Source of the DNA: a virus
Taxonomy: Duplodnaviria; Caudoviricetes
DNA length: 64,000 nucleotides
Virus record (IMG/VR): IMGVR_UViG_3300038345_000087
Span: 1 to 64,000 of that record
Direction: 5' to 3' (one strand)
Shown: positions 1 to 64,000 of the stretch, in pieces
Layout: each line of letters begins with the position of its first letter
Position numbering within the stretch: position 1 is the first letter of the stretch
The notes under the pieces: model-generated
What the model was told of the DNA's origin: nothing
The model's input: only the letters and a program-made list of their open reading frames with translations
The model's database searches: none
Position numbers and translations under genes: made by a program

Positions 1-213
1 GGTGTCCTGGATCGTCAGGGCGTGCCATGTGTCCGCGTGCCGTCTGGTGCCGTGGATCGTCAGGGCGTGCCATGTGCCCGCGTGCCGTCTGGTGCCGTGG
101 ATCGTCAGGGCGTGCCATGTGCCCGCATGCCGTCTGGTGCCGTGGCATCGTTCAGGGCGTGCCATGTGCCCGCGTGCCGTCTGGTGCCGTGGCATCGTTC
201 AGGGCGTGCCATG
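1..213. repeat. Tandem repeat, 45-47 bp unit (CAGGGCGTGCCATGTGCCCGCGTGCCGTCTGGTGCCGTGG[C]ATCGT[T]), about 4.7 copies
   Basis: Units start at 16, 61, 106, 153 and 200; each holds several GTGCC pentamers; the array is cut by the window edge. Confidence 0.95.
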
Positions 214-320
214 AGTTCACACACACATATATATAATAAGGTATGAAAAGCGCGAAAAACACGAAAAACAAAGGAAAAATAAAAAATTTTCGCTTTTTCT
301 TGAAAATAATTTGTTTTTTG

Positions 321-352
321 TTTGGTAGTTTCAAATAAAAGCCCTACCTTTG
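321..352 (+). promoter_or_regulatory. Bacteroidota sigma70 promoter
   Basis: TTTG(321-324)-N20-TACCTTTG(345-352) matches the -33/-7 consensus. Confidence 0.85.
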
Positions 353-412
353 CACCGTCGAAAGACAAAAACAGTATTAACCGCCTCAAGTGAGGCACAA
401 AACAAAAACAAA

Positions 413-760
413 ATGAAAAAACAAAATCTTTTCGCCGCCCTGGTTGCTATTGCAACCGCAAACGCTGAAGGTTTTACAGTGGATGCACAAACACTTCAGC
501 CAGTTTCTAAAGGTTACGCCATCGCCGTGGCTGAAACTCAAAACAGTTTTGGCCGTGAAGGTCTAGCCCGCGTGATCGATTTTGTGCAGAATAACAAAAC
601 CGCCCGCGCTTTTGGCGGTTGGCTTGATTCTGAAACGGGCCTTTATTATTGGGACGCGGTACAGATTTATAAAACAAAAAAGGCCGCCGCCCGTGCTGCA
701 AAACGTAACAAACAAATCGCATTTTTCGACCTTGAAAACGGTGTCGAAATACGTTTGTAA
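413..760 (+). CDS. Hypothetical phage protein
   Basis: ATG at 413 after an A-rich leader and promoter; GGWLDSETGLYYWDA motif. Confidence 0.7.
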   Translation: MKKQNLFAALVAIATANAEGFTVDAQTLQPVSKGYAIAVAETQNSFGREGLARVIDFVQNNKTARAFGGWLDSETGLYYWDAVQIYKTKKAAARAAKRNKQIAFFDLENGVEIRL

Positions 761-857
761 ATCTTCCCAGGGTGCCGGCCTCGTGCCGGTGCCCTCTCTC
801 GTGTTATACTATTATATATAATTAACCGCCTCCAGTGAGGCACAAAAATACGTTATT

Positions 858-1049
858 ATGTCACATTATGCAAAAATTTACCGCGATGAGCTGCGCGAAC
901 TGGATCACCCTTTGAACCGTTTGCAGTTACGTTTTTTTATTGCCGGTTGTATCTGGATGGAAAAACACCCTAAAACTACGAATTTTGTTTTATCTCTCAT
1001 GGGCCTGGCCCTTCTGCTGGAGGTGTTCTTCTTTGCTCCTATCGATTGA
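858..1049 (+). CDS. Small membrane protein
   Basis: 63-aa ORF with hydrophobic C-terminus, preceded by the conserved leader hairpin. Confidence 0.55.
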   Translation: MSHYAKIYRDELRELDHPLNRLQLRFFIAGCIWMEKHPKTTNFVLSLMGLALLLEVFFFAPID

Positions 1050-1119
1050 CCGCCCCCCCTATTATAGAGCGTTTTATTTTTCACCAATTTAACAAGAATC
1101 AAAAAACATTTTTAGCGTT

Positions 1120-1452
1120 ATGAATACCAACACCAACACCCGCCCCGCTGCCGTCACTGAAGAAAAGACTGGCCGCCGCTGTTATACTTACATCCTGGCC
1201 GTATCTGGCCGCCTCTGGAGCCTCTGTGCCTCTGAATGGTGGGGCACTCCTGAAGAAATGCGAACAAACGCCGCGAGCATGGCCACCGCCGCCCGCATCT
1301 TCCGCCACTCTGCTGCCGTCGCTGTTTATGAACTGCGAAACGATGATTATTTCTATTTAGTACACGGGTGCGAGCTGCCAGGGACAAACGATGCGCCGGC
1401 CTCCTTCCATCGTTACGCCGTGCCAGTGATCCGCCGCCAGAATGCCAACTAA
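1120..1452 (+). CDS. Hypothetical protein
   Basis: ORF preceded by TTATA-N13-TTCACC motif. Confidence 0.6.
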   Translation: MNTNTNTRPAAVTEEKTGRRCYTYILAVSGRLWSLCASEWWGTPEEMRTNAASMATAARIFRHSAAVAVYELRNDDYFYLVHGCELPGTNDAPASFHRYAVPVIRRQNAN

Positions 1453-1520
1453 TTACGCCCCGTTATAGATAACCCGATTTTTCACCGATTTTATAAAAAT
1501 CTCAAAACATTTCCAGCGTT

Positions 1521-4500
1521 ATGAATACTTCAGTAAATAACACCCCCGCAAACGTGACTACAAACCGAGTAAATAACAAGATTCAGGACTTCGGCCAAAA
1601 GATAGGCGGTGCCCGTAAGGATCTGGCAAAAGAGGCCGCAGACTTCGCGGCAATTCTGGCCGGTCTGTCTGTTGACCGCCTGAAGGAGTTGAGCCTTTCC
1701 AAACTGGTGAAGTTTGAACAGTTGCAACGCCTGGCCGCCTCTGGTGCTATCTCTGCCCCTGCTGCCTGTGCTGCCTTCGCTCTTTGGCGTTCCATCCCCG
1801 CCCGCCCGTCTCTCTCCTGGAGGGTTGGAAAATGGGCCGTACAAACAGCCACCGTACTGGCTGAAATTTCCGCTATTATAGACGGTGCCGAAATCACCGA
1901 AAAGGTGCAACGCTTGGCCGAGTACCGCGTTTTAATGGCTGCCGGCTACCCTTCCACCCCCTTCGCCTTTGGCCGTTATGGTGTGGAGTACTATATGACG
2001 GTAAATTCTTCCCTTTGTGTCGTAGCTGGAGGCCGTTATAAACTGCGCACCTCTGACCCCCGCGAGGCTGCCGACTACATCCGTAAGGCCGTGGCAGATG
2101 ATGCCGCCCAGCGTGCCGAGGGTGCCACCTTTGAGCTTTACAGGTGTGGCAGTGTGTTCTATGCAGCCCCCAAGGGAAAAAACAAGATCCGCGTAAAAGA
2201 ATGGGCCAACCGCGACGATGCCCGTGCCGGCATGGAAAACGTGGAAGAGCTGCGCCACCTGTGGGACGCTATTCGCAACACGCCCGCCCTCCGTCGTACC
2301 ACCAACCGCCCCCGCATCGGTGCCGACTATCGAAACGGCCAGGACACCACCCCCGAAACCTTCGCCGCTGCCTTCCCCTTCCGTGGTGTGGAGTTTGGCA
2401 ACTGGCTCACCCAAATGGATCGCCTTGTACGTCTTAATGAGACTTTCGACGCACTCCGCGACCTTTGCGCCCTCTGTGGCCTTACGGCTGACGCTGTTAC
2501 GCTGAAGTCCTGGCTGGCGATGGCTTTCGGTTCCCGTGGCATTCCTGGAGCCGCCGCTCACTTTGAACACGATCACCGCGTTATAAACCTGACCAAGGAA
2601 CACGGGGCCGGCTCCCTGGCACATGAGTGGTTCCACGCCCTCGATGCCTTCACCGCTGCCCGCTTCGATGGCTCGATTGGACAAATGGCCGTAAGGGATT
2701 GGGGCCGCCTTCCTGAAGGCGAACTCCGCGAGGCTGCCCGCGCTCTTTATAGCGGGTTGATGAAATCCCCCTTTGCCCGTCGTTCCGAGGATCTGGACTA
2801 TATCAAGGGCAAAACCTACTACGCCACCGCTCAGGAACTGGCCGCCCGCGCTTTCGAGGTCTATGTTATAGAGCTGGCGAAAATTCAGGGCTGGCAGTTG
2901 GATTTTCTTGCAAACGTGACCACCCGCGAGGAATGGCTTGCCGCCTATGGTGGTGCCGATGAGTACCCCTACCCGACACCTGAAGAAGTGGCAGAGCTTG
3001 CCCCGCTGTTTGCCCGCTTCCTCTCCCTGGCTGCCGATGCTCAGGAGTTGAGCAAAGAGGCCGCCCAACTGTTTGCCGATGGCCGCGCCGTCATGGAACA
3101 GCAACGCCAAAAAGCAAAGGAACTCCAGGAACAGGCCGCCCAGGAACAGGCCGAGCAACGCGCCGCCGCTACTGCTGCCCGCCTGGAAGAAATGCAGCAA
3201 CGCGCCGCCGAGGTCTGCGCCGAGTGTGGGGCCTCTTGGTCTTACGTGTTCGAGTCTGCGGGACGCGCTTACGCCGTCGGTGGTGGTGCCGGCTTCGCCT
3301 TCCATATTTGGGCAAATGGTCACGTCGGTTATAAGGTGGTACGCCTTAACTCGCGCCTCAAGAAAAGCATTCGCACCGCGTGGGGTGACACCCTGGAAGT
3401 GCGTCCAGGTGTTGACCTCGAAACCTTCGCCCGTAAGGATCTGGAGCACGGCTTCACTGGCTACAGCTTTTATAATGCCGTTTTCAAGGGCTACGCTTCC
3501 ACCTGGCAAGAGTTTAGCGAGAAACACGCCGCCGACATCCAGAAAGGTGCCCAGGAATTTGCCCCTAAAAAGGCCGCTACGGACGCGAAACCGTCCGACC
3601 AGACCGACACCAAGGCCGAGGGCAAAAAAAACGCTGAGAAGCCCGCAAAGGGCGAAAACAACCGCCGCCCAGAAATCGACACCAACGCCGCCCCCGCCGA
3701 TGGCCTTCGCCTGGTGGAAATAGCCGGAGGCGTGGCAGTGGTAGCCGATGACTGGAGAACCACCTACCGCCACCGCCGCGAAATCAAGGCGCACGGCTGC
3801 ACCTGGAACAAAGAGGCCCAGCAGTGGCAAGCCACCGACCCCGCCACCGTGTCCGCCCTTCGCGACTGGTTCGCACCGGCTGCCGCTGGTTCCGACTCTC
3901 CCGCCACCGTTTCCGCCGCCCCTGTGCCCGCAGATCCCGCTTCCTCTGATAGTGTGCCCGCTGGTTCCGCCAGCGGGGAAAACACCGCCCCCGTTATAGC
4001 CCCTGCGAAAAATCAGGAAAAACTCACCGAGGCAATGGCTGCCGCCTATCCCTTCCGGCTGTTCAGTTTTTCCTTCAGCTGCCGCGAAGTCAAGGCGCAT
4101 GATGGATTTATAGATCGAGAGGCCGCCCGCGCTTTCCTGGCCGACTTCCTGCGCTTCAATGCCTCCCAAGTGGTTGTACTGTTCCAGGACATCGATCACG
4201 CCATTTACTACCATACAGAGACAAAGGACTTTTATTGTGACTTCTGCGCCGACTCTGGCACCCCGTCCGATTCTCTTCTCTCTGAGCTTCGCGCCCGCCT
4301 TCTGGAATGTCGTGCCGACTACGAGAAGAAACAGGCCGCCCAGCGCATCCAGGAGGCCGACGGCGATGGCTGCGCCTACGAAGTGAGTGCAGCCGGTTCC
4401 CGCGTCCTTGTGGAACGCGACACCCGCAACCCTGGCAAGTTCCGCGCTACCTGGTTCGTGGGTGCTGAGATCGATGAGCGACGCAACAACCAGACAGCCG

Positions 4501-4982
4501 AAGAAGCTGCCGCCCTGGTGTGGCTCTTCTGTGATGGCTATGCCGCTCAGGGCGAACAGCTCGAAACCGCTCGCCCTCATTATAGCCCCTCTGCGAAATC
4601 AGAGAATCCCGCACCCAGCGGTTCCCCCGCTGGTTCTCCTTCTGCCACTGTACCCGCTGGTTCCGCCAGCGGGAAGAATGAACCCGCCGCACTGTTGAAA
4701 CGCTATCAGGAACGCAAGCAAAAACTCCTCGCTATCGGCTACCCCTATTATTCCAGGCTGAAGAATGAGGATGGTAGTTTCAATATCCCCACTTCCGACG
4801 AGTCAACCTATTGGGACTACGCCGCCGGTGTCATCACCTTTGAAGAAGCTGCCAGGGAACTGTGCCGGTGTGGTTTCACCAACTTCGTGGATGAGAAATA
4901 CACCCGCACCGTCTTTGCCAGGATAAACGAGCGTTTGCACAAACTGGACGATGATCTGAAACCCATTAAAGCGGTTGCCTGA
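1521..4982 (+). CDS. Large polyvalent protein (LPD5-like N-terminus, LPD1 zincin-like domain), probable early anti-defence protein
   Basis: KIQDFGQKIGGARKD, FRGVEFGNW, GSLAHEWFHALD (HExxH) and ELAARAFE motifs; 1153 aa. Confidence 0.8.
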   Translation: MNTSVNNTPANVTTNRVNNKIQDFGQKIGGARKDLAKEAADFAAILAGLSVDRLKELSLSKLVKFEQLQRLAASGAISAPAACAAFALWRSIPARPSLSWRVGKWAVQTATVLAEISAIIDGAEITEKVQRLAEYRVLMAAGYPSTPFAFGRYGVEYYMTVNSSLCVVAGGRYKLRTSDPREAADYIRKAVADDAAQRAEGATFELYRCGSVFYAAPKGKNKIRVKEWANRDDARAGMENVEELRHLWDAIRNTPALRRTTNRPRIGADYRNGQDTTPETFAAAFPFRGVEFGNWLTQMDRLVRLNETFDALRDLCALCGLTADAVTLKSWLAMAFGSRGIPGAAAHFEHDHRVINLTKEHGAGSLAHEWFHALDAFTAARFDGSIGQMAVRDWGRLPEGELREAARALYSGLMKSPFARRSEDLDYIKGKTYYATAQELAARAFEVYVIELAKIQGWQLDFLANVTTREEWLAAYGGADEYPYPTPEEVAELAPLFARFLSLAADAQELSKEAAQLFADGRAVMEQQRQKAKELQEQAAQEQAEQRAAATAARLEEMQQRAAEVCAECGASWSYVFESAGRAYAVGGGAGFAFHIWANGHVGYKVVRLNSRLKKSIRTAWGDTLEVRPGVDLETFARKDLEHGFTGYSFYNAVFKGYASTWQEFSEKHAADIQKGAQEFAPKKAATDAKPSDQTDTKAEGKKNAEKPAKGENNRRPEIDTNAAPADGLRLVEIAGGVAVVADDWRTTYRHRREIKAHGCTWNKEAQQWQATDPATVSALRDWFAPAAAGSDSPATVSAAPVPADPASSDSVPAGSASGENTAPVIAPAKNQEKLTEAMAAAYPFRLFSFSFSCREVKAHDGFIDREAARAFLADFLRFNASQVVVLFQDIDHAIYYHTETKDFYCDFCADSGTPSDSLLSELRARLLECRADYEKKQAAQRIQEADGDGCAYEVSAAGSRVLVERDTRNPGKFRATWFVGAEIDERRNNQTAEEAAALVWLFCDGYAAQGEQLETARPHYSPSAKSENPAPSGSPAGSPSATVPAGSASGKNEPAALLKRYQERKQKLLAIGYPYYSRLKNEDGSFNIPTSDESTYWDYAAGVITFEEAARELCRCGFTNFVDEKYTRTVFARINERLHKLDDDLKPIKAVA

Positions 4983-5058
4983 GTGCAGCCGCTCCCCTAC
5001 CCTCTTTATAGAATATCCAACTTTTCACCGTTTCATCAATTCATTAAACCATTAAATT

Positions 5059-5859
5059 ATGAATACTCTAAATAACATCACCATCCAGGACATTTACAAC
5101 GTCGTTTCCTTGAATGCCGACAAATGTAACAACCGCTTCCGCGTCACCCGCACCGATGGCTCCTCCAGCATCATGCGCCTCTTTATCTCCACTTCCGACC
5201 GCGTATGTGAGTTTGCCAAGGGCAAGCGTCGCAGTGGTTACTACCTCGAATATATCTATCCCGCTGGCACCTTCGCAAAGGTGGAACCGATGGCCCCCAC
5301 TGCTACCGCTCCCGCAAAGATGGCAAAACGCAACGCCCGCAAAGTGGCGGATCTCCTGGCCGCCTCTGGACTATGGCCGGAACACCGCGCACAGTGCGAG
5401 GCACTGGCCTCTCTCTCAGAGGAAGAAATTACAGAGCTGTTTACTATTTATGCCCGATGGTGGGACTACTCAAAGGGCCATGAATACCGCGACACAGCCT
5501 ATAATGACTTCAAGTTCTTCTTCCAGAGCCGGAACCTTCCTGTGTTCGACATCTACCACTTTCAACAGATGGGAACCAAAGGACAAATCATTTCCGTGCC
5601 CTATGATAAATACTGCCGTCAGTACCACCGCGACAAAGTAAACAATGGTATCGAGGCCATGAAACAGGGACTTTCCGACCGTCCTCTTGGCACTTACGGA
5701 ATCAGCTGGCGCGGTTCCTACGATTATAGCGTCTCTCTCCAGCGTGACAGTGAAGGCGTTTGCCGTGGGTGGTTCTCCGCCGAGTATAAGGGATGTGGCA
5801 ACGGCCACTACTACCTCCTCCTGGATGCTTCCCACGCCCTCTACCTGGAGGATGATTAA
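5059..5859 (+). CDS. Conserved hypothetical phage protein
   Basis: 266-aa ORF; C-terminal WFSAEYKGCGNGHYYLLLD. Confidence 0.7.
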   Translation: MNTLNNITIQDIYNVVSLNADKCNNRFRVTRTDGSSSIMRLFISTSDRVCEFAKGKRRSGYYLEYIYPAGTFAKVEPMAPTATAPAKMAKRNARKVADLLAASGLWPEHRAQCEALASLSEEEITELFTIYARWWDYSKGHEYRDTAYNDFKFFFQSRNLPVFDIYHFQQMGTKGQIISVPYDKYCRQYHRDKVNNGIEAMKQGLSDRPLGTYGISWRGSYDYSVSLQRDSEGVCRGWFSAEYKGCGNGHYYLLLDASHALYLEDD

Positions 5860-5909
5860 CTCTCCTTATACCTTCTCCGATTATTCACCAATTTTCAATT
5901 TCTTCAATC

Positions 5910-6179
5910 ATGGATAAGACAAAGGTTTTCACTATTCTTCGACAACTGTATAGCAGCTGCGGACTCAGTAACTTCTACGTGAGGCATGAGCATACCAACC
6001 GTTTCGGCGTTACCCTGATTGAGATAACTCACCCCTATCGCTACTCATACCTGCAAATCGTGTTCCGCGAGAATGTGGTCTCTTCCATCCTTTCATGCCA
6101 TTTGGCTCCCTGGTTTCTTGGTCGATACAACGGCCCTACTGAAATCAAATCTTTGGATCAACTTCAGGCATGGTGCTAA
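5910..6179 (+). CDS. Hypothetical protein
   Basis: ORF in co-directional run. Confidence 0.55.
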   Translation: MDKTKVFTILRQLYSSCGLSNFYVRHEHTNRFGVTLIEITHPYRYSYLQIVFRENVVSSILSCHLAPWFLGRYNGPTEIKSLDQLQAWC

Positions 6180-6228
6180 ATCTGTTTCGTTATTTCATCA
6201 ATTCATTAACTCATCAATTCATCATATT

Positions 6229-6474
6229 ATGAACGTCAAAATTAAGAAAATACTCTCCTGGACCATTCCTTTCTTTGGCAACGATCATATCATGCCCTAT
6301 GGCTCACTGCTCGTTACGGATGGTCAAATCGAACACGTCTGCCGTACCAAGGGCGACCGCTATTGGGACAATGACGGCTATCAGTACATCACCTTCAACC
6401 GTCGCCGCTACGAGGTCATCCGCGTCGGCAACCCTGCCAGTGGCATGAAGATTCAGCTCCGCCCCGTCGCATAA
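6229..6474 (+). CDS. Hypothetical protein
   Basis: ATG at 6229 after TTCATNAA repeats. Confidence 0.55.
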   Translation: MNVKIKKILSWTIPFFGNDHIMPYGSLLVTDGQIEHVCRTKGDRYWDNDGYQYITFNRRRYEVIRVGNPASGMKIQLRPVA

Positions 6475-6510
6475 ACTCATCATTTCATCAATTCATAAAT
6501 TCATTAAGAA

Positions 6511-7215
6511 ATGAAAATCGAAACAACCATCATGTATGACCGCCCCTATCTTCCGAAGGGGTGTCGCAAATATCGTTATGAAGAAGATGTGAAAGAGACG
6601 ATTGTAAGTAGCATTCGCGAGGTGTCAAAGTTTGACTTGCAACTGGCTATGAGGGCCGAGGGCTTTCACTTCTATGGTACTCATCGCGTCGTGCCTCTCT
6701 ATGCTTATAAAGGTAAATTGTATAGAGAAGTAGAAATCCAACCTTCTATTGAGAAAGAAGAGCGCATGAATGCTCTTCAGTGGCTCATTCATACCCATAA
6801 GCACTACAGTACATACTACGCAAAAACCAAGCGTTTCGACTTGCCGACTAAATTTTACCTGGCACCTGATAACCATGAATCTCGCACAGATATTCTAAAA
6901 CGCTTACGCCGCGATCTGTCAAGGTTACTCATCGTTGACGGTGTTCTTTATGAACAGTCTGTTGTACCTATGTACCGCCTTGTTACTTTTGGTTGGGGTG
7001 GATGTGGAACTTGCTTGCATCTGGTTCGCTATCGTTATCCTCAGAAGGCTGTCGTGGGTATGCGTGGCTGGTATTGGTCAGCACTTGACCACGAAGCTGC
7101 CATAGCTAAGGCTAATGAGGTGGCTGCTCGTCGTGGTGACACTCAGGATGTTGGGAAATTCCATAAACTTGTGGAAGTATATATGCCAGAATTTGTAAAA
7201 CGTGTATATCTCTAA
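6511..7215 (+). CDS. Hypothetical protein
   Basis: 234-aa ORF. Confidence 0.65.
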   Translation: MKIETTIMYDRPYLPKGCRKYRYEEDVKETIVSSIREVSKFDLQLAMRAEGFHFYGTHRVVPLYAYKGKLYREVEIQPSIEKEERMNALQWLIHTHKHYSTYYAKTKRFDLPTKFYLAPDNHESRTDILKRLRRDLSRLLIVDGVLYEQSVVPMYRLVTFGWGGCGTCLHLVRYRYPQKAVVGMRGWYWSALDHEAAIAKANEVAARRGDTQDVGKFHKLVEVYMPEFVKRVYL

Positions 7216-7218
7216 GTT

Positions 7219-7647
7219 ATGGCACAGAAAACCGTGGTAACAGCATATAGGGATCCGCTGGTGGCTAATCTCAAACTCGAAACTGTTGACTTCCAGAATG
7301 TCGGCAATCGTCGTTTTATGTATAACCCAAATACCGGCACCTTCTTCCTTGGCTCTGAGGATAAGAAAATCCAGGACCGTGGCAGTCATGCAGAAGAATT
7401 TGGCAATAGTTCCATCAATGAGAACTTCGATGATTTTATACGTGGATGGTTTGGCTACAATCGTCGCCAGTATAAACACGGTATTATCCACTTCGCCCCG
7501 CCTATCTGCAAAATGAATTTCGATAAGGGCTTCGACTCCTTGCTGGCGTTCTATGCACAACGAGGTATTGACAAAGATACAAAGGTGCGTGGTTTTATCT
7601 CTTTCGATGATGTGCCCATGTCCTCTTTACTTCCAAATCATTTCTAA
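7219..7647 (+). CDS. Hypothetical protein
   Basis: 142-aa ORF. Confidence 0.6.
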   Translation: MAQKTVVTAYRDPLVANLKLETVDFQNVGNRRFMYNPNTGTFFLGSEDKKIQDRGSHAEEFGNSSINENFDDFIRGWFGYNRRQYKHGIIHFAPPICKMNFDKGFDSLLAFYAQRGIDKDTKVRGFISFDDVPMSSLLPNHF

Positions 7648-7681
7648 CCGAGCTTCAAAACTCACAAAACAACCTACAACT

Positions 7682-9181
7682 ATGTTATTTTCATCAAACC
7701 CCGACTTCTACCCTACCCCCGCCGCTGTCATCGATCGCATGATGATGGACGAAGATGTTTCCGGCAAGACTGTACTCGAACCTTCCGCCGGTTCTGGCAA
7801 TATCGTGCGCTGGCTCCAGCGCAATGGTGCCGATGTAATCGCGTGCGAGAACGACCCGCACCTCCAACTCCTTCTCCAACCGCTCTGCCCGCTGCTGGCC
7901 TCCGACTTCCTGACAGTCACACCCGAACAGGTTTCTCACATCCACTACATCGTAATGAACCCACCTTTTAGTGAGGGTGCAAAGCATATCCTCCATGCCT
8001 TCGACATCGCACCGGCTGGATGCACGGTCATCGCTCTGTGCAATAGCGACACTCTATCCAATGCCTACAGCCGCGAGCGTCAACGCCTGAAGGAAACTAT
8101 CGACCTCTATGGAACTGAGGACTTCCTGGGCAACGTGTTCGAGGATGCTGAACGACGCACCCGCGTAAGTGTGTCTCTGGTGAAACTATACAAGGAGGGA
8201 GAAGGTGCTTCTGAGTTCGATAACTACTTCTTCTCTTCCTTCGATGAAGATGCCAACCGTGGCAACACCGAGGGACTGATGCCCTATAACTTTGTGCGCG
8301 AACTGGTAGGCCGTTTCGTGGCTGCTGTCAAGATGTTCGACGACGTAATGAGGGCTTCCAGGGAAATCAACGAGACCGCTGAGTTTTTCGACTACCGCAC
8401 GGAAATCGATGAGCACGGCAATGAGCGTCAGGTGAAACAACAGTACGGCTACCTCCCTATCAAGTTCGGGGCCTTCTCCAATTCCCGCGACATTCCTTCC
8501 GAGGTCACGCATCAACGCTACAAACGCGAACTGCAAAAATACTACTGGCGCATCATATTCTCTAAACTCAACATGGAGAAATACGCCACACGTGAGCTGC
8601 GTGAACAGATCAACCGCTACATCGAGAGCCGCAAAGCCGCTCCCTTCACTATGGCGAATATCTACCGCGTCATCGATATGATCATCCAGACCAACGGACA
8701 GAGGATGCTCCGTGCCCTCTCCGAGGCTTTCGATACCATCTGCTCCTTCTCTGCCGAAAATTCTACCGCCGGAGAGACATGGAAAACAAACGCCAACTAC
8801 ATGGTAAATCGCCGCTTCATCCTTCCGCATATCTGCGAGGGCTACCATGCCTACAGCCGCGACTCTTACCCTACCGTCAACCTGGGTTACAGCTATGGCG
8901 GAAAGACCGACCAAATGGCCGACATCACCAAAGCTCTCTGTGTCCTCACAGGTCGCAACTACGATACCATCCCAACCCTTCAGGATGTCATCTACAAACA
9001 GCACCCCGATTGGGGCACCTGGTTCGAGTGGGGCTTCTTCCGCTGCCGTGGATATAAGAAGGGCACCATGCACTTTGAGTTCCTGGAGGAAGATGTCTGG
9101 TACCGCTTCAACTATGAGGTAGCCAAACTCAAGGGATGGCGACTGCCAAAAAAGAGCGAAAAAACATCAAAATCACACTAA
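7682..9181 (+). CDS. N6-adenine-type SAM methyltransferase with DUF4942-like C-terminal domain
   Basis: FYPTP, VLEPSAGSG (motif I), MNPPF (motif IV), C-terminal GYKKGTMHFEF. Confidence 0.8.
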   Translation: MLFSSNPDFYPTPAAVIDRMMMDEDVSGKTVLEPSAGSGNIVRWLQRNGADVIACENDPHLQLLLQPLCPLLASDFLTVTPEQVSHIHYIVMNPPFSEGAKHILHAFDIAPAGCTVIALCNSDTLSNAYSRERQRLKETIDLYGTEDFLGNVFEDAERRTRVSVSLVKLYKEGEGASEFDNYFFSSFDEDANRGNTEGLMPYNFVRELVGRFVAAVKMFDDVMRASREINETAEFFDYRTEIDEHGNERQVKQQYGYLPIKFGAFSNSRDIPSEVTHQRYKRELQKYYWRIIFSKLNMEKYATRELREQINRYIESRKAAPFTMANIYRVIDMIIQTNGQRMLRALSEAFDTICSFSAENSTAGETWKTNANYMVNRRFILPHICEGYHAYSRDSYPTVNLGYSYGGKTDQMADITKALCVLTGRNYDTIPTLQDVIYKQHPDWGTWFEWGFFRCRGYKKGTMHFEFLEEDVWYRFNYEVAKLKGWRLPKKSEKTSKSH

Positions 9182-9225
9182 AAACAAATTATTTTCAAGA
9201 AAAAGCGAAAAATTTTCTCAAAATG

Positions 9226-9257
9226 TTTGGATGTTTCGCAGAAAAGCCTTACCTTTG
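9226..9257 (+). promoter_or_regulatory. Bacteroidota sigma70 promoter
   Basis: TTTG-N20-TACCTTTG. Confidence 0.85.
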
Positions 9258-9311
9258 CATCGTCAATTTAAGTTTAACCGAGCCAAAAGGCTCACAAAAC
9301 ACAGTTCAATT

Positions 9312-9680
9312 ATGACAATTTCCGATTTCAAACAAGTTGCAAAAAGTCGTGGTGGTTTCTACGACAACAGCCATAAGGCTGGTGAGAATTGGGCACGTAC
9401 ATGGGGCCTTACTTGGTGGCGTGATGTATGGTTCTACAAAGAATTTCGTTTGAATAATCTCGTGTATCGTACTGGTAAGGTATGTATGCGCCACTCTTCG
9501 CATTCACGTACAGAGTGCATCATTGATGACCGTGAAGTTACGGATAAAGATTTTCTTCGTGCCATTGCAGATCTTCCCGTTCCCGCATTAACTCCTGTTG
9601 TGCATCGGTTAGGTGGTGGCATGTCTGCTATTGCTTCCCGTCCGGCTCCCGTACAACTTTGCTTCGAGTTTCCATCCTGA
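9312..9680 (+). CDS. Hypothetical protein
   Basis: ATG at 9312 after promoter and leader hairpin. Confidence 0.6.
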   Translation: MTISDFKQVAKSRGGFYDNSHKAGENWARTWGLTWWRDVWFYKEFRLNNLVYRTGKVCMRHSSHSRTECIIDDREVTDKDFLRAIADLPVPALTPVVHRLGGGMSAIASRPAPVQLCFEFPS

Positions 9681-9715
9681 ATTATAAACCGTTTCACTAA
9701 AAAACGAAAATCAAT

Positions 9716-10285
9716 ATGAAGAAGAAATTTAATTTTGGCGTTATTCGCCCCTTCTTGCGCGATGAGCAACACCTTATCCGTTATTATGCTAACAAGTATG
9801 AGAACACTTTACCCATGCTTTCACGGAGTCATTACAAGTTGAATCATTCAGACACGATGACTGTGGCCTCTTTTGTACTACGTGGTATGATCCTGAATGG
9901 ATGGACGTGTCAACAGACTTATGCCTGGTGGCAGGATTATCGCCGTCACATTGCTGACACTTGGGGAACTTGCTCTCGTGATGTCCTTTGCGGTCCAAAA
10001 ATCTTTCAACGTGTTTGGACTGAGATCGCCCAACTGTTACCCGCTTATCAAGAGAGGATGAAAGAGTTTCCGACTCAGTGGTTCTACATGAACATTATCG
10101 ATTGGACGGGTACACCTCGTAAATGGTTCTTTGACAGTCCAGATGTCGCCAGTGCTGTGCATTATTACAATCTGCACCGTCGCTCAGATCATTTCAATCA
10201 GGAATATCGTTCTTTATATTCTGTCACTTGGGATGGTCAGAAATTTATCAATCCACGTCGTGTTTCACTATCTAAAGCTGCATAA
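9716..10285 (+). CDS. Hypothetical protein
   Basis: 189-aa ORF. Confidence 0.6.
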   Translation: MKKKFNFGVIRPFLRDEQHLIRYYANKYENTLPMLSRSHYKLNHSDTMTVASFVLRGMILNGWTCQQTYAWWQDYRRHIADTWGTCSRDVLCGPKIFQRVWTEIAQLLPAYQERMKEFPTQWFYMNIIDWTGTPRKWFFDSPDVASAVHYYNLHRRSDHFNQEYRSLYSVTWDGQKFINPRRVSLSKAA

Positions 10286-10287
10286 CT

Positions 10288-10974
10288 ATGGGAACCAGAG
10301 CTTATGTTATTATTAAGGTAAAGGAGGCTGACAAAGGGCGTAGCCTTTCCTTCGACACAAAAAAACTGGATGCTGGCATGAAGCTGCTTGATGACCAAAA
10401 ATTCGAGAAGGGGCCAGATGGCTGCTATTGTCATGGATTACTTACGGATGACATCTTTAGAACCACGGAGAAAGTCTTTGCTAACTATCTGGCAATATAC
10501 GTGCAAAGTGATGGATATCCTACTGGTCTTGGTGCCTGTCTGCTTGAACATTTCAATTCCCATGAGAAGGCTATGAACCTTCTGGCAGCTGGTACTGCTG
10601 AAGCAATCTACGACGAGAAAATGATATATTGTGAACCTCGTCGCCGATCTCTCGAAGAAGATGGTTATGGCAACGCCTTTACACCCATCCAGTGTGCCAG
10701 TCCGACATCATGTGAGTCTTGGCAGTATCTCTTTTATGAAGGTCGATGGTATTGCCGTCAGTACGGTTCACGTTGGTACAATTTGGAAGAGCTTTTGAAT
10801 AAGAAAGGAGAGAATGCAGACGCGGATCTGCCAGATATGAAAGCGTACAAGTCAATTCCTTCATGGTACAAATATCCAGAGGCGCATGATAAGGCATACA
10901 ATGAGTTTAAGCAGATATGGAATAATATGCTTCCCGTCGGTCGTGGCCTCGTTCATCTTCGAGTTAATTCATAA
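10288..10974 (+). CDS. Hypothetical phage protein
   Basis: MGTRAY start and IYVQSDGYPTGLG motif. Confidence 0.65.
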   Translation: MGTRAYVIIKVKEADKGRSLSFDTKKLDAGMKLLDDQKFEKGPDGCYCHGLLTDDIFRTTEKVFANYLAIYVQSDGYPTGLGACLLEHFNSHEKAMNLLAAGTAEAIYDEKMIYCEPRRRSLEEDGYGNAFTPIQCASPTSCESWQYLFYEGRWYCRQYGSRWYNLEELLNKKGENADADLPDMKAYKSIPSWYKYPEAHDKAYNEFKQIWNNMLPVGRGLVHLRVNS

Positions 10975-11010
10975 ATTCATTCATTCATCATTTCATAAAT
11001 TCATTAAAAT

Positions 11011-11364
11011 ATGGCAAAGTCTAAGTACACATTTCAAGTTTCTGGTGTGATTGGCGAACATGGCCACCACCTTTGCATTCTCACATCTAACGAATATCCC
11101 TGGATGAACTGTCAGGTCATCCCTACCCCACCCGATATGCGTGACCAAATTCTTTCAGATCTGAATGAACGTGACGAAGATGTTGTGTTCGCTGCTGGTC
11201 GCACAGATTTCTGTGTTATCCAAGCAGGAGGCGGCACGCCAGAGCATCCGACTATCGAAATTACCGATGAGAATATGGAAGAGGTAGATCGCGCACTTTG
11301 CGAATGTATGCAAGCTGCCGCTGATTTTTGGGCTGAAAATGGCGAAAAAATAACTAAAAGATAA
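11011..11364 (+). CDS. Hypothetical protein
   Basis: 117-aa acidic ORF. Confidence 0.6.
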   Translation: MAKSKYTFQVSGVIGEHGHHLCILTSNEYPWMNCQVIPTPPDMRDQILSDLNERDEDVVFAAGRTDFCVIQAGGGTPEHPTIEITDENMEEVDRALCECMQAAADFWAENGEKITKR

Positions 11365-11401
11365 TTATTTTCAAGAAAAAGCGAAAATTTTTCCGTTTTT
11401 A

Positions 11402-11433
11402 TTTGGTGGTATCAAAGAAAAACCTTACCTTTG
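11402..11433 (+). promoter_or_regulatory. Bacteroidota sigma70 promoter
   Basis: TTTG-N20-TACCTTTG. Confidence 0.85.
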
Positions 11434-11487
11434 CATCGTCAATTAGAAGTTTAACCGCCTCCTGCGAGGCACAAAACAAACAAAACA

Positions 11488-12363
11488 ATGAGAACAACAA
11501 GACCTTCCGACCTTCATTTCAAGGTAATCAACGCAGTCATTAACACGCTTCGCAACCTGGATTCCGTGGCTTATGTTTCTGGTGGCAACGGTGGTTCCGG
11601 CTTCGGACTCTTTTCTCCCTCTGATGACTTCCATGTCATTCGTAAACAACTCTGGGACTTCGACCTCTGCGAGGACATCGATGCCAGCGACGAGGACTTT
11701 GACATCCTCTTCAACGAATGGGCTGAATACGATGAGTTTGATTCTGCCTTCCATTTCTACGAACTTTCCAACCGCGAAGGTCTCCGCCTTCAGGTCATGC
11801 TGAACCCCGAAATGTATGCCAACTCCCACCAACTCCGCGATATGATTGTGGAGGACTACGACGGCCTCTCATCCGTCGAAATCACCGAAGGCATGAACGG
11901 CTATCCCTACGCTCTCCGTGGTGCTGTCGTGGGTGTGAAGTCCTGGGATCAGGCTGCCCAAATATCCGACCTCTATGGCGTGGATCTGGTGAAGCTGCAA
12001 ACACGCGACGGATGGCAGTTCTACACCTCCTGCGGACACATCTACGAGGACTTCGATATGTTCGATGTCTATGCCGATGATCCTAATTTCTCCGTCTATA
12101 CTGAGATCTCTGAGTTCGTCGAAGTGATTGAAATGATGATGTCCGAAACGGATGAAGAGGACTTCGATGGTGACTTCTCTTCCTTCATGGCAGTTCTTCA
12201 GTCGCTTCGCGATGCCATTTGCGAAATCGACCTTACAGATAAAGTCCTCCTGGTGCCTTCTTCCAACTGGCGTGGCTACGAGGTCATCGACCGCTACGTG
12301 CCACACTACCACTACGATGTTTGGACGAATGACATCGCCCTCGACTGTCGCGTTATATTATAA
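11488..12363 (+). CDS. Highly acidic hypothetical protein (possible DNA mimic)
   Basis: 291 aa, very D/E-rich, first gene after a promoter. Confidence 0.65.
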   Translation: MRTTRPSDLHFKVINAVINTLRNLDSVAYVSGGNGGSGFGLFSPSDDFHVIRKQLWDFDLCEDIDASDEDFDILFNEWAEYDEFDSAFHFYELSNREGLRLQVMLNPEMYANSHQLRDMIVEDYDGLSSVEITEGMNGYPYALRGAVVGVKSWDQAAQISDLYGVDLVKLQTRDGWQFYTSCGHIYEDFDMFDVYADDPNFSVYTEISEFVEVIEMMMSETDEEDFDGDFSSFMAVLQSLRDAICEIDLTDKVLLVPSSNWRGYEVIDRYVPHYHYDVWTNDIALDCRVIL

Positions 12364-12409
12364 TAATGTATTCACCGATTTTTCAAAAATCACAAAACAA
12401 TTCCCCGCT

Positions 12410-13996
12410 ATGACTCAGCAAGACTATATCGCCCTCGTCAACCAGGCTAACCGCGCCTCCTATGAGTACTACGTCCTCTCTCGTCCTTCTATGTCGGATG
12501 CCGACTTCGACAAAATCATCATGTACCTCGAAGGCTGCGAGTATGAACACCCCGAATGGATCGTGCCGGACTCCCCCACTCAGCGCGTAGGTTCCGACCT
12601 CTCCGCCAATGGCCGCCGCACCATCGCACACCGTACCCCTATGCTATCCTGCCAGAAGGCTCAGACTGTCGAAGCGGTCGAGAGCTGGAAGCGTAATATC
12701 ATGTCTGAAGGATTAACAGACGGCAATCTTCTTCTGTCGTGGAAATACGATGGTATCAGCTGCTCACTGGTGTATGTGGATGGCATACTCATCGAGGCAA
12801 GCACACGTGGCGATGGAGAAAAGGGACAGGACATCCTTCCCCATGTTTCCATGATGCCATCTGTTCCTAAAACACTCGCATTCTTTCCGTCCTCAGATGA
12901 AGAAACCGATTACATGCGTTTCCATCCTGTTTCTTTCCAGGATTCGGGACGCATCGAAATCCGTGGTGAAATTGTATGCCCTAAGAACATCCTCTCTAAA
13001 CTGTCAAACAGCTATAAGGATTGTCGTACTGCCGCATCCAGCCTGTGCAATATGACAATCCCTGATGCTGACTGCTCAAAACTGGTGTTCTGTGTGTGGG
13101 ATGTGGATTTTCCAAAATGGCCTACCATCAACGATTCTCATAGTGTTGCCCGTCGTTTCGTCTCGCATGTTGGTTTCAACGTGGACTATCTCTGTGTCTC
13201 TATCGATGATGAAGATGGAATGTCACCCTGGCTTCAGGAGTTTACTGCAAAGCGTGAAGCACTCCAATATCCTACGGATGGCGTGGTGATCTGTCTCGAC
13301 AACAAGAGAGACTTCCGTTCCCTCGGTTCTACCGCCCACCACCCCCACGGCTCCATTGCCTACAAGTTCTCAGCTCAGAAGGCCGTCACCACCTGCACTC
13401 GTATCGAAGTGACCACCGGCAAGTCTGGCCGACGTACTCCCGTGGCTTACTTCTCTCCCGTCACCATCCTGGGACGCGAAGTAAGCCGTGCCTCCCTCTA
13501 TTCCGAACTCAATGCCGCCAAACTCGGCATCACCGTCGGCTCTACCATCGAAGTAGGTCTCTCCAACGACGTGACACCAAAGGTCTATCGCGTTATATCC
13601 CCTGCGGATAATCACCCCTCTCAGGATGGTTCCGTATGTGGTGATATTATCGCCACCACCGCACCCTCTGTGCCGGTCGATGTTCCAACTGTTCAAGAAG
13701 AGGAAGAGGAAGATTCTCTCTGGATAGCTCCTTCTCTCTTTCCTGAAGAAGAACTTACTCAGTTAGCAAGTGACCAAGATAGTGACCAAGTTGTTCCGTT
13801 GGATGAAGTAGTATGTGATGATGGAAGAGATACCGAACAGACTCTTAATGATTCCTCTTCTGCTCCAGTCACATCCTTTGCTGCCATCGCAGCTGCTACG
13901 CTATCTATTCTTGCCATTGTGCTATTGGTGCCAGCAGCTATTGCAGCTATTGCCTTTGGCTTCCCTCTTTTCAATGGTTCATTCAAAGTTTCATAA
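12410..13996 (+). CDS. ligA: Truncated NAD-dependent DNA ligase (Ia, adenylation and OB domains) with acidic linker and C-terminal hydrophobic segment
   Basis: YY..SDADFD, DSPTQRVG, H.TPMLS, KYDG active site, STRGDG, EIRGE, TDGVV, IAYKF, GKSGRRTPVA; no Zn-finger/HhH/BRCT. Confidence 0.85.
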   Translation: MTQQDYIALVNQANRASYEYYVLSRPSMSDADFDKIIMYLEGCEYEHPEWIVPDSPTQRVGSDLSANGRRTIAHRTPMLSCQKAQTVEAVESWKRNIMSEGLTDGNLLLSWKYDGISCSLVYVDGILIEASTRGDGEKGQDILPHVSMMPSVPKTLAFFPSSDEETDYMRFHPVSFQDSGRIEIRGEIVCPKNILSKLSNSYKDCRTAASSLCNMTIPDADCSKLVFCVWDVDFPKWPTINDSHSVARRFVSHVGFNVDYLCVSIDDEDGMSPWLQEFTAKREALQYPTDGVVICLDNKRDFRSLGSTAHHPHGSIAYKFSAQKAVTTCTRIEVTTGKSGRRTPVAYFSPVTILGREVSRASLYSELNAAKLGITVGSTIEVGLSNDVTPKVYRVISPADNHPSQDGSVCGDIIATTAPSVPVDVPTVQEEEEEDSLWIAPSLFPEEELTQLASDQDSDQVVPLDEVVCDDGRDTEQTLNDSSSAPVTSFAAIAAATLSILAIVLLVPAAIAAIAFGFPLFNGSFKVS

Positions 13997-14030
13997 ATTC
14001 ATCAATTCATTAAATCATACATTCATCAAT

Positions 14031-14969
14031 ATGGAAGAAAACAAACAACTTCAATCCCTTCCCATCTGGGACGGAAACCTCTCTCAGTATGCTATGGCAT
14101 TTACTACTGGTATGCAGTTTCACGCGCCATTCATTGTGACGCAACACCAACAGCGTAGTGACCTTGGTCAATGTATCATTAGCACTCGTGCTCCTCATTT
14201 TGTTTGCAAGGTGCATTCTTTCAAAACTCACTTCGAGGCAAAGCCTGGTAAGGAAGGCTATAATCAGAAGTTCTACGATTTGACTCAACGCGAAGAGGAG
14301 CGCAGACACGATTGGCTTGAACAGCGTGCCCAAGCCTTCCAGAACGAAGAGGATGCTGCTCGTCTTGGGCTTTCAATCCGTCAGTATATAGAGGAACAAA
14401 ATCGCGTATATGACGAAGAATTTGATGAGCCGCGTATTATTGTGAAGGTGCCTGGCCTGAATGCTTACCTCGAATTACTTGGCTGTCTGGATGCTGTGGA
14501 TGATGTCGATTGGGTAGGGGAGTATGGTGTGCTTCAGACGCTCGACCGCATGGCTCTATGGGCACAGAACATTTGGGATCGTCAGGACCGTCGCCCTCGT
14601 GCATCCACCATTATGGAACCGCAACCGCTTCCCGAATGGGAGGAGGACTATGATCCCGAACTTCGTCCTATGATGCCTAAGAAACGTGGTATAGGGCATA
14701 CTTATATCGACCCTTCCCGCCGTCCAGAGCTTCAACACTCATTGGCTCCATCCTTTGACCGCGACAAACATGGTATGGTTAAACTCATCAAAGCCACCAC
14801 CGCAGATCTCGCAGCTCAGGGTATAGCACCTGAAAATTATGGTGAAGGTGACTTCTCTCAGCATTGTGACGAAATCCGTGCGGCAATGAATGGTGATGAA
14901 GCCATGAGACGCAAGCATCCAAACTATAAGGAGGCATACGAACAGTTATCACAACTCTTTAAGAAATAA
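14031..14969 (+). CDS. Hypothetical protein
   Basis: 312-aa ORF from ATG 14031. Confidence 0.65.
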   Translation: MEENKQLQSLPIWDGNLSQYAMAFTTGMQFHAPFIVTQHQQRSDLGQCIISTRAPHFVCKVHSFKTHFEAKPGKEGYNQKFYDLTQREEERRHDWLEQRAQAFQNEEDAARLGLSIRQYIEEQNRVYDEEFDEPRIIVKVPGLNAYLELLGCLDAVDDVDWVGEYGVLQTLDRMALWAQNIWDRQDRRPRASTIMEPQPLPEWEEDYDPELRPMMPKKRGIGHTYIDPSRRPELQHSLAPSFDRDKHGMVKLIKATTADLAAQGIAPENYGEGDFSQHCDEIRAAMNGDEAMRRKHPNYKEAYEQLSQLFKK

Positions 14970-15121
14970 ATTCTCGTTATAGGACCTCAAAAAAATCACA
15001 ATTTTTCATTATTTCATCAATTCATACATGAATTTATGAGTGAATGAAGAAATAAATGAAAATATGTATTGTCAATTCAAACAAATATAGTACTTTTGTA
15101 CTCGAAATCAATAATAATAAT

Positions 15122-15988
15122 ATGGCACGATTAAAAGAAGTACTGGCTTTCGCCAATAATAAGGGTGGGGTAGCAAAGACTACTACCGTACAGAACGTAG
15201 CAGCTGGACTGCTCAGACGTGATCCTTCACTACGCATCCTTTGTATTGATCTTGATCCGCAAGGAAACCTATCTTCTCTTCTGGGATGGCGTGAACACCT
15301 TAAAGAGTTTAAGGGACATTTATATACTATTGCCGATTCTCTTCGTGATGGTGATAACAACCATTTACCCGTGTTCCGAAGCTCTGATGGCATATTCTAT
15401 GTGCCAGCTTCTCCCATGTTGGCAGAGATAGATCCTGACCTTCATCGCCAGATGCAACCTAAACTTGTATTGGCATCGCTGTTTGGCAATGATATTCATT
15501 ATATGGACGCACTTTACCTCAATGCTGAACCATTGACAACGGAAATAGGTGGTGATTATATTGAGGACTGTTTTGACTATGTGCTCATTGATTGTGCTCC
15601 AGCACTGTCGGAACTTACTTACAATGCCCTTGGTGCTGCAACTGGCGTTATTATCCCCGTGCAGCTTGGTTCACTTAGTGTGGATGGTATTGGCCGCATG
15701 ATGGAGGCATTTAAGGCTGTTAAGCGGAAGCTAAACAACGACCTAACAATGCGTGGTCTCTTGATTGTTATGGCAGACGAACGAACTAATTTGGCTCGTG
15801 AAACATCTGAGTTCCTTCGTGACACATACGATGCTGATATGTTCAAAACGCGCATCCGTCAGTGTGTGAAGGTTGGAGAGAGTCAATTTCAGCATCAGGA
15901 TATATTTACTTATGCTCCTGACTGTACTGCTGCCCGTGACTATGATGAATTTATCACAGAATTATTAGAACCTCAAAATGAAAAATAA
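15122..15988 (+). CDS. parA: ParA/Soj partition ATPase
   Basis: NNKGGVAKTTT deviant Walker A, IDLDPQGN, DYVLIDCAP. Confidence 0.95.
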   Translation: MARLKEVLAFANNKGGVAKTTTVQNVAAGLLRRDPSLRILCIDLDPQGNLSSLLGWREHLKEFKGHLYTIADSLRDGDNNHLPVFRSSDGIFYVPASPMLAEIDPDLHRQMQPKLVLASLFGNDIHYMDALYLNAEPLTTEIGGDYIEDCFDYVLIDCAPALSELTYNALGAATGVIIPVQLGSLSVDGIGRMMEAFKAVKRKLNNDLTMRGLLIVMADERTNLARETSEFLRDTYDADMFKTRIRQCVKVGESQFQHQDIFTYAPDCTAARDYDEFITELLEPQNEK

Positions 15989-15990
15989 CT

Positions 15991-16290
15991 ATGGCTACAA
16001 AATCATTTAAGAAGAAATCTATTGTGGCTGGTTCTCCTGCCATTCAGGAACACGAGGCCATGATGTCTCAAGTGCTTACAGAAGAGCAACCTTCTACAAC
16101 TCCGGCTCATACACCATCTGTCTTTTCATCGGCTCAACTTGAACCAATGAAGAATGTGCAGACTCGTGTGCCTCTATCCATATACGAGAAGTTGAATCGT
16201 ATGAAGTATTTTGCGGGGAAACGAACGTCTATTGGTGATATAGTGGCAACCGCTATTCAGGAATATGTAGAACGGCATCCTGTTCAGTAA
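15991..16290 (+). CDS. Small ribbon-helix-helix centromere-binding protein (type Ib partition partner)
   Basis: 99 aa directly after parA; beta-alpha-alpha C-terminus (VQTRVPLSIYEKL..SIGDIVATAIQEYV). Confidence 0.7.
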   Translation: MATKSFKKKSIVAGSPAIQEHEAMMSQVLTEEQPSTTPAHTPSVFSSAQLEPMKNVQTRVPLSIYEKLNRMKYFAGKRTSIGDIVATAIQEYVERHPVQ

Positions 16291-16291
16291 A

Positions 16292-16649
16292 TAGTTACCA
16301 TGTTTTACCAAAACATAAACAGGTTGTGTCGTTTGTTGTTCAAAGCATACAAAAGTGGAATAGTTACCACGTTTTACCAAAACGATACCGCCATTTACCG
16401 TTCCTCTTTCCTCTTTCATCCAAAATAGTTACCATGTTTTACCAAAAATAAGGCATATTTATCTATTATTCTTTGATATTCAACTTATTCAATGGTATTA
16501 CGCATATTTATGGAGTATATAAAAGTATATTGGACTGTAAAAAACGCCTACAAGGCCCATTGTAGCGAGGTTTCTACAAATTCTTTTGGTAAATTATGGT
16601 AACTGTTTTGGTAAATCATGGTAACTGTTTTGGTCAAACTCAGTAATAA
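16292..16649. repeat. Iterons / plasmid replication origin
   Basis: TAGTTACCAYGTTTTACCAAAA at 16292, 16361, 16426; inverted tandem 22-mers at 16584, 16606 and degenerate 16628; AT-rich spacer; directly upstream of rep. Confidence 0.85.
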
Positions 16650-16666
16650 CTCTTGTAAAACGTAGT

Positions 16667-18166
16667 ATGGAAGATAATAAGGATAAAGAAAAGGGTAAAA
16701 AAGGTAAGAAACCCAAGAAACAGGCGAAGCAAGATAAGTTGATGGTTTCGTCTAATTCCATGTATTCTGAATTACGTGATGTGCGCTGGCTTTATAATCC
16801 AGTTGTTTATTCTCAGCTTTCAGGTGATTTTACGCTGATGCAGCAACGCATTCTTGTTGGTATCATTGAAAAGCTGCAACAGCGTATAATAGACTCTGTG
16901 GATGTGCAACATAGGGAAAAGTCCTTCCCTGCCATCTTTGAGGACTCTGAATTGATGAATCAGAACACTATTGACCTCAATATCTCTGCTGCCGATCTTG
17001 GTGTCATCCCTGCGCATTATGACCAGTTGGAACAAGCTGCAACAGCTCTTAGCAGTATTACCATGAAGTACCCTATATATGATTCTAAGGGTAGAGTCTC
17101 TCGACATGTTGCTGCCTCTCTATTTCCAAGAATTGAGATAGCCCATACGGAAAGTGAACTTCGTCGTACTGGCATCCTTCGCGTAGTAATGCTTACAGAG
17201 AACATTCGTGATATATTTACTATGCAGCACGGTTTTGTTAAGCATGTTTCTCACATCGCTCGTATTGCTCTGAAGAAGCGTACACCACGATTATATATCT
17301 ATCTTTCGCGTTTTAAGGAGATAGGACATAAGAAGGTGCCATATAAAGATCTCGTAGAGTTCCTTGGTCTTACAGACGAATACTATTATGAGACAAATAT
17401 AGGCTCTAATCCTTATACATCATGGGCAAAGGTGAAGCAATTAGTGCTGGAACCTGTTAAACAGGAAATGGACGAACTGGCCGCCGCTGGTGAAATCAAC
17501 TTCTCATTTGAGTATGAACCTATATTTCCTAATGGAAAGACTCGTGGTATTCCAGATGAAGTACTTTTCAAAATGAAAAACTCCTCAATGGGTGAACAGA
17601 AGGCTGCTGAAGATTATCGCACGAATAGTATATATAATTTTATTGACACATACGTTGCATGGTGCCCTGACCTTTCCATCCATGCCCTTCAGGAACTTGT
17701 AAAAAATATGAATGATGACACGCTCAAGCAGTTCATCGATTTTGCATTTAATGATGTGCGCCGTATTGTAGAACGTAAGCAGCCGGACGATGTGGCTTCA
17801 TACGTGATGGGCATACTGCGTAAATGGAAACGTGAACACCTACATCCAGTGCAGCAGACTCTTTTTGATGAAGAGAAACCCAAGGAGCCTGAGAAGCCAG
17901 CGGAGATACCAGGGCAGTATGCTGATGAATGGAAAACAATTCTATCTCGATACAATGGCATACTGAAGCCTTATCTCCTTAAAGCTCGACATTTTGGTAC
18001 GTCTCGTGGTTTTATCTTGATATATTTCCCTTCACAACAGCTGCTTGATGAATTTAATAAGGAGGAACCGAATGACAAAAATGTTTTGCGTGATTTAATG
18101 AAAGAGGTTTTGGGTATGTCTGGCTACATCCTTGTTCGTGGTCTTGATCCTGCTGCAAAAAAGTAG
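16667..18166 (+). CDS. Plasmid replication initiator (Rep_3/RepB winged-helix family)
   Basis: FTLMQQRIL, RLYIYLSRF, Y..WAKVKQLVLEPVKQEM pattern; adjacent iterons and par genes. Confidence 0.8.
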   Translation: MEDNKDKEKGKKGKKPKKQAKQDKLMVSSNSMYSELRDVRWLYNPVVYSQLSGDFTLMQQRILVGIIEKLQQRIIDSVDVQHREKSFPAIFEDSELMNQNTIDLNISAADLGVIPAHYDQLEQAATALSSITMKYPIYDSKGRVSRHVAASLFPRIEIAHTESELRRTGILRVVMLTENIRDIFTMQHGFVKHVSHIARIALKKRTPRLYIYLSRFKEIGHKKVPYKDLVEFLGLTDEYYYETNIGSNPYTSWAKVKQLVLEPVKQEMDELAAAGEINFSFEYEPIFPNGKTRGIPDEVLFKMKNSSMGEQKAAEDYRTNSIYNFIDTYVAWCPDLSIHALQELVKNMNDDTLKQFIDFAFNDVRRIVERKQPDDVASYVMGILRKWKREHLHPVQQTLFDEEKPKEPEKPAEIPGQYADEWKTILSRYNGILKPYLLKARHFGTSRGFILIYFPSQQLLDEFNKEEPNDKNVLRDLMKEVLGMSGYILVRGLDPAAKK

Positions 18167-18289
18167 TGTCCCGCTATTTATAGACCTTATCTCATGTGCT
18201 CACTGACAACCAGTGGGCATTTTTTTGTTCCGTTCATATTATTCGCATGTCCTATATTTGCATCATAAAACAAATTCATCATTATAGCC

Positions 18290-18919
18290 ATGCGAATAAA
18301 ATCACTGTTTTTCGGATTTCTGTTCGGCATAATTGTTGCCGTTATCTCTTCATGTGCTTCAACAAAATCTTCTACTTCTCATAGTGAAGGACATGAAAGT
18401 GATTCAACAGCAATCACTACTATTGTTCATAGTGGGGTGGGGCAGACCTCATTTAATGTTGACTCACTATTTCGTCTATGGGTTGCTCGTGATTTGTTGC
18501 ATCAGTCCACATCAGAGACTTCTACAGAACATATAACAGAAACCATCACATCCTATATAGATTCGTTGGGTCGTGAAGTACGTCAGGAACAGCGTACCAT
18601 TGACCGTAATGAAGCACGTCAACAGGAATTGCGTTTTCAACAATGGCAACAACAACAGGAACAACGTATAGCATCCGAATATGCTCGCATAGATTCTCTT
18701 TATGCTATGTTCCAACAGATGCAATCTACGCATCAATCTGACAGTATCAGTCATCTGGATCAGAAAGAACCTGTTGAAACACTTACGTGGTGGGGTAGGG
18801 TAGAGCAATGGATTGGTAGGCGTGCCATAATCTTGATTATAACAGTAATCATTATGTTTGTGATTTGGCATTATGCAAAGCCCATTCATGCTTTCCTCTC
18901 TAAATTCATCAAGAAATGA
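18290..18919 (+). CDS. Lipoprotein with C-terminal transmembrane helix; candidate unimolecular spanin
   Basis: Signal peptide with lipobox ISSC, Q-rich coiled region, C-terminal AIILIITVIIMFVIW. Confidence 0.6.
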   Translation: MRIKSLFFGFLFGIIVAVISSCASTKSSTSHSEGHESDSTAITTIVHSGVGQTSFNVDSLFRLWVARDLLHQSTSETSTEHITETITSYIDSLGREVRQEQRTIDRNEARQQELRFQQWQQQQEQRIASEYARIDSLYAMFQQMQSTHQSDSISHLDQKEPVETLTWWGRVEQWIGRRAIILIITVIIMFVIWHYAKPIHAFLSKFIKK

Positions 18920-18978
18920 CAGCTGGCTCGCTGTATTCATAAATTCATTCATTCATCATTTCATTAAATCATCAACAC

Positions 18979-19641
18979 ATGAAGAAGTTTCTCATTTTTT
19001 GTATGTCAGTCTTGCTTTTTGTAGGCATGGCTGCATGTTTCTCCTCGTGTAAGCATAACAAACAAGAACCTCCACCTGACATCGGCTATGTCTCGCTTGG
19101 TACCACACAGGGTTCTCTTGATGTGGATAACGTCATCAGTACCGATCGTGAATATATGTTCATCCACTATGGCGAAGATTACCGCTGGTATGAGACGTGC
19201 ATGGTTCTGACGAATTATCTTGATGCTGAAACACAGGATGGGTCTCTTACAGAAGTTACCAACGTGTTCCAGAGTTATGATAAGGTGCCGTCAGGAGGTG
19301 CAGACACTTACGTTATTCTTGCCTATCACCCTGCTTACGGAAATGCTTATCTTGAAGTAGAACATGGTTTCTGGATCGAGGATTTCACATTGAATGGTGA
19401 GGACATTAAAGTATCATTTACTGAAGCATTTGAAAAAGTGATGGCATCTAATTACGTCAAGCCTCACTCGCGCCATTGTGTCCTACGAAAACAGGTTGGG
19501 CCTATACCGGCTAATCCTCAGTACATCTTCGGTAATACTCATTCGCAACTTTATGTCGATGCTGTCACGGGTGCTGTATCGGACCAGAATCCCGCCTTCA
19601 ATGGATTCCCTTTCGCCCTCCCCCTTGGTGAGTGGCCCTGA
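18979..19641 (+). CDS. Lipoprotein with PepSY-like C-terminus
   Basis: Lipobox FSSC; LYVDAVTGAV. Confidence 0.65.
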   Translation: MKKFLIFCMSVLLFVGMAACFSSCKHNKQEPPPDIGYVSLGTTQGSLDVDNVISTDREYMFIHYGEDYRWYETCMVLTNYLDAETQDGSLTEVTNVFQSYDKVPSGGADTYVILAYHPAYGNAYLEVEHGFWIEDFTLNGEDIKVSFTEAFEKVMASNYVKPHSRHCVLRKQVGPIPANPQYIFGNTHSQLYVDAVTGAVSDQNPAFNGFPFALPLGEWP

Positions 19642-19698
19642 CCATGTGGTTGTGATGTAGATTTCACAACCACATCCATGAGCCAGCTGTCATAAATA

Positions 19699-19727
19699 AA
19701 GGAACCCACTATTTCGGTGGGTTCCTT
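19699..19727. terminator. Terminator hairpin between convergent genes
   Basis: AAGGAACCCAC-tatttcg-GTGGGTTCCTT. Confidence 0.75.
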
Positions 19728-20752
19728 ATTCTTTTTGGTATTCGTCTTGTAGTCCATATTCTTCTAAATACCTTTGACACTTGAATCCTTTTCTTGGGGT
19801 GAAATCCGCGAAACTATGTGCCACGAAGTGCGCTTTTTTGTTCACCCATCCTGCCATGTCCTTTTGCCATTGAGGAATAATCTGCTTCGGATTGTTAGGG
19901 TCTCTGTAAGGCTGTGCGTAGGCATATACAGGACGGCCCTTGCCAGCATCCCTTACGGCTCGCATTTTAATCCACCAATGTTGTATGCGTTCATAGCTCT
20001 CTTTGAAGTCGCTTTTTCCTCCTATCATGGTATAAAGAAAATACTGTCCTGTGAAACCATATCGATTTATCATTTCCATCGCTCGTTCACATTCGATTAT
20101 CTGACCTTTGGTGTCACATCCGAAACGGATTCGGTTGTTGTCTAACCATTTCACTTTTGCCAGCAGCTTTGCAATCTCTTCAGTAACCAATCGTGCATCA
20201 AGTGCCTGGTTGAAATCTACTTTATAACCTCTCTGGATAATTTTCTCTAACTGTTCTATTGCATACGTTCCTGCTGCCAATATGTTATTATCCATCAGAA
20301 CTATTTTTCTGCGGCCTTCAATGGCTATTTCGTCAATATCCATATAAGGACGGATTGCACCTTCTTTTCGTGGTACCACACACCAAGGACATTTGTTTGG
20401 GCATCCCCGTGTGAGGAACCCGTAGGCTGTATCTTTAGGTACATTGGGATAGATAGAGTAGTCTGGTTGCAGCCTGTCTATTTCCTCTGGTAACTGTCTT
20501 TCCACATCGTAACCAGTTCCTCCTTTGATGATTACATCTGCATCATAAATACTTAAATCGTCTGGTGTGAAGTTGAACACTTTTGACATATACAAAATGT
20601 CATAGTGCTGCATGGGCGTAGCCCATTCAATTTGCCCCCCCCTGATTATGCCAGTATCGGGCAATTTTCGCCAATGCAAGATTGGGGTATATGGTTGCTC
20701 CCCATTTCTTTTTCTTGGCATGACCGTCAACATCAACTAAACCGATTTTCAT
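19726..20752 (-). CDS. Radical SAM protein, frameshifted at G8 tract (OFF; G7 restores frame)
   Basis: ATG at 20752 (TGATG overlap) gives MKIGLVDVDG..YPNLALAKIARYWHNQGG, then stop; the CPNKCPWC core follows in another frame after C8 at 20635-20642. Confidence 0.85.
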
Positions 20753-21246
20753 CATGGCTCATTCAGTACTACATATTTTCCTTCAATGCTACACTTCCTG
20801 AGTCGTGAATCACATTTTCTTCCCCATGCCACCAGACATGAGCCAAAGAACGGATGCCCGATTTCTCCTCCTGGACGCAAGAATTTCACTCGATGACGCA
20901 TGAAGAGCATACTGGCAGCGGTTGGAAAGATAACATCTTGAAAGAGAAGATTGTCCTGCCGATTCACCAATAAAGCAATACCTCGTCCATGCTTGGCCAT
21001 CTTCTCTACAAATTGTCGTAGTGGCGCACGACTGTAAGGCGGATTCATCCATACGACTGCCGTACTTGGCCAATCGTGTGCCAATCCGTCTTGCTCTTTG
21101 TTATAGCTGAGTGGAGCAATGGGGTAGGGTGGTTCCATCGGCGCACAAGGATCTAAGTCAAAAGGTCCTAATTCGTCGATTATCCATTTTGGCGTGTACC
21201 ATTCATCGCTTGATACGACCGCATTCTTCTGTTGCCTCGTGTCCAT
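20752..21246 (-). CDS. Phage-type DNA N6-adenine methyltransferase
   Basis: SDEWYTP, FDLDPCA, WMNPPYS. Confidence 0.85.
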   Translation of the reverse strand: MDTRQQKNAVVSSDEWYTPKWIIDELGPFDLDPCAPMEPPYPIAPLSYNKEQDGLAHDWPSTAVVWMNPPYSRAPLRQFVEKMAKHGRGIALLVNRQDNLLFQDVIFPTAASMLFMRHRVKFLRPGGEIGHPFFGSCLVAWGRKCDSRLRKCSIEGKYVVLNEP

Positions 21247-21357
21247 GTCTATAAGAGTAATCTTTTTCGTCCATCACCACGGCATTTATCCCTGGCATCG
21301 GTTCTCCGTCGCCAATGGGCATCGGTGTGAGTGGAATATAAACGGCTATTTTCTTTT

Positions 21358-21654
21358 TCATAATCCTTTTAGTTTTTTCATTTTCTCCATGAGCCTATCA
21401 GCTTGTATTTTTATAGATCTATGTATAATCTGACTGAATGGTTCAACATTGATTATGTTTTGTAACTCTGTCATCTGATCTTTGGTCATTATGATTTCTG
21501 GCCTTCGTTTTGGCAGACTGTTTCGTAGTAATGATTCACACTCTGCCATCGTTCTTGGCATGTCATTGATACTCGCTTTTGGAACATGAATGACAATAGG
21601 CTTATCGTCATCTTGATAAGTGAGCATTCCTGAAGGGAAACCTTTTTCGTCCAT
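21358..21654 (-). CDS. Hypothetical protein
   Basis: 98-aa ORF in operon. Confidence 0.5.
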   Translation of the reverse strand: MDEKGFPSGMLTYQDDDKPIVIHVPKASINDMPRTMAECESLLRNSLPKRRPEIIMTKDQMTELQNIINVEPFSQIIHRSIKIQADRLMEKMKKLKGL

Positions 21655-21656
21655 AT

Positions 21657-21909
21657 CTAAATATCATATTCTATAAAAACACATTGACTGACTTCTCCGG
21701 CCATAAGTGCAGATGCTATATTGCCATCCTCTTTGACTCTTGCGCGACGAAGTTCAGAACTTGGGTAGGCTGCATCGAATACTCCTCCAGAACAGCAAGC
21801 GATATACCCCGCTTCTGTTGCCTGTCTGACTAATAGCCACATTTGCCCCCCCCCTCGTTTCAAGGGCAAGGAATGGCCTCGTGGTGCGGAAATGTCGTAC
21901 TTTACTCAT
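21657..21909 (-). CDS. Stand-alone C5-MTase TRD-like mini-protein, frameshifted at G9 (OFF; G8 = ON)
   Basis: ATG 21909 MSKVRHF..ETRGG, tract 21846-21854, then QMWLLVRQATEAGYIAC..DAAYPSSELRRARV..SALMAGE..FIEYDI*. Confidence 0.7.
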
Positions 21910-21910
21910 T

Positions 21911-22513
21911 CTAATTGAACCATTTTACTACGGTGTCACCTTTCCATCCTTTTTCCCATACGAACCATGCGTAAGCTGTTGCACTTCCACTTATTTCATC
22001 AAACTTACCATTCATGGCACACAATAGCCGTGAACAACTGACCCATATTCGTTTCGGTGGCTGTGTGAGAAAGAGGTGTTTTCTACCTTTGCCTTCCAGA
22101 AATGTTAGTTTTAGGAACATGCACACCTTCTTCCCCGTAGGGATGATAGATAATGCTTTTTCCACGAACTCTTGAGCGTAGGCGTAAGGTGGATTGGTAA
22201 CGATATGCCCGTTCCATTCTTGGTTGTCGATGGAGAGGAAATCGGCCACTTCGCCAAAGCCACGATCGATAAGGTCGCGTGAGGTGACGAAATACCCCCC
22301 CCTCATAAGCACTTTGGAGATATGACCCTCTCCACATGCGGGTTCAAGGATAGGAGCATCAAAGTCCTCCAGCTTTATCAACCATTCTGCGGCTTTCGGC
22401 TCAGTGGCATAGTAGTCAGCCCATGCTCGATCATGGTCTGCATGGTTACTGGCTCCAAGAGTTTTGAAAACGCTTGCTTTACCACCTCTCCAGTCTTTCT
22501 TGCGGTCACTCAT
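21911..22513 (-). CDS. DNA adenine methyltransferase with in-frame G8 tract (ON)
   Basis: DYYATEP, ILEPACGEG, VTNPPY; C8 at 22295-22302 encodes RGG. Confidence 0.85.
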   Translation of the reverse strand: MSDRKKDWRGGKASVFKTLGASNHADHDRAWADYYATEPKAAEWLIKLEDFDAPILEPACGEGHISKVLMRGGYFVTSRDLIDRGFGEVADFLSIDNQEWNGHIVTNPPYAYAQEFVEKALSIIPTGKKVCMFLKLTFLEGKGRKHLFLTQPPKRIWVSCSRLLCAMNGKFDEISGSATAYAWFVWEKGWKGDTVVKWFN

Positions 22514-22869
22514 CGGTTATCTCCGTTTCCGTCTATGACTCCACGTTTTTTACGGTCGGCTAACTTCGCCAGATTGTCCTCGGTGATGCTTTCCAGCTTC
22601 CAACCCATGACATCACAGAGTCCAGCTAATTGCCAAAGGATGTCGCCGGCCTCCTTGCGTAATTCAGGGATATTGTCGGTATGTGCCTTTGCAGTCGGAT
22701 AGGTGAAGTCGTTGTTGTAGATGCTGCCATCTTCTTTGCGGATGCTCTTCGCTATCTTTCCTGCGAACTCTCCCACCTCTGCTACGAGGTTAAGCATCAT
22801 GTAGGAGAAGTTGTTACATGCTTCCATGCGCGTAGTCATGGCTTTTGCTTGATATTCGTTCAGTGTCAT
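22510..22869 (-). CDS. MazG-like nucleotide pyrophosphohydrolase
   Basis: MTLNEYQ, AEVGE, KEAGDILW, NLAKLADR motifs. Confidence 0.85.
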   Translation of the reverse strand: MTLNEYQAKAMTTRMEACNNFSYMMLNLVAEVGEFAGKIAKSIRKEDGSIYNNDFTYPTAKAHTDNIPELRKEAGDILWQLAGLCDVMGWKLESITEDNLAKLADRKKRGVIDGNGDNR

Positions 22870-22906
22870 AATGAATTTGTTTGTTATGAGGTTATGAAAA
22901 ATCACT

Positions 22907-23119
22907 TTATTTTCGGATATGGCTTTGTCTAAGTATTTCTTCAGTCTCGATTTTACAACCAGTTTCTTCGCTCATACTGTCGGCAAAGTAGGTAGCTGCT
23001 TTTAGCAACCTATTGTATAACTGTTCACGCTTCTTCGGGTTCATCAGGAATGCTAAATGTCCCCGCACCCCCTTAGCTCTTTTGCAGTGCGTAGTAGCGT
23101 TTTTCCTAAATTTCTTCAT
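22907..23119 (-). CDS. Hypothetical protein
   Basis: Short ORF in operon. Confidence 0.45.
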   Translation of the reverse strand: MKKFRKNATTHCKRAKGVRGHLAFLMNPKKREQLYNRLLKAATYFADSMSEETGCKIETEEILRQSHIRK

Positions 23120-23327
23120 GGGGTGCTTCTATCTTTTTAAGCATACCGGCATTCACGAGCTTTCTGATGAGGTTCTTTTCATTGAGTGCCATTCTGTAGA
23201 TGCACCCTTCTTTCATGTCAACTCGTCTTGGACTACCCAAATTGGTGATTTTTCCAGTCTGGATGTTAATCTCAAAAACGCATTGTCCTGGTCTGCGTCT
23301 GAGTCTTGCTACATGTTCTTGTTTCAT
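23106..23327 (-). CDS. Hypothetical protein
   Basis: Short ORF; CIYRMALNEKN. Confidence 0.55.
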   Translation of the reverse strand: MKQEHVARLRRRPGQCVFEINIQTGKITNLGSPRRVDMKEGCIYRMALNEKNLIRKLVNAGMLKKIEAPHEEI

Positions 23328-23365
23328 TGTTTAATGAATGTATGATTTAATGAATTGATGAATTT

Positions 23366-24467
23366 TCAATCTTCAAACTCTAACCAATACTGGAGAAATC
23401 GCTCTGCATACCATCGTTTATAGCTTTTGCCGCTTATCCACCAGTCGTATATATTCTCGGCTATTTCTTTTTCTTGCTCCTCGGTCAAGCCGTCAGACGA
23501 GGAGCTACCAGAAAACCCGCGTTTCCCTTTCCAATGTGTCGGGTCTGGGTGTAGGATGTACCCGTAATCGTCGATAGTCTTTTGGGGATAACGGTTTGAA
23601 GTTGGTTCCAATACCGTACCACAGGGTTCCCGTTGGTAGGAATTTTGAGAAATACCCCCCCCATGTCGTATAGCGATAATGGCTTTTATCCAGTTGCGCT
23701 TTACATGGGGCCATCGTTCATTCTCTATGCGCTTTTGGCGTGGGCTGCTCATCGGGCACCCTATGCAGCCTATACGATGAAAGCCCTGGTCGTAGAGTTC
23801 GCAGTGTGGAACTCTTACCACGTCATTCAGGAACTTCCACACATCACGCTCCGTCCAGTTGATTATTGGTGATATCAGCAGGCTCTCTTTGCCGCTGATG
23901 CAGCCAATGGTGGTTTCCTCGGTGGCATTGGTGATATTGATGCCATTTGCCTTGCGGTATTCATCCAGACCATCTAAGGTTCCGCTGTATTTTCGGCTGT
24001 CTATTTCCACCTCATTACGTTTCTTGCGTCGGCTGCTCTCCTGCCTTCTGATGCCGATGAGTGTCACCTTGCCGGCTCCTGCATGTTCTTTGTATTCCTC
24101 ACAGCACCAACGTACTTTCTTCGTTGGTAGTAGTTGCTTGCGCTCTGCCACATGATAGATGCTGTCATTGGGCTTTATCAGTTCTACTTCTGGATAGTGC
24201 TTCTTGACGAAGCGGATTACCTCTGGCGGATCTACTGAAGTAAGATTCATGTGTCCCTCGAAGCGTACACCGGCCAACTGTGCAATATGGTAAAGGGTCT
24301 GACTGTCTTTGCCTCCACTGAAAGCAAGAAAATACCCCCCCCCTATTATCGTAGGCCAGAGCCAGCTTCTCGGCTCTCTGCAAAAGACTGATGGAATACT
24401 CCATTTTCTTTTGCAGCCCCTCACTTGCTCTTGCATACGCTTCCTCTATGGTTATGTCTATGTTCAT
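23366..24467 (-). CDS. PAPS-reductase family protein, frameshifted at G9 (OFF; G8 = ON); second G8 tract is in frame
   Basis: ATG 24467 MNIDITIEEA..YDNRGG, C9 at 24335-24343, then YFLAFSGGKDS, RWCC, GIRRQES, RIGCIGC; C8 at 23655-23662. Confidence 0.85.
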
Positions 24468-24469
24468 TG

Positions 24470-25244
24470 TTACTCGAAGTTTAATCTGCCTTGCCTTCCT
24501 GCTTCTTTGATGCGTTCTACGGCAATGTTGTAGTATTGGGTATCTTTTTCTACACCGATGTATCTTCTTCCTTCCTCGATGGCGGCCACGCATGTCGTTC
24601 CGCTCCCCATCGCATTATCAAGAATTAGCCCCCCCCTGCTCGCTATACGTGCGAATGAGGTGGCGAAGTAGATTTACCGGCTTTTGACTTGGATGCAGCC
24701 ATCCTCCCTTGTGGTGTTCCTTGGGGTAGGATAGGATGCTGCCAGGGTACTTCATTCGGCTCGCCACAGTCTCTGTCTTATTGAAAGTTCCGTAGCAGCT
24801 ATTCTTCACCTCTTTTTTTAGTCGGCCACGTGAATGGCTTGGTTCTCCAACTTTCATCTGAGGGTGATAGATGGGTAGCTGTTTATAGAACACGCAGATG
24901 TCCTCATGCTGTCTCAATGGCATCCGTTTCGCATTCAGAAAACCAGAACAGCGGGCCTTATCCCAAATGAGATTGTACTTCCACATTTTTGGATTACTCA
25001 TCATCAGGTGTGCTGTAAACATTCCTTGTGCGAAAAGAAGAATGGCTCCTCGTGGTTTAATGATTCGCCTATACTGTTCCCATAATGGTTCAAGTGGTAT
25101 CACACAATCCCATTGTGCGGACTTGTTGCTTTTATTGAGTACGCCGTATGGCAAATCGCAGATGATAGCGTCGATGCTTTCGTCTGCAATGTCTGTCATT
25201 ACGTCTAAACAGTCACCAAGGTAGATGTTATTTGGCTCTATCAT
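24470..25244 (-). CDS. Beta-class N4/N6 DNA methyltransferase, frameshifted at G8 (OFF; G7 = ON)
   Basis: GDCL, DLPYG, HPSQKP; the SAM-binding LILDNAMGSGTT and YIGVEKD lie past C8 at 24629-24636 in another frame, ending 24470. Confidence 0.88.
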
Positions 25245-25459
25245 TTTTTGAAGCTGTTATGTCTGATCCATGTCGTAAAATTCACCCATGCAAAGACTAT
25301 AATGAACTCTCGTCGGCTAAACCAGAAGGAAACAGATGGTAACAAGTGGATGAAATCTCTCACTGTTCCCAATTCGTCGTAACCTTTCTTCCATCGGAAA
25401 AAACGCATACATCCTTGCCATCCCATGCTCTTTTCTTTGTTATAATACTCTCGGTACAT
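25241..25459 (-). CDS. Hypothetical protein
   Basis: Short ORF overlapping the MTase start. Confidence 0.45.
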   Translation of the reverse strand: MYREYYNKEKSMGWQGCMRFFRWKKGYDELGTVRDFIHLLPSVSFWFSRREFIIVFAWVNFTTWIRHNSFKK

Positions 25460-25486
25460 TCTTAAATAATTTAATGAATTAGTGAA

Positions 25487-26341
25487 TTATCTGTAAAACA
25501 AGTCTGTCATTTTCTGGCTCAGATGGTATGGAGGCTGTGAGTTATGTTTCTTATACCATGCCCTTATTTTTGCAATGTACTCTTCTGTATGCCACTTATC
25601 CATTAACTCGTAGCTGCTGTAATCTCTCCATGCTATCGTTCCAGTAATGTTCTTTTTGGAATCCAGCAGGCAGAGCGAGAGGTTTGTAAAGTCTCTGCAC
25701 TCCCTACCGCATAGATGACCGAAAGCAGTGGCGTAGTCGTATTCTACGATGGCCATTTCTGAACAGTCTTTTTTGCGTATCAAATAACCTGGGTACCAAC
25801 GCTCAAAGTTTGCATTATACTCCAGCATTTTATTGATGGCTGGCAGTAGGTAACGCTCCCATTGTTCATCGGTATAGACGTGTTTCTCGATATACATCCT
25901 TGCGTCATCCAGCATTTGCTCAGAGCTTTTGGGGTCGTTGCCGTCGTGAGTCATGTTCATAGCCTCGTATTCGCGTTCCTCTTCCATTGACATCCTTCTT
26001 TGATGTACTAATATGTTTCCATGCCAAAGCTCCATTGTGCGCTCAAACATGGCCTGTGTCTCAGGGTTTATCTTTCGCGCTTTCAGATCATTCAATGTCA
26101 CTTCACCTTCTTTGTGGCATTGAATCAGTCGCATTTCTTTTTCCAGGCTATCCAGATTTCGTAGATTCTCCACATACAGTACAACTATGCCATGGTGCAT
26201 AATGGCAATAGTCTCACCAGGTAATGCACAGAGCACGTTATCTACGCTTCTCAGAAATTCCGATTGCGGATGACACTCTATATTCCACGCCTCGTAACCG
26301 TTGGTGTACTTCCTGAATGGGGTTTTATATTCTATTTTCAT
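25487..26341 (-). CDS. Hypothetical protein
   Basis: 284-aa ORF. Confidence 0.65.
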   Translation of the reverse strand: MKIEYKTPFRKYTNGYEAWNIECHPQSEFLRSVDNVLCALPGETIAIMHHGIVVLYVENLRNLDSLEKEMRLIQCHKEGEVTLNDLKARKINPETQAMFERTMELWHGNILVHQRRMSMEEEREYEAMNMTHDGNDPKSSEQMLDDARMYIEKHVYTDEQWERYLLPAINKMLEYNANFERWYPGYLIRKKDCSEMAIVEYDYATAFGHLCGRECRDFTNLSLCLLDSKKNITGTIAWRDYSSYELMDKWHTEEYIAKIRAWYKKHNSQPPYHLSQKMTDLFYR

Positions 26342-26376
26342 TCTGTTATGAGTTATTTAACCACAAGGTCACATGC

Positions 26377-26898
26377 TTATTCATCCTTTTTGATGAGTGG
26401 AAAGAGTCTATCAATAGCAGCTGCTATCAGAGCACCGGCGCGTACCAAATTACGGAGGCGTTCTTTGGGTTTATACATGTCAAATGACCAAGGCCACCAT
26501 GCTTCGGATTCTTTACGGTCCATGTCGGCAATAGCATACGATGCTCCTGCCATAGTCAGAGCGTCCACGCTTTCCAGTTTGTCGTGTGCTTGATCGTAAC
26601 CTTCTTGGGTTATCTGTCTGCATCTTTCTTCCTTTATGAGTGCAGCACCTATTTCTGTTTCCTTATCTTGGATTTCCTTAATGTCGTATGGCTTTCCGCA
26701 GAATGGGCAGTATTTTGGCCAAAGCATCACTTCATCCCACTTTTGCTGATATTCACCTGGCTTGCCTTTGAACTTGGGCTTATGATAAATGCCGTTTACA
26801 ATCACTCTACCAGACAGCACTTCGCAATTCACGGTGGCCGTCTCATTGTACTTTTCTTTTAGTAACTTGTTGAAGTTATTTATGCAATCACATGCCAT
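26377..26898 (-). CDS. Hypothetical phage protein (CPFCG Zn ribbon plus ERxRQ..AGALIAA domain)
   Basis: Motifs typical of small phage genes. Confidence 0.65.
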   Translation of the reverse strand: MACDCINNFNKLLKEKYNETATVNCEVLSGRVIVNGIYHKPKFKGKPGEYQQKWDEVMLWPKYCPFCGKPYDIKEIQDKETEIGAALIKEERCRQITQEGYDQAHDKLESVDALTMAGASYAIADMDRKESEAWWPWSFDMYKPKERLRNLVRAGALIAAAIDRLFPLIKKDE

Positions 26899-26917
26899 AA
26901 TTTTATGAATTTATGAG

Positions 26918-27154
26918 TTAATGAGTTTTCTTACAGGGGCAATTAGCATAGTGCTCATAAGTCCAGTTGCTATATAGCCCTGGGCGTGAAGCCATATAGA
27001 GGTGCCCATTCTTTTTTGCTATGCAGTAGGTGTTGTATTCCTCTACAATCTCGAAGCCGTCATGTTCGAGGTCGTATTCTTCGCAGTGTTGCAAGACTAC
27101 TGCCAGAATAATCAGGAAGGCGATAACCATAATGATTTTGACAATCTTATCCAT
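26918..27154 (-). CDS. Small membrane protein
   Basis: N-terminal hydrophobic helix. Confidence 0.5.
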   Translation of the reverse strand: MDKIVKIIMVIAFLIILAVVLQHCEEYDLEHDGFEIVEEYNTYCIAKKNGHLYMASRPGLYSNWTYEHYANCPCKKTH

Positions 27155-27166
27155 ACTGATGTATAT

Positions 27167-27664
27167 TTATGGTATAACACACAAATCTATGCCCATTGGG
27201 TCATGTTCATCGCAATACGCTTTGCATTCTTCGAGAGTGCCGCTGAATGGATATTCGTGTTCGTGGTGATTCCAGACAGCGTGAGTCTTTCCATTGGCCA
27301 GTTTATCCTTAAAATCCTGACTGTTTACGTCCATGTGAGCACGAAGTTTTAGTGCATCGTGAGGATTAAAGTGTAATGATGGCGTTTTGTCGATGATTTC
27401 TTTCATCACGGCCCAATAGGTGTTTTGTTCCCATTTGTTAGCAGGACGTGCGCGACCATCTGCACGGGTTACAGCCTTGCGCTCTACGATGTCAATGCCA
27501 TTAAAGGAAAATATCTGCTTATTGTTTCTTGGATTCAGTCCGAGAGACATAAACACACAGTTGCTTCCCTGTATTCTCATCAGAGCGCCAGGGCGATATA
27601 TTCGCTTGTAATTTCTATTCTTCATAAATTTATGAATTGATGATTTCCTCAATAGGTTTGTCAC
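27167..27664 (-). CDS. Hypothetical protein
   Basis: ORF; start probably at MKNRNY. Confidence 0.55.
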   Translation of the reverse strand: MTNLLRKSSIHKFMKNRNYKRIYRPGALMRIQGSNCVFMSLGLNPRNNKQIFSFNGIDIVERKAVTRADGRARPANKWEQNTYWAVMKEIIDKTPSLHFNPHDALKLRAHMDVNSQDFKDKLANGKTHAVWNHHEHEYPFSGTLEECKAYCDEHDPMGIDLCVIP

Positions 27665-28193
27665 TCTTTACACCGACGATGATCTCAGCGGTTACGGTGT
27701 CCTGGTGAACATCCTCGAAGTCGTGGTGAATCTCTACCAGTTCGGTGTCTATGATGCTTTCCATCAGTTCCTGTTTGGCCAATGTTTCCATGTAGTGAAG
27801 GCGACGGTTATGCTCCATTTCGTCAAATCCCGTCAGGAATGACTTTTCTCTCTCCAACGTACTTCTGAGGGTTTCCATACGGACGTGCTGACCGTTAATC
27901 TGAATCATGGGATTGTTACGGAATGGATCTTGCATTTCAGCGAGCTTTCTGGTTAGCTTCGCATTCTGCTCTACCAGCACTTTGCCACCCTCGTAATACA
28001 ATTCCTTCTCTTGTTTCAACTTTCTGTTCCATACTCTGAAACAGAAGTTTGAAAGGACAATCAGAAAATAGAGTAAATCAAGAAATGTGTGATAGGTGTC
28101 GCCCTTGATGTAGGCTACCACCGATATGGCCAGCAGTCCAACGATAAGCAGAATGTTGAACGTCCAAAAGAAAATAGTTTTGATTCTTTTCAT
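27630..28193 (-). CDS. Membrane protein (two N-terminal TM segments)
   Basis: Two hydrophobic stretches followed by a coiled region. Confidence 0.6.
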   Translation of the reverse strand: MKRIKTIFFWTFNILLIVGLLAISVVAYIKGDTYHTFLDLLYFLIVLSNFCFRVWNRKLKQEKELYYEGGKVLVEQNAKLTRKLAEMQDPFRNNPMIQINGQHVRMETLRSTLEREKSFLTGFDEMEHNRRLHYMETLAKQELMESIIDTELVEIHHDFEDVHQDTVTAEIIVGVKSDKPIEEIINS

Positions 28194-28198
28194 AATGC

Positions 28199-29824
28199 TT
28201 ATTTGATGATAGTTTTCTGTAGATATTCCTCGTGGTACATCTGCCAGATATCACGGTAGTGGTTGATGTCATCCATGAGTTTGCCACGCATTTGCTTGGT
28301 GACATTCTTCTGCTCATTGATGGCGGCATGAAGATTGTCAGCATTGAGCATCTGGCGAAGGCAGTGACTAATGATGGTGCGTGTTCCCCAACCTCCGAAG
28401 CTGATGTTGTTTTCAGGACAGATAATAGTGTCACCACAGTATGAATACCAGATGTTATCTTCTATTGTATAGAAGTTGACAGCATCTTCGCTAATGACCA
28501 TAAGGACATCTGGAGCATCCTTATAGATGGCAACACAAAGTGCTACCCCCTTCCAAGATTCTAACTTCACGAACAGCATGTCATCTAATAGGTTTTGGTC
28601 ACGGAGCAAGTCTATTAGTTGCTCATTCTGTGAGTCGGCACATCCGCGCTCATCGAAATGGAGTTTTAACTGGTTCCCATCTTTTCCGCCGTATAGCCAT
28701 GTCAGATAGGCATGTAGAATCTTATCGTTCCAAGATGGCAACATCTGACGTACCTCTTCTGGGTTTGCTTTGTCGAATACCAACTTTGTCAAGTCGAACT
28801 CGATGCTGTTGGCCCAATCTTTAAGGTAAGGTTCTGGTGACAGGCGGACACAGTTGCTTTCAACACCAAGCAGCTCATGGGTCTGTGAACCAAATTCCTT
28901 TTGAAACTCATTGAAAACTTTATCGGTAATCTTGGCAAAGACGGGGCCTAATAAGTCAAATCGAACCTCAAATATGTCAATTCGTTCTGCCAGTGTTGGT
29001 TCTTTCACCTCTTCTGGTGCCTGAGTGCTTTCGTTTTCTGCTTCCTTTTTTAGGAAGGTGTCAAGCATTTCTCTACGACGTTTCAGATCGTCCTCGGCCA
29101 TCATCAGACGGATTCTGTCTGATGTCTGCCTGTCGGGTTTTTGACCAGGTTTTAGTTCATTGAGCCGGCTCTGGTAGAACTGCTCCAGTGTGATGGCCTT
29201 TACTTGATACTGCTTGGCCAAAGCAGAAAAGTTCTTCAGAGAATTGTTCTTCTGAAAATACTCCACCACGGCACAAAGGTACTCGTGGAATTTTTTGAGT
29301 CTTTGTTCGTTCATATATAAATTGGTTTGGGGTACTGTATCTTCTTTATACCTCTCAGCAGATTGTTTTTTCTGCAATGCCTTCTTTCGTTCAGCCTCTT
29401 GCTTTTTCTTCTCCGCTTCCTCTTGCAAGGCTTTTTGACGTTCGGCTTCACGCTGTTTCTGTTCCGCGAACCTGGCCTCTCGCTCTGCTTGTGCCTTTTC
29501 TTGTTTAAGACGCTCTTGCTCATTGATTTTTTCCTGAGCCTGGCGCAGCTGCTCTTTCCATTGTGAATCCCGTTCTTCGGCTGCTTTTGCCTTTGCTTCG
29601 GCTTTATCAGCCAACTCGCTCCATCCGAATGGGGCACCTTCCAGATGGTTTTCTTTTACCGTCCTTCTGGCTACACAAGGATTGATGCCAGTGCTTGATA
29701 CGGGAATCGTTCTGCCATCAGGGTGTTTCCACACCTGATGCTTATTGGTGCGGTCGAGAACAAAACCGTTACGTTTCAACAGCCGTTCCCAATCCTTTTT
29801 GCTGATATTGTGCAATCCTGCCAT
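28199..29824 (-). CDS. HicA-like N-terminal domain fused to coiled coil and unknown domain
   Basis: WERLLKRNGFVLDRTNKHQVWKHPDGRTIPV matches the HicA dsRBD-like pattern. Confidence 0.65.
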   Translation of the reverse strand: MAGLHNISKKDWERLLKRNGFVLDRTNKHQVWKHPDGRTIPVSSTGINPCVARRTVKENHLEGAPFGWSELADKAEAKAKAAEERDSQWKEQLRQAQEKINEQERLKQEKAQAEREARFAEQKQREAERQKALQEEAEKKKQEAERKKALQKKQSAERYKEDTVPQTNLYMNEQRLKKFHEYLCAVVEYFQKNNSLKNFSALAKQYQVKAITLEQFYQSRLNELKPGQKPDRQTSDRIRLMMAEDDLKRRREMLDTFLKKEAENESTQAPEEVKEPTLAERIDIFEVRFDLLGPVFAKITDKVFNEFQKEFGSQTHELLGVESNCVRLSPEPYLKDWANSIEFDLTKLVFDKANPEEVRQMLPSWNDKILHAYLTWLYGGKDGNQLKLHFDERGCADSQNEQLIDLLRDQNLLDDMLFVKLESWKGVALCVAIYKDAPDVLMVISEDAVNFYTIEDNIWYSYCGDTIICPENNISFGGWGTRTIISHCLRQMLNADNLHAAINEQKNVTKQMRGKLMDDINHYRDIWQMYHEEYLQKTIIK

Positions 29825-29825
29825 A

Positions 29826-30293
29826 TTACTCTTGTGATTTTTCAAGATCCTTTATTCGTGCTTGAATTTCAAATCTGATGTCTGTGAACTCAGCTTGGCT
29901 AAATTCAAAATGATAGATTCGGTTCCCGCTGATAATGCCCATGCGAAGCAGACATCTTAATGCTGTCGCCACATGCTCATCGTAAGGTTCTACAATCTGC
30001 TCAACAGTGTAACCTGTCTCTTTCTGGATGATGAAGTCAATGGCTTTGCAACTCACTAATGTTTCATCGCGGTTCTCGTAGTGGTTATGGTAATCTTCAG
30101 CATACCATAACGCCTTTTGCAGATCTTCACGCTCTTTATCACGGTTGCTACGTCCCATTTCGGTTTTCAGACCAGCTCTCCAGAGATATTTGATGGCACA
30201 GCCAGTGTCAAAGGTGTAGTGCCTAATGATTTCGATGCACTCTATTCCTCCTGGGTGCTTGTTGTAATGGACGGGGTGGTTTACATGCTCCAT
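29826..30293 (-). CDS. DUF3310-like phage protein
   Basis: VNHPVHY..IECIEII..AIKYLWRAGLK..DLQKALWY. Confidence 0.8.
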   Translation of the reverse strand: MEHVNHPVHYNKHPGGIECIEIIRHYTFDTGCAIKYLWRAGLKTEMGRSNRDKEREDLQKALWYAEDYHNHYENRDETLVSCKAIDFIIQKETGYTVEQIVEPYDEHVATALRCLLRMGIISGNRIYHFEFSQAEFTDIRFEIQARIKDLEKSQE

Positions 30294-30314
30294 ATTATTA
30301 TATATTATAGGTGG

Positions 30315-30632
30315 TCATCGCAACTCTAACAGTCCAACCTCCGTCGCTTTCTCGCAAACGAAGATTGCGGGTTCATCCATGTAGTCAACGCCCATAACAT
30401 ACCCCTCTTGTTCCAACCTGTTCAGATAGATGGTTAGTGGGTCGCCTAATGTGCAGGGGTAGGCTTTGAAGAACGTCCGCAAGGCTGTCTCATTGAACGT
30501 CTTTGTTGATAATGCAGCCGAACAGGGTTGATATGTCTTGATGAAGGCAGAAATCTTTTGTTCAATGACAAAATCTTCTAATTTCGTTCCTTGTTCTTCG
30601 GCACCTTCTAACGGGTCTTTTTTCTTTCCCAT
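30315..30632 (-). CDS. Hypothetical protein
   Basis: First gene after minus-strand TACCTTTG promoter near 30659-30666. Confidence 0.6.
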   Translation of the reverse strand: MGKKKDPLEGAEEQGTKLEDFVIEQKISAFIKTYQPCSAALSTKTFNETALRTFFKAYPCTLGDPLTIYLNRLEQEGYVMGVDYMDEPAIFVCEKATEVGLLELR

Positions 30633-30769
30633 ATTGAAAACTGATTAAAAATCCGTTGCAAAGGTAGGTATTTTACAAGAAAAACACAAATAATTTCCGT
30701 TTTTCTTGCAAATTCTCATTAAAAACTCTATCTTTGCGCCAGAAATAACAGATTAAAACAATAAAAACA

Positions 30770-31600
30770 ATGGCGAAATCATATTTTTATTACTCCTGTG
30801 ACATCAATTCAAAGGTTGGAAAGAAACTTCGCTCTTTCCATCATAAAGCGGTGAAGGCTGCGGAGCGTGCCGATGAGTATGCACGCAAATATGGTGCGAC
30901 ATCATACATCCAGCCAGTACAGTTTTTTGAAGGTGGCGTAGATTATCTTGAATTTGAGAAGGAACCAGATGCTCGTATCTGGCGCAAACGCTTTAATGCA
31001 GACAATCGTGCTCAGTATGAGCCGAATTGTATGTATCGACCAGAAATCCTTGTTCTTCCTGATGAGCGTTTCCAACCTTCTGATACATGGAATCGTACTT
31101 TTTCGCGTGAACATCTTTCTTGGGAACAGGTCAAACGTCGCTTTCCTCTGTCTTATTGGGCGCGTGCATTAAAATATGAGTTGACGGGCGATAAGGAGAA
31201 AGATATGGAGGCAGTAGAAGTAAAACTGAAGGACTGCTCCTTTGTGCCTTTCATAGAGTTTTATGGAGAAACTGAGAAGGATTCTGATGGTTCCAAAAAG
31301 GGAAAGAAGTCTGTACCAAACTATCTTCGTCGTGCTATACAAGCGGAAAAGGATCGTCAGGCTTTGCCGGTAGTTGAAACGGAATGGCTTTTTGCTCTTC
31401 TTGATATGGCAGATATTCCTACAGATCCAGACGAACGAAAGGCGTATCTTTCTAATGTGGAAACACCTATTTTCTTCCTTTATGCTTATGAGACCTATTA
31501 CATACGTTGCCAGTGTCCTTGCAATGCTGAAGGTCTCCATGCTATTACTATTGTTGACTTTAACGGGAAAAAACGATATGCACTAAAAAAGGAGGCATGA
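30770..31600 (+). CDS. Hypothetical protein
   Basis: 276-aa ORF after TATCTTTG, divergent from the minus-strand operon. Confidence 0.7.
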   Translation: MAKSYFYYSCDINSKVGKKLRSFHHKAVKAAERADEYARKYGATSYIQPVQFFEGGVDYLEFEKEPDARIWRKRFNADNRAQYEPNCMYRPEILVLPDERFQPSDTWNRTFSREHLSWEQVKRRFPLSYWARALKYELTGDKEKDMEAVEVKLKDCSFVPFIEFYGETEKDSDGSKKGKKSVPNYLRRAIQAEKDRQALPVVETEWLFALLDMADIPTDPDERKAYLSNVETPIFFLYAYETYYIRCQCPCNAEGLHAITIVDFNGKKRYALKKEA

Positions 31601-31671
31601 TAGCCTCCTTTGCCTTCGTCCTTGGGTGCTTGGCCGCGCTCCTCTTGATGCTTTCAAGAGGGGCGTTTCTA

Positions 31672-32433
31672 TTAGTCTTTTCGCCCGTCATCTTCCGCTA
31701 CAATGTCGTAGCGTGCGCCTTCTCCATGCCTCGTTTGTGCGTATAGTTTGGATAACTCAGTGTTTTGCCGTTCTATAATATCCATAAGGCGATTACGCTC
31801 GGCATCAAATCCAGCTTGACAGTCTCGACGTATGCGGTCCTCTCGGTCGTGGTGCTCTCGCTCCATCTGGCGCATTTCGTTGGCATGGTCTAACTTCAGA
31901 CGTAGAATTTGCTCAGTAATGGGCATGGATGCCGATGTGCTGGCGGGTTCTCCTGTTGGTTCCTCTGTCTCAATGTCCCGTTGTCTGTCATCTTGCTCGC
32001 TTCCAAGTTCCCTGATTGCGATGTCTTGAAGTCGTTGCTGTTCTTCCTGACGTTTCAAACCTTCTGCAACAGCTTGTGCCTGGTGCGGAGAGGTTACGGT
32101 TCGGTCTTTGATGCGTGTCTCTACTATTCCGCGTCCGCGCCCTTCTTTGATACCGTAGCCGTCAGTTGGTAAGATCTGGCTGTGTCGGTCGGGTAGGGGA
32201 GGACGTACTTCTACGGGCAGTCCATCCCCATCATAGAAGAATCCGTCCAAGGGAATGTTGTAGAAGTTACACATGCGAAGCATGGCTGTTACATGGACGG
32301 GCACTTTCCCGTCTAACCATTTGTTTAGCGACACATAGTCGCCACATCCAAGAGCCTCCAGGAGGTCTTTCTTGACTAATTTGTGGCTTTCCATGAACTC
32401 ACGGAGGTAGCCATAATTGTACGACAAATCCAT
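31672..32433 (-). CDS. XRE-type helix-turn-helix regulator (repressor-like)
   Basis: LVKKDLLEALGCGDYVSLNKWLDG..LRMCNFYNIPLDGFF; divergent from the replication operon. Confidence 0.65.
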   Translation of the reverse strand: MDLSYNYGYLREFMESHKLVKKDLLEALGCGDYVSLNKWLDGKVPVHVTAMLRMCNFYNIPLDGFFYDGDGLPVEVRPPLPDRHSQILPTDGYGIKEGRGRGIVETRIKDRTVTSPHQAQAVAEGLKRQEEQQRLQDIAIRELGSEQDDRQRDIETEEPTGEPASTSASMPITEQILRLKLDHANEMRQMEREHHDREDRIRRDCQAGFDAERNRLMDIIERQNTELSKLYAQTRHGEGARYDIVAEDDGRKD

Positions 32434-32672
32434 AGTTTCGTCTGACTGAGATTAAAACAATTATTTTTAAGTTTATTTAACTATTGAATCGGATTTTTCG
32501 CGAGTTTGTTCGCAAGATTAAAACCTTCTTCATTTTATTATACGAAATGCAAAATTATATTAAATCCACGTTAAAATGTTAAATCTGAAAAGAAAATCAG
32601 AATAAAACCTTGTTTTTACAAAATAAATATCTTACCTTTGCACAAAATTACGCAAAATTATTGGATTAACAA

Positions 32673-33156
32673 TATGATTTCAGCATTATTAACAGCCCCG
32701 CGAACACATTTGAACTGTGATGATCTAACCCCTAATCAGAAGGTTCTACTGTATGACATCATGCAGCGACATGAAGCCACCAAGGGCTTCGCTTACGATC
32801 GCTTCTTCAAAGAAGGATTTGACCCTTGGGAAATGATGGGTGTCGATGCGATTAAACGCTCTTTTCTTACTGAACATGCAACTGACATCTTCCCCGAACA
32901 CACAGATGGGGTAGAAGCTCTTATCAATGACATCATTGTGCTGTCTGGTGAGTTCTGGCGCACGTTGGGTAGAATCCCTGGACTGAAAAAGGACTTTAAG
33001 GAATACATGGCTTCGCTCTCGATGTGCGAAACAGCAGTAGTAGCGAATTTTACTACCGACAATTTCCGTGAGTTCCAGCGCATCGGCATCAATGCCATCA
33101 TCAGTGAGTTCGAGAGAGAGGTAGCAGCTCTCCCTGGCGGGGGAGGTGAAGAATGA
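32673..33156 (+). CDS. Hypothetical protein
   Basis: First gene after TACCTTTG (32633-32640). Confidence 0.6.
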
Positions 33157-33165
33157 TGTGAAGCC

Positions 33166-33540
33166 ATGAAGTTCCGCGATAAACGACACAGGGACAAACG
33201 CCGCCACATCCTGATAGCGGCCACTATCGACTATCGGGGTGAAAATGACGACATCCTGACATTCGTTTTTCGAGGTGCTTCCGTGGATCTGATGACCAAG
33301 GTGTTTACCTATCTCATTGGAAAGGGACACGGCATAGCCTCCGCTGCTAAGGTCATAGAAGAACATGACATTATCAGGCGTAACGGGAAAGGATATTGGC
33401 GTGTGGCAGTTGAACTTCGGGAACCTAATTTCGATTTTTGTTCGCTCCCTGACATGCAGATCCTTATTGAAGCGATAATCCGCCGCCTTCACCCTGCTAC
33501 CGTCCATTGGCTCACGCTGGATAAGTTTTTGAATGTATAA
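33166..33540 (+). CDS. Hypothetical protein
   Basis: 124-aa ORF. Confidence 0.6.
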   Translation: MKFRDKRHRDKRRHILIAATIDYRGENDDILTFVFRGASVDLMTKVFTYLIGKGHGIASAAKVIEEHDIIRRNGKGYWRVAVELREPNFDFCSLPDMQILIEAIIRRLHPATVHWLTLDKFLNV

Positions 33541-33561
33541 TATATAATAATGTGTTAAGAC

Positions 33562-34227
33562 ATGAAAATTATTGATGTAACATTAGATCTCGAAACATTA
33601 TCATTGGCCGCGAATGCAGCCGTGCTTCAAGTGGCTGCGGTGGCGGCTGACAGATATGCAGAAGCACCTCTAAGCATCTTTCCGCATGACATCGTTCCTT
33701 TCGAGGCAAAGGTTGATTTGCGCTCTTGCGCAATGGAGGGGTTTGATTTTGACAATGAGACGCTAAAGTGGTGGGCTGATAAACCAAAAGCTCTTCGTGA
33801 TGTGATGGCTTCAGGTGATTGTTATCCTATTGATGAGGTTTTTCAGCAATTCTCAACGTGGATTGGTGAGGTAAAACAATATACTGGTGCGGATGACATT
33901 ATGCTTTGGGCGCAAGGATCAGACATGGATATAGCCATCTTACGTCATGTATTCCGGCATTTCAATATGGAATTGCCTTGTAAGTACTGGAACTTCCGCG
34001 ATGCACGTACTTTCATCATAGAAGTGGTGAATAGCATCCATTATCCTGCATCTAACGCTGGTCTTGAAGATCATAAGAAGGTGTATGACGTTTTGCCTCA
34101 GATGCCAGAGAATGCCGCTTTTGGCGGTGAAGCTCATAACGCTATCTATGATGCTGCTCGTACCGCATGGAATGTGTGTCATGTGTTCAAGCTATTGAAG
34201 GAAATGGCCGCAAGACCAGTTTCCTGA
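33562..34227 (+). CDS. DEDDh 3'-5' exonuclease
   Basis: LDLETL, WAQGSDMD, FRDART, HNAIYDA. Confidence 0.85.
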   Translation: MKIIDVTLDLETLSLAANAAVLQVAAVAADRYAEAPLSIFPHDIVPFEAKVDLRSCAMEGFDFDNETLKWWADKPKALRDVMASGDCYPIDEVFQQFSTWIGEVKQYTGADDIMLWAQGSDMDIAILRHVFRHFNMELPCKYWNFRDARTFIIEVVNSIHYPASNAGLEDHKKVYDVLPQMPENAAFGGEAHNAIYDAARTAWNVCHVFKLLKEMAARPVS

Positions 34228-34253
34228 ATGTGTTTCATTAGTTCTGTCATAGC

Positions 34254-37200
34254 ATGATATACGACCCATTCATCGACGAATTGGCGGCACTTCCGCTGAC
34301 TCTCCTTGTTTCTCCAGCTGACCAACAGACGGAGGAGGGACAAACGGCGTGTTGGTGCCCATTCTGCAAGGCTCCATCGGACACACCGCATTTCATCATA
34401 TACCAACATCGGCGCGGTGGTCTTTATGGTCGCCCCGTCGAGAAATGGATGTGTACCAAAACGCATCGCTCTGGCTATGGGGCAATAGAATTATATGCAG
34501 CCATTCATGGATATGGGTACTGGTGGAAGAAAGACAGTTATGCGCCATCAACATTTATATGTTCTGGTGAAGATCTGCGTCGAACATGTCTTGAGTTGGC
34601 AGAGAAAGCAGGGCATACTCGCGATGAAATAACGGAGAAATGGCCCGCTCTATGCAGACGTGATTACCGTGAAGTGGCTGTTAGACCACAAGAGGCTTTG
34701 ACGTTTGAGCCAAAGACAGATTTCACTCCGCAAGATTTGGCCGCGCTTGGATGTACGACGTGGCTTTCTAAGGATGGAGTGGAACAATATGGTTTTGACA
34801 CACAGAACAAAGAATCGGCATGGCATTTTCATCCTTCACAACTGCAAAAGGATTTCCATGTCTATGCCGTTGCTCGCGTCACACTGCCCGCTGTCTCTCG
34901 TCAGGGTACGGAACAGTCTGAAGTCTTGGTGAGCACGCCTTGGAATCCTATCTTCGTCTGTCTTGCTGATGACGAAAAAGAGGATTGCGGTTCAGTATTT
35001 TTCCCTGCGAATGACAACATTCATCCGATGGTATTCTCCACTACCGACGAACATACACCGGCTAAAGTGTCACGGTGGTTGGCAGGAGATCGCACGTTTA
35101 CACGAGCTGTGGAATTGCGTACCAGCGATAACACTGGCGTACATGCGGCCATTAAAGAGGTGGATGCGTCTGAGGATTATGTAACGGAAAAACAAGTGTG
35201 GAGTGAAGAAACTACGGAAAGTGGTAAGACGAAGGCGGAACAGGTGACGATGGAAATAAAGGAAAAGGATATCCGCGCTAAGGCTATCGTATATTGTACG
35301 TCTGCTCAGGATGCTATTAGTACTTATTATCACCTCAAAGCTCTTCGCCACACCTATCCGACTCAGTTTGGATCACGTTGGTTCCACGTCTGTTTCCCGT
35401 ATGGTGATGTGCCATTTTCTCCTGTTCATTACAATAAGATGCACCGATTCGCGGATAGTATCTATACCCTATTCCCTTCCACAACCAAGGCCCTCTTGCG
35501 TGCTCGCGATATCAGTTGTCGCTATCGTGACATCCTTCGCGCAGAATTGCCTCCATCTATTCAGGACCGCGCACACCTCTTCTTTGCACGTCTTTTCTGT
35601 CGCCCTGTTAGTTCTCCACGTGATTTCTTCCTGGCCTACGACATGCTTCCACGTGAAGCATCGCAGTATGATGGTGACATCAATCGCCTCTTCTCCTCTT
35701 GTGTTACTTCGGCTCTCTGCTCAGATCCTTTTGAGCGTAAGGAGAAACGCGACAAGAATGGTGTAGTGAAGGAGGTCTTTTATACTATCAATCCAGCGAC
35801 ATTATGGGAGTTTATGGCTTCGGCTGGTTACGCCCGCGATGTTCGTCCCGACGAACCTGATAAAATTGGCCGTTTCGTTCACATCGATGGTCCATTTGCG
35901 GATGAGCTTGATTCTGCTTCGATGGTACAGGCAACTATCGAGAAACTGAAGGAGTATGCTCGTCAGGTGAACGATGAACGATGCACACCCGATGAATATG
36001 AAAAAATGGTGCAAGCGGTTCTGCGTGCCAATAAGGAAATCAACGAAAAGACAATAGCATCCCTGCCATCCGTTAAGTTGAACTATACGGGTGGTTATGG
36101 CCGGCACATCGATCATTTCTTCTACGAAAACGGTGTCCTTCGCATTACTGACACGGAAATATCACTTCATTCTTACGATGATATTGATTTCAATGTTGAA
36201 CGATCTGAGTTGTTGCATTGGAATATAACTCCATACAAGAATCTCCCATTTGAGATTTCTGAGAATCCTGAATATCGCAAACGTCTTGAAGCCATCCAAC
36301 AGAAACGAAACGAGAAGGATGACCTTGGTAAACCGCTTTACACACTCCAGCAGCTTGCGACACAAGAGAATGAATTGGCATTGTGGGCACAGTCACATAG
36401 GTGGATTGTGGACTGGCACGGTAAGGCTGAAAACGAATTGTGGCCACCGCTTCGTGTTATCCGTGGATTTGCTAACGAGGAATGGGAACGTGAACAGGAA
36501 CTTTTGCATGATGGCCGTCAATTCTCTTCTGAGGAACAGATGGAACTTGACTGTCGTTTTGCCAATCTCATTTTTTGCCTTGGTCGTATGCTTTGGAGGT
36601 ATCGTGATAGCAAGTCAAACTGTATCAGTTATCTTATAGAGAATGTTGTAAGTGCTGCTAATCGCGCAGAAGGTGGTTCGGGTAAATCGACCTTCGTTCG
36701 TGTGTTCGCTGGTTGTGCTGCTCACATCTTGAATGTAAACGGGCGCGACTTGATTACATCCAAGGAGTTTTCTGCGAATCTTGCGGAATATCAGCATCAC
36801 AAACACCGAATAGTGCATTGGGAGGATGTGGATGCTTCTCTTGATTTTGGAAAACTATACAACTTGACCACGGGCGATTTCTCTGTTCGTTACATGTATA
36901 AGGATAGAATTACTATCCCGCTATCGGAGGGACCTGGCCATGTGGTGACTTCTAACTACCCGCTTCACGACCTCGATGACTCTACTATGCGTCGTGTTTG
37001 TCTTGGTGGTTTTTCACATCGCTTTTGTGGCCAAAACATTATGAAGAATAAGGCTGCCCGCTATATTAGCGATATTATGCCTGACTTCAATGCTGTATCT
37101 CCCGAAAAGTTATCTGCGGCATCACGTAATCAGATAGCCATGATTTGCGCCCTCGCGGTGCAGTTTGTCATGCGCTATGATGAAAAAGTGGATGCACAGA

Positions 37201-37892
37201 AGAAATACATGGAGGAACGCACCCTCACACAGTCGCTCGGCGAAGCCTTCTTGCGATTTGCACGTGTGTTCTTCGCTCAGGAGAATATATATGGTGTGCC
37301 TATCGATCTTGATTCGATGCTGGAAGAATACAAACTCTATTATGCCCAGGCATCGAAGAACAAAGAGGATAGTTTTTCTCCAAAGGCGTTCCGCCGTCGT
37401 ATAATGGATTACTGCGAGACAGCGGGCATACAGATGAACCCGCAACAACTGTTCAAGAAAGCGGATGGCAAAGTCCTGAAGAAGGCGGAACAGACGGGTT
37501 ATTTCGCTCATCAGGCTTGGTGTACCCGTCGTTATTTCGATGGCCGTGAATGGGCGGATGACACCACTATACAGCCTAAGTCTATCCGTGAATTGACACG
37601 AACGGAGCACGCTGTGTATTTCTATCGAACAGGTAAGGACACCATTCCAGCGAATAATGATGAATTGATGACGGCTTATCAGAAGTTCCTCACTATTCCA
37701 GATCCATCACCTATTACTGATGACCAGGGAAATCCTGTTATACTTACTCAGGAAGAGCAAGACCGTTGGCGTAACTATTTGGATTCTCGCCAGAGAAAAC
37801 GCACGGTGGCACCCGTCACTCCGGCTACTCCAACGACTGTTACGGCGACGGCTGCTGTGCCTACGGATGACCAGGCAGATCTACCATTCTAA
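34254..37892 (+). CDS. Large primase/helicase-like replication protein
   Basis: N-terminal CPFC Zn motif, Walker A EGGSGKST, Walker B IVHWED, sensor VTSN (SF3-like); ends DLPF. Confidence 0.75.
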   Translation: MIYDPFIDELAALPLTLLVSPADQQTEEGQTACWCPFCKAPSDTPHFIIYQHRRGGLYGRPVEKWMCTKTHRSGYGAIELYAAIHGYGYWWKKDSYAPSTFICSGEDLRRTCLELAEKAGHTRDEITEKWPALCRRDYREVAVRPQEALTFEPKTDFTPQDLAALGCTTWLSKDGVEQYGFDTQNKESAWHFHPSQLQKDFHVYAVARVTLPAVSRQGTEQSEVLVSTPWNPIFVCLADDEKEDCGSVFFPANDNIHPMVFSTTDEHTPAKVSRWLAGDRTFTRAVELRTSDNTGVHAAIKEVDASEDYVTEKQVWSEETTESGKTKAEQVTMEIKEKDIRAKAIVYCTSAQDAISTYYHLKALRHTYPTQFGSRWFHVCFPYGDVPFSPVHYNKMHRFADSIYTLFPSTTKALLRARDISCRYRDILRAELPPSIQDRAHLFFARLFCRPVSSPRDFFLAYDMLPREASQYDGDINRLFSSCVTSALCSDPFERKEKRDKNGVVKEVFYTINPATLWEFMASAGYARDVRPDEPDKIGRFVHIDGPFADELDSASMVQATIEKLKEYARQVNDERCTPDEYEKMVQAVLRANKEINEKTIASLPSVKLNYTGGYGRHIDHFFYENGVLRITDTEISLHSYDDIDFNVERSELLHWNITPYKNLPFEISENPEYRKRLEAIQQKRNEKDDLGKPLYTLQQLATQENELALWAQSHRWIVDWHGKAENELWPPLRVIRGFANEEWEREQELLHDGRQFSSEEQMELDCRFANLIFCLGRMLWRYRDSKSNCISYLIENVVSAANRAEGGSGKSTFVRVFAGCAAHILNVNGRDLITSKEFSANLAEYQHHKHRIVHWEDVDASLDFGKLYNLTTGDFSVRYMYKDRITIPLSEGPGHVVTSNYPLHDLDDSTMRRVCLGGFSHRFCGQNIMKNKAARYISDIMPDFNAVSPEKLSAASRNQIAMICALAVQFVMRYDEKVDAQKKYMEERTLTQSLGEAFLRFARVFFAQENIYGVPIDLDSMLEEYKLYYAQASKNKEDSFSPKAFRRRIMDYCETAGIQMNPQQLFKKADGKVLKKAEQTGYFAHQAWCTRRYFDGREWADDTTIQPKSIRELTRTEHAVYFYRTGKDTIPANNDELMTAYQKFLTIPDPSPITDDQGNPVILTQEEQDRWRNYLDSRQRKRTVAPVTPATPTTVTATAAVPTDDQADLPF

Positions 37893-37922
37893 ACTCAAAT
37901 ATAAATAAAATTGTAAATTACA

Positions 37923-38522
37923 ATGGCTCGTTATCGAAATTCACAAGACCTTGGCGTGTTCATCGGAGCACGTTTTATCGCGCCTACCTTTGAGGAGGGC
38001 GGTAAACCTATCCGTGGAATTTTTATTCCAGTGGATATTAACGGTATTGAAGTGCAACAGGATAGCCGTGAGGAGGGTAAACGCAACGCCTCTGGCATTC
38101 GTGCATTTATTAACACACAGCAACGTAGTTGTAACCCGAAGTACATCGAAGCTGTGAAGCAGTCTCTTCAACGTAAGGGAGAGGAAATAACACTTTATAA
38201 TGTGCCGGCTTATCAGGTATGTTATACGTTGCCAGAAGAGAAACGCGCACGCATTCGTGCCTCTCTTGCAAAGCGTTTGATTGCACAGCATCCCGAATGG
38301 GCGAACCAGACGGACACGCAAGGTACAGAGTTGGCTCGCGCAATCTCGATGATGATGCCCTTCCAGATGGGCGACTCCTACTTGATGGAGGACAACAACA
38401 ATGCGGCTCCCCGCAATTCTTCTGCTCCTATTGCTCAGGGTGTTGCTGGTTATACGGCACAACAGGCCGACCCGTTTGACCAGGATGCCTTTGCTTCCGA
38501 TGATTCTGATTTGCCATTCTAA
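37923..38522 (+). CDS. SSB-like protein
   Basis: Acidic tail DDSDLPF; located between helicase and clamp. Confidence 0.6.
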   Translation: MARYRNSQDLGVFIGARFIAPTFEEGGKPIRGIFIPVDINGIEVQQDSREEGKRNASGIRAFINTQQRSCNPKYIEAVKQSLQRKGEEITLYNVPAYQVCYTLPEEKRARIRASLAKRLIAQHPEWANQTDTQGTELARAISMMMPFQMGDSYLMEDNNNAAPRNSSAPIAQGVAGYTAQQADPFDQDAFASDDSDLPF

Positions 38523-38533
38523 ATTCTTGATAT

Positions 38534-39673
38534 ATGAAATACAGTATTTCATCCCGCGAACTCCGCTCTGTGTTGGATGCGGTTCGTAAAGTAATTTTGA
38601 AGCGAAACACGCTTCCAGTGCTTGATAATGCTCTTATCTCTTATCGCGATGAGCGTTTCTTCGTTACGGGTTCATCCGTAGAAAACACGCTGACGATGCC
38701 TATTGACTTGCGTCCGCTGGATAAGGACCCGTTCGTCCCCTTCTGCATCGATGTGACAAACCTCACGGCGATTCTTGCTACACTGCCAGAACAGCCCATT
38801 GAACTGTCGGTGAACCCTGACACCTTCTTAACGACATTGAAATATCAGGGTGGAGAGTTCAACATCCCCGCCTATGACGGAAAGGAGTACCCGCTGCCGA
38901 AACCTATCACTCAGGTGGCAGTGGCATTCTCTGCTCCTACGAACATTCTTCTGCCGGCTATGAGATCGGCATTGAATGTGACTTCAGAGGATGAACTGCG
39001 TCCTCAGATGTCGGCTGTGGCTTTGGATGTATCTTCAGAAGGTATCACATTCGTTGGTACGAATGGTAAGATGCTGTATAAGTATGAATGGACGCATGGT
39101 ATGCCTTTCCTGACTGAAGGCCAACCGGCCATTGTTCTCTTCCCGCGTACTGTAATCAATGCGATGGATGCTCCTTTCTCTAAGGTGGAGGAGATTTCTG
39201 TTCGCTCAGATGGCCGTCAAGTAGAGGTGACGGCTGGCGATGTGTCCTTCTCCATCCGTTCCGTGGAAGGGCGTTATCCGAATTATAACAGCGTCATCCC
39301 GAAGGATAACCCTTACCATGTCACGTTGCCTGTGAAGGATCTGATGAACACCATTCGTCGTGTTTCGATGGTGGCTTCAGACAACTCAAAGTTGATTGCA
39401 CTGCGCCGCACAGACCTTTTCCTTCAAATGACTGCGGATGATGTTGACTTCTCTCGTTCTGCTCACGAGGAGTTGTCAATGGATGACTGCACGCTTCCAG
39501 AAGGCTTTGCCATCGGTCTCAACTATCCATGTTTGCTGACCCTTCTCTCGGCTATCTCTACGGAAAAAGTGCGTATTGAACTGTCTGCTCCAGAACGTCC
39601 TCTTATCTTGAAGGAGGATGCCAACAACTCTACCCTTCTTGAACTGCTGATGCCGATGGCTCTCAACACATGA
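38534..39673 (+). CDS. dnaN: DNA polymerase III beta sliding clamp
   Basis: NTLPVLDN, DELRPQM, VGTNGKML, EGRYPNYNSVIP, LLMPM. Confidence 0.92.
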   Translation: MKYSISSRELRSVLDAVRKVILKRNTLPVLDNALISYRDERFFVTGSSVENTLTMPIDLRPLDKDPFVPFCIDVTNLTAILATLPEQPIELSVNPDTFLTTLKYQGGEFNIPAYDGKEYPLPKPITQVAVAFSAPTNILLPAMRSALNVTSEDELRPQMSAVALDVSSEGITFVGTNGKMLYKYEWTHGMPFLTEGQPAIVLFPRTVINAMDAPFSKVEEISVRSDGRQVEVTAGDVSFSIRSVEGRYPNYNSVIPKDNPYHVTLPVKDLMNTIRRVSMVASDNSKLIALRRTDLFLQMTADDVDFSRSAHEELSMDDCTLPEGFAIGLNYPCLLTLLSAISTEKVRIELSAPERPLILKEDANNSTLLELLMPMALNT

Positions 39674-39679
39674 GAGACC

Positions 39680-39775
39680 ATGCCTGATAGTGCGCCCGCT
39701 GGTTCATCTGGCGGGTGCCTTTCAGTCTCATTGGATTCTTCACCACCATTAGTGCTGATTGAATATGAATTGTAA
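39680..39775 (+). CDS. Mini-ORF 0 of the IEY array (31 aa, probably degenerate)
   Basis: MPDSAPAGSSGGCLSVSLDSSPPLVLIEYEL*. Confidence 0.45.
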   Translation: MPDSAPAGSSGGCLSVSLDSSPPLVLIEYEL

Positions 39776-40076
39776 ACTGGCAAAATTCTATGAATACGGC
39801 TCTACCTCATATTATGTGACAGGTGATGGTAGGGTGTTGAGTACACGGAATCCTGACCTCCCAATGGATTCTTGGCACGAGATAGCATCTTTCAACGGTA
39901 AGGGCTATCGTCGTGTGCGCATCCAGCGAAAGAACTTCAAGGTGCATCGTTTGGTGGCTGAAGCCTTTGTGCCAAACCCCGACAATCTCCCTCATGTTCT
40001 TCATATAGATGGCGACCGCTGTAATAATCATTATACAAATCTCGAATGGTCCGCGTCCCAATCCAATCACCAATAA
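39765..40076 (+). CDS. HNH endonuclease (NUMOD4/HNH_3-like)
   Basis: GYRRVRI..KVHRLVAEAFVPNP..HIDGDRCNNHYTNLEW. Confidence 0.85.
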   Translation: MNCKLAKFYEYGSTSYYVTGDGRVLSTRNPDLPMDSWHEIASFNGKGYRRVRIQRKNFKVHRLVAEAFVPNPDNLPHVLHIDGDRCNNHYTNLEWSASQSNHQ

Positions 40077-40207
40077 TCCTTGGCTACTATTCTCCTTCGC
40101 AGAATGGTGTTGTGGTCTCTCCATACGGTATCGCGTTATGCCTTGCAGGGGGGGGTAAAGGACATGATACGGACAAACCTAAAATTCTCATAGAGTATGA
40201 TGTGTAA
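40046..40207 (+). CDS. TRD-like mini-protein 1 (53 aa), G8 in frame (ON)
   Basis: ..SPSQNGVVVSPYGIALCLAGGGKGHDTDKPKILIEYDV*; G8 at 40148-40155. Confidence 0.7.
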   Translation: MVRVPIQSPIILGYYSPSQNGVVVSPYGIALCLAGGGKGHDTDKPKILIEYDV

Positions 40208-40346
40208 TGGTGTGGTCATTCTGGTGCTCGGTTCACTCCAGCCGCACGCAGCTGTGGTCAACGTAGTAGGGGGGGGTAATTTCATCCCTTGCTTAGGAAC
40301 AACAGATTTCGGACTTCCAAAATTGGTGATAGAATATGATGTTTAG
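40197..40346 (+). CDS. TRD-like mini-protein 2 (49 aa), G8 in frame (ON)
   Basis: ..GSLQPHAAVVNVVGGGNFIPCLGTTDFGLPKLVIEYDV*; G8 at 40269-40276. Confidence 0.7.
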   Translation: MMCNGVVILVLGSLQPHAAVVNVVGGGNFIPCLGTTDFGLPKLVIEYDV

Positions 40347-40526
40347 TATAACGAATATAGGCGCATTCCGCGTAACGAGGGGGGGGGGCAAATCTGTCCT
40401 ATCAATGTCACGCTTGATGGCTGTGCTGCTACCATCACTACACGTTATGGCGCAATGGACTATTCCAACATCATCAGTTTCGGCCATTTTCCTATGACGG
40501 CTTGTTTATTGGAGTATGATTTATAA
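40336..40526 (+). CDS. TRD-like mini-protein 3, G10 out of frame (OFF; G8 or G11 = ON)
   Basis: MMFSITNIGAFRVTRGG, G10 at 40379-40388, then QICPINVTLDGCAATITTRYGAMDYSNIISFGHFPMTACLLEYDL*. Confidence 0.7.
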
Positions 40527-40687
40527 GATAATAGGTTGGTCCCGCGATGCAGTAGGCAGGGTGGTATGTTATCACTTAAAGGACATCTGCAACACACTTA
40601 CCACCTTTGTAGGGGGGTAAATTTAAGGACTCAAAAACAGACCTCGGCAATACTACGCCTTATGTCTTTATAGAATATGAATTGTAA
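40516..40687 (+). CDS. TRD-like mini-protein 4, G6 out of frame (OFF; G5 or G8 = ON)
   Basis: MIYKIIGWSRD..ICNTLTTFVGG stop at 40618; the shifted frame gives KFKDSKTDLGNTTPYVFIEYEL*. Confidence 0.7.
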
Positions 40688-40940
40688 AAAAAGTATGTTG
40701 ATAAAATCTATTAGATATATAGGATTCCTGAGACCTGACGTGAGTTGTGGCACTGGTTATTCAGAACCCGATAAGTTCCATGTGGTTTATGATACAGGGT
40801 TGGAAACTGATGTGTGGGTTGATATTTGGAATCTTCCAGAGGAATGTGTACGTAGTGCTTTTTTAGAGGATTGTATGATGCTTTTCATTCGCTACCCAAT
40901 AATCTTGATGAAGCATTTGAAATGTATAAGCAAGCAATAA
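40677..40940 (+). CDS. Hypothetical protein inside the array
   Basis: 87 aa; starts MNCK with the same junction sequence as the HNH gene. Confidence 0.5.
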   Translation: MNCKKSMLIKSIRYIGFLRPDVSCGTGYSEPDKFHVVYDTGLETDVWVDIWNLPEECVRSAFLEDCMMLFIRYPIILMKHLKCISKQ

Positions 40941-41001
40941 TTCCAACAGGACGTTGCCCACATTTTTGGCTTAATGAACGTAAAAAACAATAATATATAA
41001 T

Positions 41002-42252
41002 ATGATAGCTAAAATTTATCCAGACAATCATCCAGATTTGGCGGGCAAGCGTGACCCGTCACATCCAGTCCGTTACTTCGATATCCGTAAACTGACAGAA
41101 GGTGAATGCCTCCGTTTGATGGATGTTCCTGAACCTGACATCATCAAACTTTGTAATGCAACAAAGGGCAAGGCGGGGCGCATCAAAGAAAACGAACCCG
41201 CTTATGGTGAAGCAGGACATGGGAAAGGCTCTCCTGTGCTTTCTCGTTCTGCTATCTATAAACTTGCAGGAAACAGTATTGTTGTTTCATGCTTACGTCA
41301 TATCTTCAAGAATATCTATTTGACAGAGGATGATCCTAATGACGCTTTTGAATTGTTCCCTGAACCGACATTCCGTGCCCCTATTCCTTCTACCATTCGT
41401 CTTGTTACACTTTGCTCAGGTTATGACTCACAAGCCATCGCCCTTCAGCAAGTGGTAGATGAGATAAACCAGGGGGGGCAAATCAACGGTTCCGTATGTT
41501 GCGATGGTATCGCAACCCAATTAGATTTGCTTGCTTGGGCTGAATACGACCCAGATCGTCCGAAAATACCACTTGAAAGACAACCCGCCGTAGTTGCACA
41601 TAATATCCTTTTTCCCCAATATGCGGATCGTAACCTCGGCGATATGACAAAGATTGATTGGCCTTCCGTCTATGAGGAGTGGAAGGCGAAAGGAATCTCC
41701 GAAATCGATATTCTTACTTATTCTACGCCATGCCAAAGTATTTCTCAGGCTAGTAAAAGAGCCGGCATAAAGAAAGGTTCTGGCACCCGATCTTCTATAC
41801 TATGGTACACAGAGAATGCCATCCGTACACTCCGACCTAAATTTCTTCTTCAAGAAAATGTCCGCGCTCTGGTGAATGAGGTGAACATTGATGATTTCCG
41901 TGAGTGGCAACAAGTCTGTACTGATTGTGGATATGACAACTATTGGGCCATACTGAATGCAAAGGATTTTGGCGTACCGCAAAACCGTGAGCGTGTGTTC
42001 ATGCTTTCCGTCAGAAAGGATTTGAACCTACCCATATATCGTTTTCCTAAACCTTTCCGCCTCTTGAAGTGTATTGCAGACATCCTTGATGAGGATGTAC
42101 CAGAGAGTTATTTCTTGAAGCCGGATAGTGTTATCAAGTTCTTTCAGACCAATGAAGCAGATAAGAATGCGGCCATCTGTTATGCTTATACAGACCACAA
42201 ACTTTCTAATGAGGAAATCGCACGCATTCGTAAAGAGAATGGGGTGGGGTAA
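41002..42252 (+). CDS. Circularly permuted C5-cytosine DNA methyltransferase core without TRD; in-frame G7 tract
   Basis: Motif order IX (IRKLTEGECLRLMD), X (YKLAGNSIVV), I (TLCSGYDSQ), IV (STPCQ), VI (QENV), VII (LNAKDFG), VIII (PQNRERVF); G7 at 41472-41478. Confidence 0.9.
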   Translation: MIAKIYPDNHPDLAGKRDPSHPVRYFDIRKLTEGECLRLMDVPEPDIIKLCNATKGKAGRIKENEPAYGEAGHGKGSPVLSRSAIYKLAGNSIVVSCLRHIFKNIYLTEDDPNDAFELFPEPTFRAPIPSTIRLVTLCSGYDSQAIALQQVVDEINQGGQINGSVCCDGIATQLDLLAWAEYDPDRPKIPLERQPAVVAHNILFPQYADRNLGDMTKIDWPSVYEEWKAKGISEIDILTYSTPCQSISQASKRAGIKKGSGTRSSILWYTENAIRTLRPKFLLQENVRALVNEVNIDDFREWQQVCTDCGYDNYWAILNAKDFGVPQNRERVFMLSVRKDLNLPIYRFPKPFRLLKCIADILDEDVPESYFLKPDSVIKFFQTNEADKNAAICYAYTDHKLSNEEIARIRKENGVG

Positions 42253-42553
42253 TGAAAAAGATGCTGATAAAAGATACCGAACCGTCCGAAGATATGGCTC
42301 GCATCCGTATTTCGGCAAGCCGTGGCAGGGGGGGCAATCTATGACTTACCTCTATGACCGTTCGCCAAAAGATGATACTGCACCTGTTCGTGTGGCTTCA
42401 TCTGTTAATCGTGACCTTGATGACCTTTCTTTTCGTGGTGCTCATGCGACAAGGAACTTCCATCAAGTCATAGAACTTGGCTCTTCTCGGTTCACCAACA
42501 CTATCACTTCTGTTCTAAAAGACAATCTCGTATGGATAGAGTGTTTTCCGTAA
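42252..42553 (+). CDS. TRD-like mini-protein 5, split at G7 (G8 fuses both parts; the downstream half also has its own ATG at 42341)
   Basis: MKKML..RISASRGRGGNL* then MTYLY..RVASSVNRD..FTNTITSVLKDNLVWIECFP*; G7 at 42328-42334. Confidence 0.65.
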
Positions 42554-42675
42554 GTTTGATTCGTTATCCACATGGTAAGTTTCGTGGTGGTCATTATCAT
42601 GTTCATGCTTTTCCTCCATTAACGACCTCTTGCTTCCAAAACAATAACTTTCTACTTATTGAATATGATTCCTAA
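42532..42675 (+). CDS. TRD-like mini-protein 6 (47 aa, no G tract)
   Basis: ..IRYPHGKFRGGHYHVHAFPPLTTSCFQNNNFLLIEYDS*. Confidence 0.7.
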   Translation: MDRVFSVSLIRYPHGKFRGGHYHVHAFPPLTTSCFQNNNFLLIEYDS

Positions 42676-42901
42676 TAGCCGCCCTGCATGTTGCGATTCT
42701 ATCGAAACTCTCTCATTGACCATTACTACCTCCGCACCTCCTAAACGTATTCCAGGGGGGGCACTTCTTCCTGTAAATACAACAGCCGACGGGCTGGCTT
42801 GCACTCTCAACACTCGTTACGAGGCTATGGCTCTTCCGCTCGACATCCTTTCCCTGGCTCATTACCCCAAGACAGTTATTTTGATAGAGTGGTTCCTATA
42901 A
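42665..42901 (+). CDS. TRD-like mini-protein 7, G7 in frame (ON)
   Basis: ..PGGALLPVNTTADGLACTLNTRYEAM..HYPKTVILIEWFL*; paralog of unit 3; G7 at 42755-42761. Confidence 0.7.
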   Translation: MIPNSRPACCDSIETLSLTITTSAPPKRIPGGALLPVNTTADGLACTLNTRYEAMALPLDILSLAHYPKTVILIEWFL

Positions 42902-43014
42902 TGACCATCAACTCTTCACAAGATGGCATCGTGGTTTCTCCTTGGGGCATTTCTCCTACACACACAGCCGGTCATGGTAATATGCCCAAGGTAATAGTAG
43001 AATACGACTTGTAA
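42901..43014 (+). CDS. TRD-like mini-protein 8 (37 aa)
   Basis: MTINSSQDGIVVSPWGISPTHTAGHGNMPKVIVEYDL*; paralog of unit 1. Confidence 0.7.
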   Translation: MTINSSQDGIVVSPWGISPTHTAGHGNMPKVIVEYDL

Positions 43015-43025
43015 AGCCACTGTTT

Positions 43026-43052
43026 CCGATGGATCTCCATCGGGTCTTTTTT
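43026..43052 (+). terminator. Intrinsic terminator closing the replication/methylation operon
   Basis: CCGATGGA-TC-TCCATCGG followed by a T tract. Confidence 0.7.
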
Positions 43053-43169
43053 GTCGTTTTTGTATGCAGCATGGTTTGCCCATGCTGTTTTTCATTTGTT
43101 CCGTTCCCCTCCTCTTCCCTTTGTATCTTTGCCTTGTAAATAATGTAAAATCCTAAATAAATCAAAATT

Positions 43170-44309
43170 ATGCTTATCTCCTCCGTTGAAGAACTGCGTC
43201 TCTACGCTCCTGCCAATGCCATCGATCATATCGAAACACTGGCTGGTTTTCTGGATAGTTCTGAACACGATTTCCTTGCTGAGAAATTGGGTCATCCTCT
43301 TCACGCTTCTCTCACGGAATACTATCAGAACCTACTCAACTCTGAAGATGGCCTTGCTGATTATATCCAATCCATCACCAACGGTATAGAAATGCCTCCT
43401 TACGCACGCCTCTTGACTGTGGCACAGCGCATCGTGGCTTTTGATGCTCTTGGTCGTGCTATTGACATGCAAGCCATCAGTGTGAATGGTGCTGGCATCA
43501 ATATCTCCACGGCTGATGACTACGCAAAGGCTGATCGTGAAGCGGTGTCAGCTTACAAAAGTACGTGCATCAAAGAGGCACATGCGGCTGTCAATCGCCT
43601 TTTGGTCCTTCTCGAAGAGTGGACGAAGGATGCGGTAGAAGATACGGATCCTGTGCCAGACGGCTCTTCTTCGGGTTCCGAGGAAGAGGAAGAACAGACC
43701 ACTCCAGAACAGGAGAAATCAGAAATCGCCCGTCTTTGGCGTTCTTCTCGATTTTTCTACCTTGCTGCTGGTCTCATTATTCCGTCGGCAATAGTCCTTC
43801 AAGACTATCTCAATATCTATGAGTCTCGTGAAAAATTCATCACTTTGCTTCCTGAACTTCGTACCATTCAGGAGGACATCATAGCACCCATTATTGGAGA
43901 GGATTTTATGGACTATCTTATCGCGTTCTCGCGTGATCCGAAACCTTCTTTAGAAGCCTCCGTGCAAGAAGGTGATTCCTCTGGTCTTTCAGAAGCAGAC
44001 GTGCGCCTTCTTTCTCGCATCCTTCATCGACTTCGCAAGGCTGTAGCACGTCACTTGGAATCGCGTACCATGCAGATGAAGCTCACAGACCCGCGTCGCA
44101 ATGCGGCCCATAATGAGGCGGTACAGTTGACAACGGATCTTGCAGACTATATCGCCGCTCATCAGAGCGACCTACCAACGGATGCCATCACTGCTTTCAC
44201 CACCTCCCCATTGTATAAACCTACGGATGTGACCACGGAGGAAGAAGTACCCTCTTTTGAGAACAATGCTCCCGATTCTGTCATTTTCGTTACTCCTGCT
44301 CTGTCCTAA
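43170..44309 (+). CDS. Putative virion structural protein (head-tail adaptor-like)
   Basis: First gene of a module after TATCTTTG, upstream of tail genes; function inferred from position. Confidence 0.5.
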   Translation: MLISSVEELRLYAPANAIDHIETLAGFLDSSEHDFLAEKLGHPLHASLTEYYQNLLNSEDGLADYIQSITNGIEMPPYARLLTVAQRIVAFDALGRAIDMQAISVNGAGINISTADDYAKADREAVSAYKSTCIKEAHAAVNRLLVLLEEWTKDAVEDTDPVPDGSSSGSEEEEEQTTPEQEKSEIARLWRSSRFFYLAAGLIIPSAIVLQDYLNIYESREKFITLLPELRTIQEDIIAPIIGEDFMDYLIAFSRDPKPSLEASVQEGDSSGLSEADVRLLSRILHRLRKAVARHLESRTMQMKLTDPRRNAAHNEAVQLTTDLADYIAAHQSDLPTDAITAFTTSPLYKPTDVTTEEEVPSFENNAPDSVIFVTPALS

Positions 44310-44322
44310 ATCATAAATCAAT

Positions 44323-46863
44323 ATGACTCAAGCCCGTCCAGCCGATTATTGGTTTTCCAATTCGGCTCTATATATCCAACTGAATGCCGCTGGCGACCCT
44401 AATTACATCCATGCCAACTGTTCGTCTGGCTCGGCTGTGTTGTGCTTTATGCGCGGCATCAATGGTTTGGGCTATGATAACGGACACAACTATCGGCGAT
44501 GGTCATTGATAGCGTCGCCGACGGTGTTCCACGATAATGCCGTTCGTTATGTCTATATTGCCATCCCGAAAAGTGACGCAGTTGATGTGCCGGCACAAGT
44601 GGTGTTCCCTTCGGAGCTGATAGACCTATACGGCTGCAACGAAGGTGGTACGCAAATTGGTTCAACGGATTACTTCTACATCTTCACTCAGGGCATCATT
44701 TCTCCTTCAGAAGTGAATGGTGTTCGCCAAAACCGCACATGGCAGCAGAATGTGGATTGTGGCCAGTTGGCATCGGATGAAGCGATGGCGAATGGAGGCT
44801 CTGATTCATGGTGGGAATGGAACAGTGTCACGGACATGGTGAAGTTCCTGAAGGTGATTTCAGAGGCGACTTTCGATAAACTGACAGCTGCTTGGGCTTC
44901 CATCCGGCAACTTGTGTTGAACGGACACATTATCAATGGTGTTGCAGACCCAGAGACGGCTCAGGATGCCAACGCAGATGACAAGGTGGTGACTCCGGCA
45001 TACGCTCAGACACAGTACCTATCTCGTACACATGATGACGCTGCGGCTGGTGATATCACCTTCAACAACTCCATCATGGTCAAAGGTGAGACCATACTGA
45101 AGCGTGCTGTCACAATCGGAGAATATGAGAAGGACATCCAAGTAGGTATAGGTTCACGCACGGGCGCAAAAATTCTTCCAGATGGTACAATCATCGCCCG
45201 TAATCTCGAATTATCCGAAAGCCTCCAAGTGCCGACTATCAAATACAACTCCATTGAGGTGTTGGCTGGCACACGATGGGATTCTGCCGGTAAGGGACGC
45301 ATCAAGGAGATTATAGCAGTCGATGACAATGCTCATACATGTCAGTTTGTGCTCGATCTCAACGATGGTGAACCTGGTGAGTTTATTGTCAATGACATCC
45401 TTCGTGGCTTCTGGCATAACATGGACGGAACGAAGAATGCACAGAGTAATTCTGATGACCGCCGTGGAAATATCACACGTGCGGGGTTCCAGTCCATCTA
45501 TTGCCGTGTCATCGCCGTGGCGAATGTTGTTGAACGTACCACCGCTGACGCGACTATCTATATTGCCCAGGACAATCAGTACCTCGCTCAGGAGGGAGAT
45601 AAGATATTGGCGAATGGACTTGTGACTGTGCAGATGCGTCAGTACAATAATGGTTCCGATCCTGCAACGTGGTCGCCAACTCCTGAACAGTGGGCTGTCC
45701 TGTCTGTTTCCGGCTTCTTTGGCATCGACCATCCAGAACGTCAGAAGTTCTTTATCTACACCACGTCGTATATGGCTCGATTTGAGGGTGTCAACACGTG
45801 GGAATGGGAGGAACACTGCTTCATGGGAGGTTGGGGCGACTTGACTGGTTTTGCCATGATTCAGGAGGACGAACATGGTAATATCTCACGCAAGGAGTTT
45901 AATGGTGAAGGCTTCGTAACCAAGGATGCACATATATATGGTATTCTGGAACAGTTCACCCGTTTCTCTGATCGCATCAACATACTTCTTTCCCGTCCAG
46001 ATGGAACAATAGCGGATGGAGAGAATATGCGTGCTGACTTTGTTCTCGCAGACGTGGAGGGCAATATCATTTCGTCGGGCTACCGTCTTGACATCACCCG
46101 ACAATCTGGTAATGCTCAGGCTGATGCTGCATGGAATACGGCGATGGCCACTCGATATCCTGATGGCATACCATCGGCTCTGTATTTCCAGTTCTCCGAC
46201 GTTCCCGAAAATGGTGCGGTTTATATTGTGGCGGCTTCTCGTCAGGTGCCAGATGGTACTTCTTATACAACCTATACGACATCGGCATCCTTTGTTCTTT
46301 CACGTGCCTACGCTCAGGAGGTTTTCATGGGTGAATGGAGTCCTTTGACCACCTATACACGCAATGCTCGTACATATCCGACTGTGACCTATGGAGGTTG
46401 TAAGTGGTGGCTCGCTGTTTCAACATCCACAAACGACGAACCGCATCCGCTTTCTACGAAGTGGAAGATGGTTTATGGCATTAACGACCTCGAAATTCGC
46501 TTCTATAATGAGGCGGGCAATCGGATCACCTCTGCTGCTGCCTATCCTGGCTCTGTCAACATCTATCTGGAACCACGCCTTTTGTGTGGCCTCTATGACA
46601 TCACGGAATATCTGACGGACTCCGATTGGTCGTGGGATCGTTATACGGGCAACTATGGCGAACAGACGGACACAAGAACTCCAGCTGATAAGCAGTCAGA
46701 CCAGGGATGGCGCAATGCTCATTGGCCGTCACAACCAACCACACGCATTCTCCGTATCACCAACACTGACATGCCTCCTACATGGGGGTCTGGTGTAATG
46801 GTAAACTTCATCATAACTTGTAATTATGATGGTCTGATTATTTCTAATTCTGTCACCTTCTAA
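44323..46863 (+). CDS. Putative tail protein
   Basis: 846 aa; YLSRTHDDAAAGDITF and LQVPTIKYN motifs typical of Bacteroidota phage tail proteins; next to TMP. Confidence 0.65.
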   Translation: MTQARPADYWFSNSALYIQLNAAGDPNYIHANCSSGSAVLCFMRGINGLGYDNGHNYRRWSLIASPTVFHDNAVRYVYIAIPKSDAVDVPAQVVFPSELIDLYGCNEGGTQIGSTDYFYIFTQGIISPSEVNGVRQNRTWQQNVDCGQLASDEAMANGGSDSWWEWNSVTDMVKFLKVISEATFDKLTAAWASIRQLVLNGHIINGVADPETAQDANADDKVVTPAYAQTQYLSRTHDDAAAGDITFNNSIMVKGETILKRAVTIGEYEKDIQVGIGSRTGAKILPDGTIIARNLELSESLQVPTIKYNSIEVLAGTRWDSAGKGRIKEIIAVDDNAHTCQFVLDLNDGEPGEFIVNDILRGFWHNMDGTKNAQSNSDDRRGNITRAGFQSIYCRVIAVANVVERTTADATIYIAQDNQYLAQEGDKILANGLVTVQMRQYNNGSDPATWSPTPEQWAVLSVSGFFGIDHPERQKFFIYTTSYMARFEGVNTWEWEEHCFMGGWGDLTGFAMIQEDEHGNISRKEFNGEGFVTKDAHIYGILEQFTRFSDRINILLSRPDGTIADGENMRADFVLADVEGNIISSGYRLDITRQSGNAQADAAWNTAMATRYPDGIPSALYFQFSDVPENGAVYIVAASRQVPDGTSYTTYTTSASFVLSRAYAQEVFMGEWSPLTTYTRNARTYPTVTYGGCKWWLAVSTSTNDEPHPLSTKWKMVYGINDLEIRFYNEAGNRITSAAAYPGSVNIYLEPRLLCGLYDITEYLTDSDWSWDRYTGNYGEQTDTRTPADKQSDQGWRNAHWPSQPTTRILRITNTDMPPTWGSGVMVNFIITCNYDGLIISNSVTF

Positions 46864-46875
46864 CATCCCGATAAT

Positions 46876-49800
46876 ATGGATAAAAAGACCGAAGTTGTCA
46901 TCACATGTAATTCCAAGCAACCTGTCGCCGCTGTGCGTGCGATGGAAACGGAATTGAAAAAACTGCAAGGCACTTACCAGCAGCTCGTACAGGCTGGCAA
47001 GGCTGGAACAGAACGTGCTAAGACGATGGCGCACGAGATCAAGGAACTCTCTATTGCTATCAAAGAGGGAAAGGCGAACATGGATAAAATCGTGTCCGTT
47101 ACGAATAACCTTTCCCAATCTTCACTCTCTCAGTTGCAGCGTGCCCTTCGTCAGGTGAAGAAGGAAATGTCGCGTGTAAGTACGGATAGCCCGAAACTGG
47201 ATGATTTGCGTATGAAGTATAAGGCTATCACGGACCAGATTAAGATTCTGAGTGGTGAAATGCTGAATATAAAGAAGCATATTGGCAACCTCTCTGGAGT
47301 GACGGATTCTTGGCTTCAGAAAGCCGTCCAGCAACAGAAAGCCCTGGTGCAACAGACACGTCAGGGAACATCTGAGTATAACAAGCAGATGAGCGTGCTG
47401 TCTCAGCTCTCGACTGAACAGGCACGTCGCGCTGTATCTACCATATCATCGGGTACTGCCAGTGCAGAACAACTACGTTCTGCCCGTGCTGCCCTCGTTT
47501 CTCATCGTGATATGATAGGCTCTGGTGGTATTCAAGTACAGGGCAATCAGGCAACGGAAATAGCTAAAATCAATGAGGAACTGAAGAAGGCTGATGCACA
47601 ACTTGATACGATTGCTGGCAAGGAACAGAAATTGGTGTATTCAACACAGGAAATTGCAGATAAGGCGAATCAGATTATCATGGATCCCAAAAAGTTCACA
47701 CCAAAGGAGATTGAAACGGCTCTGACTAATGTGAACAATAAATTGAAGGAAATTCCACTCAATGACCCGTTCCGAAAGCAGCTAAAACAGTCTGCAACAC
47801 AGTTGAAGGCCATCCTCGATGGCGTGGATAAGGAACTTATCGACATCAAAAACTTGCTCCAACCGCAAAACCTCAAGAAAGCCTCTCTTGAACAGTTGAA
47901 GAATGCGGCTACTCAGTTGGAGAAGGAAATGGCGAAACTCAACCGTGATACACAAGAGTATATCAATAAGAAAAGCCAACTGGCTACCATTCGCGGGGAG
48001 ATAGATAAGGCTACGGGTTCTGTGCATAAACAATCGTCAGCATGGCAGACTACACTTCGCAATATGTCGGCATACTTTGGTGCCTTCCAACTGTTCTCTA
48101 TGGCTATCCAGAAGGTTCAGGCGTTTTTCCGTCTTAACCTCAAATTCTCGGATCAGTTGGCCGACATTCGTAAGGTGTCCGGCCTCGCTATGCAGGACAT
48201 CAATAACCTTGCTAATTCTCTTGCAAAACTTGATACTCGCACTACCATTCAGGAACTTAACGAGATTGCTTATGCGGGTGCCAAATTGGGTATGGGTAAG
48301 TATGGCACCGCCGGATTGGAGCAATTCGTTCGTGCGGCTAACCAGGTGAATGTGGCACTGAAAGAGGACTTGGGACAGGATGCACTCACGGCTCTCTCTA
48401 AGATTACGGAGGTCATGGGACTTATCCCGAAGATGGGCGTGGAGAAATCCATGCTGGCTGTAGGTTCTGCCATGTTCCAGTTGTCTGCCACATCTACGGC
48501 GACATCGAACAATATCGTAGAGTTCTCAAAACGTCTCACGGGTATGGCTCGTACAGCCGGTATCACCACGGATCAGCTGCTTGCACTTGGTTCTGCTTCT
48601 GATGCTATGTACCTCATGCCCGAAGTCGCCAGTACTGCATTTAATAAACTTATCACCTCTCTTCAGACGAAGCACAACCTCATTGAACAAGAACTTCAGA
48701 TTGAACCTGGTACCATCAACAACCTCTATTCTGCTGGCAAGACAATGGATGCCATCGTTCTCATCCTCGAAAAGATGAAGGCGAAGGGTAACATGAATGC
48801 CCTGCAAGGTGTGTTCAAAGACCTCGGTTCTGAAGGTGCTCGTCTCGTCAATGTCATGGTGACGATGAGCAAGAATGTAGATATGCTCAAAGATCACCTC
48901 GCTACATCTGAGGAAGCATTCTCAGAGGCGACGGCTGTCACTCAAGAGTATGCTATACAGCAAGAAACGGCTAATGCTCTGATGGAGCGTGCTTCAAATA
49001 TATGGGAAAAATCTTTTATCAATCCGAAGGGCGTAGATAATGTAAAGGAGTTAGCGCAACAATGGTATAACTTAACAAGGACTCTGACAGAATCTACATT
49101 TTTTATGGCACAGGCTAAGGCTGCTATTTGGCTTCTTATTAGTAGCATTAAAATTTTGATAGCATTACTTCCTGTGTTGATAGAGTTTTTCTTGTTTAGA
49201 GGAGCTTATGCTGCTATTATGGCCGTGGTTCGTGGTTTTGTCGCTCTTCGTACAGCAATTCAGGCGGCTACTGTGGCACAACATGGTTTGAATGCTGCTC
49301 AGAAGGCAAATCTATTTGGATTGATAGCGACCCTTATTGCTGCTGCTGTTAGTTGGTTTATCACGTATCGCGAAAAAGCAGAGGATGCAGCCGAAGCACA
49401 GCAAACCGTAAATCATGCTCTTGCTGATGCTCAAGCAGAGTATATGAAAACTAAAAAGAAACTTGACGATTATGTTAAGGCTCTTGATGATGCTAATATA
49501 TCTGAGGACACCCGTCAGAGATTGCTTCGTTCCTTTAATAAGGATTATAGGATTTATCTGGATAAGTTGGGTATAGAAGTCAATAGCGTAAATGATTTGA
49601 AAACGGCTTATGCCAAGTTGAATGATGAGATAAAGAAAAAGGCGTATTACGAACTGCGTGAAAGAACGCTCCAATCATACGTTGGTGATGCACAGACGGA
49701 ACAGGCTAACGCCATGATAGAGTTCCAGAAGGTGATGAAAAAGTATGGACTGGATGTTAATGCTGATTATGTGGTGAACAATCAGCATTTGGGTATGGTT

Positions 49801-52602
49801 GGAGCCACGCGGAAACTTTTAGAAGAACATGCTGGCGCAAAGTTCGTTGGTAGGTATAGTAATGGTACGGGTTATAAAGATAATGTTATCTATAGAAATG
49901 GCAATTATGCTCAGATAGCTAAAAGTTCGCCTTGGGTGGTTAATACTCCGTGGATGGATGAGGTGGAAGAGATTTCAACAGCAGTTAATAATATAATAGC
50001 TGCTTATCGCGATGTTCGCAGTAAAGAAAAAGAGGTACATGACGCATTTGATGGTTTGGTGGGTGATTGGGATGCAGATTTCAGATCTTTAACTGGTGAT
50101 GAACCGCCTGGATCACTTGATAACAACGCCCCTGACAAAGACGCTCTTCGTCGTGCCAAAGAAGAAGCTGCTCGCCAGAAGAAACAATGGCGTGATGATC
50201 TCAAAGAGGCTCAGGACCGCGCACGCGCCATCATTGATAACATCAAGAATTTCTACCAGCGTCAGATTAACGAGGTACTTCGTACTGCCAACGAACAGAA
50301 TTGGGACACCTCACTCACGGATGCTGCCGTCCGTGCCGTGGAAGGTCGCATGAACCTCGCCCTCTCCAATGCTCGCAAGGCGATTGCCGGTGTGCAAAAC
50401 GATTGGGGCACATTCAAGACGGAAATGGCCGCTGATATGCGGGAAATGGCGGATGAAACGGGTTATAATGAGTCTCAGCTGTTGTTGAACAGCATTCAAG
50501 AGGCTGATCCAGATGCCATCCGTAACCTGATTATGCAACTGTCCTCTAACCTCGAATTGCCTCAGAATGCAGCCATCGATGCCATCTGGAAGAATGCTTC
50601 GCACAATGAGACGAACATCGAGACAGCTGAACAGAAACGACGCAGGGAGGTACAGAAGCGACTCCTGGATGACAACTTCACTGGTAAGGTGGATAACGAA
50701 TACACTAATTCGATGGAAACTCTCGGTTTCTTCGACCTCTCTTCCGAACAGGCTAACACGTTGCTTGCGGGAGGGGAGGATGCTGAAGCCTTGCTCCAAC
50801 GTCGTGCTCAGGAAATAGGACAAGTGTTGCAACGTGCCCGTGAGACGAACTTGTTTGCAATCCAAGATAAATACGGATTGATGGAGGCTTTGTTTGGTAA
50901 GGATTGGCAGTCACAACCGACCGAATTGGCACATGTGCTTGAACTGACTGGCGATGACCTTCAAGTGTTCTATCGCGAACTGATTAAATACTCTGACTCT
51001 TATACTGAAGCCCTCAAACGCTCCCGTGAACGCCAGAAGAAAATCCTTGATGAGCAATGGATGAAAACTACCACATTCCATGCTAATGAGGATGCTCAGA
51101 AACAGACACAAATGCTTGCTTCTGGTGTGGGACAGTTTTCGGCGAATGTGCAACAGCAACAGGAGGCGGGCGAAAGCGTACCGCGTAAGGACACCTATGG
51201 CACGGCATCGTTTATCTCTTCGATGGGACATGACCCAGAGATAGATTCTTACCGTTTGAAGATGGAGGCTGCTGCTGCTTATTATGACTTCCTCAAAGCG
51301 CATCAAGCGGATGCTGAAACACTCCGTGACGCAGAACAGGCAATCCTTCAGTCAGAAATGGAGTATGCTAAATCGGTGGCAGAACAGATGAAGCAGCGCA
51401 TCAATGACATCTACGAACTTGCTGCTCCTATCGAGGACTTTGGTACAGAGGTGGGCGAAGCGTTCGCTACGATGACCGAGGATGCAGAAGAGGGACGTAA
51501 GGCCATGAAGAAGGCCATCGGCTCCATGATTAAAGCCTTTATGAAGCAGACCGTGGAAATGTCAAAGGAGTACATCAAGCGTCGCATGATGCAGAAGATG
51601 AACGACAAACTGACATCCAAGGCCATGAAGAAGTCTATCAAACTGGAGACTGGACTCGAACAGGATAAGCAAGATGCCGTTCTGGATGTGGCAAAGCAAG
51701 GCGGACAAGCTCGTACCTTCCTGAATGAAGAGGTGGAGGGCGATGTACTTCAGGCAAAGAAGGAAATCGGCAACGAGACTTTGATCACGCAACAGACACA
51801 GACGCAACAGGAGGTGCAGACCGAATCATCCAAGACTCAGGCGAACACCACAATGGGTATTGCCAGTGGTGCGTCTAAGATCATCGGCTCGCTTGGTTGG
51901 TGGGGCATTCCGCTTATCGCCGTTATCACTGCCTTGCTGAATGGCCTCCTGTCTTTTGCCATGAGCAAGGTGTCCTCGCTTTTTGGTGGAGGCAAGGAGG
52001 CTGGTGGCGATGAAGGTCCTAACGTCAAACTGGCTTCTGGTATGTTGACATACGACTCTGGTAACGTCCAAGCCTACGCGGGTGTTATCGATGGCAAGAC
52101 TTACCCCGTTGTGGGTTCCGACGGCAAGGTGTATGCAGCAAAGGATGGCGGCGAACTTTCTACGGGCCTTGTGAAAGACCCCATCACAACGCTCATCAAT
52201 GGTCAACCGGCTCTCGTAGCAGAAAAAGGCCCTGAAATGGTGATCGGTAGAGAAACAACAGCCGCAATGATGATGGCTCGGCCTGATATTATCGCTGAGA
52301 TAGTGAAGTTCGATAAGAACCGCTCTGGCCAAACGTACCGTGCTTACGATGCTGGTAATATCGCGGAACTGATAGCCAATGGTACTGTGCCAAACGGTTT
52401 ACCCGTTGGGGAAAATGGCCTCACTCCCGAAGATATTGCCTCTCTCCGTTCTTCTCTGGATGGCTTTGCCGCTGTCATGGCTCTTATACAGAAGAATGGC
52501 TTGCACGTCAACAAGTTTGGTCGCGGGTCTGTCACAGAGGCTTCCGCATCCGGCGCAAAATTCATGCGTCAGAACTCCGGCGATCGTCTTTGGCGTGGGT
52601 AA
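46876..52602 (+). CDS. Phage tail tape measure protein
   Basis: 1908 aa helical protein; LADIRKVSGL..DTRTT..EFSKRLTG TMP core; hydrophobic segments; LVAEKGPEMVIG. Confidence 0.88.
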   Translation: MDKKTEVVITCNSKQPVAAVRAMETELKKLQGTYQQLVQAGKAGTERAKTMAHEIKELSIAIKEGKANMDKIVSVTNNLSQSSLSQLQRALRQVKKEMSRVSTDSPKLDDLRMKYKAITDQIKILSGEMLNIKKHIGNLSGVTDSWLQKAVQQQKALVQQTRQGTSEYNKQMSVLSQLSTEQARRAVSTISSGTASAEQLRSARAALVSHRDMIGSGGIQVQGNQATEIAKINEELKKADAQLDTIAGKEQKLVYSTQEIADKANQIIMDPKKFTPKEIETALTNVNNKLKEIPLNDPFRKQLKQSATQLKAILDGVDKELIDIKNLLQPQNLKKASLEQLKNAATQLEKEMAKLNRDTQEYINKKSQLATIRGEIDKATGSVHKQSSAWQTTLRNMSAYFGAFQLFSMAIQKVQAFFRLNLKFSDQLADIRKVSGLAMQDINNLANSLAKLDTRTTIQELNEIAYAGAKLGMGKYGTAGLEQFVRAANQVNVALKEDLGQDALTALSKITEVMGLIPKMGVEKSMLAVGSAMFQLSATSTATSNNIVEFSKRLTGMARTAGITTDQLLALGSASDAMYLMPEVASTAFNKLITSLQTKHNLIEQELQIEPGTINNLYSAGKTMDAIVLILEKMKAKGNMNALQGVFKDLGSEGARLVNVMVTMSKNVDMLKDHLATSEEAFSEATAVTQEYAIQQETANALMERASNIWEKSFINPKGVDNVKELAQQWYNLTRTLTESTFFMAQAKAAIWLLISSIKILIALLPVLIEFFLFRGAYAAIMAVVRGFVALRTAIQAATVAQHGLNAAQKANLFGLIATLIAAAVSWFITYREKAEDAAEAQQTVNHALADAQAEYMKTKKKLDDYVKALDDANISEDTRQRLLRSFNKDYRIYLDKLGIEVNSVNDLKTAYAKLNDEIKKKAYYELRERTLQSYVGDAQTEQANAMIEFQKVMKKYGLDVNADYVVNNQHLGMVGATRKLLEEHAGAKFVGRYSNGTGYKDNVIYRNGNYAQIAKSSPWVVNTPWMDEVEEISTAVNNIIAAYRDVRSKEKEVHDAFDGLVGDWDADFRSLTGDEPPGSLDNNAPDKDALRRAKEEAARQKKQWRDDLKEAQDRARAIIDNIKNFYQRQINEVLRTANEQNWDTSLTDAAVRAVEGRMNLALSNARKAIAGVQNDWGTFKTEMAADMREMADETGYNESQLLLNSIQEADPDAIRNLIMQLSSNLELPQNAAIDAIWKNASHNETNIETAEQKRRREVQKRLLDDNFTGKVDNEYTNSMETLGFFDLSSEQANTLLAGGEDAEALLQRRAQEIGQVLQRARETNLFAIQDKYGLMEALFGKDWQSQPTELAHVLELTGDDLQVFYRELIKYSDSYTEALKRSRERQKKILDEQWMKTTTFHANEDAQKQTQMLASGVGQFSANVQQQQEAGESVPRKDTYGTASFISSMGHDPEIDSYRLKMEAAAAYYDFLKAHQADAETLRDAEQAILQSEMEYAKSVAEQMKQRINDIYELAAPIEDFGTEVGEAFATMTEDAEEGRKAMKKAIGSMIKAFMKQTVEMSKEYIKRRMMQKMNDKLTSKAMKKSIKLETGLEQDKQDAVLDVAKQGGQARTFLNEEVEGDVLQAKKEIGNETLITQQTQTQQEVQTESSKTQANTTMGIASGASKIIGSLGWWGIPLIAVITALLNGLLSFAMSKVSSLFGGGKEAGGDEGPNVKLASGMLTYDSGNVQAYAGVIDGKTYPVVGSDGKVYAAKDGGELSTGLVKDPITTLINGQPALVAEKGPEMVIGRETTAAMMMARPDIIAEIVKFDKNRSGQTYRAYDAGNIAELIANGTVPNGLPVGENGLTPEDIASLRSSLDGFAAVMALIQKNGLHVNKFGRGSVTEASASGAKFMRQNSGDRLWRG

Positions 52603-52742
52603 TTCGCAAGGAGTCGCCAAAGGCTCCCACATTGGGTTCTTTTCAATAAAAGTTCGGTATGGTTTTCCCATACCGTTCTTTTTTTTGTTCCGTTTACTTC
52701 CCCTGTTTCCCCTATCTTTGCTTTTGAAATTTGAAATCTATT

Positions 52743-53870
52743 ATGGCCGTACATATCAATCTTCACCTTCCGACTTCCTATAACCGCTGTTCTCTACCAG
52801 AACTGCGTGCTATCGCTGCTGTTATGAGTGACTGTGCCCTTCGTGCTTCCCGTTTCCATCCGTTTGACATGATGGAAGTGAAGGTGGCCGTGTTTCTCAG
52901 ACTGACAAACCTCGAAATAGTAGAACCGCTTAATCCACGTGTTCCTGTTGAGGAACAGTACTACGTTGTGCGCACGCTTCCCTATACTGTCAATGATGAA
53001 GAAAGAAGGTGGTTCCGTGTGTTTCGATGGCATCGCAACTTAAAAGCGTGGTGCCGTCGCCATATCCTCGGACATGATGATTCCTTTTCGCTGTATCTCT
53101 GGCAAATACACTCCTGGTTATCTTCATCTAAGAGTCGTGTGACGGGAAAGGTTACGCCTGGCCTTTTGGACTGGCTGGATGCCGACAACCCAGATTCGTT
53201 ACTTATATTCCCGTTATCTTCCATTCGTCGAAGTCACCGTGCCAGATGGTTTCCCTTCGGGTCTAAAGTTACTTTCGCTGGCCCCGCACCCCTGATGGAT
53301 GGATTTAGTTGGCAACGCTATCGCTTTGCTCAGGACTATATGCAGAATTATATCAACGCATCCAATCGCCTTCTCCAGTTGCAAAAGATGGGTAATCGCG
53401 CTTCTGCTGCCGACATCCTCCGCGCCTCCAAGAATCTTGACCTCGCAAAGGCTTTGTTCCTGGCTACCATTTTTTGTCGTCGCATCACTTATGTGGATGA
53501 AGAAACGGGGCGTACTAAGACGGATTATCGCTACCAATCTAACCAACATATAGACAATGCGCCATATTTCCGAAACTTCCCTGATACGGACTGGCAACTG
53601 GTCTTGTTGTGGTGGCAGGGTATGATGCACTACTTACAAAAGACGTACCCTAAAGTTTTTAAGAAACAAAAGGTATCGAAGGATCAGAAGGCGGCTAATC
53701 CGCTTGAACTCTATACTCGCACAACGGCCACAATGGAGAAATACATATCTGCCACGGCTTCTGAGGTGGATCACGAACCTTATACGACAATTCTTCAACA
53801 TATCGAAGATATCATCAAGAATAACGAGGAAATGGAACGCATCAATGCTTCCATGAAACGTAAATCATAA
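52743..53870 (+). CDS. Hypothetical phage protein
   Basis: ORF from ATG 52743. Confidence 0.65.
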   Translation: MAVHINLHLPTSYNRCSLPELRAIAAVMSDCALRASRFHPFDMMEVKVAVFLRLTNLEIVEPLNPRVPVEEQYYVVRTLPYTVNDEERRWFRVFRWHRNLKAWCRRHILGHDDSFSLYLWQIHSWLSSSKSRVTGKVTPGLLDWLDADNPDSLLIFPLSSIRRSHRARWFPFGSKVTFAGPAPLMDGFSWQRYRFAQDYMQNYINASNRLLQLQKMGNRASAADILRASKNLDLAKALFLATIFCRRITYVDEETGRTKTDYRYQSNQHIDNAPYFRNFPDTDWQLVLLWWQGMMHYLQKTYPKVFKKQKVSKDQKAANPLELYTRTTATMEKYISATASEVDHEPYTTILQHIEDIIKNNEEMERINASMKRKS

Positions 53871-53898
53871 ATTCATCAAATCATCAATTCATTAAATT

Positions 53899-54171
53899 AT
53901 GAATACAGAAAAACTTTATTCTCGCGTCCTCGAAATTCTTATGGCGCGTTATGACTCTCCATCCATGCCTCCGGCTTCGGAGATAACGATTGACAGTTCT
54001 CTTTCTGAGGATTTGGGTATGGAATCGCTCGACATCGTAGATTTCATCATCGGCTGTGAGACGGCTTTCGACATCAAATTGGATATGGCCGACGCGAAGA
54101 ATGTTCATACCATTCGTGATCTTATTGACTTTATTCTGGAAGTGAAGCCTTCGTTATGCAACCAACTTTAA
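53899..54171 (+). CDS. Acyl carrier protein
   Basis: LSEDLGMESLDIVDFII..E.AFDIKL..TIRDL; phosphopantetheine-accepting Ser present. Confidence 0.85.
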   Translation: MNTEKLYSRVLEILMARYDSPSMPPASEITIDSSLSEDLGMESLDIVDFIIGCETAFDIKLDMADAKNVHTIRDLIDFILEVKPSLCNQL

Positions 54172-55526
54172 TCACAGGCATTGGCATCTGGTCCTGCATA
54201 GGGGAGAATCGTCAGATTGTGGAGCAATCATTACGTGCCGGACGTTCTGGCATTGGTACGGATTATCGGCGCACGGAATATGGCTATCAGTCGCCGCTCA
54301 CGGGGGTTGTCCCAGAACCAGACCTGTCACATGAACCACTGCGTAATAGCCAACGCCGTTGCTTGGCTGAACAATCAGCTTATGCTTACTTTGCTGTGAA
54401 GGAGGCTATTGCTCAAGCGGGTCTCACACCTGAACAACTACGCCATGCCGCGCTTATCGTGAGTAATGACAGTTGTGCCGCTGCTGCCTCCGAAACGGAG
54501 GAGGTAATGGCCTTGCACCATGATAGCCGACGTTTGGGTGGTTTCCATGTGTTCAAGTCACTCAATAGTACAACGTCGATGTCATTGGCTTCGATCTTCG
54601 GAATTGGCGGATTGTCCCTCTCCCTCTCTGCCGCTTGTGCTGGTGGTGGCCATGCTATTGGTCTTGCACACTCTCTTATCAATGCCGGCGTGATAGATAC
54701 GGCTATTGTTGTGGGTGCTCAGGAGGTGGGGCTTCATTCCTACACCGCCTTTGATGCACTTGGCGTATTCAGTAAAAACGTGGAAAATCCGTCGGGGGCT
54801 TCACGCCCATTTGATGTGCATCGTGACGGTCTTGTGCCTTCTGGTGGTGCTGCGTGTATCATATTGGAGTCCCGTGCGTCTTTCTCGTTTCGCCTTCCCC
54901 AAGTGGATTCTCCCTGTGCGCTCGCTGCTGTTGTTGGCTATGGTTTCTCGACATCGCCCAATGTGGTATCTCCATCTTCAGAAAGCATCCTCGCGGCTAT
55001 GAAGATGGCTATGGGATGTCACCACTTATCTGTCGCGGCTCACCTCTCTACAATCTTTCCGCACGCAACATCTACACGCGATGGGGACCGTGCCGAAGCA
55101 GAAGCCATCACATCACTTCTTCAGTCCGTTCCAGATAATCCTCTCAGCATCTATGCTTGTCTTGGAAATCAGCTTGTAGATCCTCATGCCTCATATAGCA
55201 TGAATCCGTCAGAGATAGATGGTGTTTCTTCGTGTGGTGGTTTCATAAAAAAACCGTTAGTGATTCCAACTAAGGCTCTAACAGGCCATGAATGTTGGAT
55301 GGCTGGTGTATCTCAGATAGTGTATGCTATAATCCAGTCGCAAGGCGGCTTCGCTACCCCGCACCCCAATTTATCAGAGAAAGACTTGGCAGCATCATCC
55401 TTGCACATTCCTACGGATTTGCAACAGTATGACCATACGCTCTTCCTTTGTAACGCATTTGGATTCGGAGGCACGAACTCTTCCCTCTTGCTTGCTGCAC
55501 CATCCATGATACCATCTTTGGAATAG
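54156..55526 (+). CDS. Beta-ketoacyl-ACP synthase (FabB/FabF-like)
   Basis: ITGIGIWS, SAACAGG (Cys), PHATST (His), KALTGHECW (His), AFGFGGTN. Confidence 0.9.
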   Translation: MQPTLITGIGIWSCIGENRQIVEQSLRAGRSGIGTDYRRTEYGYQSPLTGVVPEPDLSHEPLRNSQRRCLAEQSAYAYFAVKEAIAQAGLTPEQLRHAALIVSNDSCAAAASETEEVMALHHDSRRLGGFHVFKSLNSTTSMSLASIFGIGGLSLSLSAACAGGGHAIGLAHSLINAGVIDTAIVVGAQEVGLHSYTAFDALGVFSKNVENPSGASRPFDVHRDGLVPSGGAACIILESRASFSFRLPQVDSPCALAAVVGYGFSTSPNVVSPSSESILAAMKMAMGCHHLSVAAHLSTIFPHATSTRDGDRAEAEAITSLLQSVPDNPLSIYACLGNQLVDPHASYSMNPSEIDGVSSCGGFIKKPLVIPTKALTGHECWMAGVSQIVYAIIQSQGGFATPHPNLSEKDLAASSLHIPTDLQQYDHTLFLCNAFGFGGTNSSLLLAAPSMIPSLE

Positions 55527-55752
55527 GGTAGTGCGCATATATGGTGTTTCTCTGTCTTGTATGCCGCCGTAACGCGGCGGCTGGTATCTTTTTTCAATCT
55601 TCTTATTCGTCGGATTTCATTCGGAGGCTGCCGTCAGGCACGCCTCCGCCAAAGGTATCTAAACCCACATCGCGCCAGCCTAAACATAAGAGACGCGCTT
55701 TTCTTTCTCTTGTATAGAGAAAGGCGCATAATACCCCAATTTAATTCGGGTA

Positions 55753-55784
55753 CAAAATTACAATTATTTTTTCGCCCCGCCAAA
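55753..55784 (-). promoter_or_regulatory. Minus-strand Bacteroidota promoter facing a hairpin-rich non-coding segment
   Basis: Reverse complement reads TTTG-N20-TAATTTTG. Confidence 0.65.
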
Positions 55785-56531
55785 CATTTCTGGAGAAATC
55801 TTCTGTTTGGACTTCATTTTGTGTTCTTTTTCCCCGAAAAGACGCTAAAAGTCCCCAAAAGGATGGTATCATTGTCGCTGAAAATCCCTCAGATAACGCT
55901 TTTTCCGCATGATTTCGCCCGTCAAAAGGAGAAAATGATGGATTTTTCCATACCTCCCAAATTATTTTGCGTCAGAATCTTCTTAGGGGAACGGGGAAAC
56001 CCCGTACCTCAAAAGTAATTGAGCAATAATGCGAAAGCTCTGCTTTCTTCTTTGTTGTTCAGTAAGTTATGTGGAGGAAATATGAAAGCAACAATGTGGG
56101 CGAATTTGGTTTTTTGTGCCTTTTTCCTCTAATTCATTTTTTCTCATGTATGCGTAATGTTATTGAAAAAGAGGGTAAAATAACTTTTTACCTATAAATA
56201 TAGTTGTATTCCAGATAGTTTCCATAATTTAATTTTCTCTTTTCTCCGACTTTTCCCATCTTTTTACAACTTTACACTTGGTAAAAATCATCACCGAAAT
56301 CGGTTGTAGTCATAGTTGCAAGGAAAAAAGAAGAGTCAAGGGATAAATCTGTTTCTGATGAATGGTGAAATAACTTTCTTTCCCCGAAAATGGATGCCAA
56401 AACCCGAAAATAAAGCTCTGAAGTGTTAAAAATTAGCCATAAATCAGAATAAAACCGCGAAATTGTTTTGTAAATCCAAATAAAACCTTTATTTTTGCAC
56501 TTGAAATCAGTAATTCAAACAGATTAAAACA

Positions 56532-56921
56532 ATGTATAAGTATTTTTTCGTCCTAAATTGGCTAATACTTGGAATGGTCGTGCTTATCTATAATCAGATC
56601 GTTCCCTTGTTGCATGGGTATAGTGTACTCGCAGGATCCATATTCGCGGCGATGCTTTCTGGTGGATTGGTGTCGTGGCAGTTCTTCCGTGACAGTGATT
56701 CCGAAAAGGAGTGGAAATGGCGTAAACGCTATTTCCAAAAGGACTACGGAATCGAAGTGTCCGTTCAGGCGATTATAGCTGTTATCGGACTTGGGCTTTG
56801 TTGCTTGATATGGTCGAAGCTGCATGTCATTACTGGATTTGCCGTCACCTATTGTTTTAATGTCCTTATAGAATGGGGTTGGGCTAAGGCTCATCATTGG
56901 GGTAAATACGCCCGTCACTGA
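56532..56921 (+). CDS. Membrane protein (4 TM)
   Basis: Four hydrophobic segments. Confidence 0.65.
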   Translation: MYKYFFVLNWLILGMVVLIYNQIVPLLHGYSVLAGSIFAAMLSGGLVSWQFFRDSDSEKEWKWRKRYFQKDYGIEVSVQAIIAVIGLGLCCLIWSKLHVITGFAVTYCFNVLIEWGWAKAHHWGKYARH

Positions 56922-56942
56922 TATACATATATATAATAAGGT

Positions 56943-57953
56943 ATGTTCAACGTCCTTTGTTCCATATATACAGATGCCCATGACAACAGTGGTCGCTTTG
57001 TTGACCGCGAGACGGGCGAGGTCATTCAGCAGATGACCATACACGACTTCTGCCTCACAGACAGATGGAAGCCGGTGGTGGACCAGCTGCGTGGGATGGT
57101 GGCGCAATATGGGGCAAAGGCAGCGAAGGCCCGTGATGAATACAAACAGACTAAAACGCTACTCCCTGGGGCTACGTTATCTGGTCTCTTTGAACTGCGT
57201 GAGGTGGAAACGGAGAAGGTGAATAAGCGTACAGGGGAGGTATTCATGGCGAAGGAATGGGTGTCACGTCGCACGGCACATCTACTCCAGCATACAGGCT
57301 TCCTTTGTATAGACATTGACCTTCAGGACAATCAGAGTCTTGCGGATATGAAGATTATCCTACGTACACTTCGACATCGGCCAGAAGTGGCTCTTTTGAT
57401 GCAGTCGTGCTCTGGTACAGGTTATTTCGCTCTTATTCCATTGGCTTATCCGCAATATCATAAAGAACATTTCCGTGCTCTCCTTCGTGATTATGCCGCT
57501 CTTGGCATCAAAATAGACAAACAATGTGGTGATGTTACCCGCATTCGATTTGCCTCTTATGATGCAGATCCTTATATAAACAGCAATGCGATTCCATACT
57601 CAGGTATAGACCTCGGACAACAGATGTTGGCACCAAAGGCAGCGGTCTATTCGCCTCGTTCTGAAAGTACGGATGACCTGGTGAATAAGGTGGGTATTCT
57701 TGTGGAGAAACTGGAACGGCATCATGTAGATATCACTAACGATTACGGCGACTGGTTTCGGGTAGGTTTCTCGCTGGCGAACCTTCCAGAACCTTGGGGC
57801 CGTCAATTCTTTCATCGGGTTTCGGCCATCTGTGAGAAATACAATCCATCCATTTGTGATCAGAAGTTTAATACGCTTCAGCAACCAGATCGTATAGGCA
57901 TTGGTACGTTTTTCTCCATCTGCGCTGACTATGGCATAACACTTAAAAGTTAA
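56943..57953 (+). CDS. BT4734/VirE-N-like primase domain plus PriCT-2
   Basis: KTLLPGATLSG, TGFLCIDID, SCSGTG, DVTRIRFASYD; C-terminal YGDWFRVGFSLA..GRQFFHRVS..IGIGTFF. Confidence 0.8.
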   Translation: MFNVLCSIYTDAHDNSGRFVDRETGEVIQQMTIHDFCLTDRWKPVVDQLRGMVAQYGAKAAKARDEYKQTKTLLPGATLSGLFELREVETEKVNKRTGEVFMAKEWVSRRTAHLLQHTGFLCIDIDLQDNQSLADMKIILRTLRHRPEVALLMQSCSGTGYFALIPLAYPQYHKEHFRALLRDYAALGIKIDKQCGDVTRIRFASYDADPYINSNAIPYSGIDLGQQMLAPKAAVYSPRSESTDDLVNKVGILVEKLERHHVDITNDYGDWFRVGFSLANLPEPWGRQFFHRVSAICEKYNPSICDQKFNTLQQPDRIGIGTFFSICADYGITLKS

Positions 57954-57973
57954 TTATAACTCTCAATTTATAT

Positions 57974-58858
57974 ATGAAAACAATTACACCATCTGCCGAA
58001 TTATGGCAACAACCTGAAGATTGGCATGAACATGTGGCTCGCTGTGCTCGTGTTTGCTATGCTTCTGAAACAGGCTCTCTCACACCTGAAGTGTTCTGTG
58101 ACTCACTCATCAAGAAAGTCCACCTTTCAATGTTTCGTCATGCCAGTCGATATTTTGTGTTCATGGTGGAGAATGTTGAACCGAAGTTCCCACAATGGAT
58201 TTGTAATGTACTCACTAATTCTCCATTCGTCGCTTGTGTCTATAAGAAGATAAAGCACCAAGGACGTATTTATTTCGTATCGACTAATGAACAGTTCCTT
58301 ATGGAGCACCCGAAGTATTTTGAGGAACTTCGGGGCTATGAGGTAACGGTAAGTGATTTCGTACAGAAGGTAGAGGAACATAGTTTTCCTATGGCTCTTA
58401 ACGTACTTCGTTATACAGTCTGTGTGACAACACAGATATCTACTTCTCGCGAATTGAATCGTACTTCACCAAACAACATCGCGGAACAGTCAACGCGCTT
58501 CGTGAACTTCGGTAAGAAGGGTGGTATCACCATTTGTACGCCGCATTGGTTCCAGTGTGCTCATTGGTCTAAAAGACTGTTGGCACATGTCACATGGAAA
58601 CTCGGCGAATGTGCCTATAATTTTGCTATTCGTCTCGGATTGCCGGCACAAGATGCCCGTGGATTCCTGCCGCTTGATACGGCTACACGTGTGGTATATA
58701 CTTATTCAGTTTTTGAGTGGAAGCACATTATGGGACTTCGCCTCGTTGGTTCGACGGGCAAACCACATCCAAACGCTCAAATAGCTGCACAACTGATACA
58801 CGATGCGATAATTCCCGTAATGCGTATCTATGGAGGAGAAAAGGCCAAATTAGTATAA
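57974..58858 (+). CDS. thyX: FAD-dependent thymidylate synthase
   Basis: ARVCYAS, HLSMFRH, SRELNR..AEQSTRFVN, ARGFLP, PHPNAQ. Confidence 0.85.
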   Translation: MKTITPSAELWQQPEDWHEHVARCARVCYASETGSLTPEVFCDSLIKKVHLSMFRHASRYFVFMVENVEPKFPQWICNVLTNSPFVACVYKKIKHQGRIYFVSTNEQFLMEHPKYFEELRGYEVTVSDFVQKVEEHSFPMALNVLRYTVCVTTQISTSRELNRTSPNNIAEQSTRFVNFGKKGGITICTPHWFQCAHWSKRLLAHVTWKLGECAYNFAIRLGLPAQDARGFLPLDTATRVVYTYSVFEWKHIMGLRLVGSTGKPHPNAQIAAQLIHDAIIPVMRIYGGEKAKLV

Positions 58859-58877
58859 CTTTTAATTCAATAAACAA

Positions 58878-59432
58878 ATGAAAACATTTCTCTACATTCT
58901 AAAATCTCTGCTTATTGCAGTTGTTGTGATCGTCGCTGTGATGGTCTCTGAACATTTCCTTGGTCACATGTGGACGGAAGCCATTTTGTTGATTCTCTTG
59001 TTGACGATGATTGTATTTGATGTAACCCGTAAAAAGGAGAAACATAATTTATCCATTACGATTCACAAGCAGGAGGTGACAACAGAAGGGATTTTGGCTT
59101 TTCTTGAAGAGATAGGCAATGATAAAGCCATATCTATTCTTGACAAAGTGGATAGTTGTATTCAACCTCCATTCGCTGAACTCAATCCAGAACAACAGGT
59201 GATGAAGTCTGAGGAGAATGCTATCCGCACTCGACTTCGTGAAACGCTGAAATTCCTGTCCTCTGACACCTTCAAGTCTTGGTCTGATGAAAAGCAGATG
59301 GCACTACGCCGTCAGGTGGGTGCTATGATTTTGTATCATGGCACGCTGTATAATCGCTGCACCGACGAAGGGGTACTTATTGAAAGAAAAGAAGAAACTA
59401 CCGTATCTGCTGATGCGGATAAAGAAGAGTAG
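58878..59432 (+). CDS. Membrane-anchored hypothetical protein
   Basis: Two N-terminal TMs; LRRQVGAM..Y..L..R C-terminal domain. Confidence 0.6.
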   Translation: MKTFLYILKSLLIAVVVIVAVMVSEHFLGHMWTEAILLILLLTMIVFDVTRKKEKHNLSITIHKQEVTTEGILAFLEEIGNDKAISILDKVDSCIQPPFAELNPEQQVMKSEENAIRTRLRETLKFLSSDTFKSWSDEKQMALRRQVGAMILYHGTLYNRCTDEGVLIERKEETTVSADADKEE

Positions 59433-59437
59433 TAGAA

Positions 59438-60012
59438 TGATTACCATGTGTCTTGATTGGCGCGATTTCCTCTGCGCCGTGGAGGGTTTCGCGGGCGGTT
59501 CTCACCTTCGTCAACACATCTGGCATGAGATAGTAGTTCGTTATATCAAACAGATGGATGACTTGGAGCGTGATACGTTATGGTTCTTCTTCCGGCGTGA
59601 CATTTGGCCTCTTTATTTTGAGAGTGAATTTCACTCGTGTGGTGACAAAGATTTCCTTCAATGTATGGCGGCGATGCACCGTGGCAATTATCGCACTATT
59701 CGTTTCTGTGAAAACGGAAAGAAAAATGGTAAAAGACATGATCAGAGGTGCTATCGATTTCAGAATGAATGGCGCGTGGAAAACTCGTTCACGGGTTTCA
59801 TTCCTGAGAGTTGGATAGTGAAGGTTTCTGACCCTAATCCTGTGCTTGAGCCGTTGTATATTGAACAGGGTAAAGAGCATTGGTGGAGGGATCTCGAAGT
59901 GTATAATACCAACCCTGATGACGTGCGAATACAGACGATGATGGAGGTGAAAAGACATCATCAATCAAGATTGAACAACTATGTCAAAGAGGTTGATTCT
60001 AAAGGCATCTGA
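59438..60012 (+). CDS. Hypothetical protein
   Basis: ORF from ATG 59438. Confidence 0.55.
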
Positions 60013-60208
60013 ATGTAAATGCTGCATTTGTGGTAACGCGGCTGTGGCGTTTTGGCCGAATATCGACCCCGACATTCCATCACATCCGTATTGCCGCAAA
60101 TGCCTCGATGAGCAACAAATCCAGATGCTTACAGCTACATTTTGCGAAGGTGACGAAAAAGCAGCTCGCGCAATGCACAAAGCCTTACAAAAAGACAAAC
60201 AACGATAA
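59981..60208 (+). CDS. Small Zn-finger protein
   Basis: CCICG..CRKC. Confidence 0.55.
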   Translation: MSKRLILKASECKCCICGNAAVAFWPNIDPDIPSHPYCRKCLDEQQIQMLTATFCEGDEKAARAMHKALQKDKQR

Positions 60209-61071
60209 TGACTGTTATTAAGACTACAACACCCATCGCACGCAATGATTACACTTGTGATCTGTGCCATCAACAAATTCCGCATGGCACACGATATAAG
60301 TGTGTTATTCTGCGTGCAGATGGCCGTCTCGTAACTCAGCACGTTCATCAGACATGTCCTGCCACGGTGTCAGAAGCATCATCTTCTGGTGTCGTTTCTA
60401 ATAATCCGCGTCAAACAGCTCCTCTGTTTATCCAGGGGGGGCATACTCCAGAAGATATTTTTCGCCAACAAATACACGCAGACGTTCAGGCACGCCTCCA
60501 TAAGTTTACCCGTGAGGAGAACTTACTGATAGCGTATGCGCCACTGGTTATTACTGAACTCTCTTGGAGGTTCGCTTTTAAGACTGTTGAATTGGCAGCT
60601 CACTATCGTATCTCTGAATTGAAAAAACTGTCACGTACCGTCAAGATGATGTTCGAGAAACAGAGGGGGCAATATCTTAAAGACCTCAAACCGTCACATA
60701 TCAAGCAAATAGAGACACAGACGGACAGATTCATGCAACTGTCATCCTCAGATCTTACCATCCTATATTTCTCTATCAATAACGAACTTAAAAAGAAGTT
60801 TCCAGATCTCTCTTACCTCGATCTGAGAACGGAGGCATGTCGAGCGATGGTGATGCTGAAGTTTCATAAAGAACATCAGAGAAAAATGGATGCGCTCATT
60901 AAGGAGCGTATGGGATATGTCAATCACTATGCAACACCCATACATGATGCTCTTTATGATGCAATGGATGCCTACGCCGATCCTGCTACTGTTGATTTCT
61001 CTGGCCATGTGGCCACATCTATGAAAATCTTACAGAAAAATATAGGTCAAATGGACTTTAAGACGTTCTGA
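60208..61071 (+). CDS. Hypothetical protein with N-terminal Zn ribbon and in-frame G7 tract
   Basis: ARNDYTCDLC..HQTC; G7 at 60435-60441. Confidence 0.65.
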   Translation: MTVIKTTTPIARNDYTCDLCHQQIPHGTRYKCVILRADGRLVTQHVHQTCPATVSEASSSGVVSNNPRQTAPLFIQGGHTPEDIFRQQIHADVQARLHKFTREENLLIAYAPLVITELSWRFAFKTVELAAHYRISELKKLSRTVKMMFEKQRGQYLKDLKPSHIKQIETQTDRFMQLSSSDLTILYFSINNELKKKFPDLSYLDLRTEACRAMVMLKFHKEHQRKMDALIKERMGYVNHYATPIHDALYDAMDAYADPATVDFSGHVATSMKILQKNIGQMDFKTF

Positions 61072-61114
61072 CACTATCGCATGATAATAATAGTTATGTT
61101 TAATAGGACGAAAA

Positions 61115-61933
61115 ATGAGTAAAAAGAAAGGTATTATATATCGGCCTGATGGCCCTGCCCTCGAATACTCTCCGTGGGGATGCAATCTCTATCGAGGTTG
61201 TTCGCATGGTTGCACCTACTGTTATCTTAAACGTGGCTTCCTGAAGAAGTCTCTTGGTGGCAATACTCCGATTTTGGAAAAGAAGGCAGGACGTACACCG
61301 GCTGAAGCATTCCAGAACTTCCGAAAGGAATTGGACGCTAATCGCGTCTCTATCATCGCTGATGGTGGCATTTTCTTCTCTTTTGCTACTGATCCCATGT
61401 TACACGAGACGATCGACCTCACGCTTCAATGTGCATCTTATGCGATGTCTCATGGCGTGCCTGTTCAAATACTCACGAAGGCTACTTGGTGGGCTAAGGA
61501 TCACATGCTTTTGAGCAATCTCTTTATCTATCGCCATCTGCTTCGTATTGGCTTCACGCTGACAGGCCATGATGAAAAGGAACCTGGTGCTCCATCAAAC
61601 CGCGAGCGCATTGAGGTTATGCGTAAGTTGCATGATATTAAAATCACCACCTTCGCATCCATTGAGCCGGTCATAGACTTCGTGGCTTCTCTCGAAATGA
61701 TTTTTGCCATTAAGGATATTTGCCCTGAAATCCGTATCGGATTACTTTCTCCATACTCTCCTAAACGCTACGATTGGAACCAATGTGACCGTTTTGTGGA
61801 TAAGGTGACAGAGGTGGCCAACTATGAAGGGATTACTGTTCATTGGAAGGAATCTATTAACCGCTTCTATCGTGAAGCAAATCCTGAACATCTACATGCA
61901 GATAAAAGTATTACATCTGGTTCTACGATATAA
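61115..61933 (+). CDS. Radical SAM protein (SPL-like)
   Basis: GCSHGCTYCY, TDPM, ILTK, SIEPVI. Confidence 0.85.
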   Translation: MSKKKGIIYRPDGPALEYSPWGCNLYRGCSHGCTYCYLKRGFLKKSLGGNTPILEKKAGRTPAEAFQNFRKELDANRVSIIADGGIFFSFATDPMLHETIDLTLQCASYAMSHGVPVQILTKATWWAKDHMLLSNLFIYRHLLRIGFTLTGHDEKEPGAPSNRERIEVMRKLHDIKITTFASIEPVIDFVASLEMIFAIKDICPEIRIGLLSPYSPKRYDWNQCDRFVDKVTEVANYEGITVHWKESINRFYREANPEHLHADKSITSGSTI

Positions 61934-62228
61934 GTGGTATGATATGATAGCCGATGGCATCAAGAAAGAGGAATACCGCCGCATGACTCCTTATTGGATA
62001 AAGCGTTTGGTACAAAATGCCACGATTGAAGGTGATACCAATGTCATTACTTTTAAGCCATACACACATGTCTGCTTCCATCGGGCTTATACCTCTACAA
62101 CGATGTTATTTGAACTGGATGGATTGGGCGTAGGTTATGGAAAGCCGGAATGGGGAGCGAAAGACGAACGTACTTTCATCTTACGACTCGGAAAACAAGA
62201 ACATTGTATTTGGAAATACATAAAATGA
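61896..62228 (+). CDS. ASCH/PUA-like protein
   Basis: LHLVLRYKWYDMIADGIKKEEYR..YW..RL. Confidence 0.7.
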   Translation: MQIKVLHLVLRYKWYDMIADGIKKEEYRRMTPYWIKRLVQNATIEGDTNVITFKPYTHVCFHRAYTSTTMLFELDGLGVGYGKPEWGAKDERTFILRLGKQEHCIWKYIK

Positions 62229-62635
62229 AACAACCACGTATCTACATATCAGGTCCTATCACAGGACACAGTGACTATAAAGAACGCTTTGCTGAAGCAG
62301 CTGATACGTTACGTAAGGCTGGATGGGTGAAACCTGTCAATCCTACGACGATGTTCGGCTGGTTCCAACCTGTTTTCAACAGACTACCTTATCGGCTTCA
62401 GGTGTTCATTGATTGTATGGTGCTCTCTACGTGTAAAGGCATCTATTTGATGTCGGATTACAATTTGTCTCGTGGTGCCCGTCTTGAAAAGGCTGTGGCA
62501 GAGTTCTTGCAACTATCCATATATGAGCAAAGGCTTAATAATCCTTTCTCGCCTCTAATCAAGTCTTTTGTTGATATGGGAGAGCAAATGTCACGATTTA
62601 GTTCAATCTGTTGCGGTGCATTCGCAACCAAATAA
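62225..62635 (+). CDS. DUF4406-like (nucleoside deoxyribosyltransferase-fold) protein
   Basis: IYISGPITG, VNP, SRGARLE. Confidence 0.8.
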   Translation: MKQPRIYISGPITGHSDYKERFAEAADTLRKAGWVKPVNPTTMFGWFQPVFNRLPYRLQVFIDCMVLSTCKGIYLMSDYNLSRGARLEKAVAEFLQLSIYEQRLNNPFSPLIKSFVDMGEQMSRFSSICCGAFATK

Positions 62636-62657
62636 TAAATAAACAAAATTTCAAATT

Positions 62658-63164
62658 ATGGGTAAACAAAATCTTTCCATCATGGACCGCATCAAGACTT
62701 TCGAGGATGCTGTCAAGGAATTGGGTGAAAAGCACCCCGCCGTATGTGAGTACAATGCCATCGTTTCCGCCGGTCTTGAAACGTCTATGTCTCCTGACAT
62801 TCTCGCATACTTCAAACTTCGTATCATCACCGCCGCACTCAATGATGGCTGGGAGCCTCAGTTTACGGTGGGTGAATATCGCTATTGGCCGTGGTTCTGG
62901 CTCTATACACAAGAGGAAGTGGATGCTATGACCGAAGCGGAGCGTTCTGAGCTGCTGTACGTCGGGGGTTACGCGTCTGACGGTGCGCTATGCGGTATTT
63001 CGTATGCGAACTCGATTTACGCTTTCTCGCTCTCGGACGCGGTCATCGGTGCTCGTCTGGCCTTCAAATCTCAGGAACTCGCGAAGTACGCTGGTCGCCA
63101 GTTCATAGAACTGTGGTCTGATTTTTCGTTCAAACCTGTTGACGGGCATGGCAAAGAAGAATAA
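62658..63164 (+). CDS. Putative DGR target protein with C-terminal variable region
   Basis: RIKTFEDA..AALNDGWEP..; GGYASDGALCG..ANSIYAFSLSDAVIGARL. Confidence 0.65.
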   Translation: MGKQNLSIMDRIKTFEDAVKELGEKHPAVCEYNAIVSAGLETSMSPDILAYFKLRIITAALNDGWEPQFTVGEYRYWPWFWLYTQEEVDAMTEAERSELLYVGGYASDGALCGISYANSIYAFSLSDAVIGARLAFKSQELAKYAGRQFIELWSDFSFKPVDGHGKEE

Positions 63165-63408
63165 CAATAAGCCGCTTGACCAGAAGGCAATTCTCTTACG
63201 AGAAATATCAGAGGTTTTCAAACGCCATCAGGCAGATCCTAATATGTCTGTTGAGGTTTTGGGAGAAATGATGATGCACGTGTTCGTCGCGATGCAAACT
63301 TTCACTCCTGATGACATCACTCCTCATATCCTGGCCTTCTTTGACACCATGAAGGATAAAGCCTCAGAGGTGTTATCACAAGTTCTGGCGGATAGAAACA
63401 AGAATTGA
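63148..63408 (+). CDS. Hypothetical protein
   Basis: Short ORF in operon. Confidence 0.5.
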   Translation: MAKKNNNKPLDQKAILLREISEVFKRHQADPNMSVEVLGEMMMHVFVAMQTFTPDDITPHILAFFDTMKDKASEVLSQVLADRNKN

Positions 63409-63410
63409 CT

Positions 63411-63737
63411 ATGCCTTACGGAGTTTGTAAAATTTGTGGTTGTACGGATAATGATCCGTGTCATAATCCGCTCCACGGTAACTGTTGGTGGGTTGATGAA
63501 ACCCATGAGCTGTGTAGTCATTGTGCAGATAAATCCATCGCTGATGATCCAGCAACACAGCACTGTATTAACAGCAAAGGCTTTGACCCCTATCCTGGCA
63601 TTAAGCGCAAAGACCTTGCTTCTCTTGGTTGTCCTTTTCCTGATGATACTGGTGATATGTGTGCTGAATGTTCGCACATGAGTTTTACAAGCGTATTTAC
63701 AGGTGAATGTGATTTAGGTATAAGAATTGATAATTAA
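63411..63737 (+). CDS. Cys-rich small protein
   Basis: CKICGCTDNDPC..CWWV..LCSHC. Confidence 0.6.
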   Translation: MPYGVCKICGCTDNDPCHNPLHGNCWWVDETHELCSHCADKSIADDPATQHCINSKGFDPYPGIKRKDLASLGCPFPDDTGDMCAECSHMSFTSVFTGECDLGIRIDN

Positions 63738-63750
63738 AGAATATCAAGTA

Positions 63751-64000
63751 ATGAATAGATATATTTGTCGTGCAAAGGCCGTTGAAGATGGCCGTTGGGT
63801 ACAGGGTGAGCCACATACTATGTCCTCACATCCGCACATACATATTTCTGCATTGGAATCTGTTAGAATCAATCCCAATACACTTGGAAGGTTTACGGGC
63901 TGGCGTGATAAGAACGGTAATCCCATTTTTGAGGATGATATTCTGGCATTGACTATTCCTGATGGTACTACTCGACTATTCATTGTAGAGTGGCAACGTC
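63751..64000 (+). CDS. YopX-family protein (partial)
   Basis: CRAK..WVQG..TLGRFTGWRDKNGNPIFEDDIL; runs off the window. Confidence 0.75.
   Translation, partial: MNRYICRAKAVEDGRWVQGEPHTMSSHPHIHISALESVRINPNTLGRFTGWRDKNGNPIFEDDILALTIPDGTTRLFIVEWQR

Follow-up and report, generated by a model that had tools for sequence, protein, structure and literature searches.

In the window, i.e. the whole stretch of 64,000 nucleotides that was analysed, a cluster of putative DNA-modification genes carries long poly-G runs inside its reading frames, and several of these genes are out of frame. Are these runs heritable switches, inert mutational hot spots, sites of frameshifting during expression, or errors of sequencing? 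The stretch belongs to a phage genome of 106.65 kb from cattle gut, and the tracts read as C on the plus strand, corresponding to G on the coding minus strand. A sequence-only reading had listed six coding-strand tracts of eight or nine G, four of them OFF, with the tract of methyltransferase (MTase) F ON and the second tract of the PAPS-reductase-like (PAPS-like) gene in frame. All six were found where it had placed them and in these frame states, the four OFF tracts exceeding the ON length by one G (Table 1).

Table 1 Features of the modification cluster and tract lengths in near-identical contigs. ON fractions are biased for two genes, since L095-L101 and L102-L108 were each selected by way of a single gene and its ON (or named) allele; the ON:OFF ratios come from related, non-independent genomes and are not tests of selection.
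Feature	Position	Strand	Description	Tract lengths in near-identical contigs
MTase A, beta-class N6/N4 DNA methyltransferase	24470..25244	-	257 aa read through; window allele OFF	
Poly-G tract, MTase A	24629..24636	-	G8 here = OFF; G7 = ON	G7 11/13, G8 2/13
PAPS-reductase-fold PP-loop enzyme	23366..24467	-	366 aa read through; SGGKDS PP-loop, invariant CC...CxxC	
Poly-G tract 1, PAPS-like gene	24335..24343	-	just upstream of PP-loop; G9 here = OFF, G8 = ON	G7 n=3, G8 n=7, G9 n=3, G10 n=1
Poly-G tract 2, PAPS-like gene	23655..23662	-	start of linker; G8 here = in frame	G7 n=6, G8 n=4, G9, G10 and G11 n=1 each
orf73	23106..23327	-	no family match; 73-aa gene called in L095-L108; dN/dS 0.17	
orf70	22907..23119	-	no family match; 70-aa gene called in relatives	
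MazG-type nucleotide pyrophosphohydrolase, without tract	22510..22905	-	PF03819 37.6 bits (cut-off 22); phrog_229 99.8 bits; dN/dS 0.09	
MTase F, small DNA methyltransferase	21911..22513	-	200 aa; EPACGEGH and TNPPY motifs; ON in window	
Poly-G tract, MTase F	22295..22302	-	between motif I and NPPY; G8 = ON	G7 n=4, G8 n=8, G9 n=1 (set partly chosen for G8)
83-aa gene	21657..21909	-	OFF here; start 1 nt past MTase F stop	
Poly-G tract, 83-aa gene	21846..21854	-	G9 here = OFF; G8 = ON	G7 n=5, G8 n=4, G9 n=4, G10 n=1
orf98	21358..21654	-	no family match; called as 98/99-aa gene in relatives	
Dam-type phage N6-adenine methyltransferase, without tract	20752..21246	-	164 aa; PF05869 50.3 bits (cut-off 28.1); phrog_111 135 bits	
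Radical SAM enzyme	19726..20755	-	342 aa read through; N-terminal Rossmann-like domain, then barrel with CPNKCPWC; OFF here	
Poly-G tract, radical SAM gene	20635..20642	-	codon 38-40; G8 here = OFF, G7 = ON	G7 n=6, G8 n=3, GGGAGGG n=4, GGGAGAG n=2
Bidirectional terminator-like hairpin	19699..19727	.	11-12-pair stem, T run on both strands; consensus scan only	

Skipping one G at the shifted tracts of MTase A, the PAPS-like gene and the radical SAM gene gave full-length family matches across the junction, in agreement with the earlier claim that each shift splits one protein into halves. Family matches also bore out the proposed gene list, i.e. a beta-class N6/N4 methyltransferase, a PAPS_reduct protein, MazG, a small NPPY methyltransferase (phrog_799), a tract-free Dam-type methyltransferase and a radical SAM protein. 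Read through, MTase A matched PF01555 with 110.7 bits (cut-off 26.7; residues 24-243 to profile positions 1-221 of 221) and phrog_67 with 248 bits. Its motif IV-like DLPYG lies ahead of the tract and its FxGxG motif (MGSGTT) past it; in the OFF allele, a stop follows six codons past the tract, ahead of FxGxG. MTase F matched phrog_799 over residues 3-200 (200.8 bits) and had no match in Pfam. The read-through of the PAPS-like gene matched PF01507 (77 bits, cut-off 22.5) as well as phrog_424, and that of the radical SAM gene matched phrog_9298 with 330 bits (residues 2-331 to profile positions 1-304 of 305), its score against PF04055 being 22.6 bits and thus under the cut-off of 29.5. The label 'TRD unit', given earlier to the product of the 83-aa gene, could not be upheld: the protein had 0 matches in Pfam, PHROGs and NCBIfam and none usable in the protein Atlas, and the mini-ORFs that surround the C5-MTase (39.7-43 kb) had no detectable similarity to it. 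Full-length versions were called as genes in other public assemblies for the 342-aa radical SAM protein (99% identity), the 257-aa MTase A (L095, L096, L098, L102-L106), the 366-aa PAPS-like protein and the 83-aa product (L096, L097, L104, L107), and a 200-aa MTase F identical to that of the window was found on at least 23 public contigs. ON alleles thus exist for all five tract-bearing genes.

The tracts are clearly non-random. C-run lengths were bimodal, with 17 runs of 5 nt, none of 6 nt, one of 7 nt, four of 8 nt and two of 9 nt. The pattern CCCCCCCC had 13 matches on both strands compared to 1.17 ± 1.48 expected from 100 dinucleotide-preserving shuffles, in which the maximum was 6 and none of the 100 attained 13. 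Across the 106.65-kb genome, 13 of the 16 G/C runs of at least 7 nt fell within two modification clusters making up 8.3% of the genome (binomial P ~4e-12), the second, similar cluster being located at 40.1-42.8 kb with about seven further tracts. In all 13 clustered runs, the G was on the coding strand, and GGG is the rarest glycine codon in long ORFs (8% of Gly codons).

Since the window stems from a metagenome-assembled genome, sequenced in a 2015 run whose platform is not on record, and since all four OFF states are one G too long, the frameshifts might be homopolymer errors of sequencing or assembly in genes that are in fact intact. In two tracts, those of MTase A and of the radical SAM gene, the window exceeds the commonest length by one G, and a homopolymer bias of the 2015 source library could affect the exact tract lengths in the window assembly. 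An independent Logan assembly of the source sample (run X1), however, reproduced the tract lengths of the window without gaps, so that two assemblers agree, and G8 alleles were also present in other assemblies for MTase A (L107), the radical SAM gene (L096, L097) and MTase F (at least 23 contigs). All tract lengths were taken from assembled contigs. Contigs from three runs of different studies (X2, X4 and X15), about 99% identical to the window, had indels exclusively within the six tracts, spanning -3 G to +4 G. In these three runs, the tracts of MTase A and of the radical SAM gene were each one G shorter than in the window, with an additional interrupting substitution at 20639 of the latter in X15. 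For X2, X4 and X15, respectively, the differences were -1, -1 and -2 G at MTase F, -1, +1 and -2 G at the 83-aa gene and -2, -3 and -1 G at PAPS tract 1; PAPS tract 2, which overall ranges from G7 to G12, had four G more in X4. Hints of variation within a population came from one mixed site, the tract of the 83-aa gene in X15, where the deletion was carried by 7.7 of 12.2 depth, and from a contig break that fell inside PAPS tract 2. Within ten aligned full operons (97-98.7% identity), the nine indel sites were the six tracts plus three in-frame indels of 3 or 9 nt, so that all frame-changing indels were at tracts, and the ten genomes had nine distinct ON/OFF combinations. The T7 run at 24813-24819 was invariant across these operons, and A/T runs of 7 nt were without indels. 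Errors would have to recur in more than 14 other assemblies of different studies with lengths of G6-G12, differences of 2-4 nt and depths of 7-33x, and would leave the existence of the tracts, their conservation and their restriction to modification genes unexplained. Moreover, genomes of induced, cultured phages in GenBank vary likewise: in the four LoVEphage-group genomes, the tract of the PAPS-reductase gene was G8, G8, G10 and G10, and the Dam homolog, tract-free in the window, carried a tract of G9, G7, G6 and G9. We therefore regard sequencing error as extremely improbable. The sequence-only reading had named, together with frameshifts that vanish with accurate reads, homologs that never vary in tract length as the outcome that would speak against it; lengths were found to differ both between near-identical genomes and between homologs.

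If the tracts are real, they could still be mutational hot spots without adaptive role, in dispensable accessory genes whose accidental inactivation is tolerated. OFF states are indeed common, accounting for about half of the tract states; all four Dam alleles of the LoVEphage group are OFF, as were all four radical SAM alleles first found in tract-bearing lineages. The genes themselves, however, are under strong purifying selection, with dN/dS values in the ON frames of 0.19 for MTase A, 0.10 for the PAPS-like gene, 0.05 for MTase F, 0.17 for the 83-aa gene and 0.08 for the radical SAM gene, and hence are no pseudogenes, and none of the tract genes, read in its ON frame, had an in-frame stop in the ten genomes. 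The tracts also persist. Tracts of varying length occupy the corresponding codons in sister lineages, in the LoVEphage group and in other relatives with an identity as low as about 58%, despite the rarity of GGG: in a sister lineage, the MTase A tract ranged from G7 to G10 between identical flanks, and the site homologous to PAPS tract 2 had at least six G in 56 of the examined contigs from relatives and from the window lineage, over the same range of identity. Neutral tracts should decay, because one synonymous change suffices to abolish them, as in the GGGAGGG alleles of four contigs and run X15, which fix the radical SAM gene ON. Together with the restriction of the tracts to DNA-modification genes, always with G on the coding strand, and with a purge of stops from alternative frames past two of the tracts, these results make tracts without a role unlikely.

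This purge is a new observation. Behind both PAPS tract 2, where the linker lies, and the tract of MTase F, all three frames are free of stops: 11 stops were counted in the alternative frames past PAPS tract 2 where 88 were expected (2 versus 32.3 in a separate count), and 2 versus 11.6 past the MTase F tract. PAPS tract 2 is probably more than an in-frame bystander, being polymorphic and placed ahead of a linker open in three frames. Long homopolymers are sites of RNA polymerase slippage, best documented for A/T runs, and OFF alleles might still be expressed by such slippage or by ribosomal frameshifting, in which case the tracts would set a protein ratio or yield two isoforms and would not be a heritable switch. 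The openness of both alternative frames for about 50-70 codons past these two tracts suggests that shifted products are made and relevant, and the constant placement of G on the coding strand points in the same direction. A programmed site should, however, hold a fixed length, whereas lengths of G6-G12 occur between identical flanks and in both +1 and -1 states. Furthermore, stops are not kept out of the alternative frames at three tracts (MTase A, PAPS tract 1, radical SAM), and for the two tracts outside the PAPS-like gene these frames end within 3-10 codons. As a substitute for DNA-level switching, we consider expression from OFF alleles very unlikely. Transcriptional slippage or frameshifting may coexist with switching at the DNA level.

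The tracts are real, hypervariable and frame-switching, and they lie in a DNA-modification cluster. Most likely, the six tracts are simple-sequence contingency loci that act by strand slippage and switch their genes independently of one another, these genes encoding, among others, orphan methyltransferases, an Fe-S enzyme of the PAPS-reductase fold and a radical SAM enzyme. While the phage DNA is replicated, slippage and mispairing of the strands within 7-10 consecutive G:C pairs would add or remove a G, presumably at a high and reversible rate within one population. All tracts are inside genes, and in four of the five genes a tract lies upstream of a catalytic motif (FxGxG in MTase A, the SGGKDS PP-loop in the PAPS-like protein, NPPY in MTase F and CxxxCxxC in the radical SAM protein), so that a change in length shifts the reading frame of each gene without affecting the rest. 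One lineage could thereby give rise to genomes with varied active sets of two orphan methyltransferases, the PAPS-like and radical SAM enzymes and the 83-aa protein, and the second cluster at 40.1-42.8 kb would widen the set of combinations. Such random ON/OFF switching would probably give progeny with different DNA marks. The likely benefit would be a form of bet-hedging, in which a mark protective against the restriction enzymes of one host would be useless or costly elsewhere, or would make the phage a target of modification-dependent (Type IV) nucleases. A prophage form may also regulate genes of its host.

Contingency loci of this kind have counterparts in other phages and in bacteria. 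In Campylobacter phages (Fletchervirus), poly-G runs of 7-11 in genes are reported to lead to phenotypically mixed progeny (Sorensen et al. 2021, Cell Rep 35:109214, cited in bioRxiv 10.1101/2025.10.21.683753). The tracts are likewise inside phage genes and of variable length, but they affect receptor-binding proteins, and poly-G phase variation is also employed by the host genus, whereas here DNA-modification enzymes of a Bacteroidota-type gut/rumen phage are concerned, with six tracts in one cluster and about seven in a second. Another counterpart is the alpha-glucosyltransferase gene agt of the lytic coliphage T2, a poly-A contingency locus (bases 288-296) with a variant frequency of 7e-4 and a reversion about 1000-fold over that of a point mutant; the modified state evades McrA/BC and the unmodified state TgvAB (Gomez, Barrick and Waters 2025, bioRxiv 10.1101/2025.10.21.683753). 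Both cases are homopolymer switches in phage DNA-modification genes, and the nuclease trade-off of T2 is the benefit proposed here, but agt is a single gene with poly-A, whereas the tracts described here are poly-G, occur in several genes and are conserved throughout a phage family. A poly-G tract is also reported for a methylase gene in Bordetella phage BPP-1 (Liu et al. 2004, cited in bioRxiv 10.1101/2025.10.21.683753); this is one gene, noted in passing and not as a switch, without a comparison of genomes such as that made here. In bacterial phasevarions, simple-sequence repeats in Type III mod and Type I/II genes of Haemophilus, Neisseria, Helicobacter and Campylobacter lead to stochastic ON/OFF methylation (e.g. 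PMC5700931, PMC6321876). These are chromosomal restriction-modification genes whose switching re-programmes host expression, whereas the phage methyltransferases are orphans: no nuclease partner was present among the genes scanned.

The two remaining switched enzymes might perform a non-methyl chemistry, putatively on DNA; both suggestions derive from the gene neighbourhood. In the PAPS-like protein, residues S50-S55, C121, C122, C234 and C237 are invariant (alignment A1), and the C-terminus forms a conserved helical module, separated from the rest by a disordered linker (271-325). An AF2 model (pLDDT 70, pTM 0.68) had as its closest folds in Foldseek the PAPS domain of FAD synthase, CysD and APS reductase 2goy (TMt 0.64). 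The protein shares the PP-loop fold and SGGKDS with DndC, SspD, BrxP and APS reductase, its CC...CxxC set resembling the [4Fe-4S] site of the latter, but its NCBIfam scores against CysH/APS reductase models were all far under the cut-offs, and it is set apart by its own C-terminal module behind a frame-flexible linker. The earlier label 'DndC-like' found no support, as models of DndC gave no match at E <= 0.01 and the only matches were to BrxP (4e-12, partial) and SspD (1e-3). For the radical SAM protein, with invariant cysteines C118, C122 and C125 (alignment A2), the AF2 model (pLDDT 85, pTM 0.83) matched MtaB, MiaB, MgmA and TsrM in Foldseek with E values of 4e-8 to 3e-5. The combination of an N-terminal Rossmann-like domain and a radical SAM barrel is shared by fold with MiaB, MtaB, TsrM, MgmA and TokK (TMq 0.51-0.57), whereas sequence similarity to such two-domain radical SAM enzymes is negligible. 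MiaB acts on a nucleic-acid base; the N-terminal domain of the phage protein lacks conserved cysteines and hence a MiaB-type auxiliary cluster, and a cobalamin-binding motif was not identified in the protein. The terminator-like hairpin ends both the leftward gene block and the convergent gene at 18979-19641.

The modification genes are carried on the minus strand, where every gene from at least 29.8 kb to 19.7 kb is packed tightly against or overlaps its neighbour, and a strong bidirectional hairpin marks the end of this gene block. The IMG/VR record has a length of 106,650 bp, of which the window is the first 64 kb, and is rated complete by CheckV. The genes around the cluster belong to phage replication and accessory functions and encode a ParA-like ATPase, an NAD-dependent ligase, a DUF5906 primase/helicase-like protein and a beta clamp. 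A promoter scan of the region returned 13 sites, with 12.3 expected. Public sequencing runs holding the region, 20 from 16 studies, are mostly metagenomes from cattle and other animal guts. A megablast search of GenBank phages with the 5.5-kb region gave no match, and relatives were reached by protein search; among named phages, the radical SAM protein has its closest relatives, with 54% identity, in temperate Bacteroides and Phocaeicola phages that belong to the LoVEphage group.

Genes and flanking features of the modification cluster, with dN/dS from ten complete operons for the tract-bearing genes.
Feature	Position	Strand	Assignment	dN/dS
548-aa ORF upstream of the cluster	28199-29845	-	weak N-terminal HicA-toxin-like match, 25 bits, below the 27-bit cut-off	
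MTase A	25244-24470	-	beta-class N6/N4, PF01555	0.19
PAPS-like	24467-23366	-	PF01507	0.10
orf73, orf70	23327-22907	-	no assigned function	
MazG	22905-22510	-	PF03819	
MTase F	22513-21911	-	phrog_799, NPPY motif	0.05
83-aa gene	21909-21657	-	no assigned function	0.17
orf98 and 52-aa ORF	21654-21203	-	no assigned function	
Dam-type MTase	21246-20752	-	PF05869	
Radical SAM	20755-19726	-	phrog_9298	0.08
Hairpin	19699-19727		end of minus-strand gene block	

The six coding-strand tracts of G8-G9 described in the sequence-only reading were all found exactly where it had placed them, as C runs on the plus strand, and represent slippage-prone repeats inside five ORFs, as expected of contingency loci. 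The length distribution of C runs shows a gap at 6 nucleotides, between 17 runs of 5 nucleotides and a group of longer runs (one of 7, four of 8, two of 9), and an 8-mer scan gave 13 matches compared to 1.17 expected. Over the whole genome, 13 of the 16 G/C runs of at least 7 nucleotides lie either in this cluster or in a second one at 40.1-42.8 kb; the two clusters make up 8.3% of the genome (P about 4e-12 for this concentration). In all 13 clustered runs the G is on the coding strand, and GGG is the rarest glycine codon (8%). The only runs of this length outside both clusters are at 1053-1059 and 60435-60441 of the window and at 68646-68652 of the genome, and nearly all 16 runs have the flanks A-Gn-(C/T)A in common. 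The reading had also noted that each frameshift separates halves of one protein; skipping one G at each of four tracts indeed restored a full-length family alignment across the junction.

That reading was to stand or fall with tract-length variation among homologs, and the lengths do vary, with several independent lines in agreement. Contigs from three further samples of different studies (public runs X2, X4 and X15), about 99% identical to the window, were aligned to the region; no indel relative to the window lay outside the six tracts, and the gaps counted in the listed contig pieces agree with the differences tabulated below. Fourteen more contigs, 97-99% identical to the window, were fetched by exact-protein look-ups. 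Alleles were assigned over the whole comparison by flank-by-flank alignment to the query and by exact-flank matching.

Length differences of the six tracts relative to the window in three further sequencing runs, and alleles in fourteen additional contigs.
Tract	Gene	X15	X2	X4	Alleles in fourteen contigs
20635	radical SAM	-1	-1	-1	G7, G8, interrupted GGGAGGG, interrupted GGGAGAG
21846	83-aa gene	-2	-1	+1	G7-G10
22295	MTase F	-2	-1	-1	G7-G9
23655	PAPS-like, tract 2	none listed	none listed	+4	G7-G11
24335	PAPS-like, tract 1	-1	-2	-3	G7-G10
24629	MTase A	-1	-1	-1	G7 or G8

A multiple alignment of ten complete operons contained nine indel sites, namely the six tracts and three in-frame indels of 3 or 9 nt, so that every frame-changing indel was located at a tract. 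Tract lengths ranged overall from G6 to G12, and a T7 run inside MTase A was invariant. Nine distinct combinations of ON alleles (full reading frame kept) and OFF alleles (frame broken) were present among the ten genomes. Sister lineages with identical flanks vary as well, for example with G7, G8, G9 and G10 in MTase A, and 6-10 G follow NWIKAI(K/R)AIR at the homologous codon in the majority of PAPS-like genes, with identities as low as about 58%. Weak hints of variation within samples came from the assembled contigs: depth at tract 21846 is mixed in X15, and a contig breaks off within the tract at 23655-23662.

An alternative source of such differences would be homopolymer error in the assembly of the window itself. 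In the window, each of the four OFF tracts has one G too many, and the MTase A and radical SAM tracts are one G above the commonest allele; with a source run from 2015 and no platform on record, the exact phasotype of this record may therefore carry a systematic homopolymer bias. The Logan assembly of the source sample matches the window exactly, and the G8 alleles of MTase A, radical SAM and MTase F occur in other assemblies too. The comparative result is unaffected by any such bias of the window assembly.

The same kind of variation was present in four GenBank genomes of the LoVEphage group, two of which derive from induced cultured lysogens. The tract in their Dam-type gene, for which G8 is in frame, is G9 in PQ571302 (L082:6328) and OY731433 (L094:7028), G7 in PQ571265 (L092:7028) and G6 in MW660583 (L093:7028), and the gene had been split into two CDS by the annotators in three of the four records. 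A second tract, near the 5' end of the PAPS-reductase gene, is G8 in PQ571302 and PQ571265 and G10 in MW660583 and OY731433. In Phocaeicola phage PV4-TP1, a third tract, G8, lies in a hypothetical gene (L082:10585). In a 2025 study, this group was the most commonly detected of the inducible prophage species examined and occurred in about 8% of human gut viromes (PMC12629997); searched for frameshifts, homopolymers and poly-G tracts, neither that study nor the LoVEphage description paper mentions them.

Genes broken by frameshifts could also be decaying. Intact alleles of every tract-bearing gene were found in other assemblies, so that both ON and OFF alleles exist. When the ON frame was followed up to and past each tract, none of the ten operons showed an in-frame stop, and dN/dS was at most 0.19. 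Judged by these patterns of substitution, the tract-bearing genes are not pseudogenes. The interrupted alleles of the radical SAM tract (20635-20642) are GGGAGGG in the related contigs L099, L100, L105 and L107 and GGGAGAG in L103 and L108. GGGAGGG is synonymous and abolishes the slippery run while keeping both Gln-Gly-Gly-Gln and the frame, which, as far as the sequence goes, amounts to a natural ON-lock. This is the pattern to be expected where some lineages favour constant expression.

These results support the core of the original interpretation, a phase-variable DNA-modification cluster, in that tract lengths vary, the frame toggles and both alleles exist. In the mechanism that we propose, slipped-strand mispairing at the G:C runs during replication would toggle each gene independently. 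Four of the tracts precede the catalytic motif, namely FxGxG in MTase A, SGGKDS in the PAPS-like protein, NPPY in MTase F and CxxxCxxC in the radical SAM protein, and the OFF alleles would therefore be without an active site.

At two tracts the alternative frames are themselves unusual. After PAPS tract 2 of the window, they run for 49 and 55 codons without a stop, and in nearly all relatives they stay open through the whole PAPS linker, which is of variable length. Stop counts were compared with codon shuffles. In the first 48 codons after PAPS tract 2, 21 lineages together had 11 alternative-frame stops where 88 were expected, and a stricter set of 9 lineages had 2 where 32.3 were expected (0 of 300 shuffles as low); at the MTase F tract, 4 lineages had 2 stops compared to 11.6 expected (again 0 of 300). 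The depleted stretches, at 23485-23654 and 21911-22294 of the window, extend about 50-70 codons after the tracts at 23655-23662 and 22295-22302, respectively. In the predicted model, the stop-free PAPS stretch corresponds to a low-confidence linker (residues 271-325) leading from the catalytic domain to a conserved C-terminal helical module. In several relatives, this linker ends in a second G tract. No stop depletion was seen at the tracts of MTase A, PAPS tract 1 and radical SAM, or at the residue-65 PAPS tract of some relatives. Open frames of this kind could serve to avoid polarity on downstream genes, yet MTase A and PAPS tract 1 also have downstream genes and are unprotected, and we rejected this explanation. 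The shifted frames at PAPS tract 2 and the MTase F tract seem to be translated, or each to have been the coding frame recently, which suggests isoform switching at these two tracts rather than a plain ON/OFF switch.

The PAPS-like protein matches PF01507 with 77 bits (cut-off 22.5) and has an invariant SGGKDS PP-loop. The closest folds to its predicted model were the PAPS domain of FAD synthase, CysD and APS reductase (Foldseek probability 1.00). Like APS reductase, it has an invariant CC...CxxC set of cysteines (C121, C122, C234 and C237), which constitutes an Fe-S site in that enzyme. The label 'DndC-like' given to it before found no support, as PADLOC yielded no DndC match at E <= 0.01 and only partial matches to BrxP and SspD; no Dnd-type partners (DndA, DndD or DndE context) were found among the cluster genes. 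An assignment to the CysH/APS reductases of sulfate assimilation was discarded as well, the scores being far below the equivalog cut-offs (42.5 versus 165 for TIGR00434 and 33.9 versus 235 for TIGR02055). The same applies to a QueC/QueE-like 7-deazaguanine pathway: the PP-loop protein matches PAPS_reduct instead, and a scan of 30 proteins from the cluster and its surroundings gave no FolE, QueD or DpdA/TGT.

In the radical SAM protein, C118, C122 and C125 of the CxxxCxxC motif are invariant. Its score against PF04055 is 22.6 bits, below the cut-off of 29.5, and that against phrog_9298 is 330 bits; it is placed in the superfamily based on the motif, the predicted fold and phrog_9298. The model (pLDDT 85) consists of an N-terminal Rossmann-like domain, in which there are no conserved cysteines, and a radical SAM barrel, with MtaB, MiaB and cobalamin-dependent methylases (TsrM) as nearest folds. 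A sequence search of the PDB returned nothing below E = 0.48.

Among 80 related loci (L001-L080), the genes for these two proteins adjoin in all 21 that hold both, on the same strand, in either order and with a gap of 15-574 nt; the window has an insertion of 2.6 kb, made up of other modification genes, between the two. This adjacency points to a two-enzyme module, and the gene neighbourhood suggests that the pair may act in DNA modification. It is conceivable, if rather unlikely, that the PAPS-fold Fe-S protein and the MiaB/class-B-like radical SAM enzyme together install an undescribed non-methyl mark, e.g. a sulfur-containing or C-alkyl one, on phage DNA or its precursors, switched by poly-G slippage and with the linker giving three C-terminal isoforms.

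MTase A matches PF01555 with 110.7 bits (cut-off 26.7), and its motif order is that of the beta class, with DLPYG (motif IV, residues 31-35) before MGSGTT (motif I, FxGxG, about residues 212-217). The Dam-type MTase scores 50.3 bits against PF05869 (cut-off 28.1) and 49.2 against TIGR01712, below the equivalog cut-off of 97, and MazG 37.6 bits against PF03819 (cut-off 22). No Res, HsdR, HsdS or nuclease domain was detected in the cluster or the ten upstream genes. A phasevarion of the Type I/III restriction-modification kind was dismissed for this lack of partner subunits in the same set of genes. PADLOC labels the methyltransferase genes as Type II or orphan MTases. With no nuclease partner detected, these methyltransferases appear to be orphans, in keeping with an anti-restriction role.

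The previous designation of the 83-aa gene as a 'TRD unit' could not be upheld, as its product has no Pfam, PHROG or NCBIfam match. A tblastn search of the whole genome with this protein reached at best E = 0.49 away from its own locus, including the mini-ORFs beside the C5-MTase, and comparison of the 62-aa downstream part with the protein Atlas gave no usable match. The gene starts 1 nt past the MTase F stop (TAG A ATG, window 21657-21913) and is syntenic with MTase F in the related locus L022. Rather than a cassette strayed from the distant C5-MTase, it may represent a partner of MTase F.

In a few bacterial pathogens, contingency loci based on homopolymers are textbook knowledge; the literature searched contained few cases from phages. 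Poly-G phase variation has been documented for the receptor-binding proteins of Campylobacter phages, the methylase gene of a Bordetella phage was reported in passing in 2004 to contain a poly-G run, and the classical methyltransferase case is that of the bacterial phasevarions. A 2025 preprint reported homopolymer contingency loci in T-even and other phages, including one glucosyltransferase gene, agt of T2, in which a poly-A run switches glucosylation and thereby trades sensitivity to McrA/BC against sensitivity to TgvAB (10.1101/2025.10.21.683753). A comparable benefit of the switches in our cluster is what we infer from their likeness to agt. We found no description of poly-G switches in modification genes of Bacteroidota phages in open-access papers and preprints. 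What differs here is that poly-G switches occur in a whole series of DNA-modification enzymes, each with its own, amounting to about 13 tracts in the two clusters of a single genome, and that they have been conserved in a large family of phages from cattle and human guts, to which the LoVEphage group belongs. The linked PAPS-fold and radical SAM pair and the reading-frame-flexible linkers, which would be unusual in any genome, are further distinctive features. Should the switches operate in the proposed way, one phage stock would be epigenetically mixed, which would affect host-range measurements, the handling of 'split' methyltransferase genes by metagenome annotators and methylation-based phage-host linking, and would bear on how phages balance classical against modification-dependent restriction.

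Between the stop of the PAPS-like gene and the start of orf73 (23330-23365), the contigs of all four sequencing runs break, with several different continuations. This stretch looks like a module junction at which co-occurring related phages diverge.

Follow-up and report, generated by a model that had tools for sequence, protein, structure and literature searches.

The window, the initial 64 kb of the 106,650-bp IMG/VR record of a rumen-type phage, rated 100% complete by CheckV, carries on its minus strand a short gene (21657..21909, stop codon included) that is real and maintained, not debris. Its C-terminal half is, by sequence homology, a target-recognition (TRD) module of C5-methyltransferases (C5-MTases). 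The reading that we find best, and hold to be probable, is that this mini-gene encodes a trans-acting specificity subunit, switched by slippage at a G tract, for the C5-MTase core at 41002..42252 (+). We infer binding to that core, and activity with it, from natural fusions of such modules, from the co-occurrence of mini-gene and core, from a core that has no TRD of its own and from a confidently predicted stand-alone fold.

At present the mini-gene is divided between two frames. Frame A starts at the ATG at 21909-21907, 1 base past the TAG of the upstream gene for a 200-aa methyltransferase; it spans the N-half (21855..21909), which holds the MSKVRHF...RPFL motif, and reads MSKVRHFRTTRPFLALETRGG. 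Frame B runs from the G tract via QMWLLVRQATEAGY...YPSSELRRARV...CVFIEYDI to the TAG at 21657-21659, and constitutes the C-half, or TRD module (21657..21845), RQATEAGY...YPSSELRRARV...CVFIEYDI. Between the two lies the tract itself, nine Gs on the minus strand (21846..21854; C9 on the plus strand), coding for Gly-Gly. One G fewer joins frames A and B into an 83-aa ORF (P0001), and G8, or equally G11, is thus the ON length; at the OFF lengths G7, G9 and G10 translation stops shortly past the Gly-Gly codons. The window therefore carries the gene in its OFF state, as supposed in an earlier note on this DNA, which also pointed to the FIEYDI end of the peptide and to a junction string shared with other cassettes, treated below.

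Searching 1.8 billion representatives by phmmer with the G8 peptide returned 265 matches at E ≤ 1e-3. The best of them are free-standing proteins of 63-108 aa with the same layout as the mini-protein: an N-terminal RPFL or RPLL, Gly-Gly, the segment RQAT.GY..C..G.FD..YP.S..RRARV, and a hydrophobic-E-Y tail. The RPFL/RPLL element, present in these stand-alone homologs, is missing from TRDs fused to the rest of an enzyme. In two mono-specific C5-MTases the match lies between motifs VIII and IX (P0030, 339 aa, match at 224-280 with PF00145 over 5-336; and P0109). Two further proteins, P0029 (135 aa) and P0010, consist of TRD plus motifs IX and X, and the orphan type is one of several TRDs in tandem in P0010, P0008, P0018 and P0038, P0008 and P0018 being multi-TRD-IX-X proteins. 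In the fused forms the module ends ...IE-(x)RY-RIRKLTP, so the mini-protein terminates 2-3 residues short of motif IX. The PHROGs matches of the peptide, weak in themselves (E 0.002-0.005), include the profile phrog_16427, on which the peptide falls at positions 61-110 and the N-terminus of the core (IX-X) directly after it, at 111-176. The resemblance of the RQATEAGY segment to a repeat in the variable regions of phage C5-MTases, pointed out in the earlier note, thus proves well founded; the interpretation given there was to fall if the peptide had no such homologs, and they are abundant.

The module eludes the usual domain libraries. Pfam assigned the G8 peptide to no family and gave no PF00145 match at E ≤ 0.01; PF00145 seems to carry little TRD signal, because its best stretches in the fused homologs are the flanking conserved motifs. 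A sequence search of the PDB with the peptide produced chance matches only (C3a anaphylatoxin, E 0.006). The AF2 model of the peptide is nevertheless a confident one (pLDDT 89.6, pTM 0.78), in which the N-half supplies the first strand of a hairpin and the turn, between strands 14-19 and 22-28, is made by the Gly-Gly that the tract encodes; this would account for the tolerance of a G tract there. Foldseek found no match to the model at E ≤ 0.001, nor did a wide VIA-align search at Z ≥ 2, and the orphan's TRD type appears not yet to have been solved structurally.

The proposed partner is the sole PF00145 match in the 106,650 bp. It lies 19.1 kb from the mini-gene on the other strand, and it is circularly permuted (IX-X-I..VIII) and devoid of a TRD: just 23 aa precede motif IX (...VRYFDIRKLT), and the boundaries of the ORF are unchanged in relatives. 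In its AF2 model (pLDDT 68) residues 127-353 align to M.HhaI 7-186, and also to M.MpeI and M.HaeIII; the alignment covers the large domain only, and no part of the model matches a TRD. Among 14 homologs that are only 56-79% identical overall, residues 1-32 are almost invariant, as is a C-terminal TDHKL...EI motif, and these first 32 residues are, from their conservation, a candidate docking surface. The N-terminus of the core (window 41002-41097) has the form MIAKIYPD.H..L..K....HPVRYFDIRKLT.

In two relatives, L004 (3839-5122) and L021 (from 3836), a cassette of the CNT[IL]T type, not the orphan's, is fused in frame to the N-terminus of the core; a TRD placed before motif IX is accordingly a natural arrangement. 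An Asn/Ser-rich linker stands there in place of the IEY stop, and the core of L021 is itself divided between two frames.

Around the core of the window lies an array of eight TRD-like cassettes ending in IEY-stop (39680..43014, plus strand), the family that includes the orphan. A six-frame scan of the whole genome for further mini-ORFs of this kind, as the earlier note had proposed, recovered these eight cassettes with [ILV]-E-[YW] tails and the orphan; the four remaining matches to the pattern are without TRD-like sequence and look like chance. The mini-gene fits the family in being a short ORF with a Gly-Gly G tract, with a hydrophobic-[ILV]-E-[YH]-[DE] tail before the stop, and with homologs in the array beside the core.

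Some cassette junctions in the array hold other genes. An HNH_3 endonuclease gene sits exactly at one of them, and an unrelated 87-aa ORF at the next-but-one junction has the same initial 12 nt (ATGAATTGTAAA) after the IEYEL tail; the two lie at window 39759-40076 and 40677-40940. From sequence, the cassette boundaries may be an insertion site of the homing type.

The surroundings of the mini-gene are of another kind. It forms part of a tightly packed minus-strand operon comprising an N6_N4 methylase, a PAPS-reductase-like gene, MazG, the 200-aa NPPY methylase, the mini-gene, a 98-aa ORF, Dam and a radical-SAM gene, which ends in a strong hairpin at 19699-19727; that hairpin apart, a scan for promoters and terminators did no better than on shuffled sequence. 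The neighbours are amino-methyltransferases: the 200-aa NPPY enzyme (21911..22513, minus strand; phrog_799), Dam (PF05869) and N6_N4_Mtase (PF01555). That the mini-gene sits among such enzymes with no C5-MTase nearby, as had been remarked before, is correct. No INPHARED phage matched the operon by megablast.

How this arrangement is distributed was examined in relatives. A pattern-based locus search with the single peptide gave one weak locus, and an alignment-based search was used instead; an IMG/VR search with the core found 176 related stretches. Close relatives have equivalent arrays of G-tract-bearing, IEY-terminated mini-ORFs, and in at least 12 other contigs the permuted core is followed, at 0.2-2.5 kb, by a cassette of the orphan's type (for example intact, 84 aa, at G8 in L014/L093, and at G7 in L010/L099). 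Remote placement also recurs. In G001, whose core is 73% identical to that of the window by tblastn and 79% by alignment, the homolog is ~16 kb from the core and on the other strand, with a G10 tract, directly after the 200-aa methylase (87% identical). By exact protein lookup the OFF-state C-half P0162 was found in 103 index blocks, and it directly follows the same methylase in 10/10 contigs examined. The remote copies form one clade in the tree (support 96/92), which indicates a single relocation followed by retention.

So constant a position might mean that the mini-protein is functional but not for the phage C5 core, acting instead as a DNA binder or regulator, or as partner of a host C5 core or of the 200-aa methyltransferase. 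All remote copies directly follow the gene for that enzyme, and the copy in L103, which belongs to a different clade, sits just after a truncated homolog of it, a second, independent placement that hints, on sequence, at some link with that gene. In addition, the DTR-complete 65-kb phage G007, in which neither PF00145 nor a protein search found a C5 core, keeps an intact, tract-less homolog next to its Dam gene, and the predicted fold of the peptide is autonomous. The module, however, is a C5-MTase TRD by homology and is found fused only to C5 motifs; the permuted core is present in 9 of the ~11 sizeable genomes with the mini-gene; and the 200-aa methyltransferase occurs without an adjacent cassette in G002, G003, G004 and G011. 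A role apart from the core is, on balance, unlikely, and the 200-aa methylase as an obligate partner was rejected on account of those four genomes.

Details of some of these loci are worth recording. At 1285-1811 of L103 the mini-gene is tract-less and intact, and the preceding methylase homolog is truncated ~10 residues past its own G-tract site. In G007 (L102 10001-11471) the Dam-type gene, of 316 aa, is inserted directly after the FIEYE tail of the homolog; the tail (...LIEYTEETT) is repeated past the insert, and in L104 it is uninterrupted. Judging by these sequences, genes seem to insert preferentially at the I-E-Y junction. The 92-kb phage G006 has its sole C5 domain inside a 5,554-aa open frame (PF00145 at G006 26911-27816, L172), and its tract-less mini-gene is far from that domain.

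The switch itself was assessed in 24 tract-bearing copies, 13 from viral or metagenome contigs and 11 from ENA/Logan assemblies. Every one of the 24 has both halves open, with G8 as the ON length throughout; the tracts are G7 in twelve, G8 in seven, G9 in four and G10 in one, so that 17 of the copies are OFF. The orphan has a natural ON allele, the 95%-identical P0152 on L174, at G8. Ten independent near-identical assemblies, compared over 1.39 kb with an identical flanking protein and 30 substitution columns, have internal indels in three G tracts only, and these vary independently: 8/9 in the methylase, 7/8/9 in the orphan and 7/8/9 in the PAPS-reductase-like gene, an A7 run remaining constant. 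Two 98%-identical strains match the window closely over ~8-9 kb around the operon, where the indels are G-tract lengths and in-frame 3-bp changes; frameshifting indels in the close stretches occur only at G tracts, other 1-bp indels being in the diverged end segments. The gene thus has the features of a phase-variable one, with a homopolymer inside the ORF, variation of its length between near-identical genomes and both frames intact.

Part of this could be put down to the data: the genome was assembled from a metagenome, runs of a single base are prone to error, and G9 could be a miscall or the consensus of a mixed population, the gene being in effect intact and constitutive or leaky, with no real switch; slippage of RNA polymerase or ribosome on G7-G10 could also yield some full-length product. 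We regard this as distinctly improbable. Independent assemblies show 7, 8, 9 and 10 at the orphan tract, while two more G tracts within 1.4 kb vary independently of it and the A7 run and all other positions are free of indels. The length distribution of G/C homopolymers in the genome is bimodal (35 of length 5, 2 of length 6, 15 of length 7-10), and with few exceptions the long runs lie in the coding strand of genes for DNA modification, in the operon of the mini-gene or at the C5 locus. One strain, moreover, has a tract that is interrupted by an A and still in frame.

Other tracts behave in comparable ways. That of the 200-aa methylase (22295-22302) is G8 and in frame here, G7 in the 98%-identical strain L091 and G9 in L181 and L182; that of the radical-SAM gene is G8 (OFF) here and GGGAGGG, interrupted yet in frame, in L091. 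A Gn-CAAAT context occurs in four unrelated genes: radical SAM (20635-20642), the orphan (21846-21854), array cassette 4 (40379-40388) and the C5 core (41472-41478). The orphan and cassette 4 also have AACGA before the tract in common.

Sequence in common with the array bears on a third explanation, in which the orphan is never itself translated and acts as a silent donor, or reservoir, exchanging sequence with the array by recombination via the G-tract context and the I-E-Y junction. The junction string ATAGAATATGA (21664..21674, minus strand) encodes the I-E-Y-D tail, offers the stops TAG and TGA to the two remaining frames and includes an ATG; exact copies are found here and, as the earlier note had seen, at two places in the 40-kb array, 40329 (+) and 40670 (+). 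Allowing at most one mismatch there are 10 sites against 1.5 expected, a number reached in 0 of 100 shuffles. The orphan has AACGA-Gn-CAAAT in common with cassette 4, and it matches cassette 5 over 14 nt at the junction; an HNH endonuclease gene is present at an array junction, and the Dam gene was inserted at the homolog's tail with a short duplication. P0007, an 89-aa metagenome protein, is a chimera of two cassette types, its N-part resembling array cassette 2 (...SPSQNG..ALCLAGG) and its C-part being orphan-type (KATEQGYIEC...), which is evidence for recombination of cassette halves. But the DNA common to orphan and array amounts to 14 nt at most; the orphan starts at its own ATG 1 nt past the upstream stop, is packed tightly into an operon and conserves a motif in its N-half; no recombinase was noticed close by; and in the tail it is the protein that is conserved and not the DNA. 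In relatives the codons of the tail vary (ATA/ATT/ATC/GTA, GAA/GAG, TAT/TAC/CAT), with synonymous changes among them, so conservation of the junction is at the protein level, and it was taken as a peptide motif, the reading as a DNA site being discarded. We consider a mere donor highly improbable. Inversion, or a shufflon, is likewise an unlikely reading, the longest DNA identity between orphan and array being 14 nt.

Selection on the two halves differs. In the C-half pN is 0.17-0.21 and pS 0.63-1.0, comparison of the window with the other remote lineage included; the N-half is weakly constrained (pN 0.42-0.57, pS 0.44-0.88), with RPFL the exception. That the mini-gene is what decay has left of a once full-length C5-methyltransferase, or of a translocated piece of the array, is very unlikely, the least probable of the explanations considered: it is OFF here and in 17 of 24 copies and has no Pfam match, but not one copy has a second lesion, synonymous sites are saturated while amino-acid change is low, ON alleles exist, and the C5 motifs that should flank it are absent. 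The selection, the open halves and the confinement of indels to the tracts speak against decay and also make a pure assembly artefact hard to sustain. The earlier note had argued that a remote copy which keeps both switch and tail favours function in trans over decay. The second part of that claim stands, on purifying selection, open halves, tract-only polymorphism, the G8 allele and the kept position, whereas function in trans is the interpretation that we prefer.

Completion of the core in trans is the best reading because the permuted core lacks a TRD, its ends are almost invariant, fusions occur, the predicted fold is autonomous and two-subunit C5-MTases are known. On this proposal of a trans-acting subunit, the mini-gene would encode a free-standing target-recognition subunit of ~83 aa for the TRD-less permuted core at 41002-42252. 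Slipped-strand mispairing at the coding-strand G tract during replication would alter the tract length, and the length would set the state, G8 (or G11) giving the full peptide and the G9 of the genome copy leaving it OFF. The ON peptide would fold alone, its N-half as a hairpin with the tract-coded Gly-Gly turn and its C-half as a recognition module with a hydrophobic I-E-Y end strand, and would dock on the core beside motif IX, in the place that a covalent TRD occupies in ordinary enzymes. Once docked, it would add one more methylated target sequence, and part of the phage progeny might thereby escape a host restriction system. The remote copy would descend from an array cassette that relocated once, to a position immediately downstream of the gene for the 200-aa methyltransferase, and selection would have kept it since. 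Docking, activity, target sequence and anti-restriction benefit are all inferred. The more general proposition, that diffusible TRD-only mini-proteins of ~50-85 aa, each switched by a poly-G tract and some of them dispersed, plug into one TRD-less permuted core, we would put at about an even chance.

Four known systems come nearest. The multispecific C5-MTases of Bacillus phages (SPR, phi3T and rho11s type; Trautner et al. 1996, cited in PMC12707154) are likewise phage-encoded and likewise serve one core with several interchangeable TRDs of ~40-60 aa; homologs of the orphan TRD occur in tandem in the multi-TRD proteins P0008, P0018 and P0038. There, however, all TRDs are in one polypeptide, between motifs VIII and IX, whereas here each TRD has its own ORF and G tract, the core is permuted and TRD-less, and one unit, with its own start and stop, is 19 kb away from that core on the opposite strand. 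C5-MTases made of separate polypeptides are also established, both as the natural two-subunit enzymes M.AquI and M.EcoHK31I and through fragment complementation of M.SssI, M.HhaI and M.BspRI (PMC3404938). These cases resemble our proposal in that C5-MTase activity comes from separate polypeptides and breaks in the variable region are tolerated; but in them both pieces have conserved catalytic motifs and form one fixed pair, whereas here the small piece is TRD only, with none of the conserved C5-MTase motifs, and many alternative pieces would compete for one core.

In the specificity subunit of Type I systems, HsdS, a separate protein targets a shared catalytic subunit, and its variation, mostly by recombination of TRD halves, alters the methylome. 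The likeness to the mini-protein is one of logic only, a separate specificity protein for a shared catalytic subunit: fold and enzyme class are unrelated, and HsdS is not varied by one homopolymer per TRD. Switching by poly-G tracts is, for its part, known from the phasevarions of Helicobacter, Campylobacter and Neisseria, in whose R-M genes such tracts occur (PMC7383803, PMC6321876). As here, a homopolymer within the ORF sets the frame, and its length differs between otherwise identical genomes; those genes, however, are cellular and encode complete Mod, Type I or Type II enzymes, whereas this switch is in a phage, in a mini-gene for specificity only, and beside many other switched modification genes. 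None of the four systems unites a free TRD-only subunit, a permuted TRD-less core, a homopolymer switch for each unit and a dispersed copy, and a full-text literature search found no description of the system.

If the mini-protein completes the core in trans, C5-MTases would gain, in very compact form, an architecture with separate specificity subunits that has until now been known from Type I systems alone. The remote copy is the cleanest test case, since read-through or coupling cannot join it to the core and any activity that it confers must be in trans. The nine units of this genome would then have ~2^9 states, giving hundreds of combinatorial 5mC methylomes from one phage genome: a bet-hedging phage methylome set against host restriction, and a natural plug-in scaffold for retargeting cytosine methylation. 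The population data, for their part, show phase variation through homopolymers, which is a hallmark of host-adapted bacteria, at work in the modification genes of phages.

Follow-up and report, generated by a model that had tools for sequence, protein, structure and literature searches.

The DNA analysed here, a window of 64,000 nucleotides, probably encodes a modular, phase-variable and multispecific C5-methyltransferase (C5-MTase) of a tailed rumen or gut phage. Its catalytic core is circularly permuted, and it is flanked by nine small units, while a tenth lies 19 kb off on the opposite strand (Table 1). The anatomy of this system, its conservation, the linkage of the units to the core and the hypervariability of their poly-G tracts are shown by the comparisons described below.

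The core ORF matches PF00145 (E 8e-41, Pfam), and this is the only PF00145 match in the complete phage record of 106,650 bp. In the alignment to M.HhaI, core residues 228-367 correspond to M.HhaI 65-201 (motifs IV-VIII) and core residues 81-105 to M.HhaI 294-318 (motif X), thus motifs IX-X are located ahead of I-VIII. The N-terminus carries RKLTEGECLRLMDVP and KLAGNSIVV (motifs IX and X). Motif IV (TPCQS), motif VI (QENV) and motif VIII (QNRERVF) were also found, and these three are invariant or nearly so in 41 relatives. From QNRERVF to the C-terminus there are 83 aa. A structure model of a relative (pLDDT 82) matches M.HhaI 1-218 with its residues 101-413 (Z 18) and no further. The core chain stops at the equivalent of M.HhaI ~218-220 and resumes 28 aa ahead of motif IX, at MIAKIYP. 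By comparison with M.HhaI, the recognition domain (TRD) with its recognition loops between VIII and IX is not in the core chain, and no T-L/GGG segment was found in it. Some 57 terminal residues (~29 C-terminal, 28 N-terminal) are without M.HhaI counterpart, so the core might hold a basal specificity of its own. All motifs are found in one chain and are not divided between two polypeptides; some relatives (L019, L021, L024, L029, L030) have an ORF with I-VIII only. The original prediction of a permuted core without the recognition part of the variable region was borne out by the Pfam match and the M.HhaI alignment. On this sequence evidence, the ORF is confirmed as an intact circularly permuted C5-MTase that ends where the M.HhaI recognition loops would begin. 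The core family is large, with more than 7,000 proteins at E <= 0.001 among 8,000 candidates scored, and module arrays occur on a well-defined subset of it.

Table 1. Features of the modification array and of the remote unit, with their state in this genome.
Feature	Coordinates	Strand	Description
U1	39680..39775	+	31 aa; tail LIEYEL; without poly-G; short, possibly a reduced unit
HNH_3 homing-type endonuclease	39765..40076	+	103 aa; PF13392 E 4e-9, phrog_59 E 2e-28; ATG embedded in E-Y-E codons of U1
U2	40046..40207	+	53 aa; tail LIEYDV; G8 at 40148-40155; ON; core sequence GIALCLAGGG
U3	40197..40346	+	49 aa; tail VIEYDV; G8 at 40269-40276; ON
U4	40336..40526	+	leader ATG 40336; G10 at 40379-40388; OFF; body in other frame, ending LLEYDL-stop at 40526; G8 would restore frame
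U5 (CNTLTT type)	40516..40687	+	leader ATG 40516; G6 at 40612-40617; OFF; body ending FIEYEL-stop at 40687; G8 would restore frame
Cargo ORF	40677..40940	+	ATG embedded in U5 tail codons; no Pfam or PHROG match
Permuted C5-MTase core	41002..42252	+	416 aa; motif order IX-X-I-IV-VI-VIII; G7 at 41472-41478
U6 (NTITSVLKDNL type)	42252..42553	+	tail WIECFP; leader ATG 42252; G7 at 42328-42334; long form OFF, ON with G8 as in sample X6; internal ATG at 42341 would yield 70 aa
U7	42532..42675	+	47 aa; tail LIEYDS; without poly-G, GG = GGT GGT
U8 (CTLNTRY type)	42665..42901	+	78 aa; tail LIEWFL; G7 at 42755-42761; ON
U9 (GISPTHTAGHG type)	42901..43014	+	37 aa; tail IVEYDL; last unit; Tyr codon TAC, no embedded ATG
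Two terminator-like hairpins with T runs	43025..43098	+	directly after U9
U10, remote	21657..21909	-	tail FIEYDI; G9 at 21854-21846; OFF, G8 restores frame

Nine mini-ORFs had been predicted around the core and all are present; the tenth, U10, was added by our analysis and belongs to another poly-G operon, in which it follows a phrog_799 DNA MTase. Altogether six units are in frame in this genome and four are out. A common element is the tail, hydrophobic-hydrophobic-E-Y/W/C, which had been predicted to close every unit. The pattern holds in all ten, but in U4 and U5 only across a poly-G frameshift; as ATG-to-stop ORFs these two end in ...SAIFL and ...FVGG, out of frame. On the + strand, the pattern [ILVMF][ILVMFC]E[YWFC]x(1-3)-stop occurs eight times in 39674-43014, with the tail of U6 as that of the ninth array unit, versus three loose occurrences in the other 60 kb. 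The T-L/I-like cores were found as predicted. The unit families are many and distinct in sequence, and the tail and the T-L/I plus Gly-Gly pattern are their only common features; a profile comparison of two families gave weak similarity. The two predicted paralog pairs, 1/8 and 3/7, hold if the units are counted from zero, which makes them U2/U9 (41% identity) and U4/U8 (the L013 orthologue of U4 is 50% identical to U8). Regarding the junctions, each array unit ends in a stop and the following unit opens at its own ATG in a different frame, with this ATG embedded in the GAR-TAT-GA (E-Y-D/E) codons of the preceding unit.

To describe the conservation of the units, a U8-family HMM was searched against 1.84e9 representative proteins (clusters at the 50% identity level). 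Of its 77 matches, 75 were stand-alone proteins of 43-111 aa, the matches mostly extended to the C-terminus of the protein, and none was located within a contiguous MTase. Most starts in this family lie within a few columns of one another, and the consensus spans start to tail. In units of four families, dN/dS was ~0.1-0.2, including the remote unit family and units that are OFF here. The search of other genomes for permuted cores with adjacent units gave 22 distinct related loci with at least three units. Among four divergent U8-family proteins that were looked up, three adjoin a called PF00145 gene, and the partial gene adjoining the fourth (L084) has no Pfam record; all three core N-termini present beside them are of the MIAK...FDIRKLT type. 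The sequence record supports the mini-ORFs as genuine stand-alone genes that are conserved and linked to this core family.

The stand-alone nature of the units also bears on an alternative in which they are TRD modules acting in cis, with +1 frameshifting or transcriptional slippage joining units and core into poly-TRD chains. Several observations are in line with it: from one in-frame unit to the next the frame always shifts by +1, transcription could also slip at the G tracts, and natural fusions exist, namely two units in one ORF of L005 and unit-core fusions in ~30 relatives. However, no slippery site is conserved at the junctions, where the codons ahead of the stop are variable and the stop falls 0-3 codons past the Tyr. 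The clustered starts of the U8 family speak against it as well, and units also come after genes that are not units (the core, the HNH gene and the phrog_799 MTase). Furthermore, the arrays flank the core on both sides, and some arrays (L082, L084) are without any G tract. U10, 19 kb distant and on the opposite strand, must act in trans if it acts on the single C5 core of this genome; its orthologues sit within the arrays of L007, L011, L013 and L014. Overall, we consider joining in cis unlikely.

The resemblance of the units to TRDs is weak but present at the sequence level. For U6, BLASTP gave an E of 7e-4 against the cis TRD of L031, a contiguous MTase (residues 251-270, immediately ahead of motif IX), and the profile of unit family 3 matches a cis TRD with an hhalign E of 1.8e-4; the similarity is confined to short stretches of 19-21 residues. 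In the case of U2, the comparison to a segment of the M.HhaI TRD was not significant (E 0.2). A resemblance to TRDs is thus seen in at least one unit family, that of U6, and the original prediction as a whole is partly supported. A TRD-like module is fused in cis directly ahead of MIAKIYP in ~30 of 120 core relatives, and in an AF2 model of the fused form the TRD has a pLDDT below 50 over residues 1-48.

These comparisons allow to weigh a second alternative, namely that the units are partners of the methylase other than specificity modules (regulators, inhibitors or anti-restriction peptides) and that the specificity of the core is fixed or relaxed. The units showed no Pfam, PHROG or PDB sequence match, which would fit such partners, as would the terminal core residues that M.HhaI lacks. 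On the other hand, many distinct families that share only the tail, T-L/I and Gly-Gly are a pattern to be expected of TRDs and not of a single regulator, the cis TRD matched by U6 and its family is at the canonical position, and the fused forms put the unit exactly at the TRD position. This second alternative therefore appears rather improbable.

Seven poly-G tracts are found in the array and the core (Table 1), and all G or C runs of at least 8 in the window belong to two DNA-modification operons. For the indel comparison, the window was compared to ~99% identical contigs from four independent assemblies/samples at 5-19x depth. Ten of the eleven listed indels were in G tracts; between assemblies a tract can vary by as many as 4 bases, and the remaining 3.4 kb showed one other indel. 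In detail, the U2 tract is G7, G8 or G9 in other samples, the U3 tract is G9 in sample run X4, the U4 tract is G6, G7 or G8 in four other samples versus G10 here, and the U5 tract is G8 in X2 and X3 and G9 in X6. The core itself has G8 in X6, which would break its frame. The orthologue of U4 in L013 is in frame with G8, and the orthologues of U5 in L011 and L013 are in frame. Between L013 and L014 the unit families and their order are identical and the tract lengths are different. In the relatives 33 units are ON and 33 OFF, tract lengths peak at G8 for ON and at G7 for OFF, and 32 of the 33 OFF units have a leader that begins with ATG and is read into the tract. These tract lengths are those of contigs, with homopolymer assembly error as a residual possibility. 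Poly-G phase variation, as read from the sequence, is the best-supported mechanistic feature of the putative system. It is very improbable that a multispecific methylase, formerly contiguous, is decaying into this array and that the G-run differences are sequencing or assembly errors: half of the tract-bearing units are out of frame, homopolymers are error-prone and the neighbouring cargo ORF also differs (its T run is T6 here and T7 in four other samples, in which the frame extends to 40993), but dN/dS is low even in units OFF here, 77 clusters are retained as mini-proteins, the leaders of OFF units are intact up to the tract, tracts vary at 5-19x depth beside a single other indel, and runs of at least 8 are restricted to modification genes.

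The mechanism that we propose for the modular methylase is the following. A single permuted chain holds all ten catalytic and SAM-binding motifs and lacks a DNA-reading segment of ~50 residues. This segment would be supplied by the free-standing mini-proteins of 31-100 aa, ten in this phage, each presumably a different TRD-like module ending in the conserved hydrophobic-E-Y strand. We infer that a module docks in trans to complete the small domain of the core, most likely by pairing of its terminal strand with the conserved N-terminal MIAKIYP strand of the core, with the C-terminal IxYxxTDHKLS element of the core, or with both. Each docked module may then target 5mC to a motif of its own. Translational coupling probably links the units to one another, as the start codon of the next unit lies within the E-Y-D/E codons of the unit before it. 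A G6-G10 tract is present in most units and in the core, and in the units it encodes the Gly-Gly(-Gly) stretch. Slippage in the tract would shift the frame, and every specificity could thereby be turned ON or OFF heritably and independently of the others. The phage population would then probably be mixed in its methylation patterns, a hedge between hosts whose restriction is blocked by methylation and hosts whose restriction depends on it. In this proposal, docking in trans, specificity and benefit are the inferred parts.

No published description of a TRD-less permuted core with free, switchable TRD-like units was found in the literature. The multispecific C5-MTases of Bacillus phages (M.SPRI, M.Phi3TI, M.Rho11sI and that of SPbeta) have their TRDs in tandem in one polypeptide, between VIII and IX. 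Like the present system, they consist of one scaffold with several short, swappable TRD or TRD-like modules (~40-50 aa in the Bacillus phages), a T-L/I core per module, a specificity of its own for each module (a putative one here) and a presumed anti-restriction role. In contrast to them, the modules here are encoded one by one, in ORFs that each have a start and a stop, on both sides of a permuted core without TRD and also 19 kb off; a poly-G switch is present in most of them.

C5-MTases can be active when split or permuted, and the natural permutations of C5-MTases are all in the variable region (PMC5944983). M.BssHII, M.Alw26I, M2.Eco31I, M.Esp3I and M2.BsaI are natural permuted enzymes (PMC5944983); they share with the window core the position of IX-X ahead of I-VIII and a permutation point in the variable region. 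In most of them the TRD remains part of the chain (Type H), whereas the window core begins after and ends before the TRD position; relatives in which a resident TRD is fused (P0081 and others) resemble Type H. The two-chain enzymes M.AquI and M.EcoHK31I and the engineered split M.HhaI, M.SssI and M.HaeIII (PMC5944983, PMC3404938, PMC3439449) show that separate polypeptides, with the cut in the variable region or close to it, can together form a C5-MTase. In these enzymes the catalytic motifs are distributed over two chains, and the partner of each enzyme is always the same one. The present core has its catalytic chain complete, and a second polypeptide would bring just the recognition module, drawn from a set of alternatives.

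Phase-variable MTases with simple-sequence repeats include ModA/ModM and the Campylobacter Type IIG enzyme (PMC6902483, PMC4889913). As in these phasevarions, frameshifting at a repeat or homopolymer in the coding region would turn a methylation specificity (a putative one here) ON or OFF, and tract length varies between near-identical genomes. Phasevarions, however, are bacterial, mostly concern adenine MTases and have one switch per enzyme, whereas here the switches are in a phage, in many recognition modules and in the core, and would be combinatorial. A functional likeness is also given to Type I HsdS and shufflons, where a separate, population-variable specificity protein likewise serves a common catalytic subunit. 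There is no homology to HsdS, which is large, belongs to adenine MTases and varies by recombination and not by homopolymer slippage.

We give an even chance to the reading that this is the first natural C5-MTase built like a Type I system, that is, a single TRD-less chain that accepts in trans any of a library of 4-10 kDa subunits, with a poly-G switch in each subunit and in the core. If so, ten modules would allow up to about a thousand methylome states. The modules would then be cassettes that can be moved, as they occur at other loci and beside a homing endonuclease. If the modules dock in trans, this would be a new build for a sequence-specific cytosine methylase, with the scaffold apart from small exchangeable readers, and would be of direct use in engineering targeted 5mC writers. 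Because the core family is large and its array-bearing subset well defined, many natural TRD-to-motif pairs could then be readable from metagenomes. Combinatorial mutational switches would also exist in phages and not only in bacterial pathogens, and would diversify the epigenetic camouflage of the phage against both methylation-blocked and methylation-dependent host defences.

The core, an ORF of 416 aa at 41002-42252, was assigned to the C5-methyltransferases by Pfam (PF00145, E 8e-41), and alignment to M.HhaI matched its residues 228-367 to HhaI 65-201 and its residues 81-105 to HhaI 294-318. Because these blocks are in swapped order, motifs IX-X (RKLTEGEC..., KLAGNS) come ahead of motifs I-VIII (CSGYDSQ, TPCQS, QENV, QNRERVF). 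AF2 models were built of a relative, P0034, which is a natural fusion of a target recognition domain (TRD) to such a core. The single-sequence model reached a pLDDT of 33 and the one from a 69-row alignment 82; in the latter the core was confident, the fused TRD was low (residues 1-48 with pLDDT <50), and residues 101-413 superposed on HhaI 1-218 with a Z of ~18. The recognition segment of HhaI, which we take to be residues ~222-271 including Q237 and T250-L251, follows a numbering consistent with the mutant names in PDB titles. By this alignment and superposition the core chain ends at the onset of that segment; it is permuted and does not contain the variable region's recognition part, in agreement with the original observation of a circularly permuted, TRD-less enzyme. 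Approximately 29 C-terminal and 28 N-terminal core residues have no HhaI counterpart and are conserved in the family.

The family is large, with more than 7,000 proteins at E <= 0.001 among 8,000 candidates scored. Most of the closest relatives listed measure 360-430 aa, and they share both ends (N-terminal MIAKIYP...VRYFDIRKLT, C-terminal ...TDHKLS.EEI). Among GenBank phages, the core is matched best at ~40% identity, in two pieces, and blastn of the 5.8-kb region against GenBank phages gave no match. Some relatives have inteins (PF14890, PF14528) within the core. At least four architectures occur in this methyltransferase subfamily (L019, L021, L024, L029, L030, L058; L031-L079): contiguous with a cis TRD (the L031 group); permuted, with the TRD fused on; permuted, without a TRD and with free units; and a two-chain type in which an ORF with motifs I-VIII only is followed by units.

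Features of the array, its surroundings and the remote operon, with G-tract lengths in the window and in other samples
Feature	Position	Strand	Window	Other samples	Setting
Second DNA-modification operon	19726-25244	-			houses U10
U10, remote unit	21909-21657	-			19 kb from the core, behind the phrog_799 methyltransferase, separate operon
Sliding-clamp gene (Pfam DNA_pol3_beta domains)	38534-39673				flanks the array on one side
HNH_3 homing-type endonuclease	39765-40076	+			begins at ATG-bearing unit junction (39759)
Tract in U2	40148		G8	G7, G8, G9
Tract in U3	40269		G8	G8, G9
Tract in U4	40379		G10	G6, G7, G8
Tract in U5	40612		G6	G6, G8, G9
ORF without assigned function	40677-40940	+			begins at ATG-bearing unit junction (40670)
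Tract in core	41472		G7	G7, G8
Tract in U6	42328		G7	G7, G8
DUF6712 gene	43170-44309				flanks the array on the other side

The mini-ORF units flanking the core (U1-U9) are genes. Their tail, defined as two hydrophobic residues, E, Y/W/F/C, one to three residues and a stop, was matched on the plus strand eight times in 39674-43014 versus three loose matches in the rest of the window; a ninth unit has the tail WIECFP. Within the array, the ATG of a downstream unit is embedded in the GAR-TAT-GA codons of the preceding E-Y-D/E tail, and consecutive in-frame units therefore shift by +1. The final unit, as in several relatives, encodes its Tyr as TAC and has no embedded ATG, and two terminator-like hairpins lie directly 3' of it. 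Over all loci, embedded ATGs and the presence of a next unit were only moderately associated (Fisher p 0.018), partly because genes other than units also begin at embedded ATGs. Stop-codon recoding was rejected, since the units lie in different frames and long genes read normally; no tRNA gene, hence no suppressor tRNA, was found in the window.

The U8-family profile (alignment A1) was searched against 1.84 billion representative proteins. Nearly all of the 77 matches (75) were 43-111 aa long, most reached the extreme C-terminus and none lay inside a contiguous methylase. In the 56-member alignment the starts fall mostly within a few columns and the consensus spans start to tail, and dN/dS was ~0.1-0.2 in units from four families, the remote unit among them. 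When divergent members were looked up, three out of four, amid overlapping small ORFs, adjoined a gene called as PF00145 on their own strand, and all three core N-termini present were of the MIAK...FDIRKLT type; at L084 a partial gene without Pfam record stands beside the unit. Of the 79 viral loci retrieved with the core, 22 distinct ones carry at least three units, some ~11. BLAST clustering sorted the units into a dozen or more families of several members, plus singletons. U2 had no tblastn match among GenBank phages, and a word-index search for longer proteins containing it returned only small ORFs of 96-144 aa. One relative (L005:3004-3312) holds two different units in a single 103-aa ORF (...VLSEY, then a second ending MVEYDL), a natural tandem-TRD mini-protein.

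Support for the identity of the units as TRDs, drawn from sequence comparison, is real but thin. The units matched nothing in Pfam (E up to 10) or PHROGs, and the A1 and A3 profiles gave only chance matches to PDB sequences, which is not unexpected for TRDs; in the ESM Atlas, only low-scoring hypothetical clusters were found. The contiguous, non-permuted enzymes of the L031 group have their cis TRD at residues 251-272, immediately before motif IX; U6 is identical to it at 12 of 21 positions (E 7e-4), and the U6-family profile aligns to it by hhalign with E 1.8e-4. For the U8 family, hhalign to the resident cis TRD aligned 11 columns at a probability of 1.5%. U2 aligned to HhaI Q237-G257 in the expected register, with a non-significant E of 0.2. 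Among the 120 core relatives that are closest, about 30 have a TRD-like module (...AITILAGISSRNHYFVCEE...) fused in cis, only a few residues upstream of MIAKIYP, and this position is the canonical VIII-IX slot in permuted order. A search for further proteins with the N-terminal TRD of P0034 returned P0034 alone. Among relatives of the core, P0081, P0083, P0098 and similar genes, often called from an internal MLDTYN, carry a GGQ site 12-13 codons past the start, ahead of the cis-fused TRD. The cis-fused TRD may also be phase-variable, its OFF (out-of-frame) state giving a TRD-less core.

Tracts of G6-G10 were located in six array units (U2, U3, U4, U5, U6, U8), in the core and in the remote unit, and all G/C runs of at least 8 in the window fall either in the core array or, at 20.6-24.6 kb on the minus strand, in the modification operon. 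The window was compared to four independent assemblies (contigs) that are ~99% identical over 3.5 kb; 10 of the 11 indels listed lay within G tracts, and the ON/OFF pattern derived from tract lengths was distinct in every sample. Four units are OFF in the window, namely U4, U5, U6 in its long form and the remote unit, and G8 would bring each back into frame. Across the 22 related loci, tract-bearing units were evenly split (33 in frame, 33 out), with tract lengths peaking at G8 for ON and G7 for OFF, and 32 of the 33 OFF units keep an intact ATG-led leader running into the tract. Two loci (L013, L014) have identical unit families and order and differ in tract lengths. As tract-free arrays exist (L082, L084), the switch is an add-on to a modular system. 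The tract context is kept across unrelated genes: among 117 G tracts of at least 7 (L001-L079 and the window), the preceding base is A/T (93%), the following ones are C/T, A (84%), A/T and A/T, and many read R-G-G-Q-I. This context may favour slippage or mark a shared origin. In six relatives (L007, L008, L009, L011, L013, L014) the core has a C8-C10 run ~30 codons past its start (locus ~5095-5127), in place of which the window core carries its G7.

The HNH_3 endonuclease and the unrelated ORF without assigned function both start MNCK at an ATG within a tail ...IEYEL-stop, so the junction doubles as an entry point for cargo, and the endonuclease might aid cassette movement between phages. At position 40858 this second ORF has T6 in the window and T7 in four other samples, where it extends to 40993, 8 nt short of the core ATG; the window copy is therefore probably frameshifted, or the T tract is another switch.

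The record measures 106,650 bp and is rated complete by CheckV, the window being its first 64 kb; contigs with ~99% identity are present in gut metagenomes of many studies, bovine and sheep ones among them. The operon of U10 also holds radical SAM, Dam-like methyltransferase, phrog_799 methyltransferase, MazG, PAPS-reductase-like and N6_N4 methyltransferase genes, with six G8-G9 tracts on the coding strand. Orthologues of U10 are located within the arrays of four related loci (L007, L011, L013, L014). Since the complete record has exactly one PF00145 match and U10 is under purifying selection by dN/dS, U10, if it serves any C5-methyltransferase, would have to act in trans.

That free units dock on the core and supply its specificity is, from sequence, probably the best explanation of these observations. 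Its best-supported parts are the reality of the mini-genes and the hypervariability of the G tracts; the predicted docking is its weakest link. A literature search found no published description of a permuted TRD-less core with an array of free TRD modules. By function, the closest systems are the multispecific C5-methyltransferases of Bacillus phages, whose TRDs are in tandem and in cis; nearest in architecture are natural permuted C5-methyltransferases (PMC5944983) and the two-chain M.AquI, and nearest in regulation are phase-variable methyltransferases with simple-sequence repeats. A whole TRD-less catalytic chain and a library of free, individually switched recognition modules are combined in none of these systems.

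Follow-up and report, generated by a model that had tools for sequence, protein, structure and literature searches.

The methylase locus examined here occupies 3.3 kb within a 64,000-nt stretch of DNA (the window), which is part of the 106,650-bp genome of a phage of Prevotella-type gut/rumen bacteria. The locus consists of a C5 cytosine methyltransferase core surrounded by an array of small recognition genes (units), most of which carry a run of G on the coding strand (Table 1). Within the array, each domain ends in a stop codon and the next start codon lies inside the preceding IEYD codons, a layout that is also seen in relatives. Frame states were assigned by reading and homology, including intact alleles in other strains. 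Automated calling by the longest spanning ORF was abandoned, because it disagreed with the homology-based calls at 3 of 7 runs, overlapping frames often being open by chance.

Table 1. Genes and G runs of the methylase locus and of other run-bearing regions of the genome. ON, in frame; OFF, out of frame; L and P numbers designate the strains or contigs and the fused proteins used for comparison.
Coordinates	Strand	Feature	Run and state in this genome	Evidence and observations
39680..39775	+	Mini-ORF (31 aa) ending LIEYEL; first unit of the array	No G run	Start overlaps the end of the clamp gene
39759..40076	+	HNH endonuclease ORF inserted in the array		Pfam HNH_3, E = 4e-9
40046..40207	+	Unit 1, recognition mini-gene (53 aa, ends IEYDV)	G8 at 40148-40155; ON	18 strains: G7 x5, G8 x9, G9 x3, G10 x1; ortholog in run-less phages encodes the same Gly-Gly-Gly with mixed codons
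40197..40346	+	Unit 2, recognition mini-gene (49 aa, ends IEYDV)	G8 at 40269-40276; ON	17 strains: G6 x2, G7 x8, G8 x7
40336..40526	+	Unit 3, recognition mini-gene split by its run	G10 at 40379-40388; OFF (in frame at G8 or G11)	Intact 62-aa ORF with identical flanking residues in G8 strains; that protein is indexed in 34 blocks of the collection
40516..40687	+	Unit 4, recognition mini-gene split by its run	G6 at 40612-40617; OFF (in frame at G5 or G8)	19 strains: G6 x1, G7 x10, G8 x5, G9 x2, G10 x1; intact 57-aa ORF in L110, L112 and L113
40677..40993	+	ORF of unknown function between unit 4 and the core		Frameshifted here by a 1-nt deletion at 40864; all compared strains have one extra C after the T6 run and a 99-aa ORF
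41002..42252	+	Circularly permuted C5 cytosine methyltransferase core without a recognition domain (motif order IX-X-I-II-IV-VI-VIII)	G7 at 41472-41478, between motifs I and II; ON	Pfam PF00145, E = 8e-41; M.HhaI residues 65-201 align to core residues 228-367, HhaI motif X to residues 81-105
42252..42344	+	Unit 5 leader ORF (30 aa)	G7 at 42328-42334; split from the next ORF (G8 fuses the two parts)	TGA stop overlaps the next ATG; gene calls in L104; paralog of the 5' half of short-form units; fused in L112 (100 aa) and P0001
42341..42553	+	Unit 5 recognition ORF (70 aa, ends VWIECFP)		Unit-5 profile hits the variable region of C5 methyltransferases; BLASTP to the recognition region of the unsplit methylase in L031, E = 8e-4
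42532..42675	+	Unit 6, recognition mini-gene (47 aa, ends LIEYDS)	No run of 6 or more	
42665..42901	+	Unit 7, recognition mini-gene (78 aa, ends LIEWFL)	G7 at 42755-42761; ON	G8 (OFF) in L109 and L111; a cassette-replacement breakpoint in L080 and L081 lies right after this run
42901..43014	+	Unit 8, recognition mini-gene (37 aa, ends VEYDL)	No run	
21657..21909	-	Remote recognition-like mini-gene ending FIEYDI	G9 at 21846-21854; OFF (in frame at G8)	Homolog is a tandem recognition domain in P0013; C-part 76% identical to the L014 ortholog with dS saturated
19726..25244	-	Second block of run-bearing modification genes	Radical SAM (20635, G8); N6-methylase-like (22295, G8); PAPS-reductase-like (23655, G8; 24335, G9); N6/N4 methylase (24629, G8)	
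68646		Methyltransferase ORF	Run	
1053; 60435			Two other runs	

The core carries the conserved motifs of C5 methyltransferases, namely LCSGYDS, TPCQS, QENV, QNRER, RKLTEGECLRLM and GNSIVV, which cover motifs I (SAM binding), IV (PCQ with the catalytic Cys), VI (ENV), VIII (QxRxR), IX and X. However, it has no recognition domain between motifs VIII and IX in the same chain: motifs IX-X precede motif I, only about 50 residues follow the part aligned to M.HhaI, and the recognition domains are separate ORFs.

To examine whether the mini-genes encode recognition domains, we searched with a profile of the unit-5 type, which gave 360 hits at E <= 1e-3. Nine of 10 long hits are PF00145 proteins, with the match lying between motif VIII and motif IX, which places this type in the variable region of bona fide C5 methyltransferases. 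The homology of the remote unit to a tandem domain in P0013 extends this to a second type, whereas other unit types are supported only by weaker pairwise matches or by motif resemblance. Pfam did not detect the mini-ORFs, a profile of the unit-3/7 type found nothing among PDB sequences, a word-based search for longer relatives of unit 7 returned none, and megablast of the locus against deposited phage genomes gave no match. Look-ups of the window's own proteins returned only contigs of sample SRR1725612 that are 100% identical to the window. The closest isolate-linked contig is in Prevotella sp. MGM1.

The sequence-only reading had described seven coding-strand G tracts within 2.6 kb (40148-42761) and none in the structural and downstream genes that follow, and this observation is confirmed. 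All seven lie at the positions and have the lengths claimed, and there is no G/C run of 6 or more between 42762 and 60434. The runs are not confined to this interval, however, since six more coding-strand G runs lie in minus-strand genes at 20635-24636, another lies in the methyltransferase ORF at 68646, and two others are found elsewhere. A further correction concerns unit 5, which at G7 is a pair of ATGA-coupled ORFs and not a plain OFF.

A test of long G runs for enrichment over a composition-matched null had been put forward as one way to check this reading, and we compared the whole genome with its compositional expectation. The genome has 15 G/C runs of 7 or more (about 1-4 expected), against about 0.3-2.5 per base expected from order-1 to order-3 composition. 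The run-length distribution is bimodal (G5 x11, G6 x2, G7 x4, G8 x2, G10 x1; C5 x24, C6 x0, C7-9 x8). Six runs of 7 or more fall in the methylase locus (P = 3.7e-6), and twelve fall in this locus plus the 19.7-25.2 kb block (P = 3.8e-11). Thirteen of the 15 lie in methylase or recognition genes or in their operon neighbours. Codon usage points in the same direction: GGG is the rarest Gly codon (7.8%), yet all 8 GGG-GGG pairs among 109 Gly-Gly pairs lie in run-bearing genes; 0.7 would be expected.

Invariance of the tracts among relatives, together with monomorphic in-frame tracts in accurate reads, had been named in advance as grounds for rejecting the switch hypothesis, and the comparison of related genomes showed no such invariance. 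In 21 strains 97-99.9% identical to the window, every run varies in length while its flanks stay conserved, with 2-5 length classes per run. The closest pair, L106 and L110, differ by 11 substitutions in 11,243 nt (0.1% divergence), yet by 3 of 3 comparable runs, and L106 and L107 differ at 4 of 4 runs. Similarly, L013 and L014 (96.5% identical) differ at 8 of 13 runs, with nearly all small indels between them falling in runs, and L007 and L100 differ at 6 of 7 runs. Isolated frameshifting indels outside the runs are almost absent in 176 kb of aligned sequence. More distant phages keep runs at the same sites with other lengths. Run length thus changes far faster than the genome background, and the scattering of states among close strains suggests recurrent change, although the rate per generation and reversal within one lineage were not measured.

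The runs vary independently, and the combinations of states of units 1-4 differ from strain to strain. The fractions in frame are 9/18 for unit 1, 7/17 for unit 2, 3/12 for unit 3, 5/19 for unit 4 and 4/6 for unit 7. The core run also varies, being G8 and out of frame in L080 and L115, which is 2 of 11 strains sampled without regard to the core. Other lineages carry instead a poly-C run in motif IX of the core or just after it, which is in frame in L007, L008, L011 and L014 and out of frame in L013, L009 and L100, pointing to independent origins of a core switch; in total, core switches arose at three different sites.

The modules remain functional genes. C-parts downstream of runs that are out of frame in every sampled genome keep 75-88% amino-acid identity with synonymous sites saturated (dN/dS 0.07-0.25 where computable), indicating purifying selection on coding sequence downstream of OFF runs. 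We also asked whether the runs act as ribosome-binding mimics for internal starts, but ATG within 6 nt after a run is no more frequent than background (16.5% against 15.7%), so this was rejected as a general rule and applies only to unit 5 and a few others. Stop codons placed right after the run, which would cut short out-of-frame products, occur at only 20% of runs.

Collectively, these data support, at the genetic level, the interpretation offered by the sequence-only reading, namely independently toggling specificities with the core tract as a master switch, and each part that could be examined with sequence data held up. We consider it likely that the G runs are hypermutable simple-sequence repeats, that is, contingency loci, in which slippage during phage DNA replication adds or removes a G. 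In this view, the shift of reading frame decides whether the conserved C-terminal part of a given recognition mini-protein is translated, and the same would apply to the catalytic core and to several other modification enzymes. Because each recognition module has its own run, the modules would switch independently, while the run in the single catalytic core would switch all C5 methylation at once, and a burst of phage would contain genomes with different sets of active specificities. The sequence comparisons directly establish that the runs exist and are far over-represented, that they sit in recognition modules, methylase genes and neighbouring operon genes (radical SAM, PAPS-reductase-like), that a change of one unit shifts the frame, that their length changes far faster than the rest of the genome, and that in-frame and out-of-frame alleles of the modules circulate, although some module types were out of frame in every genome sampled. 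By contrast, it is an inference that free recognition peptides dock on the recognition-less permuted core and set its target sequence, and that the resulting mix of methylation patterns hedges between hosts with methylation-sensitive restriction enzymes and hosts with methylation-dependent ones. No methylation or expression data were examined, there is no evidence that a free 37-100 aa recognition peptide binds the core, and structure prediction was not run. Every sequence used is an assembly consensus without read-level data, so heterogeneity within one phage population is not shown. Two further points weigh against this interpretation: a strongly conserved 3' flank (pyrimidine, A, then A/T A/T) is not explained by simple slippage, and the unit 5 run may tune expression rather than gate it. 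Nevertheless, the differences between near-identical strains suggest that the phage population probably carries many different DNA-methylation patterns.

Alternative readings appear unlikely but account for some of the observations. Programmed slippage of RNA polymerase or the ribosome on the G run would yield some full-length product from out-of-frame alleles, so that the DNA length differences would be largely neutral and every module expressed at a low level. This is consistent with module types that are out of frame in all sampled genomes (6 of 6 for the CRFSDR type and 4 of 4 for the remote type) yet stay under purifying selection, with G7 being the commonest state where G8 would be in frame, and with the small amounts in which a methylase is needed. 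However, the shift needed differs between runs of one genome (+1 for some and -1 or +2 for others), contrary to the fixed direction and conserved out-of-frame arrangement of a programmed ribosomal frameshift site, and in-frame alleles are common and coexist among strains with out-of-frame alleles of the same module with identical flanking protein sequence. Slippage during expression also does not explain why run length itself changes so fast, and G/C runs of 7-8 are poor substrates for transcriptional slippage compared with long A/T runs.

Equally doubtful is the possibility that the runs are non-adaptive hot spots, by-products of a polymerase or repair bias, with the modules drifting in and out of frame without benefit. 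The fraction of modules in frame (about 26-50%) is indeed close to the one-third expected if run length drifted without selection on state, and cassette content turns over between near-identical strains. Against the hot-spot reading stand the concentration of runs in modification genes with almost none in the roughly 90 kb of other genes, the use of the rarest Gly codon, the persistence of runs at orthologous sites across phages whose cores are only 45-50% identical, the repeated origin of core switches and the purifying selection on downstream sequence. A sequencing or assembly artefact is the least likely of the three, although homopolymers are error-prone on some platforms and the platform of each sample was not checked. 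An independent Logan assembly of SRR1725612, 100% identical to the window and probably from its source sample, agrees at all ten runs compared. The runs themselves are conserved in dozens of independent assemblies made with different assemblers, both states of a module recur in many samples, and A/T homopolymers of 6-8 nt in the same alignments do not vary in this way.

We found no published description of this arrangement, although several related systems exist. In the phase-variable DNA methyltransferases of bacteria (phasevarions; mod/hsd genes with simple-sequence repeats in Haemophilus, Neisseria, Helicobacter and Campylobacter), a homopolymer inside a methylase gene likewise shifts the frame reversibly, and several such genes in one genome give combinatorial states; here the carrier is a virus, the switches sit mostly on separate 37-100 aa recognition-domain genes rather than on the enzyme, and the likely role is escape from restriction, not regulation of a gene set. 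Campylobacter phages (Fletchervirus; Sorensen et al. 2021) have G7-G11 runs of variable length that create phenotypic subpopulations of virions, but in receptor-binding protein genes, where they change host adsorption. In the T2 agt gene (Gomez, Barrick and Waters, bioRxiv 10.1101/2025.10.21.683753), a homopolymer flips a phage DNA modification on and off and trades off two host defences, TgvAB and McrA/BC; that case is one A run in one glucosyltransferase gene, compared with at least 13 G runs here spread over one methylase core, its recognition modules and other modification genes. A homopolymeric G stretch in the adenine methylase ORF of Bordetella phages was proposed to control expression by frameshift (2004, as cited in PMC4791379), a single run in a single, ordinary methylase gene.

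The modular architecture also has partial parallels. In the multispecific C5 methyltransferases of Bacillus phages (M.SPRI, M.Phi3TI, M.Rho11sI, M.H2I), one catalytic core serves several short recognition domains, each with its own target, and fused relatives of the present modules with 2-5 tandem domains exist (P0016, P0013). In those enzymes all domains are in one polypeptide between motifs VIII and IX and none is switchable, whereas here each domain is its own ORF, the core is permuted and lacks a domain, and most domains have a G run. M.AquI (a two-subunit C5 methylase) and M.BssHII (a circularly permuted C5 methylase) show that C5 methylases tolerate being split near the variable region and tolerate the motif order IX-X-I...VIII, but neither has free-standing recognition peptides or repeat switches.

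A more far-reaching possibility, which we regard as about as likely as not, is that a family of Prevotellaceae phages uses a plug-in methylase, in which one permuted catalytic core without its own recognition domain is served in trans by a library of free-standing recognition peptides. Each peptide gene would be gated by its own hypermutable G run, with further runs on the core and on other modification enzymes, so that the phage would devote a whole set of contingency loci to its epigenome and produce up to 2^N methylation types per burst.

Repeat-driven phase variation of methylases is a textbook bacterial strategy, whereas contingency loci in phages have only recently been described, in receptor-binding genes and in T2 agt. 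Here a virus concentrates more than a dozen such switches on its DNA-modification machinery, most of them on separately encoded specificity modules rather than on the enzyme. The array is under 3 kb, and single long reads could therefore link switch states to methylation on the same molecule. If the modules work in trans, this would be a new way to build a multispecific methyltransferase and a compact natural system for studying how recognition domains dock on a C5 methylase core. It would also mean that gut and rumen phage populations are epigenetically heterogeneous by design, which bears on host-range prediction, on the use of methylation to link phages to hosts in metagenomes, and on the arms race between methylation-sensitive and methylation-dependent restriction.

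The window is the first 64 kb of a 106,650-bp virus record; it is 46.5% G+C, and about 110 bp are repeated at the two ends. Between 39.7 and 43.0 kb, we identified a C5 cytosine methyltransferase ORF (Pfam PF00145, E = 8e-41), whose residues 228-367 align to M.HhaI residues 65-201 (motifs IV-VIII) and whose residues 81-105 align to HhaI motif X. Motifs IX and X therefore precede motif I, indicating that the enzyme is circularly permuted, and it has no recognition domain of its own. Nine small ORFs of 31-100 aa surround this core. Most of them end in a conserved I/L-E-Y/W-D/E-type motif, and the start codon of each next unit usually lies inside or next to the last codons of the unit before it. 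An HNH endonuclease ORF also sits inside the array, with its start codon embedded in the LIEYEL end of the first mini-ORF; it is absent from at least one near-identical strain (L106, in which no such gene was called).

Coordinates of the features discussed in the text
Feature	Sequence	Coordinates	Strand
C5 cytosine methyltransferase core ORF	window	41002-42252
HNH endonuclease ORF inside the array	window	39759-40076
ORF of unknown function, frameshifted	window	40677-40993
Site lacking one C after a T6 run	window	40859-40865
Region compared with L080, L081, L105-L107, L110 and L113	window	42254-42764
Second block of run-bearing genes	window	19.7-25.2 kb	minus
Remote recognition-like unit	window	21.7 kb	minus
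3′ flanks of G runs (examples)	window	40156-40160, 41479-41483
3′ flank of a G run (example)	window	20630-20634	minus
C7 run in what looks like non-coding or very short-ORF sequence near the genome start	window	1053-1059
ORF of unknown function with a Cys/His zinc-finger-like N-terminus	window	60208-61071
In-frame G7 run in that ORF, with the same type of 3′ flank as the other runs	window	60435-60441
Methyltransferase-domain ORF (Pfam Methyltransf_11) with a coding-strand C7 run at 68.6 kb; its likely C-terminus continues in another frame	genome, outside the window (locus L114)	68171-68769
Split array in natural motif order	L021	3944-6159
Frameshift in the core gene near motif IV	L018	about 4590-4650

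To determine the nature of the mini-ORFs, we searched a profile of ten sequences of the unit-5 type against 1.84 billion proteins, which yielded 360 proteins at E <= 1e-3. Nine of ten long hits are PF00145 enzymes, with the match lying between motif VIII and motif IX. Among the fused proteins, P0016 has two such domains in tandem, while P0013 has five in tandem followed by motifs IX-X and includes a homolog of the remote unit. An unsplit methylase in gut phages (locus L031) has the same segment just before motif IX. These results identify the unit-5-type mini-ORFs as recognition domains, whereas the other unit types rest on weaker pairwise matches or on motif resemblance. In a run-less relative (contig L021), the natural order is kept, with motifs I-VIII followed by six stop-separated recognition mini-ORFs and then by a last recognition domain fused to motifs IX-X. 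The split array therefore exists without G switches and without permutation.

The sequence-only reading had placed seven coding-strand G runs in units 1 to 5, the core and unit 7, and this observation held: all seven lie at the positions it gave, with the lengths and frame states it gave. It had also described the 12 kb that follow as free of such runs, and we found no G/C run of 6 or more in the following 17.7 kb. Enrichment of long runs over composition had been proposed as a test, and the whole genome proved to contain 15 G/C runs of 7 or more, against about one to four expected, with a bimodal run-length distribution. Twelve of the 15 lie in this locus or in the second block (P = 4e-11). 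In the second block, minus-strand genes each carry coding-strand G8-G9 runs, namely a radical SAM protein, a recognition-like mini-ORF, an N6-methylase-like protein, a PAPS-reductase-like protein (two runs) and an N6/N4 methylase, and a thirteenth run lies in the methyltransferase ORF at 68.6 kb. GGG is the rarest Gly codon (7.8%), yet all eight GGG-GGG pairs are in run-bearing genes, and in run-less relatives (loci L001-L005) the orthologous Gly-Gly-Gly of unit 1 is written GGT GGA GGT. The homopolymer is therefore a nucleotide-level feature, not a by-product of protein sequence or codon bias.

The sequence context of the runs is conserved. Across 132 non-redundant runs, position +1 is a pyrimidine in 93%, +2 is A in 84%, and +3 and +4 are A or T in about 80%, often reading CAAAT or TATTT, while the 5′ base is A in 58%; background after short G runs is 33-42%. 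This strong 3′ conservation extends across unrelated genes and all three reading frames, independently of gene family, and no explanation for it was found.

To investigate whether the runs are unstable, we compared related genomes, invariance among relatives having been named in advance as an outcome that would count against switching. A scan of viral contigs found 79 loci with related cores; about 30 of them carry 1 to 14 runs around the core, and they are mostly 45-52% G+C and include many rumen-type samples. Among these distant relatives, orthologous units keep a run at the same site, with lengths that fall in different frame classes. Loci L013 and L014, which are 96.5% identical, differ at 8 of 13 runs, and almost all small indels between them are in runs; L007 and L100 differ at 6 of 7 runs. 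In L018, a contig from an isolate assembly, the core gene is frameshifted without any homopolymer run.

One metagenome scan and two exact-protein look-ups further yielded 20 strains, 97-99.9% identical to the window and from different samples, in which the run lengths vary as tabulated below. The closest pair, L106 and L110, has 11 substitutions in 11,243 nt, yet all three comparable runs differ. Isolated frameshifting indels outside runs are nearly absent in 176 kb of aligned sequence. This genome lacks one C after a T6 run that all compared strains have, a loss that frameshifts an ORF of unknown function that is 99 aa in the other strains. A Logan assembly of run SRR1725612, 100% identical to the window and probably from its source sample, reproduces the same run lengths and shows the same deletion.

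Run lengths across the near-identical strains (window included, duplicates removed)
Run	In frame at	Lengths seen
Unit 1	G8	G7 x5, G8 x9, G9 x3, G10 x1
Unit 2	G8	G6 x2, G7 x8, G8 x7
Unit 3 (12 strains not selected on it)	G8 or G11	G7 x7, G8 x3, G9 x1, G10 x1
Unit 4	G8	G6 x1, G7 x10, G8 x5, G9 x2, G10 x1
Unit 5	G8 (fused)	G7 x5, G8 x1
Unit 7	G7	G7 x4, G8 x2
Core (11 strains not selected on it)	G7	G7 x9, G8 x2

Cassette content also differs between close strains. Strains with a 99%-identical core (L080, L081, L105-L107, L110 and L113) carry a different set of downstream recognition cassettes, and homology breaks at the end of the core gene and resumes right after the unit 7 G run. Runs may therefore coincide with recombination boundaries between module halves. 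Unit 5 required a correction, as it is not a plain OFF: at G7, a 30-aa leader ORF stops at a TGA that overlaps the ATG of a complete 70-aa recognition ORF. The leader is a duplicated 5′ half of a short-form unit, and G8 fuses the two, as in strain L112 and protein P0001.

In-frame and out-of-frame alleles of each unit circulate with identical flanking protein sequence, and their combinations differ from strain to strain, which is what independent switches predict. Two observations nevertheless leave room for other readings. The fraction of units in frame (26-50%) is near the one third expected without selection on state, and some unit types are out of frame in all genomes sampled, so that leaky slippage during expression is not excluded. 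On the other hand, C-parts downstream of runs that are out of frame in every sampled genome remain under purifying selection (dN 0.1-0.3 with dS saturated), showing that these are not decaying pseudogenes.

Repeat-switched methylases are standard in bacteria. In phages, poly-G runs are described in Campylobacter phage receptor-binding genes, an A-run contingency locus is described in T2 agt, which trades off two host defences, and a G stretch is described in the adenine methylase ORF of Bordetella phages. Full-text literature searches found no description of arrays of recognition mini-genes with individual G switches. The probable hosts are Prevotellaceae; the closest isolate-linked contig is from Prevotella sp. 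MGM1 and several related contigs sit in Prevotellaceae MAGs.

Collectively, the sequence-only interpretation, in which each specificity toggles independently and the core run acts as a master switch, is supported at the level of DNA switching. What the comparisons demonstrate directly is the instability of the runs and the circulation of both allele states; that free recognition peptides act on the core in trans is inferred and constitutes the main unproven step, and neither methylation nor fitness was examined. The core run is a plausible master switch. In other lineages, a poly-C run in motif IX, or just after it, plays the same part, being in frame in loci L007, L008, L011 and L014 and out of frame in L013, L009 and L100. 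A switchable core has therefore arisen at least three times.
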